From Actinomycetota bacterium (GTDB lineage: Bacteria > Actinomycetota > Actinomycetes > Nanopelagicales > Nanopelagicaceae): DNA of 64,000 nt. Positions 1 through 64,000 of the stretch are shown in pieces (the stretch's first letter is position 1; each line of letters starts with the position of its first letter). Position numbers and translations under genes: made by a program. The stretch covers positions 593-64,592 of the forward strand of contig JAPLAY010000004.1 in NCBI GenBank assembly GCA_026393035.1, read 5' to 3'. The notes below the pieces were generated by a model, which saw nothing but the letters and a program-made list of their open reading frames with translations, ran no database searches and was not told where the DNA came from.

Positions 1-1
1 A

Positions 2-1093
2 ATTTCGGAAGAAAAAGCAGTGAAAGTAATGAAGGCGGCAGGTTACAAGCCTCTAGAACCTTACAGTGGGAGTAAGAATAAGTGGAAATGTCTCTGCTTA
101 ACTTGTAAAAATGTTATTTATCCAAAATATAACTCAATCCAATCTGGATATAAAGGATGTCAAACTTGCTATAAAGTCAACATAGGAAATGCAAAACGTC
201 TTCCTATAAAAAAAGTTATGGCATTTATGCAAAGTAGAAACTTGAAACCATTAGAACCTTACAAGGACTCTAATTCTCCCTGGAAGTGTAGATGCCTGCA
301 ATGTAAAATGATCATTACTCCTACTTATAGTAATTTGAAGTTTACTAAAAGTCCTTGTATTTATTGTGCTCATAAAAAAATAGATGAGAAACATGCAATC
401 AAAATAATGAGAAAAAGTGGATTAGTTCCACTCGAACCATTTAAAACTGCTAACAAGCAGTGGAAGTGTAAATGCACAAAATGTAAAAAATTATCTTCGC
501 CAAGTTATAGTCATGTCCTTGATGGACACGGTTGTATTCATTGTGGAGTTGAAAGAAGAGCAGAAAGTGCATTATTACCTCAAAAAGTAGCTGTGGCAAT
601 TATGAAGAAGGCAAAATTGCAACCACTTGAACCCTATAAGGGTGGAAATAGAAAATGGAAATGTAGGTGCCTTAAGTGCAAGAGAATTGTATACCCGTGG
701 CTAAATTCAATTAAAAATAGTAATCAGGGCGGGTGTATTTATTGTGCAGAAATAGGCTTTAACTATAAAAAGCCAGCTATTTTTTACATTATTTTTCATC
801 AAGAACATTACTCTATAAAGGTTGGTATCACTAACGGTGATACTAAGGCTGATCGTATTGCCAAACATAAACGTCAAGGCTGGGAAGTGCATAAGATTTA
901 TAATTTTAAAACAGGTATGAGCGCTTTTAAGATTGAGCAAAAAGTATTGAATTGGATGAGAAAAGATTTACAATTCGGAATGCATCTATCGAGTGATCTA
1001 ATGCCTCAGTCAGGGCACACAGAAACGGTTAGCGCTGATTTAATAACATTGCTTGAAATTCAAAAAAAGGTAGAATTACTAATTAAAAGTTAG
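2..1093 (+). CDS. Tandem zinc-ribbon repeat protein with C-terminal GIY-YIG/T5orf172-like putative nuclease domain; 5'-truncated by window edge
   Basis: Frame is open from nt 2 (ISEEKAVKVM...). Four repeats of PLEP[YF]x6WKCxCxxCx5Px10-12CxxC; C-terminus FYII..IKVGIT..RIxKH..GW..E. Confidence 0.7.
   Translation: MSEEKAVKVMKAAGYKPLEPYSGSKNKWKCLCLTCKNVIYPKYNSIQSGYKGCQTCYKVNIGNAKRLPIKKVMAFMQSRNLKPLEPYKDSNSPWKCRCLQCKMIITPTYSNLKFTKSPCIYCAHKKIDEKHAIKIMRKSGLVPLEPFKTANKQWKCKCTKCKKLSSPSYSHVLDGHGCIHCGVERRAESALLPQKVAVAIMKKAKLQPLEPYKGGNRKWKCRCLKCKRIVYPWLNSIKNSNQGGCIYCAEIGFNYKKPAIFYIIFHQEHYSIKVGITNGDTKADRIAKHKRQGWEVHKIYNFKTGMSAFKIEQKVLNWMRKDLQFGMHLSSDLMPQSGHTETVSADLITLLEIQKKVELLIKS
29..745 (+). repeat. 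Four 60-66 aa Cys-rich protein repeats in AB-AB arrangement
   Basis: Repeats start at aa M4, M70, M130 and M195 of the ORF; PLEP, WKCxCxxC and CxxC are conserved in each. Confidence 0.9.
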
Positions 1094-1117
1094 CGTTATC
1101 AGCCTTTTTCCTACTTA

Positions 1118-1963
1118 CTAATTGACTATTCTTAAGGTCACTACATTTGATTTAGCTTTACTTTCAATAGCTTTCGGCCTATTTGGTAGAGATGCTTCAA
1201 CTTCTTCTGATCTAACTTGAGTATAGATTTTTAAGGTTATGGCCACATTCTTGTGTCTCATCTGCCTTCTTACAACTTCTGGATTTACTCCCCTACGGAT
1301 CATGTCAGTTGCATACCAATGTCGAAGCATATGAGGGTTAACTTTCTTACCTCCAGTTCTTTCAATCCATTCTTTATTCTTTGAAAGTTTGAAACATGAA
1401 TTTGTCACATCCTTAGTTGGTTTACCAATCTTCCAGTACTCCTCTGGTTTCATTTCTCTAACCTCATCAGCTAACCAATCTGGAAGCAGAATTTTTCCGT
1501 AGGTTTTTGGACTTCCTAAGTGGAGACCGTCCTGAGAGAAAGCTTGGTTTACATCTAAGTAATCATTCTGAAGTTTTTCAGGAGTTACAGCACATGCCTC
1601 GCCGACTCTTAGTCCGCCATACATGCAAAGCAGTAACTGTAATCTGTACTTAGATCTTGCTATTAACCACTCAAGATCCTCTTGGCTAGGAATGTCATAG
1701 ATTTTTCCTTCACCTTCGAGATATGGAAGATCTTGGCAGATACCCAATTCTTTAAACATAGATCGGGCAGTTATGTAGAGGCGCTTCCTTGAGTTATGGT
1801 TTGCGATCTTGTCGACTCGTTCATGAATCATTCCAGAGTGAATCTCTGAGGTATCCATATCCCAGATACCCAACCTCTTCACATCAGCAACATTTGTAAG
1901 CTTGGTTGAATACTTATATGGTCTTTTTTCTATAATTTGTAATACATATTCTGAAACTAACAT
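1118..1963 (-). CDS. Tyrosine recombinase / integrase
   Basis: Catalytic set GLRVGE (R), PKT (K), HMLRH (HxxR), MRH, IYT (Y). ATG at 1963 follows AGGTAGGT, preferred over the 2017 start. Confidence 0.92.
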   Translation of the reverse strand: MLVSEYVLQIIEKRPYKYSTKLTNVADVKRLGIWDMDTSEIHSGMIHERVDKIANHNSRKRLYITARSMFKELGICQDLPYLEGEGKIYDIPSQEDLEWLIARSKYRLQLLLCMYGGLRVGEACAVTPEKLQNDYLDVNQAFSQDGLHLGSPKTYGKILLPDWLADEVREMKPEEYWKIGKPTKDVTNSCFKLSKNKEWIERTGGKKVNPHMLRHWYATDMIRRGVNPEVVRRQMRHKNVAITLKIYTQVRSEEVEASLPNRPKAIESKAKSNVVTLRIVN

Positions 1964-2049
1964 CTTGCACCTACCTATATCTGTCATATAGGTCAAAATC
2001 TGAACTAAATTGGTCAATCACCGCATGGGCGTTAAATCCGTTTTAATTC

Positions 2050-2087
2050 TAGTTAACTTACCGCCAATTTTTGGCGAAGATTAACTA
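2050..2087 (-). terminator. Hairpin 3' of tRNA-Val (probable terminator)
   Basis: TAGTTAA-CTT..CGCCAA-TTT-TTGGCG-AAG.-TTAACTA imperfect inverted repeat. Confidence 0.55.
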
Positions 2088-2102
2088 AATAAACATACTA
2101 CG

Positions 2103-2174
2103 TGGGCGGTGAGGGTTTCGAACCCCCGACATCCTCGGTGTAAACGAGGCGCTCTACCACTGAGCTAACCACCC
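2103..2174 (-). tRNA. tRNA-Val (anticodon TAC), CCA not encoded
   Basis: GGGTGGTTAGCTCAGTGGTAGAGCGCCTCGTTTACACCGAGGATGTCGGGGGTTCGAAACCCTCACCGCCCA folds as a cloverleaf; anticodon stem CCTCG/CGAGG. Confidence 0.97.
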
Positions 2175-2245
2175 AAAACTTACTGCCGCACTCTACCTGC
2201 AGATTGGCAGTATTAAAAATTCAATGCTTAATTTATAAGAAACTA

Positions 2246-2704
2246 TTACAACGCAGCGAGCGCAGCCTTGTAATCAGCCAAATTACGCGCATCGCCAAGG
2301 CCATTAACTACCTGCCAGCGAAGTACGCCTGACTTATCAATAACGAATGTTCCTCGAATTGAACATCCGCGCTCTTCATTAAATACGCCGTACGCCTTTG
2401 CTGCTGCGCCATGTGGCCAGAAGTCGGCAAGGAGTGGGAATTTGTACCCTTCTTGTTCGGCGAAAGCTTTTAGTGAATACATTGGATCGCAAGAGATTGC
2501 AATTAGTTGGACATCATCATTTTGAAATGCACCAAGATCATCGCGAAGACTGCAGAGCTCGCCAGTACAAAGACCAGAGAATGCGAATGGGTAGAAAAGA
2601 ACTACAACGTTCTTTGAACCTTTAAAAGAAGAGAGCGAAATATCTGCACCGTGTTGATCTTTAAGATCAAATTCTGGTGCCTGTGTTCCAATTTCAAGTG
2701 CCAT
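2246..2704 (-). CDS. ahpE: Peroxiredoxin, AhpE family
   Basis: FYPFAFSGLCTGEL peroxidatic motif, LADFWPHG; tRNA-Val/ahpE/DUF3052/aceE synteny as in actinobacteria. Confidence 0.85.
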   Translation of the reverse strand: MALEIGTQAPEFDLKDQHGADISLSSFKGSKNVVVLFYPFAFSGLCTGELCSLRDDLGAFQNDDVQLIAISCDPMYSLKAFAEQEGYKFPLLADFWPHGAAAKAYGVFNEERGCSIRGTFVIDKSGVLRWQVVNGLGDARNLADYKAALAAL

Positions 2705-2716
2705 TTACTCTCCTAA

Positions 2717-3124
2717 TTATTTGCGACTGGCTTTTCTGGCAACTAATTTAGTTGCGGTCCAATCTGCGCCGATAGCAAAGGATACAGTCTGTGAGAGACC
2801 GGCAGTTGGTGCGGCTTCTTGAATATCACTTGGTTCAACGTGACCATCTCTATTTACTTTTGGAGTGAGCAACCAAATTGGTCCAGTTTCAGATAGATAA
2901 GTCATGGCATCCATTAAGTCATCTACTAGATCGCCATCGCCATCTCGCCACCAAAGTAGGACGGCATCTATAACTTCTGTTGCATCGCCTTCAATAAATT
3001 TTGTACCAGTGCGCTTTTCAACCGCGCTACGAAATTCGTTGTCACAGTCAGAATCCAATCCGACTTCTAGAATCAACTCTCCTGGTTCAAGAGCGAGCCG
3101 TTCAACAATCAGATCTACCCCCAT
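2717..3124 (-). CDS. DUF3052 family protein
   Basis: LLWWRDGDGDLVD and IWLLTPK motifs; start moved to ATG 3124 after AAGGAGG. Confidence 0.85.
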   Translation of the reverse strand: MGVDLIVERLALEPGELILEVGLDSDCDNEFRSAVEKRTGTKFIEGDATEVIDAVLLWWRDGDGDLVDDLMDAMTYLSETGPIWLLTPKVNRDGHVEPSDIQEAAPTAGLSQTVSFAIGADWTATKLVARKASRK

Positions 3125-3277
3125 CGGGGTTCTTCCTCCTTTACTGCTTGAATAAATGCGAGATAGGTAATTCCAGGAGATAAGTCCACCGAACCTTGGG
3201 CAATTGCGCAAGAGGTAATCCGGGTTAATGCCGCTTTGGGTGGAAAGTTGGCACCAATTTCGTGGAAAGATACTGCC

Positions 3278-5995
3278 ATGAGCACAAACGAGCAGGCCCC
3301 TGACCATTTGATTGATCAGCTTGTCGACACCGATCCGCAAGAAACTGCAGAGTGGACCGAATCGCTTGATGCCGTATTAAAGAATGCCGGACCTGTTCGC
3401 GCTCGTTACTTAATGCTCGCGATGTTGGATCGTGCCGGAGAAAATAATCTTGGCGTTCCTGCTCTTCGCGCAACTGATTACATAAACTCAATTTCACCAA
3501 AGCAAGAACCAGCATTTCCTGGAGATGAAGCGATCGAACGTCGAATTCGCGCATTCATCCGTTGGAACGCTGCAGTTATGGTTCACCGCGCACAACGTCC
3601 GGGAATCGGAGTTGGTGGACACATATCTACTTATGCATCATCTGCTTCACTTTATGAAGTTGGTTTCAACCACTTCTTCCGCGGCAAGGATCATGCTGGC
3701 GGCGGCGATCAAATTTTTTATCAAGGCCATGCAAGTCCAGGTATGTATGCACGCGCATTTCTTGAAGGTCGCTTAACTGAACATCAGATGGATGGTTTCC
3801 GCCAAGAACTTTCACATGAAGGTGGTGGACTTTCTTCTTACCCACATCCACGTTTGATGCCAGAGTTCTGGGAATTCCCAACAGTTTCAATGGGACTTGG
3901 TCCAATCAATGCTATTTATCAAGCACGTTACAACCGTTACCTGCAAGGCCGTGGCATCAAAGATACAAGCGATCAAAATGTCTGGGCATTTCTTGGCGAT
4001 GGTGAATGTGATGAACCAGAAACTCTTGGTGCAATCAGTCTTGCTGCGCGCGAAGGTTTGGATAACTTAACTTTTGTTGTTAACTGCAACTTGCAACGTC
4101 TAGATGGTCCAGTTCGCGGAAATGGCAAGATTATTCAAGAACTTGAATCAATCTTCCGTGGCGCTGGCTGGAATGTAATCAAAGTTATCTGGGGCCGCGA
4201 GTGGGATGAACTTCTTGCAATGGATCGCGAAGGCGCTCTCGTTGATTTAATGACGAAGACAACTGATGGAGATTACCAAACATTTAAAGCGGAATCGGGC
4301 GCTTATGTTCGTGAACATTTCTTCGGCCGTGATCCACGCACTGCAGCAATGGTCGCAGATTGGTCGGATGAAAAGATTTGGGCGCTAAAGCGCGGTGGTC
4401 ATGATTACCGCAAACTATTTGCTGCTTACAAACAAGCTTCAGAACATAACGGTCGCCCAACAGTAATTCTTGCTAAGACTATTAAGGGCTGGACACTTGG
4501 TTCGCACTTTGAAGCGCGTAACTCAACGCACCAGATGAAGAAGATGACACATGAAGATCTTCTGGCATTCCGTGACACTCTTCAGATACCACTTACCGAT
4601 GAGCAGATTGATGCAAAGGCGCCACCGTATTACCACCCAGGAGTTGAATCACCTGAGTACAAATACATGATGGAACGTCGCAGTATTTTGGGTGGCTCAA
4701 TGCCATCTCGTCGTAAAGATTCTGCGCCACTGCCGCAGCCACCGATTGAAACTTATGAGTCTGTAATTCGTGGCTCTGGTCATCAAGAAGTTGCAACAAC
4801 AATGGCCTTTGTTCGCTTACTAAAAGATTTACTAAAAGATCCAGGTATCGGCAAGCACTTGGTTCCAATTATTCCGGATGAAGCACGCACCTTCGGAATG
4901 GATTCATTGTTCCCATCACTAAAGATTTACTCACCACATGGTCAGAACTACACATCAGTTGACCGGGAATTAATGCTTTCCTATAAGGAATCTACTTCGG
5001 GTGTGATTCTGCACGAAGGTATCAACGAAGCTGGTTCGACCGCTTCATTTACCGCAGTTGGAACTTCATACTCAACACACGATGTCCCAATGATTCCTAT
5101 TTATATCTTCTATTCAATGTTTGGTTTCCAGAGAACTGGCGATGCCTTCTGGGCAGCAGCAGATCAGATGGCACGCGGTTTTGTTATGGGTGCTACTGCA
5201 GGCCGCACAACGCTAAATGGTGAAGGTCTGCAACACGAAGATGGTCATTCACATCTTCTTGCTTCAACAAACCCAGCAGTTGTTTGTTATGACCCGGCAT
5301 TTGGTTACGAGCTCGGACACATCGTTCGTGATGGTTTGAATCGTATGTATGGCGAGAAAAGTGAAAATATTTACTACTACTTAACAATCTATAACGAGCC
5401 TTATGTTCAACCTGCACAACCAGATGATTTAGATATCGATGGCCTGCTTAAGGGAATTTATCTCTACTCCCCTGCAAAGCGCGGAAAGAAGAAGGTTCAA
5501 TTACTTGCTTCTGGCGTTGCGATGAACTGGGCTGTTAAGGCACAACAATTACTTGCAGATGATTGGGGCGTTGCCGCAAGCGTTTGGTCCGTTACTTCTT
5601 GGAACGAACTTCGTCGCGATGGTCTAGCCGTTGATCGCCACAACTTATTGCATCCAAACGATAAGAAGTCTGCTTACATCACAAAGAAATTGCGCGGCCA
5701 AGATGGTCCAGTAATTGCCGTAAGTGATTTCATGCGCGCAGTTCAAGATCAAATTTCACCTTGGGTTGAACAAGATTTCTATTCACTCGGTACCGATGGC
5801 TTTGGACTTTCTGATACTCGTGGTGCGCTACGTCGTCACTTCAAGGTCGATGCTGAATCAATCGTTGTTGCTGCGCTCTCAAGACTTGCTGAAGCTGGCG
5901 AAGTAAAAGCGAAAGTAGTTCAAGAAGCGTTGGATAAGTATCGCTTGAATGACATCAGCGCAGCTGACCCAGGGAATACTGAAGGTTCTGGCTGA
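3278..5995 (+). CDS. aceE: Pyruvate dehydrogenase E1, homodimeric
   Basis: [21 protein letters not shown] motif [13 protein letters not shown]; start MSTNEQ. Confidence 0.97.
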
Positions 5996-5999
5996 TTAA

Positions 6000-7196
6000 T
6001 TAATCTTTTGTAACTTTGCCAAGGTGGGAAAACTTTGTGGTCGCAAGCAGCATAAGAGCTGGAATTAGCAGAGCAATAGTTACGGAAGTTACCTGCGCTA
6101 CCCAAGAAATTGCAACTTTCACTATGAACGTTGCGATCACCTGAGTAAGTCCAATACGAGCAACAACAACACTGCTTGGCAGCGAAGAATTTCTGAACGA
6201 GATTCCGAATAACGTTGGCGCAAGAATCGAAGAGCCAAATCCTGCAAGCGCAAACCCGAGAAGCGAAACTATGAATCCCAAAATTTGATTTGTATGCGAT
6301 AGCCAGGTTCCCAGTGCGATGCACACTGCAAAACCCACACCACCCAAGATTGGCAACTTTGAAATTAGCTGACGCTCGCTCCATATTGCTGCAAGGCGCC
6401 TTGCATTGAATCTAACAATGATCATCGCGCCTATGAATACCGAATAACCGTAGATACTTGCTGAAGCACTCATCTTCAAGGTGTCTTTTGCATAAATTGC
6501 CGACCAATCTTGAATCGAGAATTCAGCCTGCATTGCAAGCACCATCGCTAAAACTATTACTGGTTGAAAATTGAAGGTCTTGGCAATTTCTTTAATTGAA
6601 AAACTTGGGAATGCATCAGCCTCTTCATTCTTACCAATGAAATATGGCGTTGATTTTATGATGCCATACATCGTGAAAAGCCACATGACAAAAACAGTTA
6701 CACCAATATGCCAGCAAAGTGTCACAAAAGGCGTAATAACAATTGCAAGTAGAGAAGTTACGAGAGCGCCCAGGCTCCAAAGGCCATGGAGTTTGGGGAG
6801 AATTAGTTCACCAACCTCTTCCTGTCGATGGATGGCTTGGGCATTATTCGCAATATGAAAGGAGATCCAACAGAAAGAAGCAAAGATATTTAGAAGTAAA
6901 AAATAATTTGGGTTGTGCATATGTGGGAAAAGAGCAAGTGAAGCAAATAGCCCAGTGGATCCAAAGGTAACAATTGGCTTTATCCCGTAACTATGGACCC
7001 AGTTACCTACCAAAACGAATGCAATCAAACTACCGACAGCGCCAAGACTTAGGATCGTTCCGAATGTTCCATTATTTACGCCAAGTTGATCGCGAAGTTC
7101 GGGGAATCTCGTTGCGATAGCCATTCCGCCAATTCCAAAAGGCAAAAATAGATAACTGAACGCTCGGCGTTCGATTTTTGAGAATTTAGATTTCAA
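6000..7196 (-). CDS. MFS transporter
   Basis: About 12 hydrophobic segments; LHGLWSLG and E..DWSAIY motifs. Confidence 0.8.
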   Translation of the reverse strand: MKSKFSKIERRAFSYLFLPFGIGGMAIATRFPELRDQLGVNNGTFGTILSLGAVGSLIAFVLVGNWVHSYGIKPIVTFGSTGLFASLALFPHMHNPNYFLLLNIFASFCWISFHIANNAQAIHRQEEVGELILPKLHGLWSLGALVTSLLAIVITPFVTLCWHIGVTVFVMWLFTMYGIIKSTPYFIGKNEEADAFPSFSIKEIAKTFNFQPVIVLAMVLAMQAEFSIQDWSAIYAKDTLKMSASASIYGYSVFIGAMIIVRFNARRLAAIWSERQLISKLPILGGVGFAVCIALGTWLSHTNQILGFIVSLLGFALAGFGSSILAPTLFGISFRNSSLPSSVVVARIGLTQVIATFIVKVAISWVAQVTSVTIALLIPALMLLATTKFSHLGKVTKD

Positions 7197-8092
7197 TAGA
7201 GTGCACTCGCAAGTTCTCTTCGAGCAACAATTAAATCTGGATCAGATGGGTCAACTAAAGCAAATAGAACGAGGAGATGTTCGCGTACAACTTTCTTCTC
7301 ATCCCCTTCGCTAGACTTAACCAAACGAATCAAGCGATCAAAGGCCGACTTATTTAAGCCACTTGCAATTTCAACATCTGCCGCTTTCAATTGAATAGAA
7401 ATTTCATTTGGATTAGCACTAGCGAGTGTCATAACTTCCTTTGGATCTAAATCTTTTACTCGAAGAATTAACTCGGTCTGGGCTAACCCTAACTTCGCCA
7501 AACTATCGCCAGGTTTGCGCGTTAGCCATTTTTCGTAATGCGCTTTGGCTTCACCCAAATCGCCCTTCTCCATCGCTTCCATGGCAGCAATCTCTTCAGG
7601 CTCCATCGGAACTTCTGGCGCCTCAGATTTTTCAAGCGCTTGACCAACGCCACGTTCTGCAGCGAGTCCAACAACTTTATCGATTACAAGTCTTATTTGT
7701 TCTGGTGTGGGTACAGCTTCAAAGAGAGGAACCATCTGCTCTTGAATAATTGCAATCGCAATTGGTACCGATTGAATTTGTAGGGCTTGGGCAACTTGAA
7801 CTTCAGTATCAACATTGACAGTTCCAAGAATCCAAGCTGGCTCGCCATTTTCGAGCAGATCGGCCTCTTGGTATTTACCCATTACCTCTAAAAGTGAAAT
7901 AGCTTGTGTGCTTCTAGGCGACCAACATATAAGAATTACTACTTTTTGATTTGAAGCGGGAAGTACTTCGCTAACTAAATTTGCTTGGGTTACGGCAATC
8001 CCTGGTGTTGGAATTTCTGGCGCAGCTGGCTTGCCTAACGAACTTAGGTCTACGGCACTTGCAAAATTCTTTGGCAGTGGCGGCAAACTCAT
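7193..8092 (-). CDS. Thioredoxin-like/TPR co-chaperone (YbbN/CnoX type, no CxxC)
   Basis: AVDLSSL N-terminus, WSPRS, VNVD..IQSVP, C-terminal ARRELASALY. Confidence 0.85.
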   Translation of the reverse strand: MSLPPLPKNFASAVDLSSLGKPAAPEIPTPGIAVTQANLVSEVLPASNQKVVILICWSPRSTQAISLLEVMGKYQEADLLENGEPAWILGTVNVDTEVQVAQALQIQSVPIAIAIIQEQMVPLFEAVPTPEQIRLVIDKVVGLAAERGVGQALEKSEAPEVPMEPEEIAAMEAMEKGDLGEAKAHYEKWLTRKPGDSLAKLGLAQTELILRVKDLDPKEVMTLASANPNEISIQLKAADVEIASGLNKSAFDRLIRLVKSSEGDEKKVVREHLLVLFALVDPSDPDLIVARRELASALY

Positions 8093-8121
8093 GTCGCCAT
8101 CCTACATATATCTAGCGGAGA

Positions 8122-9369
8122 TTATTTTGAAGGAGGCTCGTGAATGCCTGGAACAGTCACACCGACATAGGTTCTAAAGGGCAGAATATTTTCAATGTAA
8201 TCCTTGGTAGCAAAATCAAGACCTAGATCATGCCCAGCTTGTTCACCGATATACCAACGATGTTCCAATATTTCATGGAACATCTGAGTTTGTTCAACCC
8301 GATCTGTTAGTTCTTTTGGAACTTGATTCATTACGTGGTGGTAAGTATCACGCAGCCATCTGCGGGCGCTGTCATGAACTGGTGGTTTTGGCGTAGCTTC
8401 ACGGCCACGGAAGCGATCGAAAGATGCAAGCAAACGTTTCGCTTGAAGTTCTTCAGCATGAATACCAAGTAATTCGAGTAATCGATTCTGGTGGTATCCA
8501 GCAGCAACCAATTTAGGTTGAAATTTTAATTCACCCTTGTCGCCATTAATTGATACTTCGACCTCTTCAACGGCGAATCCCAAATCTTGTAACTGACGCA
8601 TCGCACCTTCAACAGCATGGCGATCATTTGGATCAAGTATTTGTGGTTCGCGAAGTGCTTTCCAAAGTCTGCGATAGCGCTTAATTACACCTTCACTTGC
8701 ACGAATTGGATCCATGTCAGCAAGGAGAACGCCAGCAATTTTCAGATCTTCAAGTTCAGCAGCAACGTTAAATAGTGAAATTTCCAAATCATGTTCGCGC
8801 TGACCATCTGTTAGACGAGTTTGAAACTCACCGGTTTCAGCATCCACAAGGTAGGCCGCAAATTGATCAGCATCGCGACGGAAAAGCGTGTTTGATAATG
8901 AGCAATCCCCCCACCAAAATCCAAGTAGGTGAAGGCGAACTAAAAGCAGAGCTAGCGCGTTAGCCATATTTGTAATCTCATGTGGAGTTATCTCGGCACT
9001 TAGGATTACGCGAAATGGAAGTGAGAAGGGCAGATAGTGCGTGACTAAAGCCGCAGGAAGTTCATTGCCTTCACCGTCAGTTCTATTTTCGATAACTGCG
9101 ACTGGCTCAACACATGGCGCTTCGCGGCTATTTAATTCACGCAGCAGCGCATATTCGCGGTTAGCAAATTCTGGAACAGTCTCTTTGATCGCATAAATTT
9201 GGGAATTGGAATTTTCATTCGCCTTAACAAGACGCACGATGTGTCTTGAAATACCGCGCATATCTGTAAGTGAGGCATCTTCTGGCCATATTTCTAGTGG
9301 ATTTGCCCAAGGTAGACGGGCTAGGGCAGACATCTCTTCTGCCAATCCAGTTATTCGTAAGTCAGCCAC
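8122..9369 (-). CDS. DUF4032 domain protein (kinase-like fold)
   Basis: RGISRHIVR, WGDCSLSNTLFRRDA, YLVDAETG, EILEHRWY. Confidence 0.85.
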   Translation of the reverse strand: MADLRITGLAEEMSALARLPWANPLEIWPEDASLTDMRGISRHIVRLVKANENSNSQIYAIKETVPEFANREYALLRELNSREAPCVEPVAVIENRTDGEGNELPAALVTHYLPFSLPFRVILSAEITPHEITNMANALALLLVRLHLLGFWWGDCSLSNTLFRRDADQFAAYLVDAETGEFQTRLTDGQREHDLEISLFNVAAELEDLKIAGVLLADMDPIRASEGVIKRYRRLWKALREPQILDPNDRHAVEGAMRQLQDLGFAVEEVEVSINGDKGELKFQPKLVAAGYHQNRLLELLGIHAEELQAKRLLASFDRFRGREATPKPPVHDSARRWLRDTYHHVMNQVPKELTDRVEQTQMFHEILEHRWYIGEQAGHDLGLDFATKDYIENILPFRTYVGVTVPGIHEPPSK

Positions 9370-9417
9370 GGGGCCATTCTCTCCTATTTTGAGTTACCGC
9401 GCCGTTAAAATACGGTT

Positions 9418-10548
9418 ATGGCAAAGTTAAAACCAATCTTAAAGCGACCAACTCTTAAGAGAAAAAAGAAGGCTGTTCCTGTTGAAGATTTTGGGACGAT
9501 TGGTGAGCCGCTAAATCATTCACACCCCTTCTACTTCGGATTTCTTGCCGCGTCTGGCGCAGTTATCGCCATCACACTACTTCGCGCCTTGGCATCAGCA
9601 AGTCAGATCTTTGTTCTTATTGTTATTTCACTCTTCTTCGCGATGGGTCTCAACCCAGCTGTACTCTTTTTTGAGCGTCGCGGTTTAAATCGGAGTAAAG
9701 CAGTAGCTGTTACCGTGGCCTTTGTTATTGGATTTGTGGGCATATTTATCTGGGTTGCAGCTCCCCTGATTATTGATCAAGTCAACGCCCTAATTCATAA
9801 CGCCCCGCAACTTATCTCTGATCTGAAAAGTAACGGAACGATTAATGATTTGAATAATAACTATGGCGTCATTGACACGATTCAAGCCAAAGTTCAATCA
9901 TCTATAAAAGATGGAAAGTTTGTAATTGGCGCATTTGGCGGCGTAATCGGCGTTGGCAAAGCAGTCATCTCTGGTGCGCTTTCGGTGTTAACCATCTTGG
10001 TATTAACCCTCTACTTCTTGGCCGCACTTCCAACTGTGACCCAAGATGCCTATCGCCTGGTTCCTGCAAGTCGTCGGGAGCGCGTTGCAAAGATTAGCGA
10101 TGCGATCATCTTCCGAGTTGGCGCCTTCGTTGGCGGCCAAATCACAATCTCGTTCTTCGCAAGTATCTTTATCTTCATACTTGGATTAGTCCTTGATCTA
10201 CCTTATAAATCTGCGCTAGCCCTTGTGGTATTTGTCTGCGGCTTAATTCCATTAATTGGCCACTTCATCGGCATGACAATCGTTACGTTAATCGCACTTA
10301 CCGATTCACCACTAATCGCTGCCATCGCCTTGGCTTCATACATAATTTATGTGCAATTTGAGAACTATGTTTTAACTCCAAGAGTTATGAAGCGATCACT
10401 TTCAATACCTGGACTCGTAACAATCATCGCCGCACTTATTGGAACTTCATTACTTGGATTAGTTGGCGGAATTCTTGCTGTCCCACTAGCGGCTGCAGTG
10501 CTATTAATTCTTGATGAAGTCGTCTACCCGCAGGCGGATAAGAACTAA
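9418..10548 (+). CDS. AI-2E family transporter
   Basis: Multi-TM; LIPLIG, QFENYVLTPRVM, GGILAVP. Confidence 0.9.
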   Translation: MAKLKPILKRPTLKRKKKAVPVEDFGTIGEPLNHSHPFYFGFLAASGAVIAITLLRALASASQIFVLIVISLFFAMGLNPAVLFFERRGLNRSKAVAVTVAFVIGFVGIFIWVAAPLIIDQVNALIHNAPQLISDLKSNGTINDLNNNYGVIDTIQAKVQSSIKDGKFVIGAFGGVIGVGKAVISGALSVLTILVLTLYFLAALPTVTQDAYRLVPASRRERVAKISDAIIFRVGAFVGGQITISFFASIFIFILGLVLDLPYKSALALVVFVCGLIPLIGHFIGMTIVTLIALTDSPLIAAIALASYIIYVQFENYVLTPRVMKRSLSIPGLVTIIAALIGTSLLGLVGGILAVPLAAAVLLILDEVVYPQADKN

Positions 10549-11255
10549 AACTGCGTTGGTAGCGGCAAGCTTTCTGGTGCGATAATTTTCGTAATCTCGC
10601 TCAAAACTCGATAGACCGCAGGTTCGCCGACCCAGAGATGTTTTGCCTCATCTACATTTATCAAATCAATCTGGGAAACAATTTCAAATGCTTTCGCTGC
10701 GGCAGCCGGTTGTAAGTAGTCATCAAATTCTGGAATTAGTGCTGTTATTGGTCTGCCATCTTTCGCCCAGAATTCGAGATCACTTAATTCTGAAGTTCTA
10801 AGTGGTGGGCTCAATAAAATTAGCCCAATGACTCTTGGGTCTCGTGCAAACTTAAGTGCAAGATCTGTTCCAAAAGACCAACCCATGACCCAAAGTTTTT
10901 CTACACCGAGTTCGTTAAAAGAGAATTCAATTGCAGCTTCAACATCAAACTTTTCGGTTACGCCTTCGCCAAAACTTCCTTCACTTGTTCCCACTTCGGA
11001 TGTTGTTCCTCTGCTGTTAAATCTAATAATTTCGATTCCAGCCATTGCCGGCAATCTATTAGAGGCTTTTTTGTAAATATGGCTATCCATCATTCCCCCA
11101 GCAGTAGGCAGTGGGTGCAAGGCGAGGATTGAGCCATTGCGCACGCCAATCGGTGTGGCTACTTCCCCGATTAGATTTAGGCCATCGGCTGTGTGAATTC
11201 TTATTGGGCGGCGATTAGCCGGCAACACAGTGCTGGGACGTATTAACTCTGACAC
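10545..11255 (-). CDS. Alpha/beta hydrolase
   Basis: HPLPTAGGMMDSH, nucleophile GWSFG, E-F-D-D, KHLWVG. Confidence 0.88.
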   Translation of the reverse strand: MSELIRPSTVLPANRRPIRIHTADGLNLIGEVATPIGVRNGSILALHPLPTAGGMMDSHIYKKASNRLPAMAGIEIIRFNSRGTTSEVGTSEGSFGEGVTEKFDVEAAIEFSFNELGVEKLWVMGWSFGTDLALKFARDPRVIGLILLSPPLRTSELSDLEFWAKDGRPITALIPEFDDYLQPAAAAKAFEIVSQIDLINVDEAKHLWVGEPAVYRVLSEITKIIAPESLPLPTQF

Positions 11256-11277
11256 AAAATAAGTTTAGTCTTATGCA

Positions 11278-12765
11278 ATGGAAACCATTACATCTCAAAC
11301 ATCCCAAACATTTGAAAGCCACAATCCAGTCGATGCAAGTGTGATTGCGAGCTATCCAAATACCTCGCCCGCCGAAGTAAATGCGGCAGTAGATCGAGCA
11401 CGCGTGGCTAGCGTGGCTTGGCAGGCACTTGGCTTTGGCGGCCGCCGAAAAGTTCTCTTGAAATGGGCCGCAGAGATCACGAAACAAGTTGATGAGATTG
11501 CCGAGATTGTTCGCACCGAGACTGGTAAACCAATAAGTGATGCAACGTTAGAAACAACGCTTGCACTTGGGCATTTAGCTTGGGCTGCGAAGCATGCAGA
11601 AAGCGTCTTATCAAAACAACATCGACCATCAGGTTTATTGATGTTCAATATGAAAACAAATGTAACAAGAGTTCCAATGGGCGTTGTTGGAGTTATTGGT
11701 CCCTGGAACTATCCAATCTTTACTCCGATGGGTTCAATTGCATACGCACTTGCAGCAGGAAATACCGTTGTCTTCAAACCAAGTGAATACACACCAGGTG
11801 TCGGGCACTGGCTTGCAACTAGCTTTGCAAACATCGCACCGTTTGCCGATATTTTTACTTGTGTAACTGGCTTGCCTGAAACTGGAAAGGCACTTACCGA
11901 AGCTGCTGTAGATAAAATTTCATTCACCGGCTCGACTAGAACAGCGAAGAAAGTTGCCGCATCGTGTGCCGAGCGGATGGTTCCAGTTGTTCTTGAATGT
12001 GGTGGCAAAGATCCAGTACTGGTTGCAGCAGATGCCGATATCAATCGCGCTGCAGAATATGCCCTCTGGTCTGCTATGTCCAACGCGGGACAAACATGTA
12101 TCGGCGCTGAAAGAGTTTATGTTGTCAACGAAGTCGCCGATAAATTTATTGCGAAGATAACTGAATTAGCTAAGCAGATTCATCCAGGCAAAGATGGAAA
12201 TTACGGACCTTCAACTATGCCTTCACAATTAAAAGTAATCCAGAGCCATATTGATGATGCGGCTTCAAAGGGTGCGAAGTTTGTAGTCGGTGGTGTTGAT
12301 TCAGTTAAGGCGCCATTTGTGGAACCAGTAATAATGATTGACGTTCCAGAGAATTCAACAGCAGTAACTGAAGAAACTTTTGGACCCACTCTTGTAATTA
12401 ATAGAACTGCAGATATGGCTGAAGCTATTCGCTTAGCAAATGCCACTAGATATGGCCTTGCCGCATCTGTCTGGTCAAAGCGCAATGGCGAGAAAATAGC
12501 TTCCCAACTTCAATGCGGAATGGTCTCTGTTAACTCTGTAATTGCCTTTGCCGCAATTGCATCCGTGCCATTTGGCGGCGTAAAAGATAGTGGATACGGT
12601 CGAATTCATGGACCTGAAGGTTTAATGGAGTTCACATATCCAAGAACAGTTGTTAAAACACTATTTAATATTCCAATAGTGTTCACTACATTTGGTCGAA
12701 CTAAGTTTGCAGATAAATTTATAAAGGTTGCGATAAAGACTCTGCACTCAAAAGGTATTGGCTAA
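11278..12765 (+). CDS. Aldehyde dehydrogenase family protein
   Basis: PWNYP, KPSE, FTGS, LECGGKD, GQTC, EETFGP, PFGGVKDSG. Confidence 0.95.
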   Translation: METITSQTSQTFESHNPVDASVIASYPNTSPAEVNAAVDRARVASVAWQALGFGGRRKVLLKWAAEITKQVDEIAEIVRTETGKPISDATLETTLALGHLAWAAKHAESVLSKQHRPSGLLMFNMKTNVTRVPMGVVGVIGPWNYPIFTPMGSIAYALAAGNTVVFKPSEYTPGVGHWLATSFANIAPFADIFTCVTGLPETGKALTEAAVDKISFTGSTRTAKKVAASCAERMVPVVLECGGKDPVLVAADADINRAAEYALWSAMSNAGQTCIGAERVYVVNEVADKFIAKITELAKQIHPGKDGNYGPSTMPSQLKVIQSHIDDAASKGAKFVVGGVDSVKAPFVEPVIMIDVPENSTAVTEETFGPTLVINRTADMAEAIRLANATRYGLAASVWSKRNGEKIASQLQCGMVSVNSVIAFAAIASVPFGGVKDSGYGRIHGPEGLMEFTYPRTVVKTLFNIPIVFTTFGRTKFADKFIKVAIKTLHSKGIG

Positions 12766-12768
12766 AAC

Positions 12769-13092
12769 TTAATAACGCGGTGCGCCTTTTGATCTAAGAG
12801 TTCTTGGTTTGCGATCGCCGCGCTTGGTCCAACATACGGTGTGCCAATGCCTGCGCGATTCAACATCTTCTTCAAGCCAGGCAACCGTGTGTGGTGTTGC
12901 AGTTGGAATTAATTGATCGCAACCAGGACAGCGATAAGGCTTTGTAGAAGTTGAACCAGTTATACGTCGTACTCTAAAAACACCCTCTGAATGCTCTTCA
13001 ATTGATTCACTAGATAGCGAAATGTCGCGCTCTTCATCGCTATCTGTAGCCCGCTTCTGGGAGCGCTTAGGATGATTTCTACGTGGACTCAC
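12769..13092 (-). CDS. Conserved actinobacterial small protein with putative Zn site
   Basis: KPYRCPGCDQ..H.VAW..RRHWH..CW; likely start GTG 13092 (MSPRRN). Confidence 0.75.
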   Translation of the reverse strand: MSPRRNHPKRSQKRATDSDEERDISLSSESIEEHSEGVFRVRRITGSTSTKPYRCPGCDQLIPTATPHTVAWLEEDVESRRHWHTVCWTKRGDRKPRTLRSKGAPRY

Positions 13093-13149
13093 AGCCTTAT
13101 TCTCTCGCAGCCATTCCGTAATTCCCAACTTTTAGGGCAGGATATTGAC

Positions 13150-14019
13150 GTGGCAAATGAATCAGCAATATCTGTTCGCGGCCTTACCAAGACTTACACC
13201 TCAAAGGCCAATGGTTCAAAAGTAGCCGTTGCAGGCATTGATCTTGAAGTTACGAAGGGCGAGATCTTTGCAATCCTCGGCCCTAATGGCGCCGGCAAAA
13301 CCACAACAGTTGAAATTCTTGAGGGCTATCGAGATCGCGATGGCGGCGAAGTTAAAGTTCTCGGCAAAGATCCCGCAAAACTTGGCACCGATAGTTGGGC
13401 TTGGCGAAATCGTATTGGCATAGTTTTGCAGTCAACTAATGACTCCCAAGATTTGTCGGTATCTGAAACTGTTAGCCACTTTGCAAATTATTATTCCAAT
13501 CCCCGGGATTCTGATTCAGTAATTCACGATGTTGGCTTAGATGAGAAAAAGAACGCCAGAATTCAAAGCCTCTCCGGTGGCCAGCGCAGACGTCTCGATG
13601 TTGCGCTCGGCATCATTGGAAACCCAGAGATTTTATTTCTAGATGAACCAACAACTGGCTTTGATCCAGAAGCTAGACGCGCTTTCTGGGATTTAATCCG
13701 CAATCTGCGCGATGAGGGAAGAACGATTCTGCTCACAACTCATTATCTGGATGAAGCAGAAGCTTTGGCCGATCGAGTTGCGGTAATAGTCGATGGAAAG
13801 ATAGTTGAAGTTTCTACGCCAGGAAATCTTGGTGGTAGAAATACTGCAAAGGCTCGGATTAGCTGGCTTGAGAACGGTTCTAAACAAGAGATTGAAAGTG
13901 ACTTTCCGGCAGCCGAAGTTGCAAAACTATCTGCAAAATTTGGTGGCGAAGTTCCAGAGCTAACTGTGATTCGACCATCACTTGAAGATATTTACTTAAA
14001 AATGATTGGGCAATTATGA
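13150..14019 (+). CDS. ABC transporter ATP-binding protein (ABC-2/drug-export type)
   Basis: [22 protein letters not shown]; GTG start at 13150. Confidence 0.93.
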
Positions 14020-14804
14020 GACCAAACATTATTAAGGTTGGTTTCCTTCGTGGCGGCCTAGAGATAAAACAATTCATGCGCCAGCGAGAATCTGTTGTAT
14101 TCACCCTTCTCTTTCCAGTCATGTTGTTATTCATTTTCGGTTCGGTCTTTAAAGGTGATCTCGCGCCAGGTGTAACTTTTAGCCAATACTTTGTCGCTGG
14201 AATGATTGCATCGGGCCTTGTTAATACTGGTTTCCAACAGCTCGCGATCATGATTCCAATTGAGCGAGATTTCGGAACTTTAAAACGCCTTCGCGGAACT
14301 CCGGTCTCACCAATTTCATATTTCATTGGAAAAGCGATTCTGGTTTTCACCGCAATGATTGTTCAAGTAGGCGCACTTATGGCATTTGGCGCAGCCTTAT
14401 TTGGATTAAATCTTCCAAACACAACCGAGAGATGGCTACGTTTTGCCTGGCTTATTCTTCTTGGAAGTATCTGTTCCACAATTCTAGGAATTGCCTTCTC
14501 GGCAGTGCCGAAGAATGGCCGTGGTGCATCAGCAGTGGTCTCCCCAATTGTGATCATTCTGCAATTCTTTAGTGGTGTCTTCTTTGTTTTCTCTACCTTG
14601 CCACAATGGATGCAACAATTCGCAGCACTCTTCCCGCTTAAGTGGCTGACTCAAGGTATGCGTTCAGTGTTTCTTCCAGAATCATTTGCTACGCAAGAAG
14701 TTGCAAAGAGTTGGGAAATCCCACAGATCGCAATCGTCTTACTGGTCTGGACTGTGCTTGGCACAATTTTGGCGCTTAAGAGTTTTAGGTGGTCAGATAA
14801 GTGA
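14016..14804 (+). CDS. ABC-2 type permease
   Basis: Six TM; ERDFGTLKRLRGTP; ATGA overlap with the ATPase. Confidence 0.9.
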   Translation: MRPNIIKVGFLRGGLEIKQFMRQRESVVFTLLFPVMLLFIFGSVFKGDLAPGVTFSQYFVAGMIASGLVNTGFQQLAIMIPIERDFGTLKRLRGTPVSPISYFIGKAILVFTAMIVQVGALMAFGAALFGLNLPNTTERWLRFAWLILLGSICSTILGIAFSAVPKNGRGASAVVSPIVIILQFFSGVFFVFSTLPQWMQQFAALFPLKWLTQGMRSVFLPESFATQEVAKSWEIPQIAIVLLVWTVLGTILALKSFRWSDK

Positions 14805-15460
14805 AGCGGTTAATAGCTGTTGTTATTGCACTTTCCCTAATTATCCCGGGGCAAGCCAGCGCAGCTACAAAAAAGCCAACTCCCAAACCAACTACTTCTA
14901 AACCTAAAGTTGTTACTAAGCCGGTTGTGAAAAAACCTGCGACAAAAACGCCAGTGGTTAAGAAGAAGCCAGTGGTGAAGAAGAAGTATGTTCCAAGAAA
15001 GAAGAAGCGTGTAACTCTTAAGCCAAAGGCGCCGATTAAATGGCCACCACCTGGTTTTGAAAAGAAAGATTCGCTCTACGCAAAGACTGCTACTCCGAAA
15101 GAACTTGGAATTGCGGGAACTGAGAATAGATATATTCAGAAGAATTTGATAGATAACTGCCACAAAGTTGCTTGCCTTGGCATCTTCGTTGGCTCTGAGA
15201 CGGGCTGTGATTGGTGGGAGATAAATTCAAATGTCTTGGGTGTTGATCCTGCAGATTCAACCCAAAGAATTATTTATGGTTCACTAACAACCCTGGCGCC
15301 AGGCAGTTCAGCTAAGAAAGTTACTGCAATACTTTTAATCAGCGATGAACCAATCGCAGATGGCTTAGGAATTGGCGCATATACGGCAAATTGTAGAATC
15401 GGAACACCAACGCAAAAGGTTCCAAGCAATACCTATACAAAGAGCCCAACTAGAAGTTAG
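14801..15460 (+). CDS. Secreted hypothetical protein, Lys/Pro-rich stalk plus Cys-containing domain
   Basis: Signal peptide ending ASA-A, K/P/V/T low-complexity tract, four Cys in the C-terminal part; GTGA overlap with the permease end. Confidence 0.7.
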   Translation: MKRLIAVVIALSLIIPGQASAATKKPTPKPTTSKPKVVTKPVVKKPATKTPVVKKKPVVKKKYVPRKKKRVTLKPKAPIKWPPPGFEKKDSLYAKTATPKELGIAGTENRYIQKNLIDNCHKVACLGIFVGSETGCDWWEINSNVLGVDPADSTQRIIYGSLTTLAPGSSAKKVTAILLISDEPIADGLGIGAYTANCRIGTPTQKVPSNTYTKSPTRS

Positions 15461-16032
15461 CGGTTTGCCCCTGGAACCCAGAGCACATCGCCTTGCTCCT
15501 TATTTTCATGACGGGCAAGAACAAAGAGTAAGTCTGAAAGTCGATTCAAATACTTCGCGGTTAGTGAATTAACCCCGCCACCAAATTGGTGAATCGCGTG
15601 CCAGGTATTTCGTTCCGCACGACGTGTCACAGTTCTTGCGACATGCAACAAAGCAGCAGCCGGCGTTCCAGAAGGGAGTACGAAACTACGAAGCTCTGCA
15701 AGCGATTTGTTATATAGATCGATCTGCTCTTCAAGGTATGAAACTTGGGATTCAATAACGCGAAGAGGTTCAATCTTTGGATCATCAATTACTGGTGTAC
15801 AAAGATCGGCGCCAACATCGAATAAATCATTTTGAATTCGGATTAAAAGTTTTGTAATTTGCGCATCCGCAATCTGACCAAGTGCCAGGACTACTCCGAT
15901 AGATGAGTTAGCTTCATCAACGGTTGCATAGGCTTCTAACCGTGGGTCATTCTTAGATGTACGGCTCATATCCCCAAGTGAGGTTGTTCCATCATCGCCA
16001 GTTTTTGTATAGATACGCGTTAGATTTACCAT
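15457..16032 (-). CDS. Cob(I)alamin adenosyltransferase, PduO type
   Basis: [32 protein letters not shown]. Confidence 0.95.
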
Positions 16033-16097
16033 GGGTTGAGCCTAATTCACTCACTACGATTAGACCACTCGAAACCCACTACCCGGAGGTGATCACC

Positions 16098-17369
16098 ATG
16101 GAAAGTTCAAATGAATATTTCCAAATAGTTGGTGGCGCCCGCCTCGTCGGTGAAGTGCAGGTTCATGGCGCGAAGAATTCCGCCCTCAAATTAATGGCTG
16201 CCTCACTTCTAGCAGTTGGCGAAACAACAATTGAAAACGTTCCAGATATTGCCGATGTTCATATCATGGAAGAGTTGTTAACAAGACTTGGCTGTAAGTG
16301 TTCTTATGATCGTCAATTTTTGAGGATGAAAATACTGGTTCCAAAGGTCCCAGGTCATCGCGCAGATTACGATTTAGTTCGCAAGATGCGAGCCTCCATA
16401 AACGTTTTAGGTCCACTTGTGACAAGAGTCGGTGAAGTTGAAGTCGCACTACCCGGTGGCGATGCGATTGGTTCTCGCGGAATAGATTTCCATATCAAAG
16501 GACTTACTGATCTTGGTGCCGAAGCACACTCTGAACATGGTTATGTAATTGCTACCGCACCTAATGGTTTGACCGGCGCCGCAATATCTCTAGATTTTCC
16601 AAGTGTTGGCGCAACTGAAAATATTATGACCGCGGCTGTACTTGCAAAAGGCGTGACAACAATCGATAACGCCGCACGTGAACCCGATGTTGTTGATCTT
16701 GGTGAATTTCTAATTTCTATGGGCGCAAAGATTGAAGGACTTGGAACTCCAGTTATAACAATCACTGGTGTCAAAGAGTTACAACCAACTACTCACGCAA
16801 CTCTTGCTGATCGAATTGTTGCCGGTACCTGGGCATTTGCTGCGGTTATGACGCAAGGCGACATCACAATTCATGGTGGCCGAGCAGATCACTTAGAAGT
16901 TCCCTTAGATAAATTAGTCGCCGCAGGTGCAGTAATCACAACAACTCCTGATGGATTTAGGGTTCGCATGGATAAGCGCCCAACAGCAATAGATGTTGCA
17001 ACACTTCCCTACCCTGGTTTTGCGACCGATCTTCAACCATTTGTAATAACTATGAATGCAATTGCTGAAGGCAATTCAATAGTGACTGAGAATGTCTTTG
17101 AAGGTCGATTTATGTTCGTAAATGAACTACAACGCTTAGGTGCCGATATTCATGTCGATGGCCACCACGCCTCTATAACCGGCAAGAAACAACTATCTGG
17201 CGCTCCCGTTGCAGCTACTGATATTCGTGCTGGCGCGGGCTTAGTTCTTGCTGGATTGGTCAGTGATGGAATCACAACTGTAGAAGATGCATTCCATATT
17301 GATCGCGGATATCCCGGATTTGTTGAAGCACTGGTAAAACTTGGCGCTAAAGTTTCACGCCATATTTAA
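16098..17369 (+). CDS. murA: UDP-N-acetylglucosamine 1-carboxyvinyltransferase
   Basis: [35 protein letters not shown]; GGAGG RBS. Confidence 0.97.
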
Positions 17370-17381
17370 AGCTAAAAGTTT

Positions 17382-17639
17382 TTAGTCAGTTGATTCGCCG
17401 AGAATTGATACTCGGTTATTTGAAACAGAGATAAAACCACCGTGGATATTGAACTCTTGCGATGTGCCATCAGCAACTTTGATGCTGACTATGCCATCAA
17501 CTAGAACTCCAAGAAGCGGTGCGTGACCCGGCAAAACACCGATGTCACCTTCTAGCGTGCGAGCCGAAATCATATTCGCCTCGCCAGACCAGACCCGCTT
17601 CTCCGGAGATACAACTTCAACAGTTAGGTTTGTTGACAT
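17382..17639 (-). CDS. atpC: ATP synthase epsilon subunit (N-terminal domain only)
   Basis: VVSPE, GDIGVLPGHAP, GGF; follows atpD. Confidence 0.93.
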   Translation of the reverse strand: MSTNLTVEVVSPEKRVWSGEANMISARTLEGDIGVLPGHAPLLGVLVDGIVSIKVADGTSQEFNIHGGFISVSNNRVSILGESTD

Positions 17640-17643
17640 TTAA

Positions 17644-19988
<2,345 letters not shown>

Positions 19989-19992
19989 TTGG

Positions 19993-21630
19993 TTACTTGC
20001 TCACCTTCGGAACCTGACGTGTAATTTGTTCATTATCTTCGCCAGTTAGCGCTTCAGCCTTTGCTTCGTTTACTGGTGCAGAAGTGGATGAAGCGAATTG
20101 CTTTTTGAAAGTGTCAATTGCTTCTTGAAGAGAAGCAACAGTGTCATCTGTTAGCTCTCTAGTTGCAGAAATTACTTCAAAAATCTTTGAACGTTCACGG
20201 CCGATGAAATCAAGGAATTCTGATTCAAAGCGACGAATATCAGCGACAGGGATTGAGTCCATGTTGCCCGTTGTTCCGGCCCAGATTGATGCAGCCATAC
20301 GTTCTACTGAATAAGGTGAGTATTGACCTTGCTTCAATAGTTCAACCATTCGTGCACCGCGCTCAAGTTGAGACTTTGATGCAGCATCAAGGTCAGAACC
20401 AAATGCAGCGAATGCTTCAAGTTCACGATACTGAGCCAAGTCAAGACGCAGACGTCCTGCAATCTTCTTGATTGCCTTTGTCTGTGCTGAACCACCAACG
20501 CGAGATACCGAAATACCTACGTTGATAGCAGGACGAACACCTGCGTTGAAAAGATCTGTTTCAAGGAAGCACTGTCCATCGGTAATAGAAATTACGTTTG
20601 TCGGAATGAATGCTGAAACGTCGTTACCTTTTGTTTCGATGATTGGTAATCCGGTCATTGAACCGCCACCAAGTTCATCTGAAAGCTTTGCGCAACGTTC
20701 TAGTAGACGTGAGTGTAAGTAGAAAACGTCTCCTGGATAAGCTTCGCGGCCCGGTGGGCGTCGTAGCAATAGCGATACTGAACGATAAGCCTCAGCTTGT
20801 TTTGAAAGATCATCAAAAACAATAAGAACGTGCTCGCCCTTGTACATCCAGTGCTGACCAATTGCAGAACCGGTGTAAGGAGCTAAGTACTTGAAGCCTG
20901 CTGGATCTGATGCAGGAGATGCAACGATTGTTGTGTACTCCATTGCGCCAGCTTCTTCCAAAGCGCCCTTAACAGATGCAATGGTTGAACCTTTCTGACC
21001 AATAGCAACATAAATACATTTAACTTGCTTCTTTGGATCGCCAGATTTCCAGTTCTCTTTCTGGTTAATAATTGTGTCGATTGCAATTGCAGTCTTACCA
21101 GTTTGACGGTCACCAATAATAAGCTGACGCTGTCCGCGACCAATAGCTGTCATCGCATCAATCGCTTTGATACCGGTCTGCATTGGCTCTTTAACTGGTT
21201 GGCGTTGAACTACTGATGGTGCCTGAACTTCAAGTGCACGCTGTGCTTCGGCTTTGATTTCACCTTTGCCATCAATAGGACGACCAAGTGGATCAACAAC
21301 GCGACCAAGGAAGCCATCGCCAACAGGTACCGAGAGAATTTCACCTGTGCGACTAACGCTTGTGCCTTCTTCAATTCCAGTGAACTCTCCAAGAATAACT
21401 ACGCCGATTTCGCGCACATCGAGGTTTAGCGCTAACCCAAGTGTTCCATTTTCGAACTTAAGAAGTTCGTTGGTCATTGTTGAAGGCAGGCCTTCAACAC
21501 GGGCGATGCCATCGCCTGCTTCGGTTACTGTGCCAATCTCATCGCGTGCTGCGGCTCCCGGTTGATAAGAAGCAACGTGCTTTGCAAGCGCGTCGCGAAT
21601 CTCTTCGGGCCGGATCGTGAGTTCCGCCAT
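19993..21630 (-). CDS. atpA: ATP synthase alpha subunit
   Basis: [19 protein letters not shown]; start MAELTI at 21630 after AAGGAG. Confidence 0.99.
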
Positions 21631-21697
21631 CTTTCTCTCCTTCAACTAATTCAGAACCACAAAGCGTGGGCTCTGAAACCTATTTATATTTTGCTAC

Positions 21698-22525
21698 TTA
21701 AGAGACCAGCGCGCGGCCGGCTTCTGCCAATCTATTTGAAATAGTGCCATCAATAATTTCATCACCAAATCGAATTGATATGCCACCAAGAATGCTTGGA
21801 TCAATTTCAATATTTAGATGTACTGGTTGACCAATTTGCGCTGTAAGTGAATCTGACAATTTCTTCTTCTGCCCATCGCTTAAAGCGATAGAAGACTTTA
21901 TATTCGCATTCACACGGTTGCGTCGTGCTGTTAAGGCATTTGCGTAGGCAGAAATTGATTTCTCAATACTTCGATTCCTTCTGCCCTCGACGCTCTTTGA
22001 AAGAAGTCGCAGGGATGAAGGTGTGAATTTTTGAGCGAAAATACTCTTTAAAAGTTCTTGCTTACGTACAACGGAATCTGCTCGATTTATTAGAGCCAAC
22101 CGAAGTTCTGGATTTTCTAGAATTATCTTTGAAAAACTAAACATCTCACTCAGTACTTGATCCAATTTATCTTCGAGGTTTGCCGCAGCTGCTTCTGCTT
22201 CAACCGCAATCTGCTCGATGGCGTCTGCAAGTTGTGCTGGATTAGACCAGCGCAGCGAAACCGCTTTTGAGAAAATCTCTAAAGTCTTTGCAGAGAGCAC
22301 CTTGCCAAATAAATTTGAGATTAATTCTGCCTTCGATGATGCATCTCTAGCTGGGTCAGTTAAAGCCCGGCGAAGTCCAGTAGAAGAATCCAAAGAACTC
22401 CAAATATGAAAGAGCTCCTCAGAAAGGGTGGCGCAATCTGCAGCAGAGAGATTTTTTAGTTTCTCATCCAAATTGTTGCGCAAGAGCGCAAGCGATTGTC
22501 TGCTACTTCCACCGAGAATAATCAT
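21698..22525 (-). CDS. atpH: ATP synthase delta subunit (long actinobacterial form)
   Basis: LRRALTDP, RWS, DPSILGG..IDGTI. Confidence 0.95.
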   Translation of the reverse strand: MIILGGSSRQSLALLRNNLDEKLKNLSAADCATLSEELFHIWSSLDSSTGLRRALTDPARDASSKAELISNLFGKVLSAKTLEIFSKAVSLRWSNPAQLADAIEQIAVEAEAAAANLEDKLDQVLSEMFSFSKIILENPELRLALINRADSVVRKQELLKSIFAQKFTPSSLRLLSKSVEGRRNRSIEKSISAYANALTARRNRVNANIKSSIALSDGQKKKLSDSLTAQIGQPVHLNIEIDPSILGGISIRFGDEIIDGTISNRLAEAGRALVS

Positions 22526-23064
22526 TACTTACTCTTCTCCATATCGGATAAGAAGCGATCAACTATTCTTGATTGGCGCACTTGATCATCTAGCGCTTCT
22601 CCAACAATTTTTGATGCCAAATCTGTTGCTAGCGCTCCGACTTCATTACGAAGTGAATTCAAAGCTTGTTGACGCTCAGCTTCAATCGCGACTACTGCAG
22701 CTGCAGTAATTCGTGTTGCCTCTTCTTGCGCCTTTGTGCGAAGGTCTTCAATAATTGCAGCCCCTTGAACTCTGGCATCTTCTCTAATTTTTGCTGCTTC
22801 GCCTCGGGCATCACTTAATTGCTCGGTATATTTTTTGAGTGCAATTTCAGCTCCGCGTTGTGCAACCTCAGCACGTTCTAATCCGCCCTGAATTGCATTT
22901 GTGCGATCGCTGTAAGCCTTCTCAAACTTTGGAACAGCCTTGGTGCGCAACAAGATAAAAAGAATCGAAAACGCAATTAATCCAACAACGATTTCAGCAA
23001 CATTTGGGATTACCGGACTCGGTGCTGCTTCTGCCGACGCTCTGATTAAAAGTAATTTACTCAT
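22525..23064 (-). CDS. atpF: ATP synthase b subunit
   Basis: N-terminal TM plus coiled coil; ASKIVGE..VDRFL. Confidence 0.95.
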   Translation of the reverse strand: MSKLLLIRASAEAAPSPVIPNVAEIVVGLIAFSILFILLRTKAVPKFEKAYSDRTNAIQGGLERAEVAQRGAEIALKKYTEQLSDARGEAAKIREDARVQGAAIIEDLRTKAQEEATRITAAAVVAIEAERQQALNSLRNEVGALATDLASKIVGEALDDQVRQSRIVDRFLSDMEKSK

Positions 23065-23099
23065 TGGTTATTTTGCTCCGTAACTTATTGGAGTTATTC

Positions 23100-23306
23100 C
23101 TACTTTAGGACGAAAGCTAGAACTAAACCAAAGATTGCCAAAGCTTCAGCAAGGGCGAATCCAAGGAAAGCAATTGGTTGCAAGATGCTACGAGCTTCTG
23201 GTTGGCGAGCTACACCACTGATGTATGCCGCGAAAATTAAACCAGTTGCAGTTCCTGGACCGATGGTCGAAAGACCAAAGCCCACGATACTAAGTGTGCC
23301 TGTCAT
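23100..23306 (-). CDS. atpE: ATP synthase c subunit
   Basis: RQPE loop, proton-binding Glu in ALAEAL. Confidence 0.97.
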
Positions 23307-23357
23307 ATCTATTCCCTTTCAACAATTGACCAGACCGGTGTCAGGCCAAATCTATTT

Positions 23358-24140
23358 TTAGTGCTCATCCGCCAGCGCGCCAGCGATATACAGCGCCACA
23401 AGCAGGGTGAAAATATATGCCTGTAGACACTGAATTCCCATTTCAAAGAAACTTAAACCAATTGCCAAACTAAAAGATATTGCACTGAAAATTTTGAGGA
23501 ACCATGCACTTCCCAGCAGATATTCGCCACCCAGCGTGAAGAGCATTAGGAGAAGGTGGCCTGCAAACATATTTCCAAATAACCGCATTGCCAAAGTTAG
23601 TGGTCGGATTGCAAAGTAAGTCAAGAATTCCAACGGAGCCAATAAAACATACATCGGCTTAGGAATCCCTGGCATAAAACACATATCCTTCAAATATTTT
23701 CCGAGACCATGTTTCTTTATCGCAACGTAGTGATAAACCAGGTAAACGAAGATCGTAATCGAGACTGGGAAACCGATATGTGACATGGTCGGAAATTGCA
23801 TTAATGGGATTATGCCGAAGAGATTGTTTGTCAGAATAAATGTAAAAATTGTAAATAGAAATGGCACGAAACGTTGAAATTCATGGCCGATTACATCTTT
23901 GCCAATACCATCACGCACAAAACCATAAATTGACTCACCAGCGAACTGCAGTTTCGAAGGAACTACAGCAGCTTTTCTTGAAGAAATTATGAAAAATGTA
24001 GAAATTAGAATCACTGAGAAGAAGAGAAGTAGGACTGGTTTTGTAGCCAGAATGCTGTTTCCGAAGATTGGAGTGAAAACAAAGTCACCACTACCAGGTG
24101 GTTCAAACCCCGGCTGTGACATTTGTAGCAATGTGGACAA
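23358..24140 (-). CDS. atpB: ATP synthase a subunit
   Basis: RPLTLAMRLFGNMFAGH, LQAYIF. Confidence 0.97.
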   Translation of the reverse strand: MSTLLQMSQPGFEPPGSGDFVFTPIFGNSILATKPVLLLFFSVILISTFFIISSRKAAVVPSKLQFAGESIYGFVRDGIGKDVIGHEFQRFVPFLFTIFTFILTNNLFGIIPLMQFPTMSHIGFPVSITIFVYLVYHYVAIKKHGLGKYLKDMCFMPGIPKPMYVLLAPLEFLTYFAIRPLTLAMRLFGNMFAGHLLLMLFTLGGEYLLGSAWFLKIFSAISFSLAIGLSFFEMGIQCLQAYIFTLLVALYIAGALADEH

Positions 24141-24239
24141 AATCTATCTCCTCGTAGGAACTTAATTTTTTAGCGGCACGGGGAAATGCGCTCGGCTTAC
24201 CCTAGGGGATGGGGTAGAAAACGCCAAATCCAATGTCAA

Positions 24240-24434
24240 CTACCTCTCTATTCGAATAAAGCGCACCCAAATCAAGTAAAGGCTGGAGCCAAGCCCGATA
24301 GCCATGCCGATTAGGACAAAGAAATTTGTTTTGAGGAAGTGATCAACAAGTAAGCCAATCCCGCACCACAAAATTAAGCCAGCAATTAGATAAGAGAGGA
24401 TTGTCCAAAATGCGCTCTCTTCGCTACTCGACAT
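24240..24434 (-). CDS. AtpZ/'ATPase gene 1' family small membrane protein
   Basis: Two TM helices, G.G..VD..L, G...G...SLYL.W.RF; GGAGTTGAGG upstream. Confidence 0.75.
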   Translation of the reverse strand: MSSSEESAFWTILSYLIAGLILWCGIGLLVDHFLKTNFFVLIGMAIGLGSSLYLIWVRFIRIER

Positions 24435-24451
24435 TTAAACCCTCAACTCCA

Positions 24452-24868
24452 TTACTTCTCCTTCTTTGGCAATGGCATATGCAATTTCAATTTAAGGAAT
24501 GCCCGGACTTCTCCGCCTAGCCAAGCCACTGTTACTGCGATGGCGATGGCACCAAAACTTGGTCGATCTAAATTCTCTAGGGAGATTCGATTCACTACTA
24601 CCAAGAGAAATACTCCCAAAACCAAAACCTTTGAGAAATATGAGAATAAGGCAAGGCCCATTACCGCGATTGGATCTAAGTTATTTGAAATCTTCGAAAT
24701 TATAAGGTGAATTATGAAGAAGATGAATACGATAAATAGCGCAAAGCCACCTGCAATTAGCCCAGATTTCCCTTTGATAAAAGTTGCTATAACTGAGCCG
24801 ATAACTCCTACGACAAGTGCTGGATAAACGGCGCCCTTGCCTAAATTTACTTCTACTGAATCACTCAC
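24452..24868 (-). CDS. ATP synthase protein I-like (4 TM)
   Basis: Four TM, SY.SK motif, position upstream of atpB. Confidence 0.7.
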   Translation of the reverse strand: MSDSVEVNLGKGAVYPALVVGVIGSVIATFIKGKSGLIAGGFALFIVFIFFIIHLIISKISNNLDPIAVMGLALFSYFSKVLVLGVFLLVVVNRISLENLDRPSFGAIAIAVTVAWLGGEVRAFLKLKLHMPLPKKEK

Positions 24869-24875
24869 TATTTAC

Positions 24876-25070
24876 CTACTTACGACCAAATCGCAACCAG
24901 GCTAGGTAGAGCGAAGATCCGATACCGAGAACTACTCCACCTATCAAAAAGTAATTGTTGTGACCGATCCATTTATCAACGGCCCAACCAATCGCTCCCC
25001 AGATTAAAACTCCAGCCACTAGAAAGCCAAACATATGAATGAGGGTGTTTATTTTTCCATCTTTATTCAA
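24876..25070 (-). CDS. Second AtpZ-like small membrane protein
   Basis: Aligns by eye with 24240..24434 (AG..IW..IG..VD..; IG...G.GSSLYL.W.RF). Confidence 0.7.
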   Translation of the reverse strand: MNKDGKINTLIHMFGFLVAGVLIWGAIGWAVDKWIGHNNYFLIGGVVLGIGSSLYLAWLRFGRK

Positions 25071-25106
25071 AATATTTACCTTTCCTATTTTCGATTGAGC
25101 AGGCGT

Positions 25107-26204
25107 TCATCCTACTTTTATTGGGACTTTATTCCTATTCGGCCACTTCGTGAGAAGGACTAGTGAGAAAAGCAATATTGCTAAGCCTATTAATAGCGCC
25201 AACCACAGCGGAGCAAAGGCGGCGACAACTGTTGGGAAGGCAAACATCGCTGTCCAGGAGTAAAGAATTGCTGAAGTTCGGCGATGAGAATTTCCCATAG
25301 AAAGCAACTTGTGATGCAGATGCTCTTTATCGGCAGCAAATGGTGAGCGACCTGCACGTAATCTTCTAACGATTGCCATTCCTAAATCGATAAGTGGGAT
25401 TGCAAGAATTGTGAATGGTAAAAGTAGCGGAAGAAGCGCAGAATTAGAGCGTTGGCTAGTAATTGCATTTACATCGATTTGTCCGGTCAAAGTAATTGCT
25501 GCAGCAGAGAGCATTAGTCCTAAGAACATTGCCCCAGAATCCCCCATAAAAATTCGGGCTGGATGATAATTGTGCGGCAGGAATCCAATACAAATTCCGA
25601 TAATAACTGCGGTGAATAGTGATGGTGCACCAGCACGATTTAAACCATTTACTACTGCCAACAAGTAAGAGAAGCCGAAGAAAGCCATCGCACAAATTGC
25701 AACAATTCCGGTGGCTAGGCCGTCGAGCCCATCAACGAAGTTAACTGCGTTAATTACCACCATAACAAAAACAATTGTTATCAACTGTCCAATACTTGGC
25801 GGCAGAATATAAATACCGCTAATTGGCAGCCATAAAATTTGAACTCCGTGCAAAAGTAAAATACCGCCGGCTACCGCTTGGCCCGCAAACTTGGTTATTG
25901 AATCCAAGTCATACATGTCATCTAGCGCACCCAAAATCATTATGAATGTTCCGGCTAGGAAAATACCCGTGGATTCACGACCAAAAGATTTGGCAACTAA
26001 GGGCAAGTGATTTACGACTAGGAATGAAATCGACATTGAAATCCACATTCCGATGCCACCCCATCTTGGAGTCACCATCGTGTGGGTATCTCTTGAGCGC
26101 ACATTGATAAATGCGCCAGCTTTCATCGCAAGCTCTTTAATAAATGGCGTAACCAAATAGCAGAGAGTCGCAGCAAGTGCAATCGTTAGAAGATATTCAC
26201 GCAC
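25107..26204 (-). CDS. wecA: Undecaprenyl/decaprenyl-phosphate GlcNAc-1-phosphate transferase (WecA/Rfe/TagO)
   Basis: TPRWGG, GALDD, NFVDGLDGL, FMGDSG, DKEHLHH. Confidence 0.9.
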   Translation of the reverse strand: MREYLLTIALAATLCYLVTPFIKELAMKAGAFINVRSRDTHTMVTPRWGGIGMWISMSISFLVVNHLPLVAKSFGRESTGIFLAGTFIMILGALDDMYDLDSITKFAGQAVAGGILLLHGVQILWLPISGIYILPPSIGQLITIVFVMVVINAVNFVDGLDGLATGIVAICAMAFFGFSYLLAVVNGLNRAGAPSLFTAVIIGICIGFLPHNYHPARIFMGDSGAMFLGLMLSAAAITLTGQIDVNAITSQRSNSALLPLLLPFTILAIPLIDLGMAIVRRLRAGRSPFAADKEHLHHKLLSMGNSHRRTSAILYSWTAMFAFPTVVAAFAPLWLALLIGLAILLFSLVLLTKWPNRNKVPIKVG

Positions 26205-26219
26205 GAGTTATTATCTGAC

Positions 26220-27497
26220 TTATCTAGAGTAGATCGGAAACTTTGCAGTCAAGGCATTAACTTCGCCTCGGATTGCTGCAGCTTTATTTGCATCGCCGCC
26301 ATCCTTAATTGCACGTGCAATTAGTGATGCAATCTCTGCCATTTCTGCGGTTCCCATGCCTTGGGTTGTGGTTGCTGCAGTTCCGACTCGAATTCCACTT
26401 GTTACTGCTGGAGTTTCTGGATCGTAAGGAATCGCATTCTTATTAAGAACAATGCCAGATGCGCCACAACGTTCATCAGCAATTTTTCCGTTAACGCCAG
26501 TAGCACGAATATCTATAAGGGCTAAGTGGGTCTGCGTTCCGCCAGATACTGCGCGCATGCCCTCTTTCTCTAAATCAGCAGCCAAGGCCTTGGCATTAAT
26601 GATTACATTCTTGGCATAGCTCTGATATTCCAGAGTCGCACACTCTTTTAACGCAACAGCTTTTCCAGCAACTGCGCTCATGATTGGACCGCCTTGCATG
26701 CCCGGGAAGACCGCTTTATCAATTGCAGCAGCGTGTTCAGCCTTTGAAAGAATCATTCCGCCGCGTGGACCACGCAATACTTTATGCGTTGTAAAGGAAA
26801 CTACATCTGCATATGGAACTGGGGATGGAATAGCCTTTCCTGCGACGAGTCCGATGAAGTGAGCGGCATCAACCCACATGATCGCGCCAACTTCATCACA
26901 GATCTTTCGAACAGTTTCGAAGTCAATCAAACTTGGATATGCAGTGGCGCCAACGCAGATCATCTTTGGCTTATTTGCAATTGCAGTATCGCGTAATTCA
27001 TCGTAATCAATTAGTTCATCTTCCTTGCGGACGCCGTAAGAAACTATGTTGAACCATTTTCCAGAGAAGTTAACTTTCGAACCATGGGTTAAATGGCCAC
27101 CATGTGGAAGTGACATTGCAAGGACGCTATCCCCTGGCTTTGTGAATGCTTGGTAAACCGCAACGTTTGCACTTGCACCTGAGTGCGGCTGCAGATTTGC
27201 GTGTTCGGCACCGAATAAAGATTTTGCACGTTCGATTCCGATAACTTCAACTTTATCTACCTCTTCGCAACCACCGTAATAACGCTTGCCTGGATAACCT
27301 TCAGCATATTTATTTGAAAGCGTTGAACCCATTGTTGCGAGAACGGCTGGCGACGTGAAGTTTTCACTTGCGATTAATTGCAGACTTTGTTGCTGGCGCT
27401 TTAGTTCACTTAAAAGTACCGCCGCGATATCTGGATCTTGGGCTAAGAGTGCATTGAAATCTGGGCCGTAAAAGGCCTCGCTTGTTTTCTCAGTCAT
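26220..27497 (-). CDS. glyA: Serine hydroxymethyltransferase
   Basis: LIASEN, KYAEGYPG, GGHLTHG, TTHK.LRGPRGG. Confidence 0.98.
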   Translation of the reverse strand: MTEKTSEAFYGPDFNALLAQDPDIAAVLLSELKRQQQSLQLIASENFTSPAVLATMGSTLSNKYAEGYPGKRYYGGCEEVDKVEVIGIERAKSLFGAEHANLQPHSGASANVAVYQAFTKPGDSVLAMSLPHGGHLTHGSKVNFSGKWFNIVSYGVRKEDELIDYDELRDTAIANKPKMICVGATAYPSLIDFETVRKICDEVGAIMWVDAAHFIGLVAGKAIPSPVPYADVVSFTTHKVLRGPRGGMILSKAEHAAAIDKAVFPGMQGGPIMSAVAGKAVALKECATLEYQSYAKNVIINAKALAADLEKEGMRAVSGGTQTHLALIDIRATGVNGKIADERCGASGIVLNKNAIPYDPETPAVTSGIRVGTAATTTQGMGTAEMAEIASLIARAIKDGGDANKAAAIRGEVNALTAKFPIYSR

Positions 27498-27506
27498 GGC
27501 AGAACC

Positions 27507-28100
27507 TTATTCGGTTGGAAGTTGGATTGCCGAAGCGACTTTCCTTAATTCCTCAATTGTGAGCGCCCCAACACGATTTACTATCAAATTTCCACCCTCT
27601 AGAGCTACCACCGTTGAGAACGGACCGGCCGGAATCTCACCAATATCTAAGGCTTCAAGGTCATGGATATTCGAAATCGTAGATACTGCAGATGTACCAG
27701 CAAGACCTGCGGTGGCAATTGCAAGTGGTCCAGTTTGTGAAATTATTTCCAAAGTTTCTGCCTGGTTAGGACTGCGAAGAGCAAAAGTTTCTAAATTTCC
27801 ACCATCACCTAGATCCCAATTCAAGGATTGATTTGGTTGCAACATCAAAGTTAGTAGCCCTGGCCAAAATGCATTTGCTAGCGCTTTCATGTCGCTGCTA
27901 ACGCCTTGAGCTAAGCCATCAATGGTCTGAGCGCTTGCAACTAAGACTTGTGCTGCAACTCCAGTTGGATCATTTCGTAATTGATGTAGCCGATTTACCG
28001 AAGCGAAGCTAAAGGCATCGCAGGCATAAACGTAACTATGTTCGAGTGGCAGAATCACAACTTCGCCACGCTTGATTGCTGCTACTACTCGATCCTTCAT
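27507..28100 (-). CDS. TsaC/Sua5/YrdC family protein with degenerate active-site motifs
   Basis: G.VVILP, FWPGLLTL, WDLG, ALRSP, STVV, RVGA; position before glyA-wecA-atp. Confidence 0.8.
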   Translation of the reverse strand: MKDRVVAAIKRGEVVILPLEHSYVYACDAFSFASVNRLHQLRNDPTGVAAQVLVASAQTIDGLAQGVSSDMKALANAFWPGLLTLMLQPNQSLNWDLGDGGNLETFALRSPNQAETLEIISQTGPLAIATAGLAGTSAVSTISNIHDLEALDIGEIPAGPFSTVVALEGGNLIVNRVGALTIEELRKVASAIQLPTE

Positions 28101-29530
28101 TAAAGCCCTTCAATCACTTTTGCTAGCGAACCATCAACTAGCGCATGAATAGATGTTCCTTCAGGTAGATAATCTTCAGAGAATATTTCACCACGTTCGT
28201 GAATCGCCGAAACTAAATCACCACGGCTAAATGGAATTACCACCTTAATTTCAACTCTAGGTCTCGGTAAAGATGTCTCAATCGCAGCGACAAGGGTTTC
28301 GATTCCGAATCCGGTTCTAGCTGAGAATGCAAAGCTATTTGCCTCTTCACGAAGTAACTGCATCAACTTTTCTGGTGGCGCAATATCTGCCTTATTGATG
28401 GCGATAATTTCAGGAATCTCGCCGCCACCGATATCTCTTATAACTTCGCGAACTGCGCGCAATTGCTCTTGTGGATCTGGATGTGAACCATCGACAACGT
28501 GCACGATTAGATCGGCGCCAGATACTTCTTCAAGTGTTGACTTAAAAGCTTCAATTAATTGATGCGGCAGGTGGCGAACAAAACCAACAGTGTCGGAGAG
28601 AGTGTAAATACGACCATCGGCTGAAGTTGTTTTTCGAACTGTTGGATCAAGGGTTGCAAAGAGCGCATTCTCTACAAGAACACCAGCATTTGTTAGCCGA
28701 TTCATTAGCGATGACTTTCCGGCATTTGTGTAACCCGCGATAGCAACTGATGGAATGTTATTTCTGCGGCGCTCTTGGCGCTTGGTGTCGCGCGAAGTTT
28801 TCATCTCTTTAATTTCTCGACGCAACTTTGCCATTTTGTCATTAATTCGCCGACGATCTGTTTCAATCTTTGTTTCACCGGGGCCACGTCCACCAATTCC
28901 ACCAGCCTGTCGTGAAAGCGAATCACCCCAACCACGAAGTCTTGGAAGCAGATATGTCATCTGCGCTAATTCGACTTGCGCCTTACCTTCACGGCTCTTT
29001 GCATGCTGCGCAAAAATATCTAGGATCAAAGCTGTTCTATCAATTACCTTTACCTTTGCTTTACCTTCAAGATTTCTAAGTTGAGCTGGTGAAAGTTCAC
29101 CATCGCAAACAACGGTATCTGCTCCAGTATTAATAACTGCTTGGCGCAACTCCATAACTTTTCCCGAACCAATATATGTCGCAGGATCTGGCTTATCGCG
29201 ACGTTGGATAAGTCCGTCCATAACTTCCGAGCCAGCTGTTTCCGCAAGTGCCGCTAATTCCTTTAGCGAATTTTCCGCATCTTGCGCACTTCCCTCAGTC
29301 CAAACTCCAACAAGTACTACTTTCTCTAACCGAAGTTGGCGATACTCGGCATCTGAAATATCTTCGAGTTCTGTTGAAAGTCCAGCAACTCTGCGAAGCG
29401 CTTGTCGATCTTGCAAATCTGCTTGATTACTTTCCCAGTCCTCTACCTTTGTTTCAGCAGCGTCGAATTCTGCAGCTACTCTCGCGGACTCGGCCAACAA
29501 GTCATCAATATTTAACTTCTCGTCACTCAC
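28100..29530 (-). CDS. hflX: GTPase HflX
   Basis: IGSGK, RGPGETKIETDRR, GYTNAGKS, DTVG, NKAD. Confidence 0.97.
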   Translation of the reverse strand: MSDEKLNIDDLLAESARVAAEFDAAETKVEDWESNQADLQDRQALRRVAGLSTELEDISDAEYRQLRLEKVVLVGVWTEGSAQDAENSLKELAALAETAGSEVMDGLIQRRDKPDPATYIGSGKVMELRQAVINTGADTVVCDGELSPAQLRNLEGKAKVKVIDRTALILDIFAQHAKSREGKAQVELAQMTYLLPRLRGWGDSLSRQAGGIGGRGPGETKIETDRRRINDKMAKLRREIKEMKTSRDTKRQERRRNNIPSVAIAGYTNAGKSSLMNRLTNAGVLVENALFATLDPTVRKTTSADGRIYTLSDTVGFVRHLPHQLIEAFKSTLEEVSGADLIVHVVDGSHPDPQEQLRAVREVIRDIGGGEIPEIIAINKADIAPPEKLMQLLREEANSFAFSARTGFGIETLVAAIETSLPRPRVEIKVVIPFSRGDLVSAIHERGEIFSEDYLPEGTSIHALVDGSLAKVIEGL

Positions 29531-30318
29531 AAATATTTACTCAAATCGCGATCCTCAATTAAAACTGCTGGACCGGTAAGAATTGCATTGTTATGTGCAT
29601 CTATTTCCACACTTAGTCGGCCTCCTGGTGGATTAATAATCCAGGTAGCAGGCAGACGCATTCCTTTTTTCAAAGTTGCAGCAAGAGCTACTGCGCAGGT
29701 TCCGGTTCCACAAGATCTGGTTTCGCCGACACCGCGTTCGTGAACGCGCATCTTTAACTCGCCATTTTCCAGAAACTCTACGAACTCAACATTTACGCCA
29801 TCAGGATACTCATCTGCAGGTTCAACAATTGGCGGTTGTGCTAAATCCCCAACTTGCGAAGCGTTTTCAACGAAAACGACTGCATGCGGATTACCCATAT
29901 CAATGTTATAGCCGCTCCAAGAATGGCCATTTGTTGTTGCGCTAATTTCACCAAAGACTTCGCGTATCTGTCCCATATTTACTGTGATGTCTCCAGCGTC
30001 AGGGGCCGATAAGAATTTAACGCCGTCGCGAGTATCGATTGGAAAGATTCCTGCTTTTTGGTGGCCGCGTTCAATCAAGTATTTCGCCATGACGCGAATT
30101 CCATTGCCGCACATCTCTGCGATTGACCCGTCGTTATTACGATAATCCATAAACCATTTTGAGTTTTCTTTGCCAATTCGAATAAAGCCATCAGATCCAA
30201 TTCCAGTTTTACGATTACAAATCGCTCGCACCTGATCAGCGCTTACTTCAATTTTATTTTCTGGGTCAAAGATTAGAACGAAGTCATTCTCGGTTCCGTG
30301 GCCGTAGGTTCCAATCAT
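29527..30318 (-). CDS. dapF: Diaminopimelate epimerase
   Basis: HGTENDF, MCGNG, MGNPH, ERGVGET.SCGTG. Confidence 0.96.
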   Translation of the reverse strand: MIGTYGHGTENDFVLIFDPENKIEVSADQVRAICNRKTGIGSDGFIRIGKENSKWFMDYRNNDGSIAEMCGNGIRVMAKYLIERGHQKAGIFPIDTRDGVKFLSAPDAGDITVNMGQIREVFGEISATTNGHSWSGYNIDMGNPHAVVFVENASQVGDLAQPPIVEPADEYPDGVNVEFVEFLENGELKMRVHERGVGETRSCGTGTCAVALAATLKKGMRLPATWIINPPGGRLSVEIDAHNNAILTGPAVLIEDRDLSKYL

Positions 30319-31229
30319 GATTTGAGAATAGCCTGTAGGACCGAGTCCGTGCGCTCTGAAAGATTGGATGTCGCACTTAACCAGGTAATCCGCAGATCTC
30401 TACTGAACCAAGTTTCTTGGCGCCGGGCATATTGCCTTGTTGCGCGCGCGGTATCTTCGCGGGCAAAAGCTTCATCAAATTCACCGTGCTTCATTCGAAC
30501 TATTTGGGCATAACCAATCGCTGCTTGTGCCGTTCTTCCTTCAAGTAAGCCTTGATTAATTAGCGTTTCAACTTCATCTACAAAACCCAAGTCCCACATT
30601 TTCGATACCCGATTATCGATTCTGGCATCTAGAGTTTCGCGATTCATTGCTAACCCAAATTGCATGGCATCTGGATACTTTGATGAATCAACTCGTGGCA
30701 GCACTGCAGTAAATGGCTTTCCGGTAATTTCAATTACTTCAAGGGCGCGAACAACTCGGCGCACGTTCTCTTTTGGAATTGCCAAGCCAGCCGCTGGATC
30801 GAGTTTTGAGAGCCTTTCATGCATGGCATCGCCACCGATTTTTCCCGCCTCAAGATTCAACTTCTCGCGTACTTCGGGATCGGTCTCCGGGAAATTCAAA
30901 TCATCAAGGATGGCTTTTATATATAGGCCGGTACCGCCAACAACTACAACGCTTTTATTCTCACTTCTTAATTCATCAATCTTCGCTCGGGCTAGTTCTT
31001 GGTACCAAGAGACAGTCACATCATCTTTAACATCCACGACATCGAGAAAGTGATGCGGGATTTCATTGCGTTCTTCCATTGTTAATTTTGCAGTGCCAAT
31101 ATCCATACCCTTATAAAGTTGCATCGAATCAGCGCTAATAATCTCGGCCGTTAACTCTTTTGCAATCGCAACCGCTAAATCACTTTTTCCGGTGGCTGTT
31201 GCACCAGAAATAATTACTAACTTGCTCAT
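30315..31229 (-). CDS. miaA: tRNA dimethylallyltransferase
   Basis: GATATGKS, DSMQLY.GMDIGTAK, GGTGLY, YARRQ.TW. Confidence 0.97.
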   Translation of the reverse strand: MSKLVIISGATATGKSDLAVAIAKELTAEIISADSMQLYKGMDIGTAKLTMEERNEIPHHFLDVVDVKDDVTVSWYQELARAKIDELRSENKSVVVVGGTGLYIKAILDDLNFPETDPEVREKLNLEAGKIGGDAMHERLSKLDPAAGLAIPKENVRRVVRALEVIEITGKPFTAVLPRVDSSKYPDAMQFGLAMNRETLDARIDNRVSKMWDLGFVDEVETLINQGLLEGRTAQAAIGYAQIVRMKHGEFDEAFAREDTARATRQYARRQETWFSRDLRITWLSATSNLSERTDSVLQAILKS

Positions 31230-31232
31230 AAC

Positions 31233-32696
31233 TTACGAGCGCGCCTTTAACTGTGAAAGTGTTGGCATCCCAACCATTATTGCGGTCGAACCAACTTCTT
31301 TGATTCGTGCCTCTGATGCATCGCCGCCACGAGTCTTACGAATAGATATCGGAGAATCTTCGGCGAGAATAAAGTTTGGTGAAGCTTTAGTAATTTTGGA
31401 TATGACGGCATCGCCAGGTCGTGGCTGATTTCCTTCGTCAACAGCAAAATGTGCGAGTCTGAAATCTTTTGTGCGGCCAGTTACACGAGCCTTGCCATCA
31501 TCGCGTCGGCCTTCATAATCTGCAACCAGAATTTCTTGGGTTGTTCCAACCACCTCTTGATTAACGATCTGAGACATCTCTTGCTGCAAAATATGTAGGG
31601 CGTCGTATCGCTCTTTCATTACTGAATCACTTATTTGATCCGGCATTGTTGCCGCAGGAGTTCCTGGGCGCTTGGAATATTGGAAGGTGTATGCCGCTAA
31701 GAATTTAACTTCCTTTACTAAATCCATGGTCGCTGCAAAATCGCTATCGCTCTCCCCCGGGAATCCAACAATGATGTCGGTCGTAATTGTGGAATTCGGA
31801 ATTGCGGCGCGAACTTTTTCGATAATCCCTAAATAGCGATCGCTGCGGTACGAGCGACGCATCGCCTGAAGTATGCGGTCCGAACCAGATTGCAGAGGCA
31901 TATGAAGATGCGGCATAACATTTGGCGTTTCTGCCATTGCAGCAATTACATCATCAGTGAAATCTCTTGGATGCGGTGACATGAAACGAACTCGTTCTAA
32001 GCCAGGTATCTCACCACATTTGCGTAATAGTTTTGCGAAGGCGCCGCGGTCGCCAAAATCCACACCGTAAGCATTTACATTCTGGCCAAGCAAGGTAACT
32101 TCGGTAACGCCTTGGTCTACAACAGCCTTTACCTCATTCAAAATATCGGCTTCGGATCTATCTTTTTCGATTCCGCGTAGCGAAGGAACTATGCAAAATG
32201 TGCAGGTGTTGTTGCAACCAACTGAAACCGAAACCCATGCGCTAAATGCAGAATGGCGCCTGGCCGGAAGCGTCGATGGAAAATGTTCTAGCGACTCTTT
32301 AATTTCAACTTGTGACTCTTCTTCGATTCGTGCGCGTTCTAAAAGTGTTGGTAGTGAGCCAATATTGTGCGTACCAAAGACCACATCAACATATGGCGCC
32401 CGCTTAATTATCGAGTCCTGATCTTTCTGAGCCATGCAACCGCCAACTGCAATCTGAAAATTGGGATCACTCTTCTTACGCGGTGCTAGGAAAGATAGAT
32501 TTCCATAGAGTTTGTTATCGGCATTTTCGCGGACTGCGCAGGTATTGAATACAACTAAATCTGGATCGCTGCCTTCAAGTGCCTGCACATATCCTGCGTC
32601 GAGCAATAAGCCTGAAATGCGTTCAGTGTCATGCGCATTCATCTGACAGCCATAGGTTTCGACCACAAATGATCGGGCTTTAAGTTGGCTATCCAT
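31233..32696 (-). CDS. miaB: tRNA methylthiotransferase
   Basis: [20 protein letters not shown] radical-SAM motif, SPHP. Confidence 0.96.
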
Positions 32697-32710
32697 AACG
32701 CCAATCTTAG

Positions 32711-33205
32711 TTAGGAGTTGTTGCTTCCCAGCAATTCTCGCATGATGCGACCAGATATCGAATGGCTAAATCCCTTTCGAGAGAGCAAACCATGGACTCT
32801 GCGATAAATAACATCGTGATCAAGGTGTGAACAGGATCGGTATTTACGTTCGGCCAAAGTGAAGGCCATTTTGTATTCATCTTCTTCGTCAATATTCTCA
32901 AGCGTTTCATCAATGATGTCCTGCGATACGCCTTTGAACTTTAACTCTTGAGCGATTGATCGCTTAGATAATTTCTTCTGACGTTGGCGAGATTCGCTCC
33001 AAATTTGAGCGAACTCCAAATCATTTAACAGACCTTGAAGTTCTAACTCATTCAAGACTGCAGCGGCAATCTCATCTTCTACGCCACGCTTCTTTAAGTG
33101 GGCATGTAGCTCAGCCCTACTCTTTGCACGTGGTGCCAAGGCATAGTGCGCCGTGGTCAGTGCGAAAGAGTAGGGATCAGCTTCAATCTCTTTACTATTG
33201 CTCAA
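32711..33205 (-). CDS. recX: Regulatory protein RecX
   Basis: [22 protein letters not shown]; downstream of recA. Confidence 0.92.
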
Positions 33206-33208
33206 TTT

Positions 33209-34291
33209 TTAGAAATCAACCTCAGCGGTTGCTTCATCAATTGCAGCTACGAGTTCAGCATCGACAACGATTGGAACATAGTGTTCGCGAATCTTGGCTT
33301 CGATGTCATTTGCTAGATCAGGATTATCAATCAAGAAAGCGCGAGCATTCTCTTTACCTTGACCGAGTTGATCGGCTTCATAGGTATACCAAGCGCCGGC
33401 CTTCTTTACGATGCCAACTTCAACACCAAGGTCGATAAGTGAACCTTCGCGTGAGATTCCAACACCGTAGATGATGTCGAACTCTGCTTGCTTAAATGGT
33501 GGAGCCATCTTGTTCTTAACAACCTTTACGCGAGTACGGTTTCCGACCGCGTCGTTGCCATCTTTAAGAGTTTCGATGCGACGAATATCAAGACGGATTG
33601 AAGCGTAGAACTTAAGTGCTTTTCCACCAGTTGTGGTCTCTGGTGTTCCGAAGAAGACACCGATCTTGTCGCGAAGTTGGTTAATGAAAATTGCTGTTGT
33701 ATTTGATTGGTGTAAAGCACCAGTAATTTTACGAAGTGCTTGTGACATCAAACGTGCCTGCAAGCCCATATGTGAATCGCCCATCTCGCCTTCAATTTCT
33801 GCGCGAGGTGTTAGGGCTGCAACTGAGTCAACAACAATTACATCGATTGCGCCAGAGCGAACCAACATATCCATGATCTCAAGTGCTTGTTCACCGGTAT
33901 CTGGTTGTGAAACTAGAAGTGCATCAATATCAACGCCTAATTTGCGGGCATACTCTGGATCTAGCGCGTGCTCGGCATCGATAAATGCAGCGATTCCGCC
34001 AGCTCTCTGCGCGTTTGCAATTGCATGAAGTGCGACAGTTGTCTTACCTGAAGATTCTGGTCCGTAAATTTCTACGATACGTCCTCGAGGTAATCCACCA
34101 ATTCCAAGTGCGATATCTAACGCAACCGAACCAGTTGAAATAACTTCAACAACTTGTGGGCCGCGATCGCCCATCTTCATTACTGAACCCTTACCGAATT
34201 GACGCTCGATTTGGGCAAGTGCACTATCTAAGGCTTTGGTGCGATCTGAGTTCTGCTTTTCAGATTGTTTATCAGGCTGTTCTTTAGCCAT
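33209..34291 (-). CDS. recA: Recombinase A (no intein)
   Basis: [25 protein letters not shown]. Confidence 0.99.
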
Positions 34292-34328
34292 TTTGTTGAC
34301 CTTTCATCGATCATCGTTATCGGTCCTG

Positions 34329-34350
34329 AAGGTACGGAGACCCACCGACG
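34329..34350 (-). promoter_or_regulatory. RecA-NDp / PafBC-type promoter of recA
   Basis: Minus strand CGTCGG-TGGGTCTCCG-TACCTT matches TGTCGG-N10-TA-N3-T with one mismatch. Confidence 0.7.
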
Positions 34351-34432
34351 GCAGAGGCTGTGCTTCTGCGGAAGTGTGGAACCGCTCAGGCTGGGTATAT
34401 CCGGGCAGGTCGCCCGAATGGATAAAGGGTAG

Positions 34433-34448
34433 CCGAACATCTGTTCGA
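34433..34448. promoter_or_regulatory. LexA SOS box next to distal recA promoter (-10 TACCCT at 34426-34431, minus)
   Basis: CCGAAC-ATCT-GTTCGA versus actinobacterial consensus TCGAAC-N4-GTTCGA. Confidence 0.88.
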
Positions 34449-34487
34449 ATGGAAACAACACGCCGAATTGGCCCAAAGAATCTGGGG

Positions 34488-34679
34488 CTATCTAAATTTT
34501 GCTGGCATCTCTGGATTGTGGGCGACTACGCCCTTCCAGATATCTCCTGGCTCCTGGCCCATTACTAGCGCTTGTTCGACCGTGACGCCACCTAATTCGG
34601 CATGAACGATATCTCTGCTGTAAGTATTTGGATCTGGAAAGTAATCAGCAATGCGAGCGCGCAATTCAGTTATTCGCAA
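34488..34679 (-). CDS. DUF3046 family protein
   Basis: MRITE..ELGG.T..QAL..G..P..IW; conserved upstream of actinobacterial recA. Confidence 0.85.
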   Translation of the reverse strand: MRITELRARIADYFPDPNTYSRDIVHAELGGVTVEQALVMGQEPGDIWKGVVAHNPEMPAKFR

Positions 34680-34696
34680 GTTAAGTCCGCACTCAA

Positions 34697-35206
34697 TTAC
34701 GAGAGTGATCTTGCGATCTGGTCAGCTTGTTTGGCAGATTCGCCAGCAGATAATGGAGATGCAACCTGGCCGAGTAGCCAATGCAGAACCAAGCTGGAAT
34801 TCGCAGCACCGAAGATCGCCGCGAGCGAGTCTTGTACCAAAGCCCAGATTGGGTGGGCGCTGATAGTTACGAAGGCGGCAATATCTTTGGGGTCGGTCTC
34901 AGTCATTTTACGGAGCGCCAGATCCCCCGAAATTTCACGTGAGAGAGTTAGAAGCGCATCCTTTGGAGATGGTGATTTCTTAGCAAGATCTACAAGGCGC
35001 AAAATTTCAGATTCAAGGAGGCTAAACATCATCTCTTCTTTATCGGCGAAGTGGTTATAAACCGTAGCTCTTGAGACTTGAGCGCGTGCGGCGATATCAA
35101 CCATATTTGATTCATATGAACCTACTTCGGTGATGACGATTTTTGCACCAGCAAGGATTGCGGTTCGTGAACGTTGGGCTGGTGCTACGGTCATGGAATC
35201 TGCCAA
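34697..35206 (-). CDS. TetR family transcriptional regulator (start may be ATG 35194)
   Basis: IAARAQVSRATVYNHFADKE HTH. Confidence 0.9.
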   Translation of the reverse strand: MADSMTVAPAQRSRTAILAGAKIVITEVGSYESNMVDIAARAQVSRATVYNHFADKEEMMFSLLESEILRLVDLAKKSPSPKDALLTLSREISGDLALRKMTETDPKDIAAFVTISAHPIWALVQDSLAAIFGAANSSLVLHWLLGQVASPLSAGESAKQADQIARSLS

Positions 35207-35234
35207 TATCCGAATCGTCGTCGCTAGCGGAGAG

Positions 35235-35549
35235 CTAAGCGGCGGCTTCTACAACAGTGAGTGATGGAGCCTTACTTGAAATATTTGAATTAGTTGTGTG
35301 AAGAGCAATTGATACTTCGGAGATAACGGTTAGCAGAGTTAGATTTAAAGCCTGGCAGATTGAATTTAAAAGTTCTGAAGATGCTTCTTTCTGTCCACGT
35401 TCTACCTCTGACAAATAACCCAATGAAACGCGAGCGCTCTTCGCAACATCACGAAGAGTGCGACCCTGTGAAATGCGCGCTTGGCGCAAGGTGCTCCCGA
35501 TGTGGGTTCTAAGAAGGGTTGCTTCGTTAGATACGGTTACCGAATTCAT
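35235..35549 (-). CDS. clgR: ClgR-like XRE family regulator
   Basis: [30 protein letters not shown]; downstream of cinA. Confidence 0.88.
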
Positions 35550-36025
35550 GAGATAAGAATACGCGAAAAAGTGGCCAATGCGCTCTCAATTGTGGCATTT
35601 CTGACCGTGGCGCGATCGCCAGAAATCGAAAGTTCAATGGCAACGCACTCTTTCTTCGAGGCGATAGCTAGCCAGACTGTACCTGCGCTTTTGCCATATG
35701 CCTTGCCTGGCCCGGCAACTCCGGTAGTGGAAATTGCATAATCAGATTTAAAAAGTTGACGTGCATTTTCGGCCATCGATTTTGCAACCTCTTCAGATAC
35801 CGCGGTGTGCTTTGTAATTAAGCGTTTTGGAACTTCAAGTAATTTACTCTTACTAGCATCGCTATAAGTCGTGATTCCACCAAGAAAAACTTCTGATGAT
35901 CCTGCTACCTCAGTAATCGCGGCACCAAGTCCGCCGCCAGTTAAAGATTCGGCGACGCTAACGGTCTTGCCAGATTTAACTAACTGCTTAACTATCTTGG
36001 TTGCTAGATCTAAATTCTGATTCAC
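35546..36025 (-). CDS. cinA: CinA C-terminal domain / NMN deamidase (PncC)
   Basis: [25 protein letters not shown]. Confidence 0.9.
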
Positions 36026-36555
36026 TTTTTTAACGCCTTCTTGAAATAGTCATAGCCAGTTGAAATTGTGAGAGCTATCGCAACAGCCATAAATGCATCT
36101 CGCGGAATACTTAGCCAAGATGGAAGGGGCAAGATATAAAAACCGACGCCAAATCCTTGGAAGGCAGCTTTTAACTTGCCACCCTTGCTTGCTGGGATAA
36201 CGCCATCGCGAATAACAGCGAGCCGCAGAATCGTGACTGAAATTTCGCGGACCAAGATAACGATGGTTACCCACCACCATAATTTTCCTTGCATCGATAG
36301 CCCAACCATTGCAGCGCCAATTGAAATTTTATCCGCCACTGGATCTAAGAAGGTTCCAAAGCTAGTTACCTGTTTGCGCGACCTCGCGAGTTTTCCATCA
36401 AAGAAATCTGTCAGTCCAACTAGAAAAAATCCGATCCAAGCAATTACTCGCCAGAGCGAATCATCGCCGCCATTCTTAAAGAGTGCATAACAACAGAATG
36501 GAACTGCAATTAACCTAGAAATGGTTAGTGAGTTTGGCAGATTGGGATGTTTCAT
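36022..36555 (-). CDS. pgsA: CDP-diacylglycerol--glycerol-3-phosphate phosphatidyltransferase
   Basis: NLPN.LT..R, D..DG.LAR...G.FLDP.ADK. Confidence 0.95.
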
Positions 36556-37940
36556 AGTGGCACAGCAATTAAATCTACGCCGGCAACTTCGGTGATGATG
36601 GCATCGACATACTCGCCGACTTTATATTTTGCACGGCCTCTGACGAAGGTTGAACCATCTACCTCGGGACCTTGGTGTTCAGCACGGCCCTCTTGGCTCT
36701 CTTCATCTTCGATTAAAACTCGCACATGTTCGCCGATACGTTCCTCAGCTCTTTGCATCAAGAATTCATCAACTAATTTTGATAGTAGCTCGACTCTAGA
36801 ATTAATAACATCTTGATCGACTTTGTTTTCAAGGGTTAGGGCTTCAGTCTTATCTTCATCAGAGTATCCAAAGACGCCAATAGCATCCAACCTTGCTTGC
36901 GAGATGAAATTAACCAGTTCATCAAATTCTTCCTGAGTCTCGCCGGGAAAACCGACAATCACATTTGATCGAATTCCAGCCTGTGGCGAAAGAGCGCGAA
37001 TTTGAGTTATGAGATGTAAGAAGGATTCGGTATCGCCAAACCTGCGCATGCGACGGAGCACAGTTGGGCTGGCATGTTGAAAAGATAGATCAAAATAAGG
37101 CACAACTTTTGGAATCGAAATCATCGCCTGAATTAGCGATGGCCGCATTTCTGCTGGCTGTAGATAAGAGAGGCGGATTCGCTCAACGCCAGGAATATTT
37201 GAGATTTCCGGCAGCATATTTTCTAGAACCTGCATATCCCTAAAATCTTTACCGTATGACGTTGTATTTTCACTCACCAGGAAGAGTTCGGAAACTCCTT
37301 GTTCGGCAAGCCACTTAGCTTCTTCAATAATTTCTACTGGGCGCCTTGAAACAAATGAACCACGGAACATCGGAATCGCGCAGAAGGAACATCTTCGATC
37401 GCAGCCTGATGCAATCTTGAGTGGCGCAATAGGTGTGTTCTCTAAGCGTTTGCGTTGCAGTTTTTCGGGTGGGGTTACTAATTTTTGACGATCGGCTGGC
37501 GCAATTGGGAGCAAAGCTCTGCGATCCTTTGGGGCGTGGGCTGCAATAGAGCCACCGTTAATAATTGTTTGAAGACGAAGTGAAATATCTTCATAATCAT
37601 CGAAGCCAAGAATTGCATCTGCTTCGGGTAAGGCTTCTGAAAGTTCGTTTCCATAACGCTCTGCCATACAACCAACTGCAACTACAGCTTTGGTGGTTCC
37701 ATTCCCCTTTAGCGAGTGCGCTTCAAGCAGGGCATCTACCGAATCCTTTTTGGCGCTTTCAATAAAGCCACAAGTATTTATTAGTGCAACTTCAGCAAGT
37801 GCGGGATCGGAAACCAGTGTCCAACCATCTGTAGAAAGTCTTCCGGCAAGTTCTTCGGAGTCCACTTCATTGCGGGCGCAACCAAGAGTTACAAGCGCGA
37901 CAGTTCGAGGCTTCTTCTCTATTAAATCCTCGGCGCTCAT
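36552..37940 (-). CDS. rimO: Ribosomal protein S12 methylthiotransferase
   Basis: [31 protein letters not shown]; start MSAED chosen from TAAGAT 7 nt upstream. Confidence 0.95.
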
Positions 37941-37978
37941 CTGCGCCATCTTACATTGGGTTAAGTTTTAAGTTGCTA

Positions 37979-38725
37979 TTAACCGTTGGTTGACTTGCCT
38001 GGTTCGAAGGAGAGATGAACTACTTCCCCAGTTGCGCCAGGTGTGCCAATCTCTTCACCGTTGACGTTAAGGGAAACCGCCGCAGCATTTCCGATTGTTA
38101 TCTGTAGAAGTTGGTCATCGGTAAATGACTTAACTTCACCCACTGAAATCGACCCACTAAATACCTGGGCACCACTTGCATCTTGGATTCCCACCCAAGA
38201 TTTTCCTGAAATACCTGTAACAACTAGTGATACGCCTGATGTCTTTGTAGCTACAACAGTTGCGCTCTGATCAGTTGTTGAAGGGGCCACACCTTGACTT
38301 GACGGAGTCGATGAGGTGTTGTCATTTGGGAAGAGTGAGATAACTGCAGGAACTGCAATTAGTAGTGCAACAACTCCGGCCGCAACCGAAGCTAACGCTT
38401 TGTAAGAAACTTTTGGCTTTGCTGAGCGAACTTTAATTATGTGATTCTCTTCCAATAGATCAACCATTGGGCGATCAAAATCTCCGGTGACTTCAGCAAA
38501 CTTTGCAATTAAATCATCAGCACTTAACTTGACTACCTTTGCAATTGTGCGAATATGGCCACGCGCATATGCATTTCCACCACAGCTTGAAAAATCATCA
38601 GCTTCAATATTTGCAATTACAGTTTCACGGATGCGAGTAATCTCAGCAACTTTTTTGATTGTGTAACCAGCACGTTCGCGCGCATCGCGAATCTCGGTGC
38701 CGAGAGTTAGATTATCTAAACTCAT
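37979..38725 (-). CDS. RodZ-like protein (HTH, TM, DUF4115)
   Basis: AR...G.T...VA..TRIR, YARGHIR, one TM, IGNAAAV.L.VNG; ftsK-rodZ-rimO synteny. Confidence 0.88.
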   Translation of the reverse strand: MSLDNLTLGTEIRDARERAGYTIKKVAEITRIRETVIANIEADDFSSCGGNAYARGHIRTIAKVVKLSADDLIAKFAEVTGDFDRPMVDLLEENHIIKVRSAKPKVSYKALASVAAGVVALLIAVPAVISLFPNDNTSSTPSSQGVAPSTTDQSATVVATKTSGVSLVVTGISGKSWVGIQDASGAQVFSGSISVGEVKSFTDDQLLQITIGNAAAVSLNVNGEEIGTPGATGEVVHLSFEPGKSTNG

Positions 38726-38895
38726 TTATTTTCCTCTTACTTGCAACATGGAAGGGGATTTCCAAGGCACTAAGGGTAAAACCTAAGAGCGCTCTAGGAC
38801 AAGTCCGAAGATGGCCGAGGGGTTAATTCACCCCAAACACTGACCCCCAAAATGTGGACCCACGCTGAATTACAACTTTCGTCAGTTGCTAGAAG

Positions 38896-41229
38896 TTAGA
38901 GGTTGCCCTGAAGTTGCTCGAGGACATCTGGCATCTGTTCTGCACTAATCAAAACAGTTCGCGCCTTCGATCCTTCAGTTGGACCAACAATTCCACGACT
39001 CTCCATTAAATCCATTAAACGTCCAGCTTTTGCAAAACCAATTCGTAATTTACGTTGCAACATTGAAGTCGAACCAAATTGTGTTGAAACAACTAATTGA
39101 ACTGCTTGCAAGAGAAGATCCATGTCATCACCGATGTCATCTTCGATTACATGTGCTTTAACCGGCGCCGTTAAATCAAGGCGATAGACCGGCTGCAGTT
39201 GTGATTTAACGTGATTAACAATTGCTTCTGTTTCACGCTCTGAAACATAGGCACCTTGAATTCGCATCGCTTTGCTTGCACCCATTGGCAAGAAGAGGCC
39301 ATCGCCTTGGCCAACTAATTTCTCAGCACCTGGCGTATCTAATATAACTCTGGAGTCTGCAAGGCTTGAAGTTGCAAATGAAAGTCTGGAAGGCACATTT
39401 GCCTTGATTAATCCCGTAACGATGTCAACGCTCGGACGTTGGGTTGCGATAACTAAGTGAATACCGGCGGCTCTTGCAAGTTGAGTAATTCGAACAATCG
39501 ACTCTTCAACTTCGCGAGCTGCAACCATCATCAGGTCGGCAAGCTCGTCGATGATCACAAGTAAATATGGATACGGTTCAAGAACTCGTTCGCTGCCTTC
39601 GGGCACAGTTAATTTGCCAGAGCGAACTGTCTTATTGAAATCATCGATATGTCTAAAGCCGAAAGCCGAAAGATCGTCATAACGCATATCCATCTCTCGT
39701 ACTACCCATGCCAATACATCTGCGGCCTTCTTGGGATTTGTAATAATCGGCGCAATTAAATGTGGGATTCCCTCATAGCTTGTGAGCTCAACTCGCTTTG
39801 GGTCAATCATCACAAGTCGGACATCATCTGGCGTAGAACGCATAAGTATTGAAACTACAAGTGAATTAATCATTGAAGATTTACCAGCACCAGTTGCACC
39901 AGCGACTAATAAGTGCGGCATCTTGGCCAGATTTGCGCAGATAAAATTGCCCTCTACATCTTTACCGAGTGCGATGACCATTGGATGCGTGTCATTTTTA
40001 GCAACTGATGAACGCAGAACATCTCCAAGTGCAACAATCTCGCGATCAGTATTTGGGATCTCAATTCCAACCGCTGACTTACCTGGAATTGGAGAAAGAA
40101 TTCGAACATCTCCGCTTGCAACTGCATAAGAAATATTCTTAGAAAGTGCAGTGATTGCCTCAACTTTTACGCCATTACCAAGCTCTACTTCATATCTGGT
40201 AACTGTTGGACCACGCATGAATCCAGTAACTCGACATTCAACTCCGAATTGATCAAAGACCTGGGTCAGGGCTGCGACAACAACATCATTAGCTTTTGAT
40301 TTCGCCTTTGAAGTTGGCCCGAGTTTCAATAAATCCAGTGAAGGAAGTTCATACTTAGTGTCACCGGTAAGCAACATCTGCTTTGCATGTTTTGGAACTA
40401 CTGGGGCCGGTGGAATTACCGGTGTTGGTTCGCGAGCAATCTCCACGGTGAACTCTTCATCAAAACTCTCTTCATCTAACTCTTCTTCATCTTCATCATG
40501 ATGAACGAAACCTTGTACTAAAGGCGTTTCAAATGGTGGCGTATCTGAAATTTCAAAAGCTTCTTCGGCGCGGGCCGCTCTGGCATCAGAGACCTTGCCA
40601 CTTCCCCAGTTGAATAGCGTCTTAATGCGTTCCATAACTTTGGAGACCGGGGTTGCTGTTATTACCAAAATACCGAATAAGAGAAGTATTACAAGTATTG
40701 GAATTGCCAGAATTGTTGTTACAAGTGCAACTAGCGGAGTTGAAACTCCGTAGCCAATCCAGCCACCACCATGTCTGATCGCAGTCTGACCAGTTCCAGT
40801 AGAACCATTAATAATGTGTAGCAATCCAGTAATAGTTATTAATAAGACAAATGTTCCAACAATGATTCGACCTGTTGCTTTTGAATCGTCGGGAGCTTTA
40901 AATAATCTAAAGGCAAAGTAGATAAAGATCAGAGGTGCGAAAATTCCAAGGCGGCCAACTAGACCAAAGATTGCGGCATATATCCCACGACCAAATATGT
41001 TATCTAAGTTAAACCAGACACCGGCGGCTGAAATTAAACCGAGGATAAATACTAGGAATGCGATTCCATCTCGCTGGTGAGCTGGATCTAAATCTTGGGC
41101 GCCACGAAAGATGAAGCGAATAGAAGAGCCGATTGTCTTTGCGATGAATCGCCAGATTGCACCAATTCCACGAGCAGCGCCATTGGCTGCCGCAGATTTC
41201 TTATTTGATGCTTTTTTTCTCGCGGCCAT
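38896..41229 (-). CDS. ftsK: DNA translocase FtsK
   Basis: 4-TM N-terminus, GATGAGKS, IDELAD, ATQRPS, gamma domain LQRKLRIG. Confidence 0.98.
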   Translation of the reverse strand: MAARKKASNKKSAAANGAARGIGAIWRFIAKTIGSSIRFIFRGAQDLDPAHQRDGIAFLVFILGLISAAGVWFNLDNIFGRGIYAAIFGLVGRLGIFAPLIFIYFAFRLFKAPDDSKATGRIIVGTFVLLITITGLLHIINGSTGTGQTAIRHGGGWIGYGVSTPLVALVTTILAIPILVILLLFGILVITATPVSKVMERIKTLFNWGSGKVSDARAARAEEAFEISDTPPFETPLVQGFVHHDEDEEELDEESFDEEFTVEIAREPTPVIPPAPVVPKHAKQMLLTGDTKYELPSLDLLKLGPTSKAKSKANDVVVAALTQVFDQFGVECRVTGFMRGPTVTRYEVELGNGVKVEAITALSKNISYAVASGDVRILSPIPGKSAVGIEIPNTDREIVALGDVLRSSVAKNDTHPMVIALGKDVEGNFICANLAKMPHLLVAGATGAGKSSMINSLVVSILMRSTPDDVRLVMIDPKRVELTSYEGIPHLIAPIITNPKKAADVLAWVVREMDMRYDDLSAFGFRHIDDFNKTVRSGKLTVPEGSERVLEPYPYLLVIIDELADLMMVAAREVEESIVRITQLARAAGIHLVIATQRPSVDIVTGLIKANVPSRLSFATSSLADSRVILDTPGAEKLVGQGDGLFLPMGASKAMRIQGAYVSERETEAIVNHVKSQLQPVYRLDLTAPVKAHVIEDDIGDDMDLLLQAVQLVVSTQFGSTSMLQRKLRIGFAKAGRLMDLMESRGIVGPTEGSKARTVLISAEQMPDVLEQLQGNL

Positions 41230-41248
41230 AATGGCTAACCTTAAAGCG

Positions 41249-41269
41249 TTAGATATATTCGATATCTAA
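41249..41269 (-). terminator. Inverted repeat between rnj and ftsK (terminator or operator)
   Basis: TTAGATAT-ATTCG-ATATCTAA perfect 8-bp arms; short T run after the extended stem on the minus strand. Confidence 0.45.
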
Positions 41270-41278
41270 GGCGCGCCG

Positions 41279-42961
41279 TTATACCTCGATGACTACTGGA
41301 ACAATCATTGGTTTGCGACGATGCTTATCGCCTACCCAACTACCAACAGTTTTTCTAACTACTTGTTGCAGTTGATGCGTTCCGTTAATTCCATTTCCTA
41401 CTGCCGTTGCCAGCGCCTTTTCAATCATGCCCTTTACTTCATTAAAGAGATCATTATCCTCAGTGAAACCACGTGCATGAATATCAGGTCCTGCAACTAT
41501 TTTTCCAGTTTGGGATTCGATTACAACTACAACTGAGATAAATCCTTCTTCACCTAGAATTCGTCGATCCTTTAGCGAGCTCTCGGTAATTTCACCAATG
41601 CTTTGGCCATCTACATAAACAAAGCCCACTGGAATTGCACCAGCAACATCTGCATAACCATCAGCCATATCAACAACAATTCCATTTTCAACAACCAAGG
41701 TATTTGTACGAGCTACTCCGGTCTTAATTGCTAGTTCAGCATTTGCTCGAAGATGGCGCCATTCACCGTGGATTGGCATTACATTCTTTGGCTTAACAAT
41801 GTTGTAGCAATATAGAAGTTCGCCGGCAGATGCGTGGCCTGAAACGTGAACCATGGCATTACCTTTGTGAACTACATTTGCGCCGAATCGGGTTAGCTCA
41901 TTAATTACTCGGTAAACCGGATTTTCGTTTCCTGGGATTAACGATGAAGCCAAGATGACAGTGTCGCCCTTACCAACTTGAATTTCGTGATCGCCATTTG
42001 CCATTCGAGAAAGCGCAGCTAGTGGCTCGCCTTGCGACCCGGTACAAATCAATACGACTTTGTCGCCATAATCTTTTAAGTTTTTGGAATCAACAATTAA
42101 ATTTGGTGGAATATGGAGATAACCTAAATCTTCAGCGAGTTTCATATTTCGCACCATGCTGCGTCCAACATATGCAACCTTGCGACCATGGCTTTCGGCA
42201 ACATCAATTATTTGTTGAATTCTATGAACATGTGAAGCGAACGAGGCGACGATAACTCGGCGCTCGGTCTGACGAATTACTCGATCTAATACTGGGCTAA
42301 TTTCGCGTTCTGCAGTTGTGAAACCTGGAACATCAGCATTGGTTGAGTCGACCATAAATAGATCAACGCCCTCTGCACCTAACCGGGCGAAAGTTGCGAG
42401 ATCGGTAACGCGACCGTCCAATGGAAGCTGATCCATTTTGAAATCACCAGTTGCAAGAACTAGACCGGCAGGAGTACGAATTGCAATTGCTAGCGCATCT
42501 GGAATTGAGTGATTAACTGCAACAAACTCTAATTCGAATGGGCCAAACTTCTGCTTCATTCCAGCTTTAACTTCAACCATCGGCGCAGTGATTCTGCGTT
42601 CTTTTAATTTAGCTTCAGTGAAGGCAAGAGTTAATTTAGAGCCAACAATTGGAATATCGCTACGTTCGCGCAAAAGATAAGGAACTGCGCCAATATGATC
42701 TTCATGGCCATGTGTAAGCGCTACCGCTACAACATCATCTAAACGTTCTCTAATATATTCAAAGTCCGGCAAAATTAAATCAATTCCAGGTTGGCTCTCC
42801 TCTGGAAACAGCACGCCACAATCAACTACTAATAACTTTCCTTCGTATTCGAAGACGGTCATGTTGCGACCGATTTCTCCCAAGCCACCTAGTGCGACAA
42901 TGCGCAGAGTTTTTGGTGCGAGTTTGGATGGATAGGGTAAATCTGGATGAGGATGATTCAT
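41279..42961 (-). CDS. rnj: Ribonuclease J
   Basis: LGGLGEIGRN, HGHEDH, TGSQGEP, HVSGH. Confidence 0.97.
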   Translation of the reverse strand: MNHPHPDLPYPSKLAPKTLRIVALGGLGEIGRNMTVFEYEGKLLVVDCGVLFPEESQPGIDLILPDFEYIRERLDDVVAVALTHGHEDHIGAVPYLLRERSDIPIVGSKLTLAFTEAKLKERRITAPMVEVKAGMKQKFGPFELEFVAVNHSIPDALAIAIRTPAGLVLATGDFKMDQLPLDGRVTDLATFARLGAEGVDLFMVDSTNADVPGFTTAEREISPVLDRVIRQTERRVIVASFASHVHRIQQIIDVAESHGRKVAYVGRSMVRNMKLAEDLGYLHIPPNLIVDSKNLKDYGDKVVLICTGSQGEPLAALSRMANGDHEIQVGKGDTVILASSLIPGNENPVYRVINELTRFGANVVHKGNAMVHVSGHASAGELLYCYNIVKPKNVMPIHGEWRHLRANAELAIKTGVARTNTLVVENGIVVDMADGYADVAGAIPVGFVYVDGQSIGEITESSLKDRRILGEEGFISVVVVIESQTGKIVAGPDIHARGFTEDNDLFNEVKGMIEKALATAVGNGINGTHQLQQVVRKTVGSWVGDKHRRKPMIVPVVIEV

Positions 42962-43851
42962 TAGTTAAGTGTTACTCCGCCTTGTCGTAGGTCCTCCCGC
43001 AATTGCGCAATCTGCGCAGCGGTGGCATCGACAAGTGGCAATCTAGTAAATCCGCCAGGTAGGCCCATTTCATTTAGAGCGGCCTTAGTCAATATCGCAC
43101 CTTGGGTGCGGAAGGTTCCGGTGAATACCGGTAATAATTTTTGATGAATTTCAAGTGCGATCGATGCTTTTCCAGCAAACCAAGCATCTAACATTTCTCG
43201 TAAATCTTTGCCAACTGTATGTCCGCAGACCGATACGAAGCCAACTGCGCCAACTGAAAGTAATGGCAGATTCAAAATATCGTCGCCCGAATAAACTGGA
43301 ATTCCAGAACGCTTAATTACCCATGAAGTTGCGGCAACGTTTCCTTTGGCATCTTTTAGCGCTGCAATTCTTGGGTGTTCAGCTAGCGCAACAATTGTGT
43401 CAGATTCAATTTCAATTCCAGTTCGCCCAGGAATGTCGTACATCATTACTGATAAATCAGTTGCATCTGCCATAGCGCGAAAGTGAGCTGCGATTCCGGC
43501 TTGTGGTGGCTTGTTGTAATAAGGAGTAACAACCAACAGCGCATCCGCGCCAGCCTTCGCTGCGCGTTTGGCTTGTACGACTGAATGTGAAGTCTCATTA
43601 TTTCCAGCACCAGCAATTACCTTGATCTTTGATCCAACTACTTTCTTTACAACTTCAACGATTTTATCTTTCTCGTCATCACTTGTTGTTGGAGCTTCTC
43701 CAGTTGTGCCATTTACAACAATTCCATCGTGCCCAGTTGATACTAAATGGGCTGCTAGCTTTTCAACACCTGCCCAATCAATCTCGCCATCCTTATTAAA
43801 TGGCGTAACCATGGCGGTAATTAACCGACCAAATGGAGGTGTGATACTCAT
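42961..43851 (-). CDS. dapA: 4-hydroxy-tetrahydrodipicolinate synthase
   Basis: GTTGE, TPYYNKP, YDIPGR, LKDA. Confidence 0.97.
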   Translation of the reverse strand: MSITPPFGRLITAMVTPFNKDGEIDWAGVEKLAAHLVSTGHDGIVVNGTTGEAPTTSDDEKDKIVEVVKKVVGSKIKVIAGAGNNETSHSVVQAKRAAKAGADALLVVTPYYNKPPQAGIAAHFRAMADATDLSVMMYDIPGRTGIEIESDTIVALAEHPRIAALKDAKGNVAATSWVIKRSGIPVYSGDDILNLPLLSVGAVGFVSVCGHTVGKDLREMLDAWFAGKASIALEIHQKLLPVFTGTFRTQGAILTKAALNEMGLPGGFTRLPLVDATAAQIAQLREDLRQGGVTLN

Positions 43852-43871
43852 GCGCTAAGGCTACACGCTAA

Positions 43872-44621
43872 TTACGGAGCTATGCGACCGGATTTTTGGA
43901 ATGCCGCGTATGTCATCGGCATAAGTTCGGCGAAGTGCTTCTCCATTTTCTCGGCGACCATCTCTATTTCGCGTTGTGGATATGAGGGAAAATGCGATCC
44001 TTCACTTGATGTTCGAAGCGAAAGGAAATTCATTAAAGCTCTGGCATTCATAGTTACATACATCGAAGAGTAAAGAGTTACTGGAAGAACTGCGCGAGCA
44101 ACTTCACGAGCTACGCCAGATGCCAATATCTTCTGATAATTTTCATAAGCCAAAGTGCAGGTCTCTTTAATTGCATTAACTGTGATATCTAGTTGCTCTG
44201 GTGTTCCGTCGATAAAGGTATAAGCGCCAGTCTTACCAACTTGCACGAGCTTGCGATCTTTATTCGGAATATAGAAAACTGGACGCAGTTCACGATAACG
44301 ACCGCTCTCTTCGTTATATGAAGCAATTCGATGGCGCATAAATTCACGGAATACAAATATTGGTGCAGAGACGAAGAATGTCATCGAGGTATGTTCAAAA
44401 GGACTGCCGTGTCTCTCGCGAGCCAAATAATTAATTAAGCCAGCATCTCGCTCGCTGGACTCACCAACTTTTTCTAGCGTCGTCTCCCCTGCAGTTGAAA
44501 CGCGGGCGGCCCAAATTACATCGGCATCGCTCGCACTCGACTTAACCAACTCAACGGTCATGTCATCGCGGAAAACAATCTCTTGTTTTGTATCTTCAAC
44601 ATCAGGAGTATCGGTATTCAT
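43872..44621 (-). CDS. thyX: FAD-dependent thymidylate synthase
   Basis: HGSPFEH, RHRIASYNEESGRY. Confidence 0.97.
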   Translation of the reverse strand: MNTDTPDVEDTKQEIVFRDDMTVELVKSSASDADVIWAARVSTAGETTLEKVGESSERDAGLINYLARERHGSPFEHTSMTFFVSAPIFVFREFMRHRIASYNEESGRYRELRPVFYIPNKDRKLVQVGKTGAYTFIDGTPEQLDITVNAIKETCTLAYENYQKILASGVAREVARAVLPVTLYSSMYVTMNARALMNFLSLRTSSEGSHFPSYPQREIEMVAEKMEKHFAELMPMTYAAFQKSGRIAP

Positions 44622-44677
44622 AAGGCGACCCTATATAAAACTGCGCCAATCACCGTGGATTAGGGCATACTTTCGGC

Positions 44678-45319
44678 GTGTCAGTGAAGCGTGATTCTTT
44701 CAGCGTCTCAATAACAGTAGGCGCATATGGCAGTGCATTTGGTGCGGCGGCTGTTGCAGCACATTTCTCGGTTCTGCAAGCTTGTTTACTTTCACTCTTA
44801 CTTTTCTCTGGTGCATCACAATTTGCAGTTGTAGGTGTAATCGCTGCTGGCGGATCACCATTAAATGCGATTGCAACTTCGACACTTCTTGGAACTCGAA
44901 ATGGCTTATATGGACTTCGCTTGGCCCCACTTCTAAAACTACGTGGCTTCAGACGAGTTGTTGCAGCACAAATAACTATTGATGAATCGACTGGCGTTGC
45001 TCTTGCGCAAGACAATGAAAACGACATGCGAAAAGGGTTTTGGTATACCGGCTTTGGAGTTTTTATCTTCTGGAATTTGTTCACTCTTGCTGGAGCGCTT
45101 GGTGCGCAAGCAATTGGTGATCCATCAGCTTGGGGTTTAGATGCCGCAGTCCCCGCAGCATTCTTAGGACTTCTCTGGCCGCGCCTTTCAAATCGTAAAT
45201 CCTGGGTCTTAGCCGGCTTTGCAATATTGCTCGCTCTTACTCTGACCCCATTTGTTCCCGCAGGAATTCCAATTATTTCTTGTACTTTACTCGCGATAAT
45301 TATTGGCTGGCGCGAATGA
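44678..45319 (+). CDS. azlC: AzlC family branched-chain amino-acid exporter subunit
   Basis: FSGASQF, RN.LYG, IDES, GLDAA.PA.F. Confidence 0.88.
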   Translation: MSVKRDSFSVSITVGAYGSAFGAAAVAAHFSVLQACLLSLLLFSGASQFAVVGVIAAGGSPLNAIATSTLLGTRNGLYGLRLAPLLKLRGFRRVVAAQITIDESTGVALAQDNENDMRKGFWYTGFGVFIFWNLFTLAGALGAQAIGDPSAWGLDAAVPAAFLGLLWPRLSNRKSWVLAGFAILLALTLTPFVPAGIPIISCTLLAIIIGWRE

Positions 45320-45624
45320 ACGCCTTCTGGATTGCAGTCATAGGTTCAAGTGCGCTGGCATTCATTACTAAATTCCTTGGCGCTTCCGTGCCAGAATCAT
45401 TTTTAAGCCATCCTAGAATTTTACGTATTAACAGCCTTATTCCAATTGCGCTCCTGACTGCGCTAATTGCGGTAAATACTTTTGCCGTAAAAACCAAATT
45501 AGTTTTGGATCATCGAGCACTTGGGATAGCTGCCGCGCTAGCTCTACTCATTGCTAAAGCACCGTTCCCGGTAGTTGTTGTGGGAGCTGCTGTTACTTCG
45601 GCTCTGGCTTACCGATACTTCTAA
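45316..45624 (+). CDS. azlD: AzlD family subunit
   Basis: ATGA overlap with azlC; P.ALL.AL; hydrophobic. Confidence 0.85.
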   Translation: MNAFWIAVIGSSALAFITKFLGASVPESFLSHPRILRINSLIPIALLTALIAVNTFAVKTKLVLDHRALGIAAALALLIAKAPFPVVVVGAAVTSALAYRYF

Positions 45625-45872
45625 AGTATTTTAAGCGCCGTTAACTTAGCTTGTAAATCAATATCTGAAGGTTCAGTTAGATGTGTTCCATCACTGAAAA
45701 CAATTACTGGAATTGACTGGGCGCCGCCGTTTATTTCAACAACTTTATCGGCTGCACTCTTATCTGCTTCAACATCGATGTAGGTATATTCCACATTATT
45801 CGAATCTAAGAATCGCTTAGATCTGCGGCAATCTCCGCACCATTCTGCGCCATACATAACTAAGTTCGACAT
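45621..45872 (-). CDS. Mycoredoxin/glutaredoxin-like protein
   Basis: WCGDC, NGG..SIP...F.DG..L.EPS (Mrx1-like). Confidence 0.85.
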   Translation of the reverse strand: MSNLVMYGAEWCGDCRRSKRFLDSNNVEYTYIDVEADKSAADKVVEINGGAQSIPVIVFSDGTHLTEPSDIDLQAKLTALKIL

Positions 45873-45881
45873 ATCTGCTCC

Positions 45882-46631
45882 TTAAGTTAAATCCATGTAG
45901 TTCTCTAGCCCAAAAGTTAGACCAGGGTTTTTACCAACTTCTCTGATAGCAAGTAGAACACCAGGCATAAATCCTGTGCGATCTATTGAATCGTGTCTAA
46001 TTGAAAGTGTTTCACCGGTATCGCCCAAGATAACTTCTTGGTGCGCAACTAAACCGCGAAGGCGAACTGAATGAATATGAACATCTCCTATTTTTGCACC
46101 GCGGGCGCCGGCAAGTTCTGATGTTGTTGCATCTGGCATCGGGCTTTTCTTAACACTGGCACGAGCTTGATTAATTAGCTCTGCGGTTCTTGCCGCTGTT
46201 CCGGATGGCGCATCTGCCTTTGCTGGATGGTGCAACTCAACAATTTCAGCTGATTCAAAATACTTTGAAGCTTGGGCAGCGAACTGCATCATCAAAACTG
46301 CGCCAAGACCAAAGTTAGGGGCGATTAAAGCTCCGACTTTTGGATTAGCAGATAGCCAACTCTTAACTTGTGCGAGTTTCTTCTCATCAAATCCGGTAGT
46401 TCCGACAACAACACTTATTCCATTATTAATTGCAAACTCTAAATTTTTCATAACTGCATCAGGATGAGTGAAATCAACAACAACTTGGGCAGCACTTGTA
46501 ACTAATGCTTCAAGTGAGTCACCTAAATCTAATTGGGCAACCACTTCTAAATCTTTAGTGCCAGAGATTGCTTTTACGCTCTCGGCTCCCATGCGACCTT
46601 TCGCACCAAGAACTGCAACTTTGATACTCAT
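45882..46631 (-). CDS. dapB: 4-hydroxy-tetrahydrodipicolinate reductase
   Basis: GAKGRMG, DFT, GTTG, ELHH.AK.DAPSGTA. Confidence 0.97.
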   Translation of the reverse strand: MSIKVAVLGAKGRMGAESVKAISGTKDLEVVAQLDLGDSLEALVTSAAQVVVDFTHPDAVMKNLEFAINNGISVVVGTTGFDEKKLAQVKSWLSANPKVGALIAPNFGLGAVLMMQFAAQASKYFESAEIVELHHPAKADAPSGTAARTAELINQARASVKKSPMPDATTSELAGARGAKIGDVHIHSVRLRGLVAHQEVILGDTGETLSIRHDSIDRTGFMPGVLLAIREVGKNPGLTFGLENYMDLT

Positions 46632-47899
46632 GAAATCACCTTCTCAAATTTAGCGCTGCTTCTAAATGGTCCCACTAGTGCAAGGGTAGCGGGAGCGGTA
46701 AACAAGTCGCGTGCTAATTGATGGACTTGCTCGGGCGTCACACTTCGAACCTTGGCCAAGATGTCATCAAAGCTCATGATCTCGCCGTAAACGAGTTCGC
46801 TCTTGCCGATTCGACTCATTCTTGAACCAGTATCTTCTTGGCCCAGAATTAAGCCACCAGTTACAGCGCCTTTTGCTCTAGATATTTCTTCTGCCGTTAA
46901 ACCATGTTGCGCAACAGATTCACTTATCTCGCGCATTAGCTTTATGACTTCTTCCGCTTTTTCAACTTTGCAGCCAGCATAAAATGCAAGGGTTCCGGTT
47001 CCGGCAAATTGTTGTGGGTATGAATATGTCGTGTATGCCAGACCACGTTTCTCGCGAATCTCTTGGAATAACCGGGAAGCCATTCCCCCGCCTACCGCAG
47101 AAGATAAAACGCTTAATGCAAAACGTCGTTCATCATTTCTGGCTAGACCTGGAAAACCATAAAGAATATGTGCTTGCTCAGTCTTGCGATCAATAATTCC
47201 GACCTTGCCTAAGCCCGGAGTTTTAACTGGAGTAGCAATTCGAGTTTGATGCTTCTTTGGCGGGGCATCTAAGAAATTATCACGAGCTAGCGCCTCTTCA
47301 ACCAGCTTTACGACCTTCTTATGTTTCACATTTCCAGCTACCGATACAACTAAATTTTCAGGCTGGTAGTGCTTCTTATAATAATTATAAATTGAATTTC
47401 GGGGCATTTTATTAATTGAATCAACGGTGCCCAAGATTGAACGACCAATAGGTGAATCACCGTAAACGGTATCGAGATATAGCTCGTGGATGTAATCCGA
47501 AGGATCGTCATCGCGGACCGCAATTTCACTCAATACAACCGTGCGTTCTGAATCAACATCTTCGGCAGTGAAATTCGAGGAGGTAATTAAGTCAGTTACA
47601 ACATCGACTGCCAAGGGCAAATCGTTATCGATAACTCTTGCATAAAAGCAGGTGTATTCCTGGCCAGTAAATGCATTCATCTCGCCACCGACAGCTTCAA
47701 TTGAAGAGGAAATCTCAAGTGCAGTACGGCGTTTAGTTCCCTTAAAAAGTAAATGTTCTAGAAAGTGAGAAGCTCCCGCGACGGATTTAACTTCATCGCG
47801 AGAGCCAACATTTGCCCAAATTCCTACCGCAGCGGAGCGAGATGTACTGACTTCTTCAGTAACAATTCGTAGCCCGCTGGGCAAGATTGTTTTACTCAA
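46628..47899 (-). CDS. M16 family zinc peptidase (PepR-like)
   Basis: Inverted zinc motif HFLEH, NAFT, SRLFQEIREKRGLAY. Confidence 0.93.
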   Translation of the reverse strand: MSKTILPSGLRIVTEEVSTSRSAAVGIWANVGSRDEVKSVAGASHFLEHLLFKGTKRRTALEISSSIEAVGGEMNAFTGQEYTCFYARVIDNDLPLAVDVVTDLITSSNFTAEDVDSERTVVLSEIAVRDDDPSDYIHELYLDTVYGDSPIGRSILGTVDSINKMPRNSIYNYYKKHYQPENLVVSVAGNVKHKKVVKLVEEALARDNFLDAPPKKHQTRIATPVKTPGLGKVGIIDRKTEQAHILYGFPGLARNDERRFALSVLSSAVGGGMASRLFQEIREKRGLAYTTYSYPQQFAGTGTLAFYAGCKVEKAEEVIKLMREISESVAQHGLTAEEISRAKGAVTGGLILGQEDTGSRMSRIGKSELVYGEIMSFDDILAKVRSVTPEQVHQLARDLFTAPATLALVGPFRSSAKFEKVIS

Positions 47900-50110
47900 T
47901 TATTCGCCGGCTTCCTTACCAGGAACCGTGCCATCTGCAAGAACTGGAACCAATGAGAACTTACCCTTTGGATCAATCTCTGCAATTTCAACTTGAATCT
48001 TGTCGCCAACCTTCATAACTTCTTCAAGGTTTTCGATGCGCTTTCCACCATGCAATTTACGAATCTGCGAGATGTGTAGCAAGCCATCTTTACCTGGAAC
48101 AAGTGAAATGAATGCGCCGAATGTTGCAAGCTTCACGATACTTCCGTTGAAGCGCTCTCCCACCTTAGGAACAACTGGGTTAGCGATTGCATCAATCATT
48201 GCCTTTGCGGCTTCTGCTTGTGATCCTTCAAGAGCACCGATGTAAACAGTTCCATCATCTTCGATGGTTATGTCTGCGCCAGTTTCATCTTGAATCTGGT
48301 TAATCATTTTGCCCTTAGGTCCGATGATTGCGCCGATTAGATCAACAGGAACCTTGACCGAAATGATTCGAGGAGCAAGAAGGCTCATCTCATCTGGTGC
48401 ATCGATTGCTTGGTTCATGATGTCAAGAATTGTTAGACGTGCTTCTTTAGCTTGAAGCAGCGCTGATGCCAAGATTGATGCAGGAATTCCATCAAGTTTG
48501 GTATCTAGTTGTAGCGCAGTAACAAAGTCTTTTGTTCCTGCAACTTTAAAGTCCATATCTCCGAATGCATCTTCGGCACCGAGAATATCTGTAATTGCAA
48601 CGTATTCAGTCTTGCCATCAACTACATCTGAGATCAGACCCATTGCAATACCTGCAACAGCGGCCTTCAGTGGAACACCAGCATTTAGCAGCGACATAGT
48701 CGATGCACATACTGAACCCATTGATGTTGAACCGTTTGATCCAAGTGCTTCTGATACTTGACGAATTGCATATGGAAATTCTTCACGTGTTGGAAGAACT
48801 GGAACCAATGCGCGCTCTGCAAGTGCACCGTGGCCTATTTCGCGACGCTTTGGTGAACCAACACGACCAGTCTCGCCCACTGAATATGGTGGGAAGTTGT
48901 AGTTGTGCATGTAACGCTTGTGGTTTTCTGGACTCAAGGTGTCTAGTTGTTGTTCCATCTTTAACATGTTCAAAGTTGTAACACCAAGGATTTGAGTCTC
49001 GCCACGTTCAAAAATTGCAGAACCGTGAACGCGAGGCATAACTTCTACCTCTGCTGTGATTGCACGGATATCGCGAATACCGCGACCATCGATACGAATT
49101 TTGTCGCGAAGTACGCGTTGACGTACAAGCTTCTTTGTTACGGAACGAATGGCTGCAGAAACTTCTTTCTCACGGCCATCGAAGGTAACTGCAAGCTTCT
49201 CTTTAACAACAGCGCTGATTTCATCTAGCTTAGTTTCGCGCTCTTGCTTTCCAGCAATTGTTAGCGCCTTAGCCATGTCATCTTTCGCTGCTGCTTCAAC
49301 CGCAGCATATGTGTCATCTTGGTAATCCAAGAAGACTGGGAATTCGCCAGTTGGCTTTGCAGCAACCTTGGCAAGATCCATCTGTGCTTGGCAGAGAATG
49401 CGAATAAATGGCTTTGCAGCTTCTAAACCTTCGCCAACAATCTCTTCAGTTGGTGCTTTTGCGCCAGCCTTGATGAGATTAATTGTCTGAGTTGTGGCTT
49501 CTGCTTCAACCATAATGATTGCAACATCACCATCAATAATTGAACCAGCAACAACCATGTCGAATACTGCCTTCTCCAAATCAGAGTGATTTGGGAATGC
49601 AACCCATTGGCCTTCAATCAAAGCAACGCGAACGCCACCGATTGGACCAGAGAATGGCAAGCCAGCAAGTTGTGTTGACATTGATGCTGCGTTAATAGCA
49701 AGTACGTCGTACATGTGATCAGGGTTAAGTGCCATAACAGTTACGACAACTTGAACTTCATTACGAAGTCCCTTTACGAATGATGGACGAAGTGGGCGGT
49801 CAATTAAACGACAGGTAAGAATTGCATCTTCTGACGGACGACCTTCACGACGGAAGAAAGATCCTGGAATCTTTCCTGCGGCATACATACGTTCTTCAAC
49901 ATCCACAGTTAGTGGGAAGAAATCGAATTGATCCTTTGGCTGCTTTCCAGCAGTTGTTGCAGAGAGCAACATTGAATCATCATCTAAATAAACAAGCGCA
50001 GTTCCTGACGCTTGACGAGCTAGGCGGCCGGTTTCAAACCGGATTTCGCGCTTTCCATATTTGCCGTTATCAATTACTGCAACGGCGGTCTTAACATCTT
50101 GACCTTCCAT
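47900..50110 (-). CDS. pnp: Polyribonucleotide nucleotidyltransferase
   Basis: [34 protein letters not shown] and S1 domains. Confidence 0.99.
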
Positions 50111-50137
50111 AGGTCGACTCCATTTCTAATGAACACA

Positions 50138-50232
50138 CATCAGTAACGGATCTTCGATGGAAGCCCACGGGATCTACTTCGATTAATTAATAGAAGGCCC
50201 GGAAGCCACAACCGAGGACCGATTCACTGATG
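50138..50232 (-). ncRNA. Structured pnp leader resembling the Actino-pnp RNA motif
   Basis: Minus strand CATCAGT..CGGTCCTCGGTTGTGGCTTCCGGG...CCCGTGGGCTTCCATCGAAGATCCG..ACTGATG forms a long stem-loop before pnp. Confidence 0.8.
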
Positions 50233-50248
50233 AGTGAGTTTTGCTAAT

Positions 50249-50518
50249 TTAGCGACGAATACCGAGTTTTTCGATAATCGCTCTGTAACGTGTTACATCG
50301 GTCTTTGCAAGATATTGCAAAATACGACGACGCTTACCGACAAGAAGAATTAGACCACGACGGTTGTGGTGATCGTTCTTATTTACCTTTAGGTGTTCGG
50401 TGAGTTCTTCAATTCGCTTTGATAGCAATGCGACCTGTGCTTCAGGGCTTCCTGTGTCAGTAGCGGAAGCGCCGTATTTAGCAATGATTTCTTTTTTAAC
50501 TGATGGTTGTAACGCCAT
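50249..50518 (-). CDS. rpsO: 30S ribosomal protein S15
   Basis: [18 protein letters not shown], 89 aa. Confidence 0.99.
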
Positions 50519-50599
50519 TTTGGTACTCCCTTTACTTTCACGAGGGCCTCGGTGTGAATCACGAAGGCTCGATTGCTCGCTTGTTGTTGGGCAAGGCTA
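50519..50599 (-). promoter_or_regulatory. rpsO promoter (-10 TAGCCT) and structured 5' leader
   Basis: CGAG-CCT..GTG-ATT-CAC..AGG..CTCG stem just ahead of the GGGAG RBS. Confidence 0.5.
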
Positions 50600-50639
50600 C
50601 CAGCGTGATTTGATCTAACGAAATCCGCCCGATCTGACC

Positions 50640-51530
50640 TTAATTTATGCGGGTAAATCCAGTTAAATCTGCGGCCTGATCGCAATCGGCCTTCATCTGC
50701 ACAAGTAAGGAATCTAGTGATTCAAATTTCAAGGTATCGCGAAGTCGATGAGTGAATTCAAGCTTTGCAACTTTGTCATATAAATCTAAATCTTTCTGAT
50801 CAATTGCATAAGCCTCGACTTGTCGACCACGAACACCTGGAAATGTTGGATTGGTTCCGATAGAAATTGCAGCTGCCCACTTCGTATTTTCAACAGTTAA
50901 CCATCCGGCGTAAACACCATCGGCTGGAATACATGCAAGCGCATCAAGTCCAATGTTTGCAGTTGGGTAGCCAATTTCACGCCCGCGCTTTTCACCGTGT
51001 ACAACTGGTCCAACCAGATAATGATTTCGAGTTAATAGTTCAGATGCTCGTTCCACATCGCCATCAAAGATTAGGCCACGAATTCTTGATGATGAAATTG
51101 GATTTCCACGATTTTGCGAGAGCTTAACTATCGTTGTTTTAAATCCTTTATCCACGCTCTGCAAATAATGTGCGGTTCCTTCTGCTTTATGTCCGAAGGT
51201 AAAGTTTTCGCCAACCACGACATGAGTTGCCGACAACTTCTTCACTAAAATCTCATCAATAAATTGATCTGGGCTAAGCGCTGCGAAATCTTTTGTGAAG
51301 TCGATAACTACAACTTCATTTGCGCCGTGAGCCTTTAATTGTGAAACTCGATCTTCAAGTGGCAGAAGCTGCATCGGAGTGCGCTCTGGCGCAAAGATTG
51401 CAGTTGGGTGCGGATAGAAAGTAAGTGCAATAACTTTGCCATGTGCTTTCGCTGCTTTAACTAATTCTTGGTGGCCAGCATGAACGCCATCGAAGATTCC
51501 GATGAGTACGCAATTTTTAAGTTCGGCCAT
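50640..51530 (-). CDS. ribF: Riboflavin kinase / FAD synthetase
   Basis: G.FDGVH.GH, SSSRIR, RGREIGYPTAN, G.NPTF. Confidence 0.96.
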   Translation of the reverse strand: MAELKNCVLIGIFDGVHAGHQELVKAAKAHGKVIALTFYPHPTAIFAPERTPMQLLPLEDRVSQLKAHGANEVVVIDFTKDFAALSPDQFIDEILVKKLSATHVVVGENFTFGHKAEGTAHYLQSVDKGFKTTIVKLSQNRGNPISSSRIRGLIFDGDVERASELLTRNHYLVGPVVHGEKRGREIGYPTANIGLDALACIPADGVYAGWLTVENTKWAAAISIGTNPTFPGVRGRQVEAYAIDQKDLDLYDKVAKLEFTHRLRDTLKFESLDSLLVQMKADCDQAADLTGFTRIN

Positions 51531-51534
51531 AGCG

Positions 51535-52401
51535 TTATTCTTTCACGCTGACCAGGGTTGGTGTTGCAACGATTTTTCCGGCGATCTCTTTATCTAAGAG
51601 AAGGGCAACAAACTCTCCGCTCTGATCCAGAGCTGCGACAGCGCCGATTTTTTCACTTGGTGAAATGGCTCGGCCAAATGAAATTTCACTGGCCTCCATC
51701 AAATCGATGGTTCTAATTGGCAAAATTCGTGAGATGCCATCCGCTACTGAAATTGAATTATCCAAAGAAAGTTCGCTGCACTCAGCAATATCAAATGGCG
51801 ATACCAACGTTCTGCGAAGTGCGGTCAGATGGCCGCCAACTTTTAACTCTTGGCCAAGATCACGGGCAATTGCTCGGATATAAGTTCCTGCGCTACAAGT
51901 TACCGTTACTACAACATCTAAAAAATCCTCGACGTGATTAAGTGAAACTACTTCTATCTCGGAGATATTTACTTCGCGGGCCGGGATATCTACTACTTCT
52001 CCATCACGTACCCGTTGGTGGGCGCGCTTGCCATCAATCTTTATTGCGGATACTGAACTCGGTTTCTGCATAATATTTCCAACAAATTTTTGCAAGGAAG
52101 AGCGCACTATTTCTTCACTGACGCCGGCTGCACTTGTTGTTGAAATAATTTCGCCTTCGCGATCATCAGTGTGGGTGCTCTGACCTAAGCGAATCGTGGC
52201 TTCATATTTCTTAGTGCCATCTGTTACATATTGAAGAAGTCTGGTGGCTGAACCAATTCCCAGAACCAATACGCCAGTAGCCATTGGATCTAACGTCCCG
52301 GCATGACCAACTCTTTTAGTCCTAAATAATTTACGCGCACTTGCTACGACATCGTGGCTTGTTACACCAGCCGATTTATCAATTAGCAAGAAGCCATTCA
52401 T
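51535..52401 (-). CDS. truB: tRNA pseudouridine(55) synthase
   Basis: TSHDVV, GHAGTLDP, SAIKIDG, CSAGTYIR. Confidence 0.97.
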   Translation of the reverse strand: MNGFLLIDKSAGVTSHDVVASARKLFRTKRVGHAGTLDPMATGVLVLGIGSATRLLQYVTDGTKKYEATIRLGQSTHTDDREGEIISTTSAAGVSEEIVRSSLQKFVGNIMQKPSSVSAIKIDGKRAHQRVRDGEVVDIPAREVNISEIEVVSLNHVEDFLDVVVTVTCSAGTYIRAIARDLGQELKVGGHLTALRRTLVSPFDIAECSELSLDNSISVADGISRILPIRTIDLMEASEISFGRAISPSEKIGAVAALDQSGEFVALLLDKEIAGKIVATPTLVSVKE

Positions 52402-52406
52402 AAGTG

Positions 52407-52826
52407 TTATTCGTCAGCGTGCTTATAGGGATCAGCTTCACCAGCAGGTTTCGCACCTTCGCGTACCTTGGCAAGTTCAGCATCTTTTCTTGCAACTTCA
52501 AAGAGCAAATCATTCATAACAGATGCACTCTCCTGCAATCCATCTTGAAAGAATTCAAGCGATGGCGTAATTCGAAGTCCAAGGGTGCGACCAACTTCGG
52601 TGCGCAACATTCCGCGGGCAGAATTCAATGCAATTGCTGTTGCACTTCGCTCTGCTTCATCACCTAAAACTGTATAGAAGATTGAAGCTTGTTGTAGATC
52701 GCCAGTAACCCGAACATCAGTCAGAGTAATGAAACCCAGGCGTGGATCTTTAACCCGAGTTTCTAGCGCTTGCGCAACTATCTCTTTAATTCGGTCAGCG
52801 ACCTTGAGTGCACGATTAGAGGCCAT
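52407..52826 (-). CDS. rbfA: Ribosome-binding factor A
   Basis: KDPRLG, DL..A, LR.TP.L.F; between infB and truB. Confidence 0.96.
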   Translation of the reverse strand: MASNRALKVADRIKEIVAQALETRVKDPRLGFITLTDVRVTGDLQQASIFYTVLGDEAERSATAIALNSARGMLRTEVGRTLGLRITPSLEFFQDGLQESASVMNDLLFEVARKDAELAKVREGAKPAGEADPYKHADE

Positions 52827-52829
52827 TTG

Positions 52830-55535
52830 TTATGCGCGCTTCTTCTCACGTAACTCGTAGGTCTGAATGATGTCGCCAACTTCAATGTCCTTGAATGAAC
52901 CAAGTCCGATACCGCACTCGTATCCATCCTTAACTTCTGTTGCATCATCCTTGAAACGACGCAATGAATCTACAGTTAAGCCTTCGCCAACTAAGACGCC
53001 ATTTCGAAGAGTTCTAGCCTTTGCATTTCGCTTGATAGTTCCATCTTGAACCAAGCAGCCAGAAATATTTCCGAACTTACTTGATTTGAAGATGTCGCGA
53101 ACTTCAGCATTTCCAAGAACAACTTCTTCAAACTCTGGCTTAAGCAAGCCCTTGAGTGAAGCTTCAATCTCTTCAATTGCATTGTAGATAACAGTGTAGA
53201 AACGAATTTCCACGCCTTCAACTTCAGCGAAGATTGCAGTTTGTGGTTCTGGCTTAACGTTGAAACCAATAATTACTGCGGTTGATGCCGAAGCAAGAGT
53301 TACATCGCCCTTGGTAATTGCGCCAACACCACGGTGGATAACGCGAAGATCTACTTCACTACCAACATCGAGTTGTAGCAAGGCATCTTCCAGAGCTTCA
53401 ACAGAACCAGAAACGTCACCCTTAAGAATGAGGTTAAGTGTGCTGATCTTGGATTGCTCCATAAAGTCTTCGAGTGAAACCTTCTTGCGAGTCTTAGCAA
53501 GTAATGCATTTCGCATTGCGAGCTGACGCTTCTCTGCAATTTGACGTGCAGTTCTGTCATCTTCAGCAACTATGAATGTGTCACCAGCACCAGGAACGGA
53601 TGTGAATCCAAGAACTTGAACTGGACGTGATGGGCCAGCCTCAGTAACTGCATCGCCGTTCTCATCCAACATTGCGCGTACGCGACCAAATGCACCACCG
53701 GCGACAATTGCATCTCCGACGTGAAGTGTTCCGCGTTGAACAAGAACTGTTGCAACCGGTCCGCGACCCTTATCAAGGTTCGCTTCAATCGCAACACCAC
53801 GAGCAACATCATCCGCTATTGCGCGAAGATCAATAGCTGCATCAGCAGTTAGAAGAATTGCATCGATTAGCTCATCAATACCGGCACCTGATTTCGCAGA
53901 TACGTTAATGAACATGGTTGTTCCGCCATACTCTTCTGCAATCAAGTTGTACTCAGTTAATTGCTGACGAATCTTGTCTGGGTTTGCACCCTCTTTATCA
54001 ACCTTGTTTACCGCAACAACAATTGGAACATCTGCTGCTTGCGCATGGTTCAAAGCTTCAATTGTCTGAGGCATAACTCCATCATCGGCAGCTACAACTA
54101 GAACCGCAATATCGGTCACCTTCGCACCACGTGCACGCATAGCGGTGAACGCTTCGTGACCAGGTGTATCAATAAATGTGATTGCGCGATTTTGGCCTTC
54201 GTGATCATGATGAATTTGGTAGGCACCAATGTGCTGCGTGATTCCACCAGCTTCGCCACGACCAACTTCAGTCTTACGGATTGCATCTAGCAAACTTGTC
54301 TTACCGTGGTCGACGTGGCCCATAACCGTAACGATTGGCGAGCGCACAACTAGATCAGCTTCATCGATATCAGCGAGTTCTTGATCAAGATTAATATCAA
54401 ATTGTTCTAGAAGTTCACGATCTTCATCCTCTGGGCTAACTACTTGAATTTGATATCCAAGTTCGGCGCCAAGAAGCATGAAAGTATCTTCATCAACAGA
54501 TTGAGTTGCAGTAACCATTTCACCTAAGTGGAATAGCGCTGAAACTAACGCTGCTGGATCGCCACCGATCTTCTCGGCAAAATCCATAAGTGTTGCGCCA
54601 CGGCGCAAGCGAATTGCAGTCTTGCCATCACCATGCGGAATTACTGCGCCGCCAAGTGATGGTGCTGCCATATTGTCGAACTCTTCACGTAACGCTTTCT
54701 TACTCTTATGCGCTTTGCGAGATTTTCCGCCTTGCTTTCCAAATGCTCCTGCAGTTCCGCCACGTTGATGACGTCCGCCACCTTTACCTGCTGGACCACC
54801 AGTACTTGGTGCGCCGAATGAAGGTGCGCCACCAGCGTTTGGTGTGCGATACGGAGAAGACGGAGAAGAAGGTGCGCCAGTTGTTCCACCTGGTCGTGAA
54901 TTATTTGTTGGTCCGCCAGTTGTTGGACGCGCTTGTTGTGGTCGCGCTGCAAAACCTGGACGAACAGATCCTGGACGAGCACCAGACATTGGTGGACGTT
55001 CACCTGGACGTAATGGTCGTTGTGCTGGTGGACGTGGCATTGCATTTGTTCCAGATCCGAAAGGATTATTTCCGGCGCGTGGTGGACGTGGCATTGCAGG
55101 GGTGCCGGTTCCACCTGGAGAACCAAAAGCGTTGTTTCCGCCACGAGCTGGTGTTGGCGCAGCAGGTGTTGTTGGTGCGGCTGGAGCAGGTGCTTCACTC
55201 TTTGGTGGTGCAACTGGAATTTCACTTTGTGCTTTAGAAAGTTGTTCGCGCGTTGATTCAGGAAGTGCTGCAAGTGCAGCTTCAATCTCTTCTGCAGTAG
55301 GTGCTGCTGCTTTCTTCGCTGCAGTCTTCTTAGCAGCTGCCTTTTTGACAGGTTTTGGTGGCGCATCTGCTGCCTTTAGATCTGGGAATTTATCCATCAA
55401 CTTTCGCACAACGGGTGCTTCAACGGTTGATGATGCAGATCGAACGAACTCGCCGACTTCTTGTAACTTAGCGAGGAGCTCTTTGCTCTCTAAACCTAAT
55501 TCTTTTGCTAATTCGTAAACGCGGACCTTTGCCAC
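52830..55535 (-). CDS. infB: Translation initiation factor IF-2
   Basis: [25 protein letters not shown]; Pro/Gly-rich linker. Confidence 0.99.
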
Positions 55536-55574
55536 AGTTGCCTTCCTGTCTTGGCCCCACGTCTTAATTGGAGC

Positions 55575-55653
55575 CTAAATTAATGCCTTAATCATGAGCG
55601 CGCGGTGCTCATGGTTACTTGTTATCCCAGTTTGGGTTTGACTTGCTTGACAT
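55575..55653 (-). other. Chain of three mini-ORFs in the infB leader (MSSKSNPNWDNK*, MSTARS*, MIKALI*)
   Basis: AAGGAG 8 nt before ATG 55653; stop-to-start gap 2 nt, then an ATGA overlap. Confidence 0.6.
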
Positions 55654-55678
55654 AGCTTTCGCTCCTTATGTTTTTCAA

Positions 55679-55921
55679 CTAATTAATTAAAAACTTCTCC
55701 AACGCTTCTAGCGAAAGATTTTCATCTATTCGAAAGGCCCGTTGAAATGATCCTCGTTGCTTTGCGATATCGAAACAATTTCGATGTAGCCAAGCCCCGC
55801 GACCAAATTTCCGACGATCTTCATCAGGCAAAACCTGATTTCCGACCCGAACTACACGAAGTAGTTCACTGAAGTTCTCTCGCTTGCGACAAGCTATGCA
55901 GCTCCGAATCGGAATCGGCAT
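55679..55921 (-). CDS. YlxR/DUF448 family RNA-binding protein
   Basis: P.RSCIACR, LLRVV, GRGAWLH; between nusA and infB. Confidence 0.9.
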   Translation of the reverse strand: MPIPIRSCIACRKRENFSELLRVVRVGNQVLPDEDRRKFGRGAWLHRNCFDIAKQRGSFQRAFRIDENLSLEALEKFLIN

Positions 55922-56009
55922 CTCTAGTCCCTCGCATTTTTAAACTATCAGGGGCAAACCTTACCCGCGATATTGGGATGTTCACAATTACTGAATATCC
56001 CCCAGCTAA

Positions 56010-57044
56010 TTACGCGGGAATTTCACCCTCTACTCCAATTTCCTCATCAACTACCGGCTTGGGCTTTTCAATTCGTTCGACTGGATTATCGGGATGGATA
56101 TCGATTCGCCAACCAGTTAGCCGTGCAGCCAAACGTGCATTCTGCCCATCTTTACCAATAGCAAGTGAGAGTTGGTAATCCGGAACAATTACCTTCGCAG
56201 ATTTACTCTCTAGATCTACTACTTCACAACTTGTAACTTTTGCGGGCGCAAGTGCATTAGCAACATAGACCGCAGGATTTTCGGAATAGTCAACGATGTC
56301 AATCTTCTCGCCATTTAATTCATCCATAACCGCTTTAGCTCTTGCGCCAACAGGACCAATTAGTGCGCCCTTTGGACTAACACCGGCACGGTGTGATCTA
56401 ACTGAAACTTTACTTCGAAAGCCAGGCTCTCGAGAGATTCCGACAATCTCCACAATTCCATCCTTTAACTCTGGAACTTCTAACGTGAATAGCGTCTTAA
56501 CTAAAAGTGGATGAGTTCTAGAAAGCGTAACTTCGGGTCCTTTTAAACCTTGCTTCACATCAACTACGAAACATTTGATTCGCTGGCCGTGAGTATAAGT
56601 TTCAGTTGGAACCTGTTCGATTGGCGGAATTTTTCCTTCAACTCTGCCAAGATCAACATAGACAAGTGTTGCATCGCGCCCTTGTTGAATTACACCAGAG
56701 ATAACATCCCCGACGCTAGCTGAAAATTCTTCAACAACATCGGCATCTTTTGCCGCACGCATCCGTTGTTTAATTTCCTTGCGCGTAATCGATTGAATAA
56801 TCTGCTCAAAGCCCTCGGGCATATGAGTGATAGTCTCAGTGTAAATTCCTTCTTCATCAAATTGTGGAACATGAATTAAAATTTCACCACTTACGCGATT
56901 GAGAACTGCGCGTCCTTGTGGCTTGGCATCTTCAAGTGCAACATAAGCCTCTGTTACCGCATTTTCAATTGCGCTAATCATTTTCTCAAGCGGAATTTCT
57001 TTCTCAATTGTTAACGCTATTAGCGCATCGACATCAACGCTCAT
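56010..57044 (-). CDS. nusA: Transcription termination factor NusA
   Basis: LSRTHP, EVPE, REPG.RSK, EKIDIV, QLSLAIGKDGQNARLAARLTGWRIDI. Confidence 0.96.
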   Translation of the reverse strand: MSVDVDALIALTIEKEIPLEKMISAIENAVTEAYVALEDAKPQGRAVLNRVSGEILIHVPQFDEEGIYTETITHMPEGFEQIIQSITRKEIKQRMRAAKDADVVEEFSASVGDVISGVIQQGRDATLVYVDLGRVEGKIPPIEQVPTETYTHGQRIKCFVVDVKQGLKGPEVTLSRTHPLLVKTLFTLEVPELKDGIVEIVGISREPGFRSKVSVRSHRAGVSPKGALIGPVGARAKAVMDELNGEKIDIVDYSENPAVYVANALAPAKVTSCEVVDLESKSAKVIVPDYQLSLAIGKDGQNARLAARLTGWRIDIHPDNPVERIEKPKPVVDEEIGVEGEIPA

Positions 57045-57481
57045 TTGAATTCAATTTCTAGGACTGCGCGCTTTATATCTTCAAAAGAGACGGTGTTTTC
57101 ATCAACCAAAACTGAAGTTTCGGTAGCGGCGCCAATTCGCCCTTCAATTACTTGGCCACTTGTCATTGTAATTTTCACTAGACGATCAAGGTTCTTACGC
57201 CAATGACGTGGCTTTGTAAGTGGTCGATCTAGGCCAGGTGATGTAACTTCCAGAGTAAAAGCAGTGTCACCAAGAACTGGGAGTTCTTCAATTACCAGCG
57301 AAATTTCCTTAGTAACGGCAGTTACTTGATCTAAATTTAAGTGCGCATCGCTATCAACGATTACGGTAAGAATTTTAACTTTTCCGGCCGAAGTAATTGT
57401 TAGCTCTTCTAGATAATTACCGGTTGCTTCAATGATTGGCCGAATTGCGGCGCTTATTTCCTCGTTCATTGGCATATTCAT
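57041..57481 (-). CDS. rimP: Ribosome maturation factor RimP
   Basis: LEVTSPG.DRPL; upstream of nusA. Confidence 0.95.
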   Translation of the reverse strand: MNMPMNEEISAAIRPIIEATGNYLEELTITSAGKVKILTVIVDSDAHLNLDQVTAVTKEISLVIEELPVLGDTAFTLEVTSPGLDRPLTKPRHWRKNLDRLVKITMTSGQVIEGRIGAATETSVLVDENTVSFEDIKRAVLEIEFK

Positions 57482-57503
57482 CTGCCCTCTCCATTATTAA
57501 GTT

Positions 57504-58271
57504 TTAGTTAGCGAGCCAATCATAACCCACTTTCAGTATGAGAATTGTCGTCACAACCAAGAAAACTTTTCGGACCAATGGAGATCCACCACGAATTGCT
57601 AACCGCGAACCAATAATTGCGCCAAATACATTTGCTACTGCAAGGGCAAGTCCGAGCTTCCACCAAATATGGCCAGTTAGTTGGAAGGAGACGATTGCTC
57701 CAAAGTTTGTTGCAATATTTACCAACTTAGCTGTGGCAGAAGCCTTAAGAAAGGCATATCCAACCAAGCCAACTAGCAAGAAGACCAGGAAAGTTCCGGT
57801 TCCAGGACCAAAGATTCCGTCATAGAAACCGATCGTTAAACCCAGCGCGACAACAATTTGGTGGCGTTGCTTGCTCGTGAATCTAAGGTTCTCATTCATA
57901 CCAAGCTCTGGCTTGCGCCAGGTATAAATTGCCACGCTAATTAAAAGAAAGATGATTAGCGGGCGAAATACTGAGGTTGGAAATGAGCTTGCAAGCCTTG
58001 CACCAGCTGCTGAACCAATAAGTGCAGGTATTGCCATGTACGAGGTGAGTTTTAAATCAGGTTTTACACTTCGGAAATAATTAGTAGCAGCGCTAGAAGT
58101 TCCAAAGATCGATATGACTTTATTTGTTCCCAGAATCAGTGGAATTGGTTTATCTGATAGACCAATCAATAACGCAGGAAGTTGGATCAATCCACCCCCG
58201 CCAGCCATTGCATCAACAAAGCCGGCAAAGCCAGCAGCGATAATCAGGAATATTGCGGTTTCGACTCCCAT
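57504..58271 (-). CDS. TSUP (TauE/SafE) family transporter
   Basis: AGFVDA..GGGGLI..P, GTNK, GFYDG.FGPGTG. Confidence 0.92.
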   Translation of the reverse strand: MGVETAIFLIIAAGFAGFVDAMAGGGGLIQLPALLIGLSDKPIPLILGTNKVISIFGTSSAATNYFRSVKPDLKLTSYMAIPALIGSAAGARLASSFPTSVFRPLIIFLLISVAIYTWRKPELGMNENLRFTSKQRHQIVVALGLTIGFYDGIFGPGTGTFLVFLLVGLVGYAFLKASATAKLVNIATNFGAIVSFQLTGHIWWKLGLALAVANVFGAIIGSRLAIRGGSPLVRKVFLVVTTILILKVGYDWLAN

Positions 58272-58275
58272 TTAA

Positions 58276-60006
58276 TTAGGAATTTGTAACCCGTGAAACT
58301 ATTTCTGAAACCGCCTTTAATAGTTCAATCTCTGATTTCTCACCGCTCTTGCGAACTCTAAATTCAACTTTTCCTTCGGAGAGCGCTTTGCCAACGATAA
58401 CAATGTATGGAATTCCGATTAATTCAGCATCCTTAAACTTTACGCCGGCGCTAGCTTCACGGCGGTCATCAAACATGATACGCAAGCCTTTCTCTTCCAG
58501 ATCTTCAGCAAGAGTTTGTGCCGCTTTAAATACTTCATCTTCTTTGCCGGTTGCGACAATGTGAACATCAGCAGGGGCAATTTCACGTGGCCAGTTAAGA
58601 CCAATCTCATCATGTGTCTGCTCCGCAATAGCGGCAACTGCTCGAGATACGCCAATTCCATATGAACCCATTGTTACAACTTGAGACTTACCATTTTGAT
58701 CAAGCACCGTTAGATCAAGGGCCTGCGCATATTTGCGACCAAGTTGGAAGATATGACCAATTTCAATTGCCCGATCAATAATCACTGGAGTTTCACACTT
58801 TGGGCAGAGATCGCCAGCACGTACTTCGGCTGCTTCAACATACTTATCAACTTCAAAGTCGCGACCATTCGTTACAAAACGAACATGGGTATCTCTCTTG
58901 TTTGCACCAGTAATCCAATGCGATCCTGGAACAATTCTTGGATCAGCATAAACAGTTACGCCAAGTTGTTTAGCGATTTGTGGTCCGACATATCCCTTAA
59001 CTAGACCAGGTATTTTTGCAAAATCTGCATCTTCAAATAACCGTAACTCACTTACACCTGGCAGATTTGCCTGTAGCCGTTTTAAATCTACTTCGCGATC
59101 GCCTGGAACTAATACTGAAATAACTTTCTCATCCGCCATTAAGAGCACATTCTTCAAAGTATCTGAAGCCTTATGGCCAGGCTCAAATTTTGTATTTAAT
59201 AATTCGACAAGCGAGTCAATCGTAGGAGTATTAGGTGAATCAAATTCATCCATCGCTGCAGGTGCGCTGCCAGAATAAGGTGCAACCTTTGTAACCATTG
59301 CTTCAACATTTGCGGCATATCCACATTTTTCGCAGAGTACGTATGTGTCTTCGCCAGTTTCGCATGGCGCTAAGAACTCTTCAGAACCTGAACCGCCCAT
59401 CGCACCAGAGACCGCAGAAACAATGTTGTATTTAAGGCCAAGGCGATCAAAGGTTTTAACGTAGGCATCGCGATGCTTGTTGTATGAAGCTATTAGCCCA
59501 GCATCATCAATATCAAATGAATATGAATCCTTCATTACAAATTCACGGCCACGAATAATTCCGCTGCGTGGTCTTGTTTCATCACGAAATTTAGTTTGAA
59601 TCTGATAAATCGAAAGTGGTAGATCTTTATAGGATGAATATTCGCCCTTAACCATCAAGGTGAACATCTCTTCATGTGTTGGACCTAAAAGATAATCATT
59701 ACCTCTTCGATCTTGCAATCTAAATAGGTCAGAACCGTATTCATCCCAACGATTAGTTTTCTCATATGGTTCGCGAGGTAAGAGCGCTGGAAAATGAACT
59801 TCCTGAAATCCTGCAGCATCCATCTCTTCGCGAATTACTCGTTCGATATTGCGATAGGTGATGTAGCCAAGTGGTAGCCAAGAATAAACACCGGCTGCGA
59901 TTCGACGGACATATCCCGCCCGAACTAATAAGCGGTGGCTTGCTACCTCAGCATCTGCTGGATCATCGCGAAGGGTGCGCAGCAGCAAGGTAGACATCTT
60001 TAACAT
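58276..60006 (-). CDS. proS: Proline--tRNA ligase (with editing domain)
   Basis: LGPTHEE, KFRDE.RPR.G..R.REF.MKD.YSF, IEIGHIFQLG, MGSYGIG. Confidence 0.98.
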   Translation of the reverse strand: MLKMSTLLLRTLRDDPADAEVASHRLLVRAGYVRRIAAGVYSWLPLGYITYRNIERVIREEMDAAGFQEVHFPALLPREPYEKTNRWDEYGSDLFRLQDRRGNDYLLGPTHEEMFTLMVKGEYSSYKDLPLSIYQIQTKFRDETRPRSGIIRGREFVMKDSYSFDIDDAGLIASYNKHRDAYVKTFDRLGLKYNIVSAVSGAMGGSGSEEFLAPCETGEDTYVLCEKCGYAANVEAMVTKVAPYSGSAPAAMDEFDSPNTPTIDSLVELLNTKFEPGHKASDTLKNVLLMADEKVISVLVPGDREVDLKRLQANLPGVSELRLFEDADFAKIPGLVKGYVGPQIAKQLGVTVYADPRIVPGSHWITGANKRDTHVRFVTNGRDFEVDKYVEAAEVRAGDLCPKCETPVIIDRAIEIGHIFQLGRKYAQALDLTVLDQNGKSQVVTMGSYGIGVSRAVAAIAEQTHDEIGLNWPREIAPADVHIVATGKEDEVFKAAQTLAEDLEEKGLRIMFDDRREASAGVKFKDAELIGIPYIVIVGKALSEGKVEFRVRKSGEKSEIELLKAVSEIVSRVTNS

Positions 60007-60024
60007 GGGCTTACCTTACCGAAT

Positions 60025-61176
60025 TTATTTAGTAGTTACGGTTGGCATTCCGCTTTCAACGCCAGCAGCTTCCATTTCTTCGGCTAAACGCATTGCCTCT
60101 TCGATGAGAGTTTCAACAATTTGGCTCTCTGGAACAGTTTTTATTACTTCACCCTTTACAAATATCTGGCCTTTGCCATTTCCTGATGCAACCCCGAGAT
60201 CAGCTTCACGAGCTTCTCCTGGTCCATTTACTACGCAACCCATTACAGCTACGCGAAGTGGAACTGTCATACCTTGCAGACCTGCTTGAACTTTTTCAGC
60301 CAAGGTATAAACATCAACTTGGGCACGACCGCATGACGGGCAAGAAACGATTTCAAGTTTGCGTTGACGTAGATTTAAAGATTCAAGAATTGAAATACCA
60401 ACTTTAACTTCCTCAACCGGCGGCGCTGAAAGTGAGACACGAATAGTGTCGCCAATACCTTCAGCCAGAAGAATTCCAAATGCAGTTGCAGATTTGATTG
60501 TTCCTTGAAAGATTGGACCAGCTTCAGTAACGCCAAGATGTAGTGGGTAATCACATTTGCTTGCTAGTAAACGATAGGCCTGAACCATTGTTACTGGATC
60601 GTGATGCTTAACTGAAATTTTAATATCGCTAAAGCCATGCTCTTCAAATAGTGATGCTTCCCAGAGTGCAGATTCCGCAAGCGCCTCTGGCGTAGCTTTG
60701 CCATATTTAGCGAGCAACCTTGGATCAAGTGAACCAGCATTTACACCAATTCGAATTGGAATTCCAGCATCGCCCGCAGCCTTGGCAACTTCTTTAACTT
60801 TGTCATCGAACTGCTTAATATTTCCTGGATTGACTCGGACTGCAGCACAGCCTGCATCAATTGCAGCAAAGATATATTTTGGTTGAAAGTGAATATCAGC
60901 GATAACTGGAATCTGGGATTTCTTTGCAATCTGCGCAAGTGCATCGGCATCATCTTGACTTGGAACTGCAACTCGCACAATCTGACAACCTGAAGCAGTT
61001 AGCTCTGCAATTTGCTGAAGCGTTGCGTTCACATCAGAGGTAAGAGTTGTGCACATTGACTGCACACTTACTGGAGCATCTCCCCCGACTAATACGCTGC
61101 CAACTTTAAGTTGTCTGCTTTTGCGGCGTGGTGCCAGTGTTGGTGGTGGGGTGCTTGGCATTCCGAGATTTACCAT
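60025..61176 (-). CDS. ispG: HMBPP synthase (GcpE)
   Basis: [37 protein letters not shown]. Confidence 0.98.
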
Positions 61177-61190
61177 GGCTTTATCCTAGA

Positions 61191-62408
61191 TTATTGATTG
61201 AGATTTATTGGATTGAAAATATCCGCGGCCAGAAGAAGTAGTGAGAGAACTGCTAATACTGCGAAGACCACAAGGGTTATTGGGAGTAATTTCTCAACAT
61301 CGATAGCTGCTGGTGGCGCCACTTTGCGACGACGGGCGCTTAATCTGCGAAGACCATCAACAATTGCTACCGCCATATGCCCACCATCTAGAGGTAGAAG
61401 TGGAAGTAGATTAAAGACGCCTACGAAAATATTAAGGCTTGCAATAATTATTAAGAATGATGCAATTTTTTCGCGCGACTGTAATTTAGGATCACTTGCG
61501 GTTTGAGCGCTGACGCGAGCCACACCCACAACACCGACTAGTCCTTGCGCATCTCGCTTTTCATTTCCGAAAGTTTGGCGGACGAGCGCTGGAATCTTTG
61601 TAGGAAGTGAAATCAGAGATGTAACGCTATTACCTAAAAGATCTTTGGTTAGTTTCGCGCTATTTGAAATAGCTTTGAAAGAGCCATCTTTACGAGTACC
61701 CAATTTATTGATTACTCCGAGATAGCCGATCTCTTTACCATCAAGCGTTCTTGCGGCTGGAGTAATCGGAATATCTAGTGCCTCACCATTTCGAGAAACT
61801 GAAAGTGTGATGACCTTATTTGCAGATGCCCGAATCTTGGTTGCATAATCAAACCAGGTCGAATATTTCTTGCCATCTATCGCAACGATTTCATCGTTCG
61901 CGACTAACCCAGCAGCTTTAGCGGGTGATGGATTTGAATTAGCAGTGCACTTGGTATCCGATACGCCGGTTGCGCTATTCAAAACGCAAGGAACAACTTC
62001 GCCGATTGTGTTGGTTACGGTTGTAACTCCTACGCCAGCCAAGAGCACGAATAAAATCAAAAAGCCAAGTACGAAGTGAAGAAAAGATCCAGCGCCCAGA
62101 ACTATTAATCGCTTTGGCGCAGATGCCAGATAGAAGGCTCGATGTTTATCTGCTTCTGGTAACTCTTCATTTACTGACATACCAGAGATGCGACAGTATC
62201 CGCCGGCAGGAATTGCTTTAATTCCAAACTCAGTTTCACCTCGTTGGAAAGACCAAATCCGCTTGCCGAAGCCTAAGAAAAATTCAGTAACCCGCATGTG
62301 GAATTTCTTAGCGGTTAAATAGTGGCCAGCTTCATGGACCATGACCGAGAATAGAAGCGCAACGATAAAAGCCAAGACACCTAAAATACTTAAACCTGAA
62401 AAATTCAC
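61191..62408 (-). CDS. RIP (M50) zinc metalloprotease with PDZ domain
   Basis: HEAGH, FNLLPLLPLDGGH; dxr-M50-ispG synteny. Confidence 0.93.
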   Translation of the reverse strand: MNFSGLSILGVLAFIVALLFSVMVHEAGHYLTAKKFHMRVTEFFLGFGKRIWSFQRGETEFGIKAIPAGGYCRISGMSVNEELPEADKHRAFYLASAPKRLIVLGAGSFLHFVLGFLILFVLLAGVGVTTVTNTIGEVVPCVLNSATGVSDTKCTANSNPSPAKAAGLVANDEIVAIDGKKYSTWFDYATKIRASANKVITLSVSRNGEALDIPITPAARTLDGKEIGYLGVINKLGTRKDGSFKAISNSAKLTKDLLGNSVTSLISLPTKIPALVRQTFGNEKRDAQGLVGVVGVARVSAQTASDPKLQSREKIASFLIIIASLNIFVGVFNLLPLLPLDGGHMAVAIVDGLRRLSARRRKVAPPAAIDVEKLLPITLVVFAVLAVLSLLLLAADIFNPINLNQ

Positions 62409-63553
62409 TTGCGCTCCTGAACTAATTGAGTGGCGATAATACGTGAATCATTCTCGACAGCACTGACATCAGCCAGTGAGGTAATTGAAATTGGAGAATT
62501 TCCACCCAGCTTTTGAACAGTCGCATCAACGATATCTACGATTTGTGCAAATGAAATCAAACCATTCAAAAAGGCTTCAACGGCAACTTCATTCGCTGCA
62601 TTAAAGATTGCTGGCAGGCCGCCGCCAAGTTCACCGCATCTGCGTGCCAGATCTACCGCTGGGAATCTTGCGCTATCAATTGGTGAAAACTCCCAACTGT
62701 GGGACTTGCTCCAATCTATTGGCGCAGTGGCTTTGGGAATTCGATTAGTTCCAGAAATTGCATATGCAATTGGGCCTTTCATATTTGGTGGACTCGCTTG
62801 TGCCACCGTTGAGCCATCGATGAATTCCACCATTGAATGCACAACTGATTGGGGATGGATCACGGCGGTAATCTTTGAATACGGAATATCAAAGAGATAA
62901 TGCGCTTCGATAATTTCCAGACCCTTATTCATCAAAGTTGCAGAATTAATAGTTACGACCGGACCCATATTCCAAGTTGGATGATTAAGGGCATCTGCGA
63001 CAGATATATCTGAAAGATCAAGTCGGTCTCTAAATGGTCCACCACTAGCAGTCAAAATAACTTGCTTAACTTCTGAAGCCTTACCACTCAGGAAACATTG
63101 ATAGAGCGCAGAATGTTCGGAGTCAACCGGAATAATTTGATCTCTGCCATAAGCCATTACTAAATCGCCACCAGCAACAAGTGATTCCTTATTCGCGAGC
63201 GCAACTTTATTTCCAACAGCAAGTGCTGCAAGAGTTGGGCCAAGTCCGATTGAACCGGCCATGCCATTTAGAACTACATCACATGCAATCGCTGCAATTT
63301 GCGATGCAGCTTCGGACCCATCTATAACTTGAGTATTTCCAAGTAACGAAATTAATCTTGCTCTATCCCCCGTAGTTCCAACTATCGGGACTGCAAATTT
63401 TTTTGCCTGCTCGGCTAATAGTTCAGGATTTTTGGAACCCGCGGCCAAGCCAACTATGCGGAACCGCTCGGGGTTTGCTTCAACTATTTCCAGCGCCTGA
63501 ACTCCGATAGATCCCGTTGAACCAAGGATTACTAAATCGAGCGGGCTAGGCAT
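62405..63553 (-). CDS. dxr: 1-deoxy-D-xylulose-5-phosphate reductoisomerase
   Basis: LGSTGSIG, LANKES, PVDSEH, TASGGPF, HPTW.MG, NKGLE. Confidence 0.98.
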   Translation of the reverse strand: MPSPLDLVILGSTGSIGVQALEIVEANPERFRIVGLAAGSKNPELLAEQAKKFAVPIVGTTGDRARLISLLGNTQVIDGSEAASQIAAIACDVVLNGMAGSIGLGPTLAALAVGNKVALANKESLVAGGDLVMAYGRDQIIPVDSEHSALYQCFLSGKASEVKQVILTASGGPFRDRLDLSDISVADALNHPTWNMGPVVTINSATLMNKGLEIIEAHYLFDIPYSKITAVIHPQSVVHSMVEFIDGSTVAQASPPNMKGPIAYAISGTNRIPKATAPIDWSKSHSWEFSPIDSARFPAVDLARRCGELGGGLPAIFNAANEVAVEAFLNGLISFAQIVDIVDATVQKLGGNSPISITSLADVSAVENDSRIIATQLVQERK

Positions 63554-63608
63554 TCCCCTATTCTAAGTAAGAATGGGCAAAACTTTTACCTCAGATAGAC
63601 TTGAGTCC

Positions 63609-64000
63609 ATGACTACTGGTCCAAATATCCCGCAAGAACTTCGCCTTGTTACTGCAATCCCGGGTCCAAAATCCCAGGAAATTATCAAGCGACGTAGCGA
63701 AGCAGTTTCGGCATCTCTCGGAATGGCATTCCCAGTAGTAGTTGAACGAGCAGGTGGCGGAGTCATCGTTGATGTTGATGGAAACTCAATCATTGATATG
63801 GGCGCCGGAATCGCAGTAGTAAATGTTGGTAATAGTGCGGATCGCGTAGTTGCAAACGTTATTGACCAAGTTAAAGCATTTACACATACCTGTTTCATGA
63901 TTGCGCCATACCTTGGTTACATCGAAGTATGTGAAGCGCTAAATAGATTGACACCAGGAACCCATAAGAAGAAATCTGTACTACTTAACTCGGGCGCTGA
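63609..64000 (+). CDS. gabT: 4-aminobutyrate aminotransferase, 5' part (runs off the window; absent from the ORF track)
   Basis: My translation: MTTGPNIPQELRLVTAIPGPKSQ...DVDGNSIIDMGAGIAV...FTHTCFM..PY..Y...LLNSGA. Confidence 0.88.
   Translation, partial: MTTGPNIPQELRLVTAIPGPKSQEIIKRRSEAVSASLGMAFPVVVERAGGGVIVDVDGNSIIDMGAGIAVVNVGNSADRVVANVIDQVKAFTHTCFMIAPYLGYIEVCEALNRLTPGTHKKKSVLLNSGA

Follow-up and report, generated by a model that had tools for sequence, protein, structure and literature searches.

What does a chain of very small reading frames do upstream of infB, which encodes translation initiation factor IF2? The question arises in the window analysed here, a stretch of 64,000 nucleotides from an Actinomycetota bacterium of the Nanopelagicaceae, taken from an assembly of 1.26 Mb. 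In this window 143 nt separate ylxR from infB, and three mini-ORFs follow each other stop to start within the spacer. The original prediction saw a candidate sensor in this chain: ribosomes would have to terminate and re-initiate repeatedly to cross the leader, so that IF2 or fMet-tRNA availability could set infB expression. Its description of the chain is correct base for base. All named elements lie at their minus-strand positions, and a recount of the spacer confirms its length and its three ATGs, all of which belong to the stop-start chain.

The gene order is rimP-nusA-ylxR-infB-rbfA-truB. The identities of rimP, nusA, infB, rbfA and truB are supported, with the rimP score marginally below the cut-off. 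The ylxR product matches the Pfam YlxR family above the cut-off and RnpM below it. The features of the locus are as follows.

55679 to 55921, minus strand: ylxR (YlxR/RnpM family), the gene 5' of the spacer, with its stop TAG at 55681-55679
55662 to 55667, minus strand: Shine-Dalgarno sequence (SD) AAGGAG of the entry uORF, read from the sequence and from SD duplex energy
55615 to 55653, minus strand: uORF1, MSSKSNPNWDNK and stop, the entry ORF (sequence)
55592 to 55612, minus strand: uORF2, MSTARS and stop, which starts 2 nt past the uORF1 stop (sequence)
55593 to 55613, minus strand: genus-specific 7-bp hairpin containing the start codons of uORF2 and uORF3 (folding and comparison)
55575 to 55595, minus strand: uORF3, MIKALI and stop, joined to uORF2 by an ATGA overlap; its stop adjoins the 5' arm of the leader hairpin (sequence)
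55569 to 55575, minus strand: arm a, the 5' arm GGCTCCA of the leader hairpin, predicted anti-repressor strand (alignment and folding)
55553 to 55562, minus strand: arm b, the 3' arm, whose partner is either arm a or infB codons 3-6 (alignment and folding)
55541 to 55547, minus strand: infB SD (sequence and SD duplex energy)
55519 to 55527, minus strand: a', infB +9 to +17 (codons 3-6), the alternative partner of arm b (folding, alignment and codon use)
52830 to 55535, minus strand: infB, translation initiation factor IF2, with a GTG start at 55535, followed by rbfA and truB (gene match)

On the minus strand, arm a (55575-55569) faces TGGGGCC (55559-55553), and the b:a' helix encloses the infB SD and start codon. 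The TGA of uORF2's ATGA remains in the uORF1 frame, behind the TAA. Three relatives from the genus (L003, L009 and L029) have a genuine ATGA overlap at this junction. The second junction of L003 is a -8 instead of a -4 overlap and its uORF2 is one base shorter, which is either a variant or an assembly error.

Dinucleotide shuffling of the spacer produces a three-ORF ATG chain in 8 of 5000 cases. Under a looser rule, which admits ATG and GTG, a chain occurs in 24 of 879 upstream regions of the same genome. Seven other ATG chains in this genome are irregular in appearance. Rfam covariance models give no match within the spacer at E≤1. Elsewhere in the window, between rpsO and pnp, lies an ordinary Actino-pnp RNA (RF01688, 55.5 bits, 50146-50223, minus strand).

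The original prediction suggested that similar ATG/TGA chains precede infB in other actinobacteria, and proposed a comparison of ylxR-infB spacers across the phylum. We drew infB upstream regions from genomes picked by kinship, independently of the feature, and defined a chain as at least three ORFs of at most 16 codons, each starting within -4 to +3 of the preceding stop. This suggestion proved right. The chain is present in 89 of 93 genomes from other genera of the class and in 15 of 16 from the same genus, and in none of 21 from other classes; for shuffled upstream regions the corresponding values are 2.2%, 0.4% and 2.6%. Loci whose infB start could not be located were left out (L004, which lacks the infB 5' end, L025, L065, L067, L082, L120, L128, L134 and L137), as were genomes flagged as unpublished, four class genomes and lower-ranked matches from other classes. 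Three class genomes (G037, G044 and G077) with no match to ylxR or the IF2 N-terminus stand outside the counts.

Named loci, mostly from Streptomyces, have the chain in 71 of 80 cases. Seven of the nine misses are Arthrobacter leaders in which the last uORF exceeds the length limit; the other two leaders have two links and one link. With a limit of 30 codons, the chain is also present in 52 of 54 infB leaders taken from a single large family and a single order, and both misses have two links (five genomes of this set repeat earlier ones, and L253 was excluded as not being infB). All six recovered loci have it as well, with four links in an AT-rich sister genus. The leader type of the sister genus from the same family is also that found in Ca. 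Planktophila records, so the window presumably comes from a freshwater actinobacterium with a streamlined genome.

Some lineages depart from the common form. Four complete genomes of the sister genus (G047, G116, G073 and G097) yield no YlxR match; in two of them, G047 and G116, a four-link chain nevertheless precedes infB (L142 and L143). In L260 and L274 (family f80) the chain is down to two links and the predicted switch is weaker. The last uORF of Arthrobacter-type leaders (L168-L170, L211, L213, L221, L227 and L268) has about 23 codons and still ends at the foot of the hairpin. In most genomes of family f38 the IF2 N-terminal profile matches a second time, more weakly, in a frame of mostly 1000-1400 aa; this match is probably the IF2_N domain of actinobacterial RNase E.

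The chained starts and stops are kept across the class; the peptides are unconserved at this level. They vary by lineage (MSAR/MSTQR, MSTP/VKHQR, MKLK/MSSFRL), and among the leaders compared there are no class-level control codons and no arrest peptide. In other classes ylxR ends at most 21 nt from the infB start, with a -4 overlap in 10 of 20 cases. The chain was therefore likely inserted at a formerly direct, coupled ylxR-infB junction, a direction of change that we infer from the comparison.

The junctions themselves are regular. Of 240 junctions, 218 lie at -4, 5 at -1, 16 at +2 and 1 at 0. Successive ATGA words keep a spacing of 3n+2 in 161 of 187 cases. At 10 junctions GTGA takes the place of ATGA. 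If the spacer were an untranslated protein-binding or structural RNA motif, or a set of neutral repeats from duplicated ylxR-infB junctions, then the frame-keeping spacing and the GTGA substitutions would not be expected, nor would open frames be kept across barely similar sequences. Across the class, the chain region also shows no unusual degree of structure (mean z -0.22). The repeats do resemble one another, and the support for uORF translation is at the level of sequence. We consider this explanation highly improbable. For the whole spacer of this window the folding z-score is -1.37, which is not significant.

How would ribosomes enter and pass the chain? We computed SD duplex energies with an assumed anti-SD motif. 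The duplex of the entry uORF reaches -7.8 kcal/mol in the genus and -8.8 kcal/mol in the class, where it equals that of infB in strength (-8.6 to -8.8 kcal/mol for infB). Internal uORFs reach only -1.9 to -4.3 kcal/mol (-3.8 and -2.4 kcal/mol for the last two uORFs of the class). Strong SDs are thus confined to the entry ORF and infB. In 21 of the 80 class leaders that allow the ylxR stop to be placed, it is this stop that meets the third-last uORF. The premise of re-initiation gains from this pattern of internal uORFs without an SD and from work in E. coli, where, in the available part of the study, formylation of the initiator tRNA and IF2 favour re-initiation and an excess of IF3 lowers it (Yoo and RajBhandary; PMC2268962).

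The hairpin around the start codons of uORF2 and uORF3, which the original prediction also described, exists but is a local feature. It folds at -10.2 kcal/mol, and 14 of 15 leaders from the same genus keep all seven of its pairs, with changes in the loop. As a class-wide feature it was rejected, since only 1 of 89 other leaders attains six pairs.

The end of the chain is tightly placed. The last uORF has 5-6 codons in 96 of 104 leaders, and by geometry alone the last stop falls -3 to +6 nt from arm a in 104 of 106. Such a short last uORF would keep a ribosome at the prior junction off the hairpin until it restarts. The distance from the last stop to the infB start is 37-51 nt (10th-90th percentile), without frame preference, and infB has a strong SD of its own. 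It is therefore improbable that ribosomes reach infB by crossing the leader, as was originally suggested. The more likely output, which the original prediction missed, is a hairpin switch: arm b also pairs with infB codons 3-6, and this would close the infB start.

Three leaders (L040, L050 and L054; family f19, genus g20) keep the chain and have no hairpin. Their last stop lies 20-21 nt before infB, so a ribosome at this stop may itself cover the infB SD.

Arm b is complementary to infB codons 3-6, and the b:a' helix is part of the minimum free energy structure of this window. In a structure-blind MAFFT alignment of 48 leaders selected for diversity, pairing extends to 94.7% of cells for b:a' and 90.5% for a:b. 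Each helix shows 15 double changes, and none of 500 shuffles scores as high in either case. An ungapped anchor table gives 843 paired cells versus 819 ± 6 after permutation, with three leaders lacking an anchor; outer pairing appears weaker in this table because registers shift. The C-G to G-C change in b:a' reflects only about two independent events on an IF2 tree of 21 rows, in which L295 is only 20% filled (sign test, p 0.5).

The Arg codon of infB inside a' is CGG in 70 of 92 leaders versus 16% in the infB body, and the Val before it is never GTG, versus 29% in the body. In the same genus this Val is GTC in 15 of 16 leaders versus 17%. The Lys in a' is AAG in 85 of 88; the Lys eight codons downstream is AAA in 31 of 89. 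The synonymous positions of infB codons 3-6 are constrained. The infB of the same locus is a better partner for the arm than a foreign infB in 94 of 108 cases. Among 93 class leaders, the native arm-b duplex outranks every other infB window in only 16 and is among the top 5% in 34. In the predicted folds the two helices exclude each other, and the ribosome-binding site is closed in one of them, as in a leader-peptide translational attenuator.

Which state a ribosome would favour can be read from the folding predictions. With arm a forced to be single-stranded, opening the infB start costs 14.4 kcal/mol instead of 10.6; the cost goes up in 91 and down in 11 of 109 leaders. The same block raises the opening energy in 65 and lowers it in 2 of the named loci (n=72), and the counts are 51 and 1 in the family/order set (n=54). 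When a ribosome with a 28-nt footprint is moved along every second leader (53 in total), the average opening cost is 11.2-12.0 at positions -36 to -12 and 12.8 at -9; once the last stop occupies the A site, it reaches 14.6. Only the last of these positions shows a clear rise.

In this window a:b folds at -11.1 and b:a' at -9.5 kcal/mol, and a:b is complete in the transcript before a' exists. At equilibrium without a ribosome many leaders fold into the closed helix, and this leader is already closed (12.8 versus 14.3 kcal/mol) because the entry SD (55661-55665) can pair with arm a (55570-55574, minus strand). The open default therefore depends on co-transcriptional folding or on a ribosome on uORF1 (8.5). 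Given the pairing of the entry SD with arm a, the infB start is here predicted to be most open with a ribosome on uORF1, a possible extra layer of control.

Alternatively, the chain could act positively, by delivering ribosomes to infB or by melting an inhibitory hairpin so that infB is translated. Ribosome delivery by short ORFs is a proposed function of coupling (PMC12548453, in the part available), the direct ylxR-infB overlap of other classes fits it, and so do the three hairpin-less leaders and the 11 leaders in which the opening energy drops. Yet the long, frameless gap and infB's own SD speak against delivery, the predicted effect of melting arm a is a closed start in most leaders, and the constrained a' codons are given no role. 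We regard positive control as clearly unlikely. A translated relay combined with a switch is highly probable, and a repressive sign of the control is probable, if less so.

Could the control be transcriptional instead? An intrinsic transcription attenuator was rejected: no U-tract follows the hairpin (0-1 T in 96 of 101 leaders). Intrinsic termination is therefore unlikely and Rho would be the only route, with the chain keeping ribosomes on the intercistronic RNA as a shield. Overlapping ORFs in M. tuberculosis have been linked to reduced Rho-dependent termination (bioRxiv 10.1101/2022.06.01.494293, in the part available). A single longer ORF would protect equally, however, and a shield does not account for there being several junctions, for a last stop at a fixed place or for the b:a' helix. 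Such a role is very unlikely. A promoter and terminator scan found nothing above chance on the coding strand and no minus-strand terminator.

We propose that the spacer is a translational attenuator in which efficient serial re-initiation would shut infB and thereby place IF2 or fMet-tRNA supply under negative feedback; we give this complete account an even chance. The sequence shows an entry site for ribosomes, the SD of the first uORF or in some genomes the ylxR stop, and internal uORFs with no SD of their own. Internal uORFs would be entered only through termination and re-initiation, and the flux at the last stop would therefore scale as p^n. By its position and by predicted folding, a ribosome at the last stop would cover arm a and free arm b for infB codons 3-6, enclosing the SD and the GTG; we infer that the same happens in vivo. 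From the folding order, without a ribosome at the last stop a:b would form first during transcription and the start would stay open. If p depends on IF2 and fMet-tRNA, as the E. coli data suggest, IF2 shortage would de-repress infB, and perhaps rbfA-truB through infB. In a toy model with an arbitrary constant, one link flattens the output and at least two links make the output fall as p rises, so several links would be needed for net negative feedback. A review, in the part available, points out that a mutant tRNA was used when the IF2 effect was seen and that coupling also changes with IF1 and IF3, and urges caution (PMC12548453).

The same relay and repressive switch could also respond to re-initiation or termination in general: the balance of IF1 and IF3, ppGpp, RF2, slow CGA-UGA decoding or Arg-tRNA. 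Internal stops are UGA at 224 of 240 junctions, and IF3 overexpression lowers re-initiation in E. coli, according to the part available (PMC2268962). CGA directly precedes UGA at 148 of 192 ATGA overlaps, where other equally GC-rich NNA codons are rare. This bias, the sole codon trend at the junctions and one of GC-rich lineages, lies outside what the IF2 model explains and counts against it. But the ATGA overlap forces UGA, and the last stop is mixed (TAG/TAA/TGA in 49/40/18). AT-rich relatives, including this genome, have TCA, AAA, CTA or TTA in place of CGA, and the element stands before infB itself. A general input is rather unlikely in our view; for IF2 or fMet-tRNA as the sensed input the scales are evenly poised.

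Published records from M. tuberculosis bear on the chain. Smith et al. (2022) include the first uORF, MSTP and stop (3147962-3147948), among putative leaderless ORFs; a ylxR isoform has its stop in -4 overlap with this uORF, and the available text does not comment on infB (PMC9094748). For the internal starts the same part of that study lists no Ribo-RET peaks, but the 50 nt after leaderless TSSs were masked, so this absence carries no information. The table of Shell et al. (2015) has TSSs further upstream and, in 12 of 13 supplements, none at the first uORF (PMC4633059); this TSS is therefore presumably supported by the other TSS study alone. The element is undescribed in the literature searched, with most subscription journals outside its coverage, and term searches returned no mention of it in the available parts of PMC12548453, PMC9094748, PMC2965389, PMC6511841, PMC9031893, PMC5472188 and bioRxiv 2022.06.01.494293. 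RNA-library contigs, which carry no levels, ends or strand, span ylxR, the spacer and infB in three of four runs; this is presence only, and not proof of one transcript, and an uncovered stretch near the nusA-ylxR gap has no significance.

In the leader-peptide attenuators of ermC and cat, the position of a ribosome on a uORF decides which of two helices forms, and one of them closes the start. The infB leader is predicted to be similar, with two helices and a ribosome within reach of the anti-repressor strand. In contrast to ermC and cat, it has several ORFs without a class-level conserved peptide or stalling codons, its closing helix uses the target's own codons 3-6, and its predicted input is re-initiation rather than elongation arrest. 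GCN4 is under the same type of uORF re-initiation control as ATF4. The predicted logic here resembles that of ATF4, where, in the part available, efficient re-initiation on an inhibitory last uORF represses and scarce delivery of initiator tRNA de-represses (PMC12839439). The eukaryotic systems differ in measuring distance and timing of 40S scanning, without overlaps or a helix switch, and are not homologous. Tentatively, and a little short of even odds, actinomycetes would autoregulate IF2 through a purpose-built re-initiation counter, a bacterial counterpart of ATF4/GCN4 in which the series of stop-start overlaps would raise the efficiency of re-initiation to a power and a helix with the gene's first codons would convert this into repression. 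The taxa concerned are Streptomyces, Arthrobacter and Planktophila by record names and M. tuberculosis by the published ORF list.

Known termination-re-initiation coupling shares the -4 (ATGA/NUGA) overlaps and SD-poor downstream starts (PMC12548453, PMC2268962) and, in E. coli, the dependence on IF2 and fMet-tRNA (PMC2268962), as far as the available parts go. Here, unlike there, coupling is serial between non-coding mini-ORFs that likely serve as a sensor, and the last ORF does not overlap infB. Autoregulation of IF3 is established; as with infC, a translation factor's own activity would set the translation of its mRNA, whereas infC concerns another factor and uses a non-canonical start codon and the infB start is a canonical GTG/ATG (PMC5472188, in the part available). 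The rimP leader and NusA feedback act on the same rimP-nusA-infB operon, but through a transcription terminator with a U-tract upstream of rimP, outside the ylxR-infB spacer (PMC2965389, in the part available).

Coupling and attenuator helices are known parts; as far as we found, their assembly into a re-initiation sensor is new. In the literature searched we found no translational feedback on IF2 and no bacterial attenuator described as having re-initiation for its input. For the question of how bacterial ribosomes re-initiate, as 30S or 70S and with which factors (PMC12548453, in the part available), the leader would also offer a natural reporter that is ready to use. The chain is retained in a streamlined assembly of about 1.3 Mb, which suggests that its loss is costly. 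If the proposed attenuator is real, a whole class, including antibiotic producers, mycobacteria and abundant freshwater bacteria, would set its IF2 through re-initiation.
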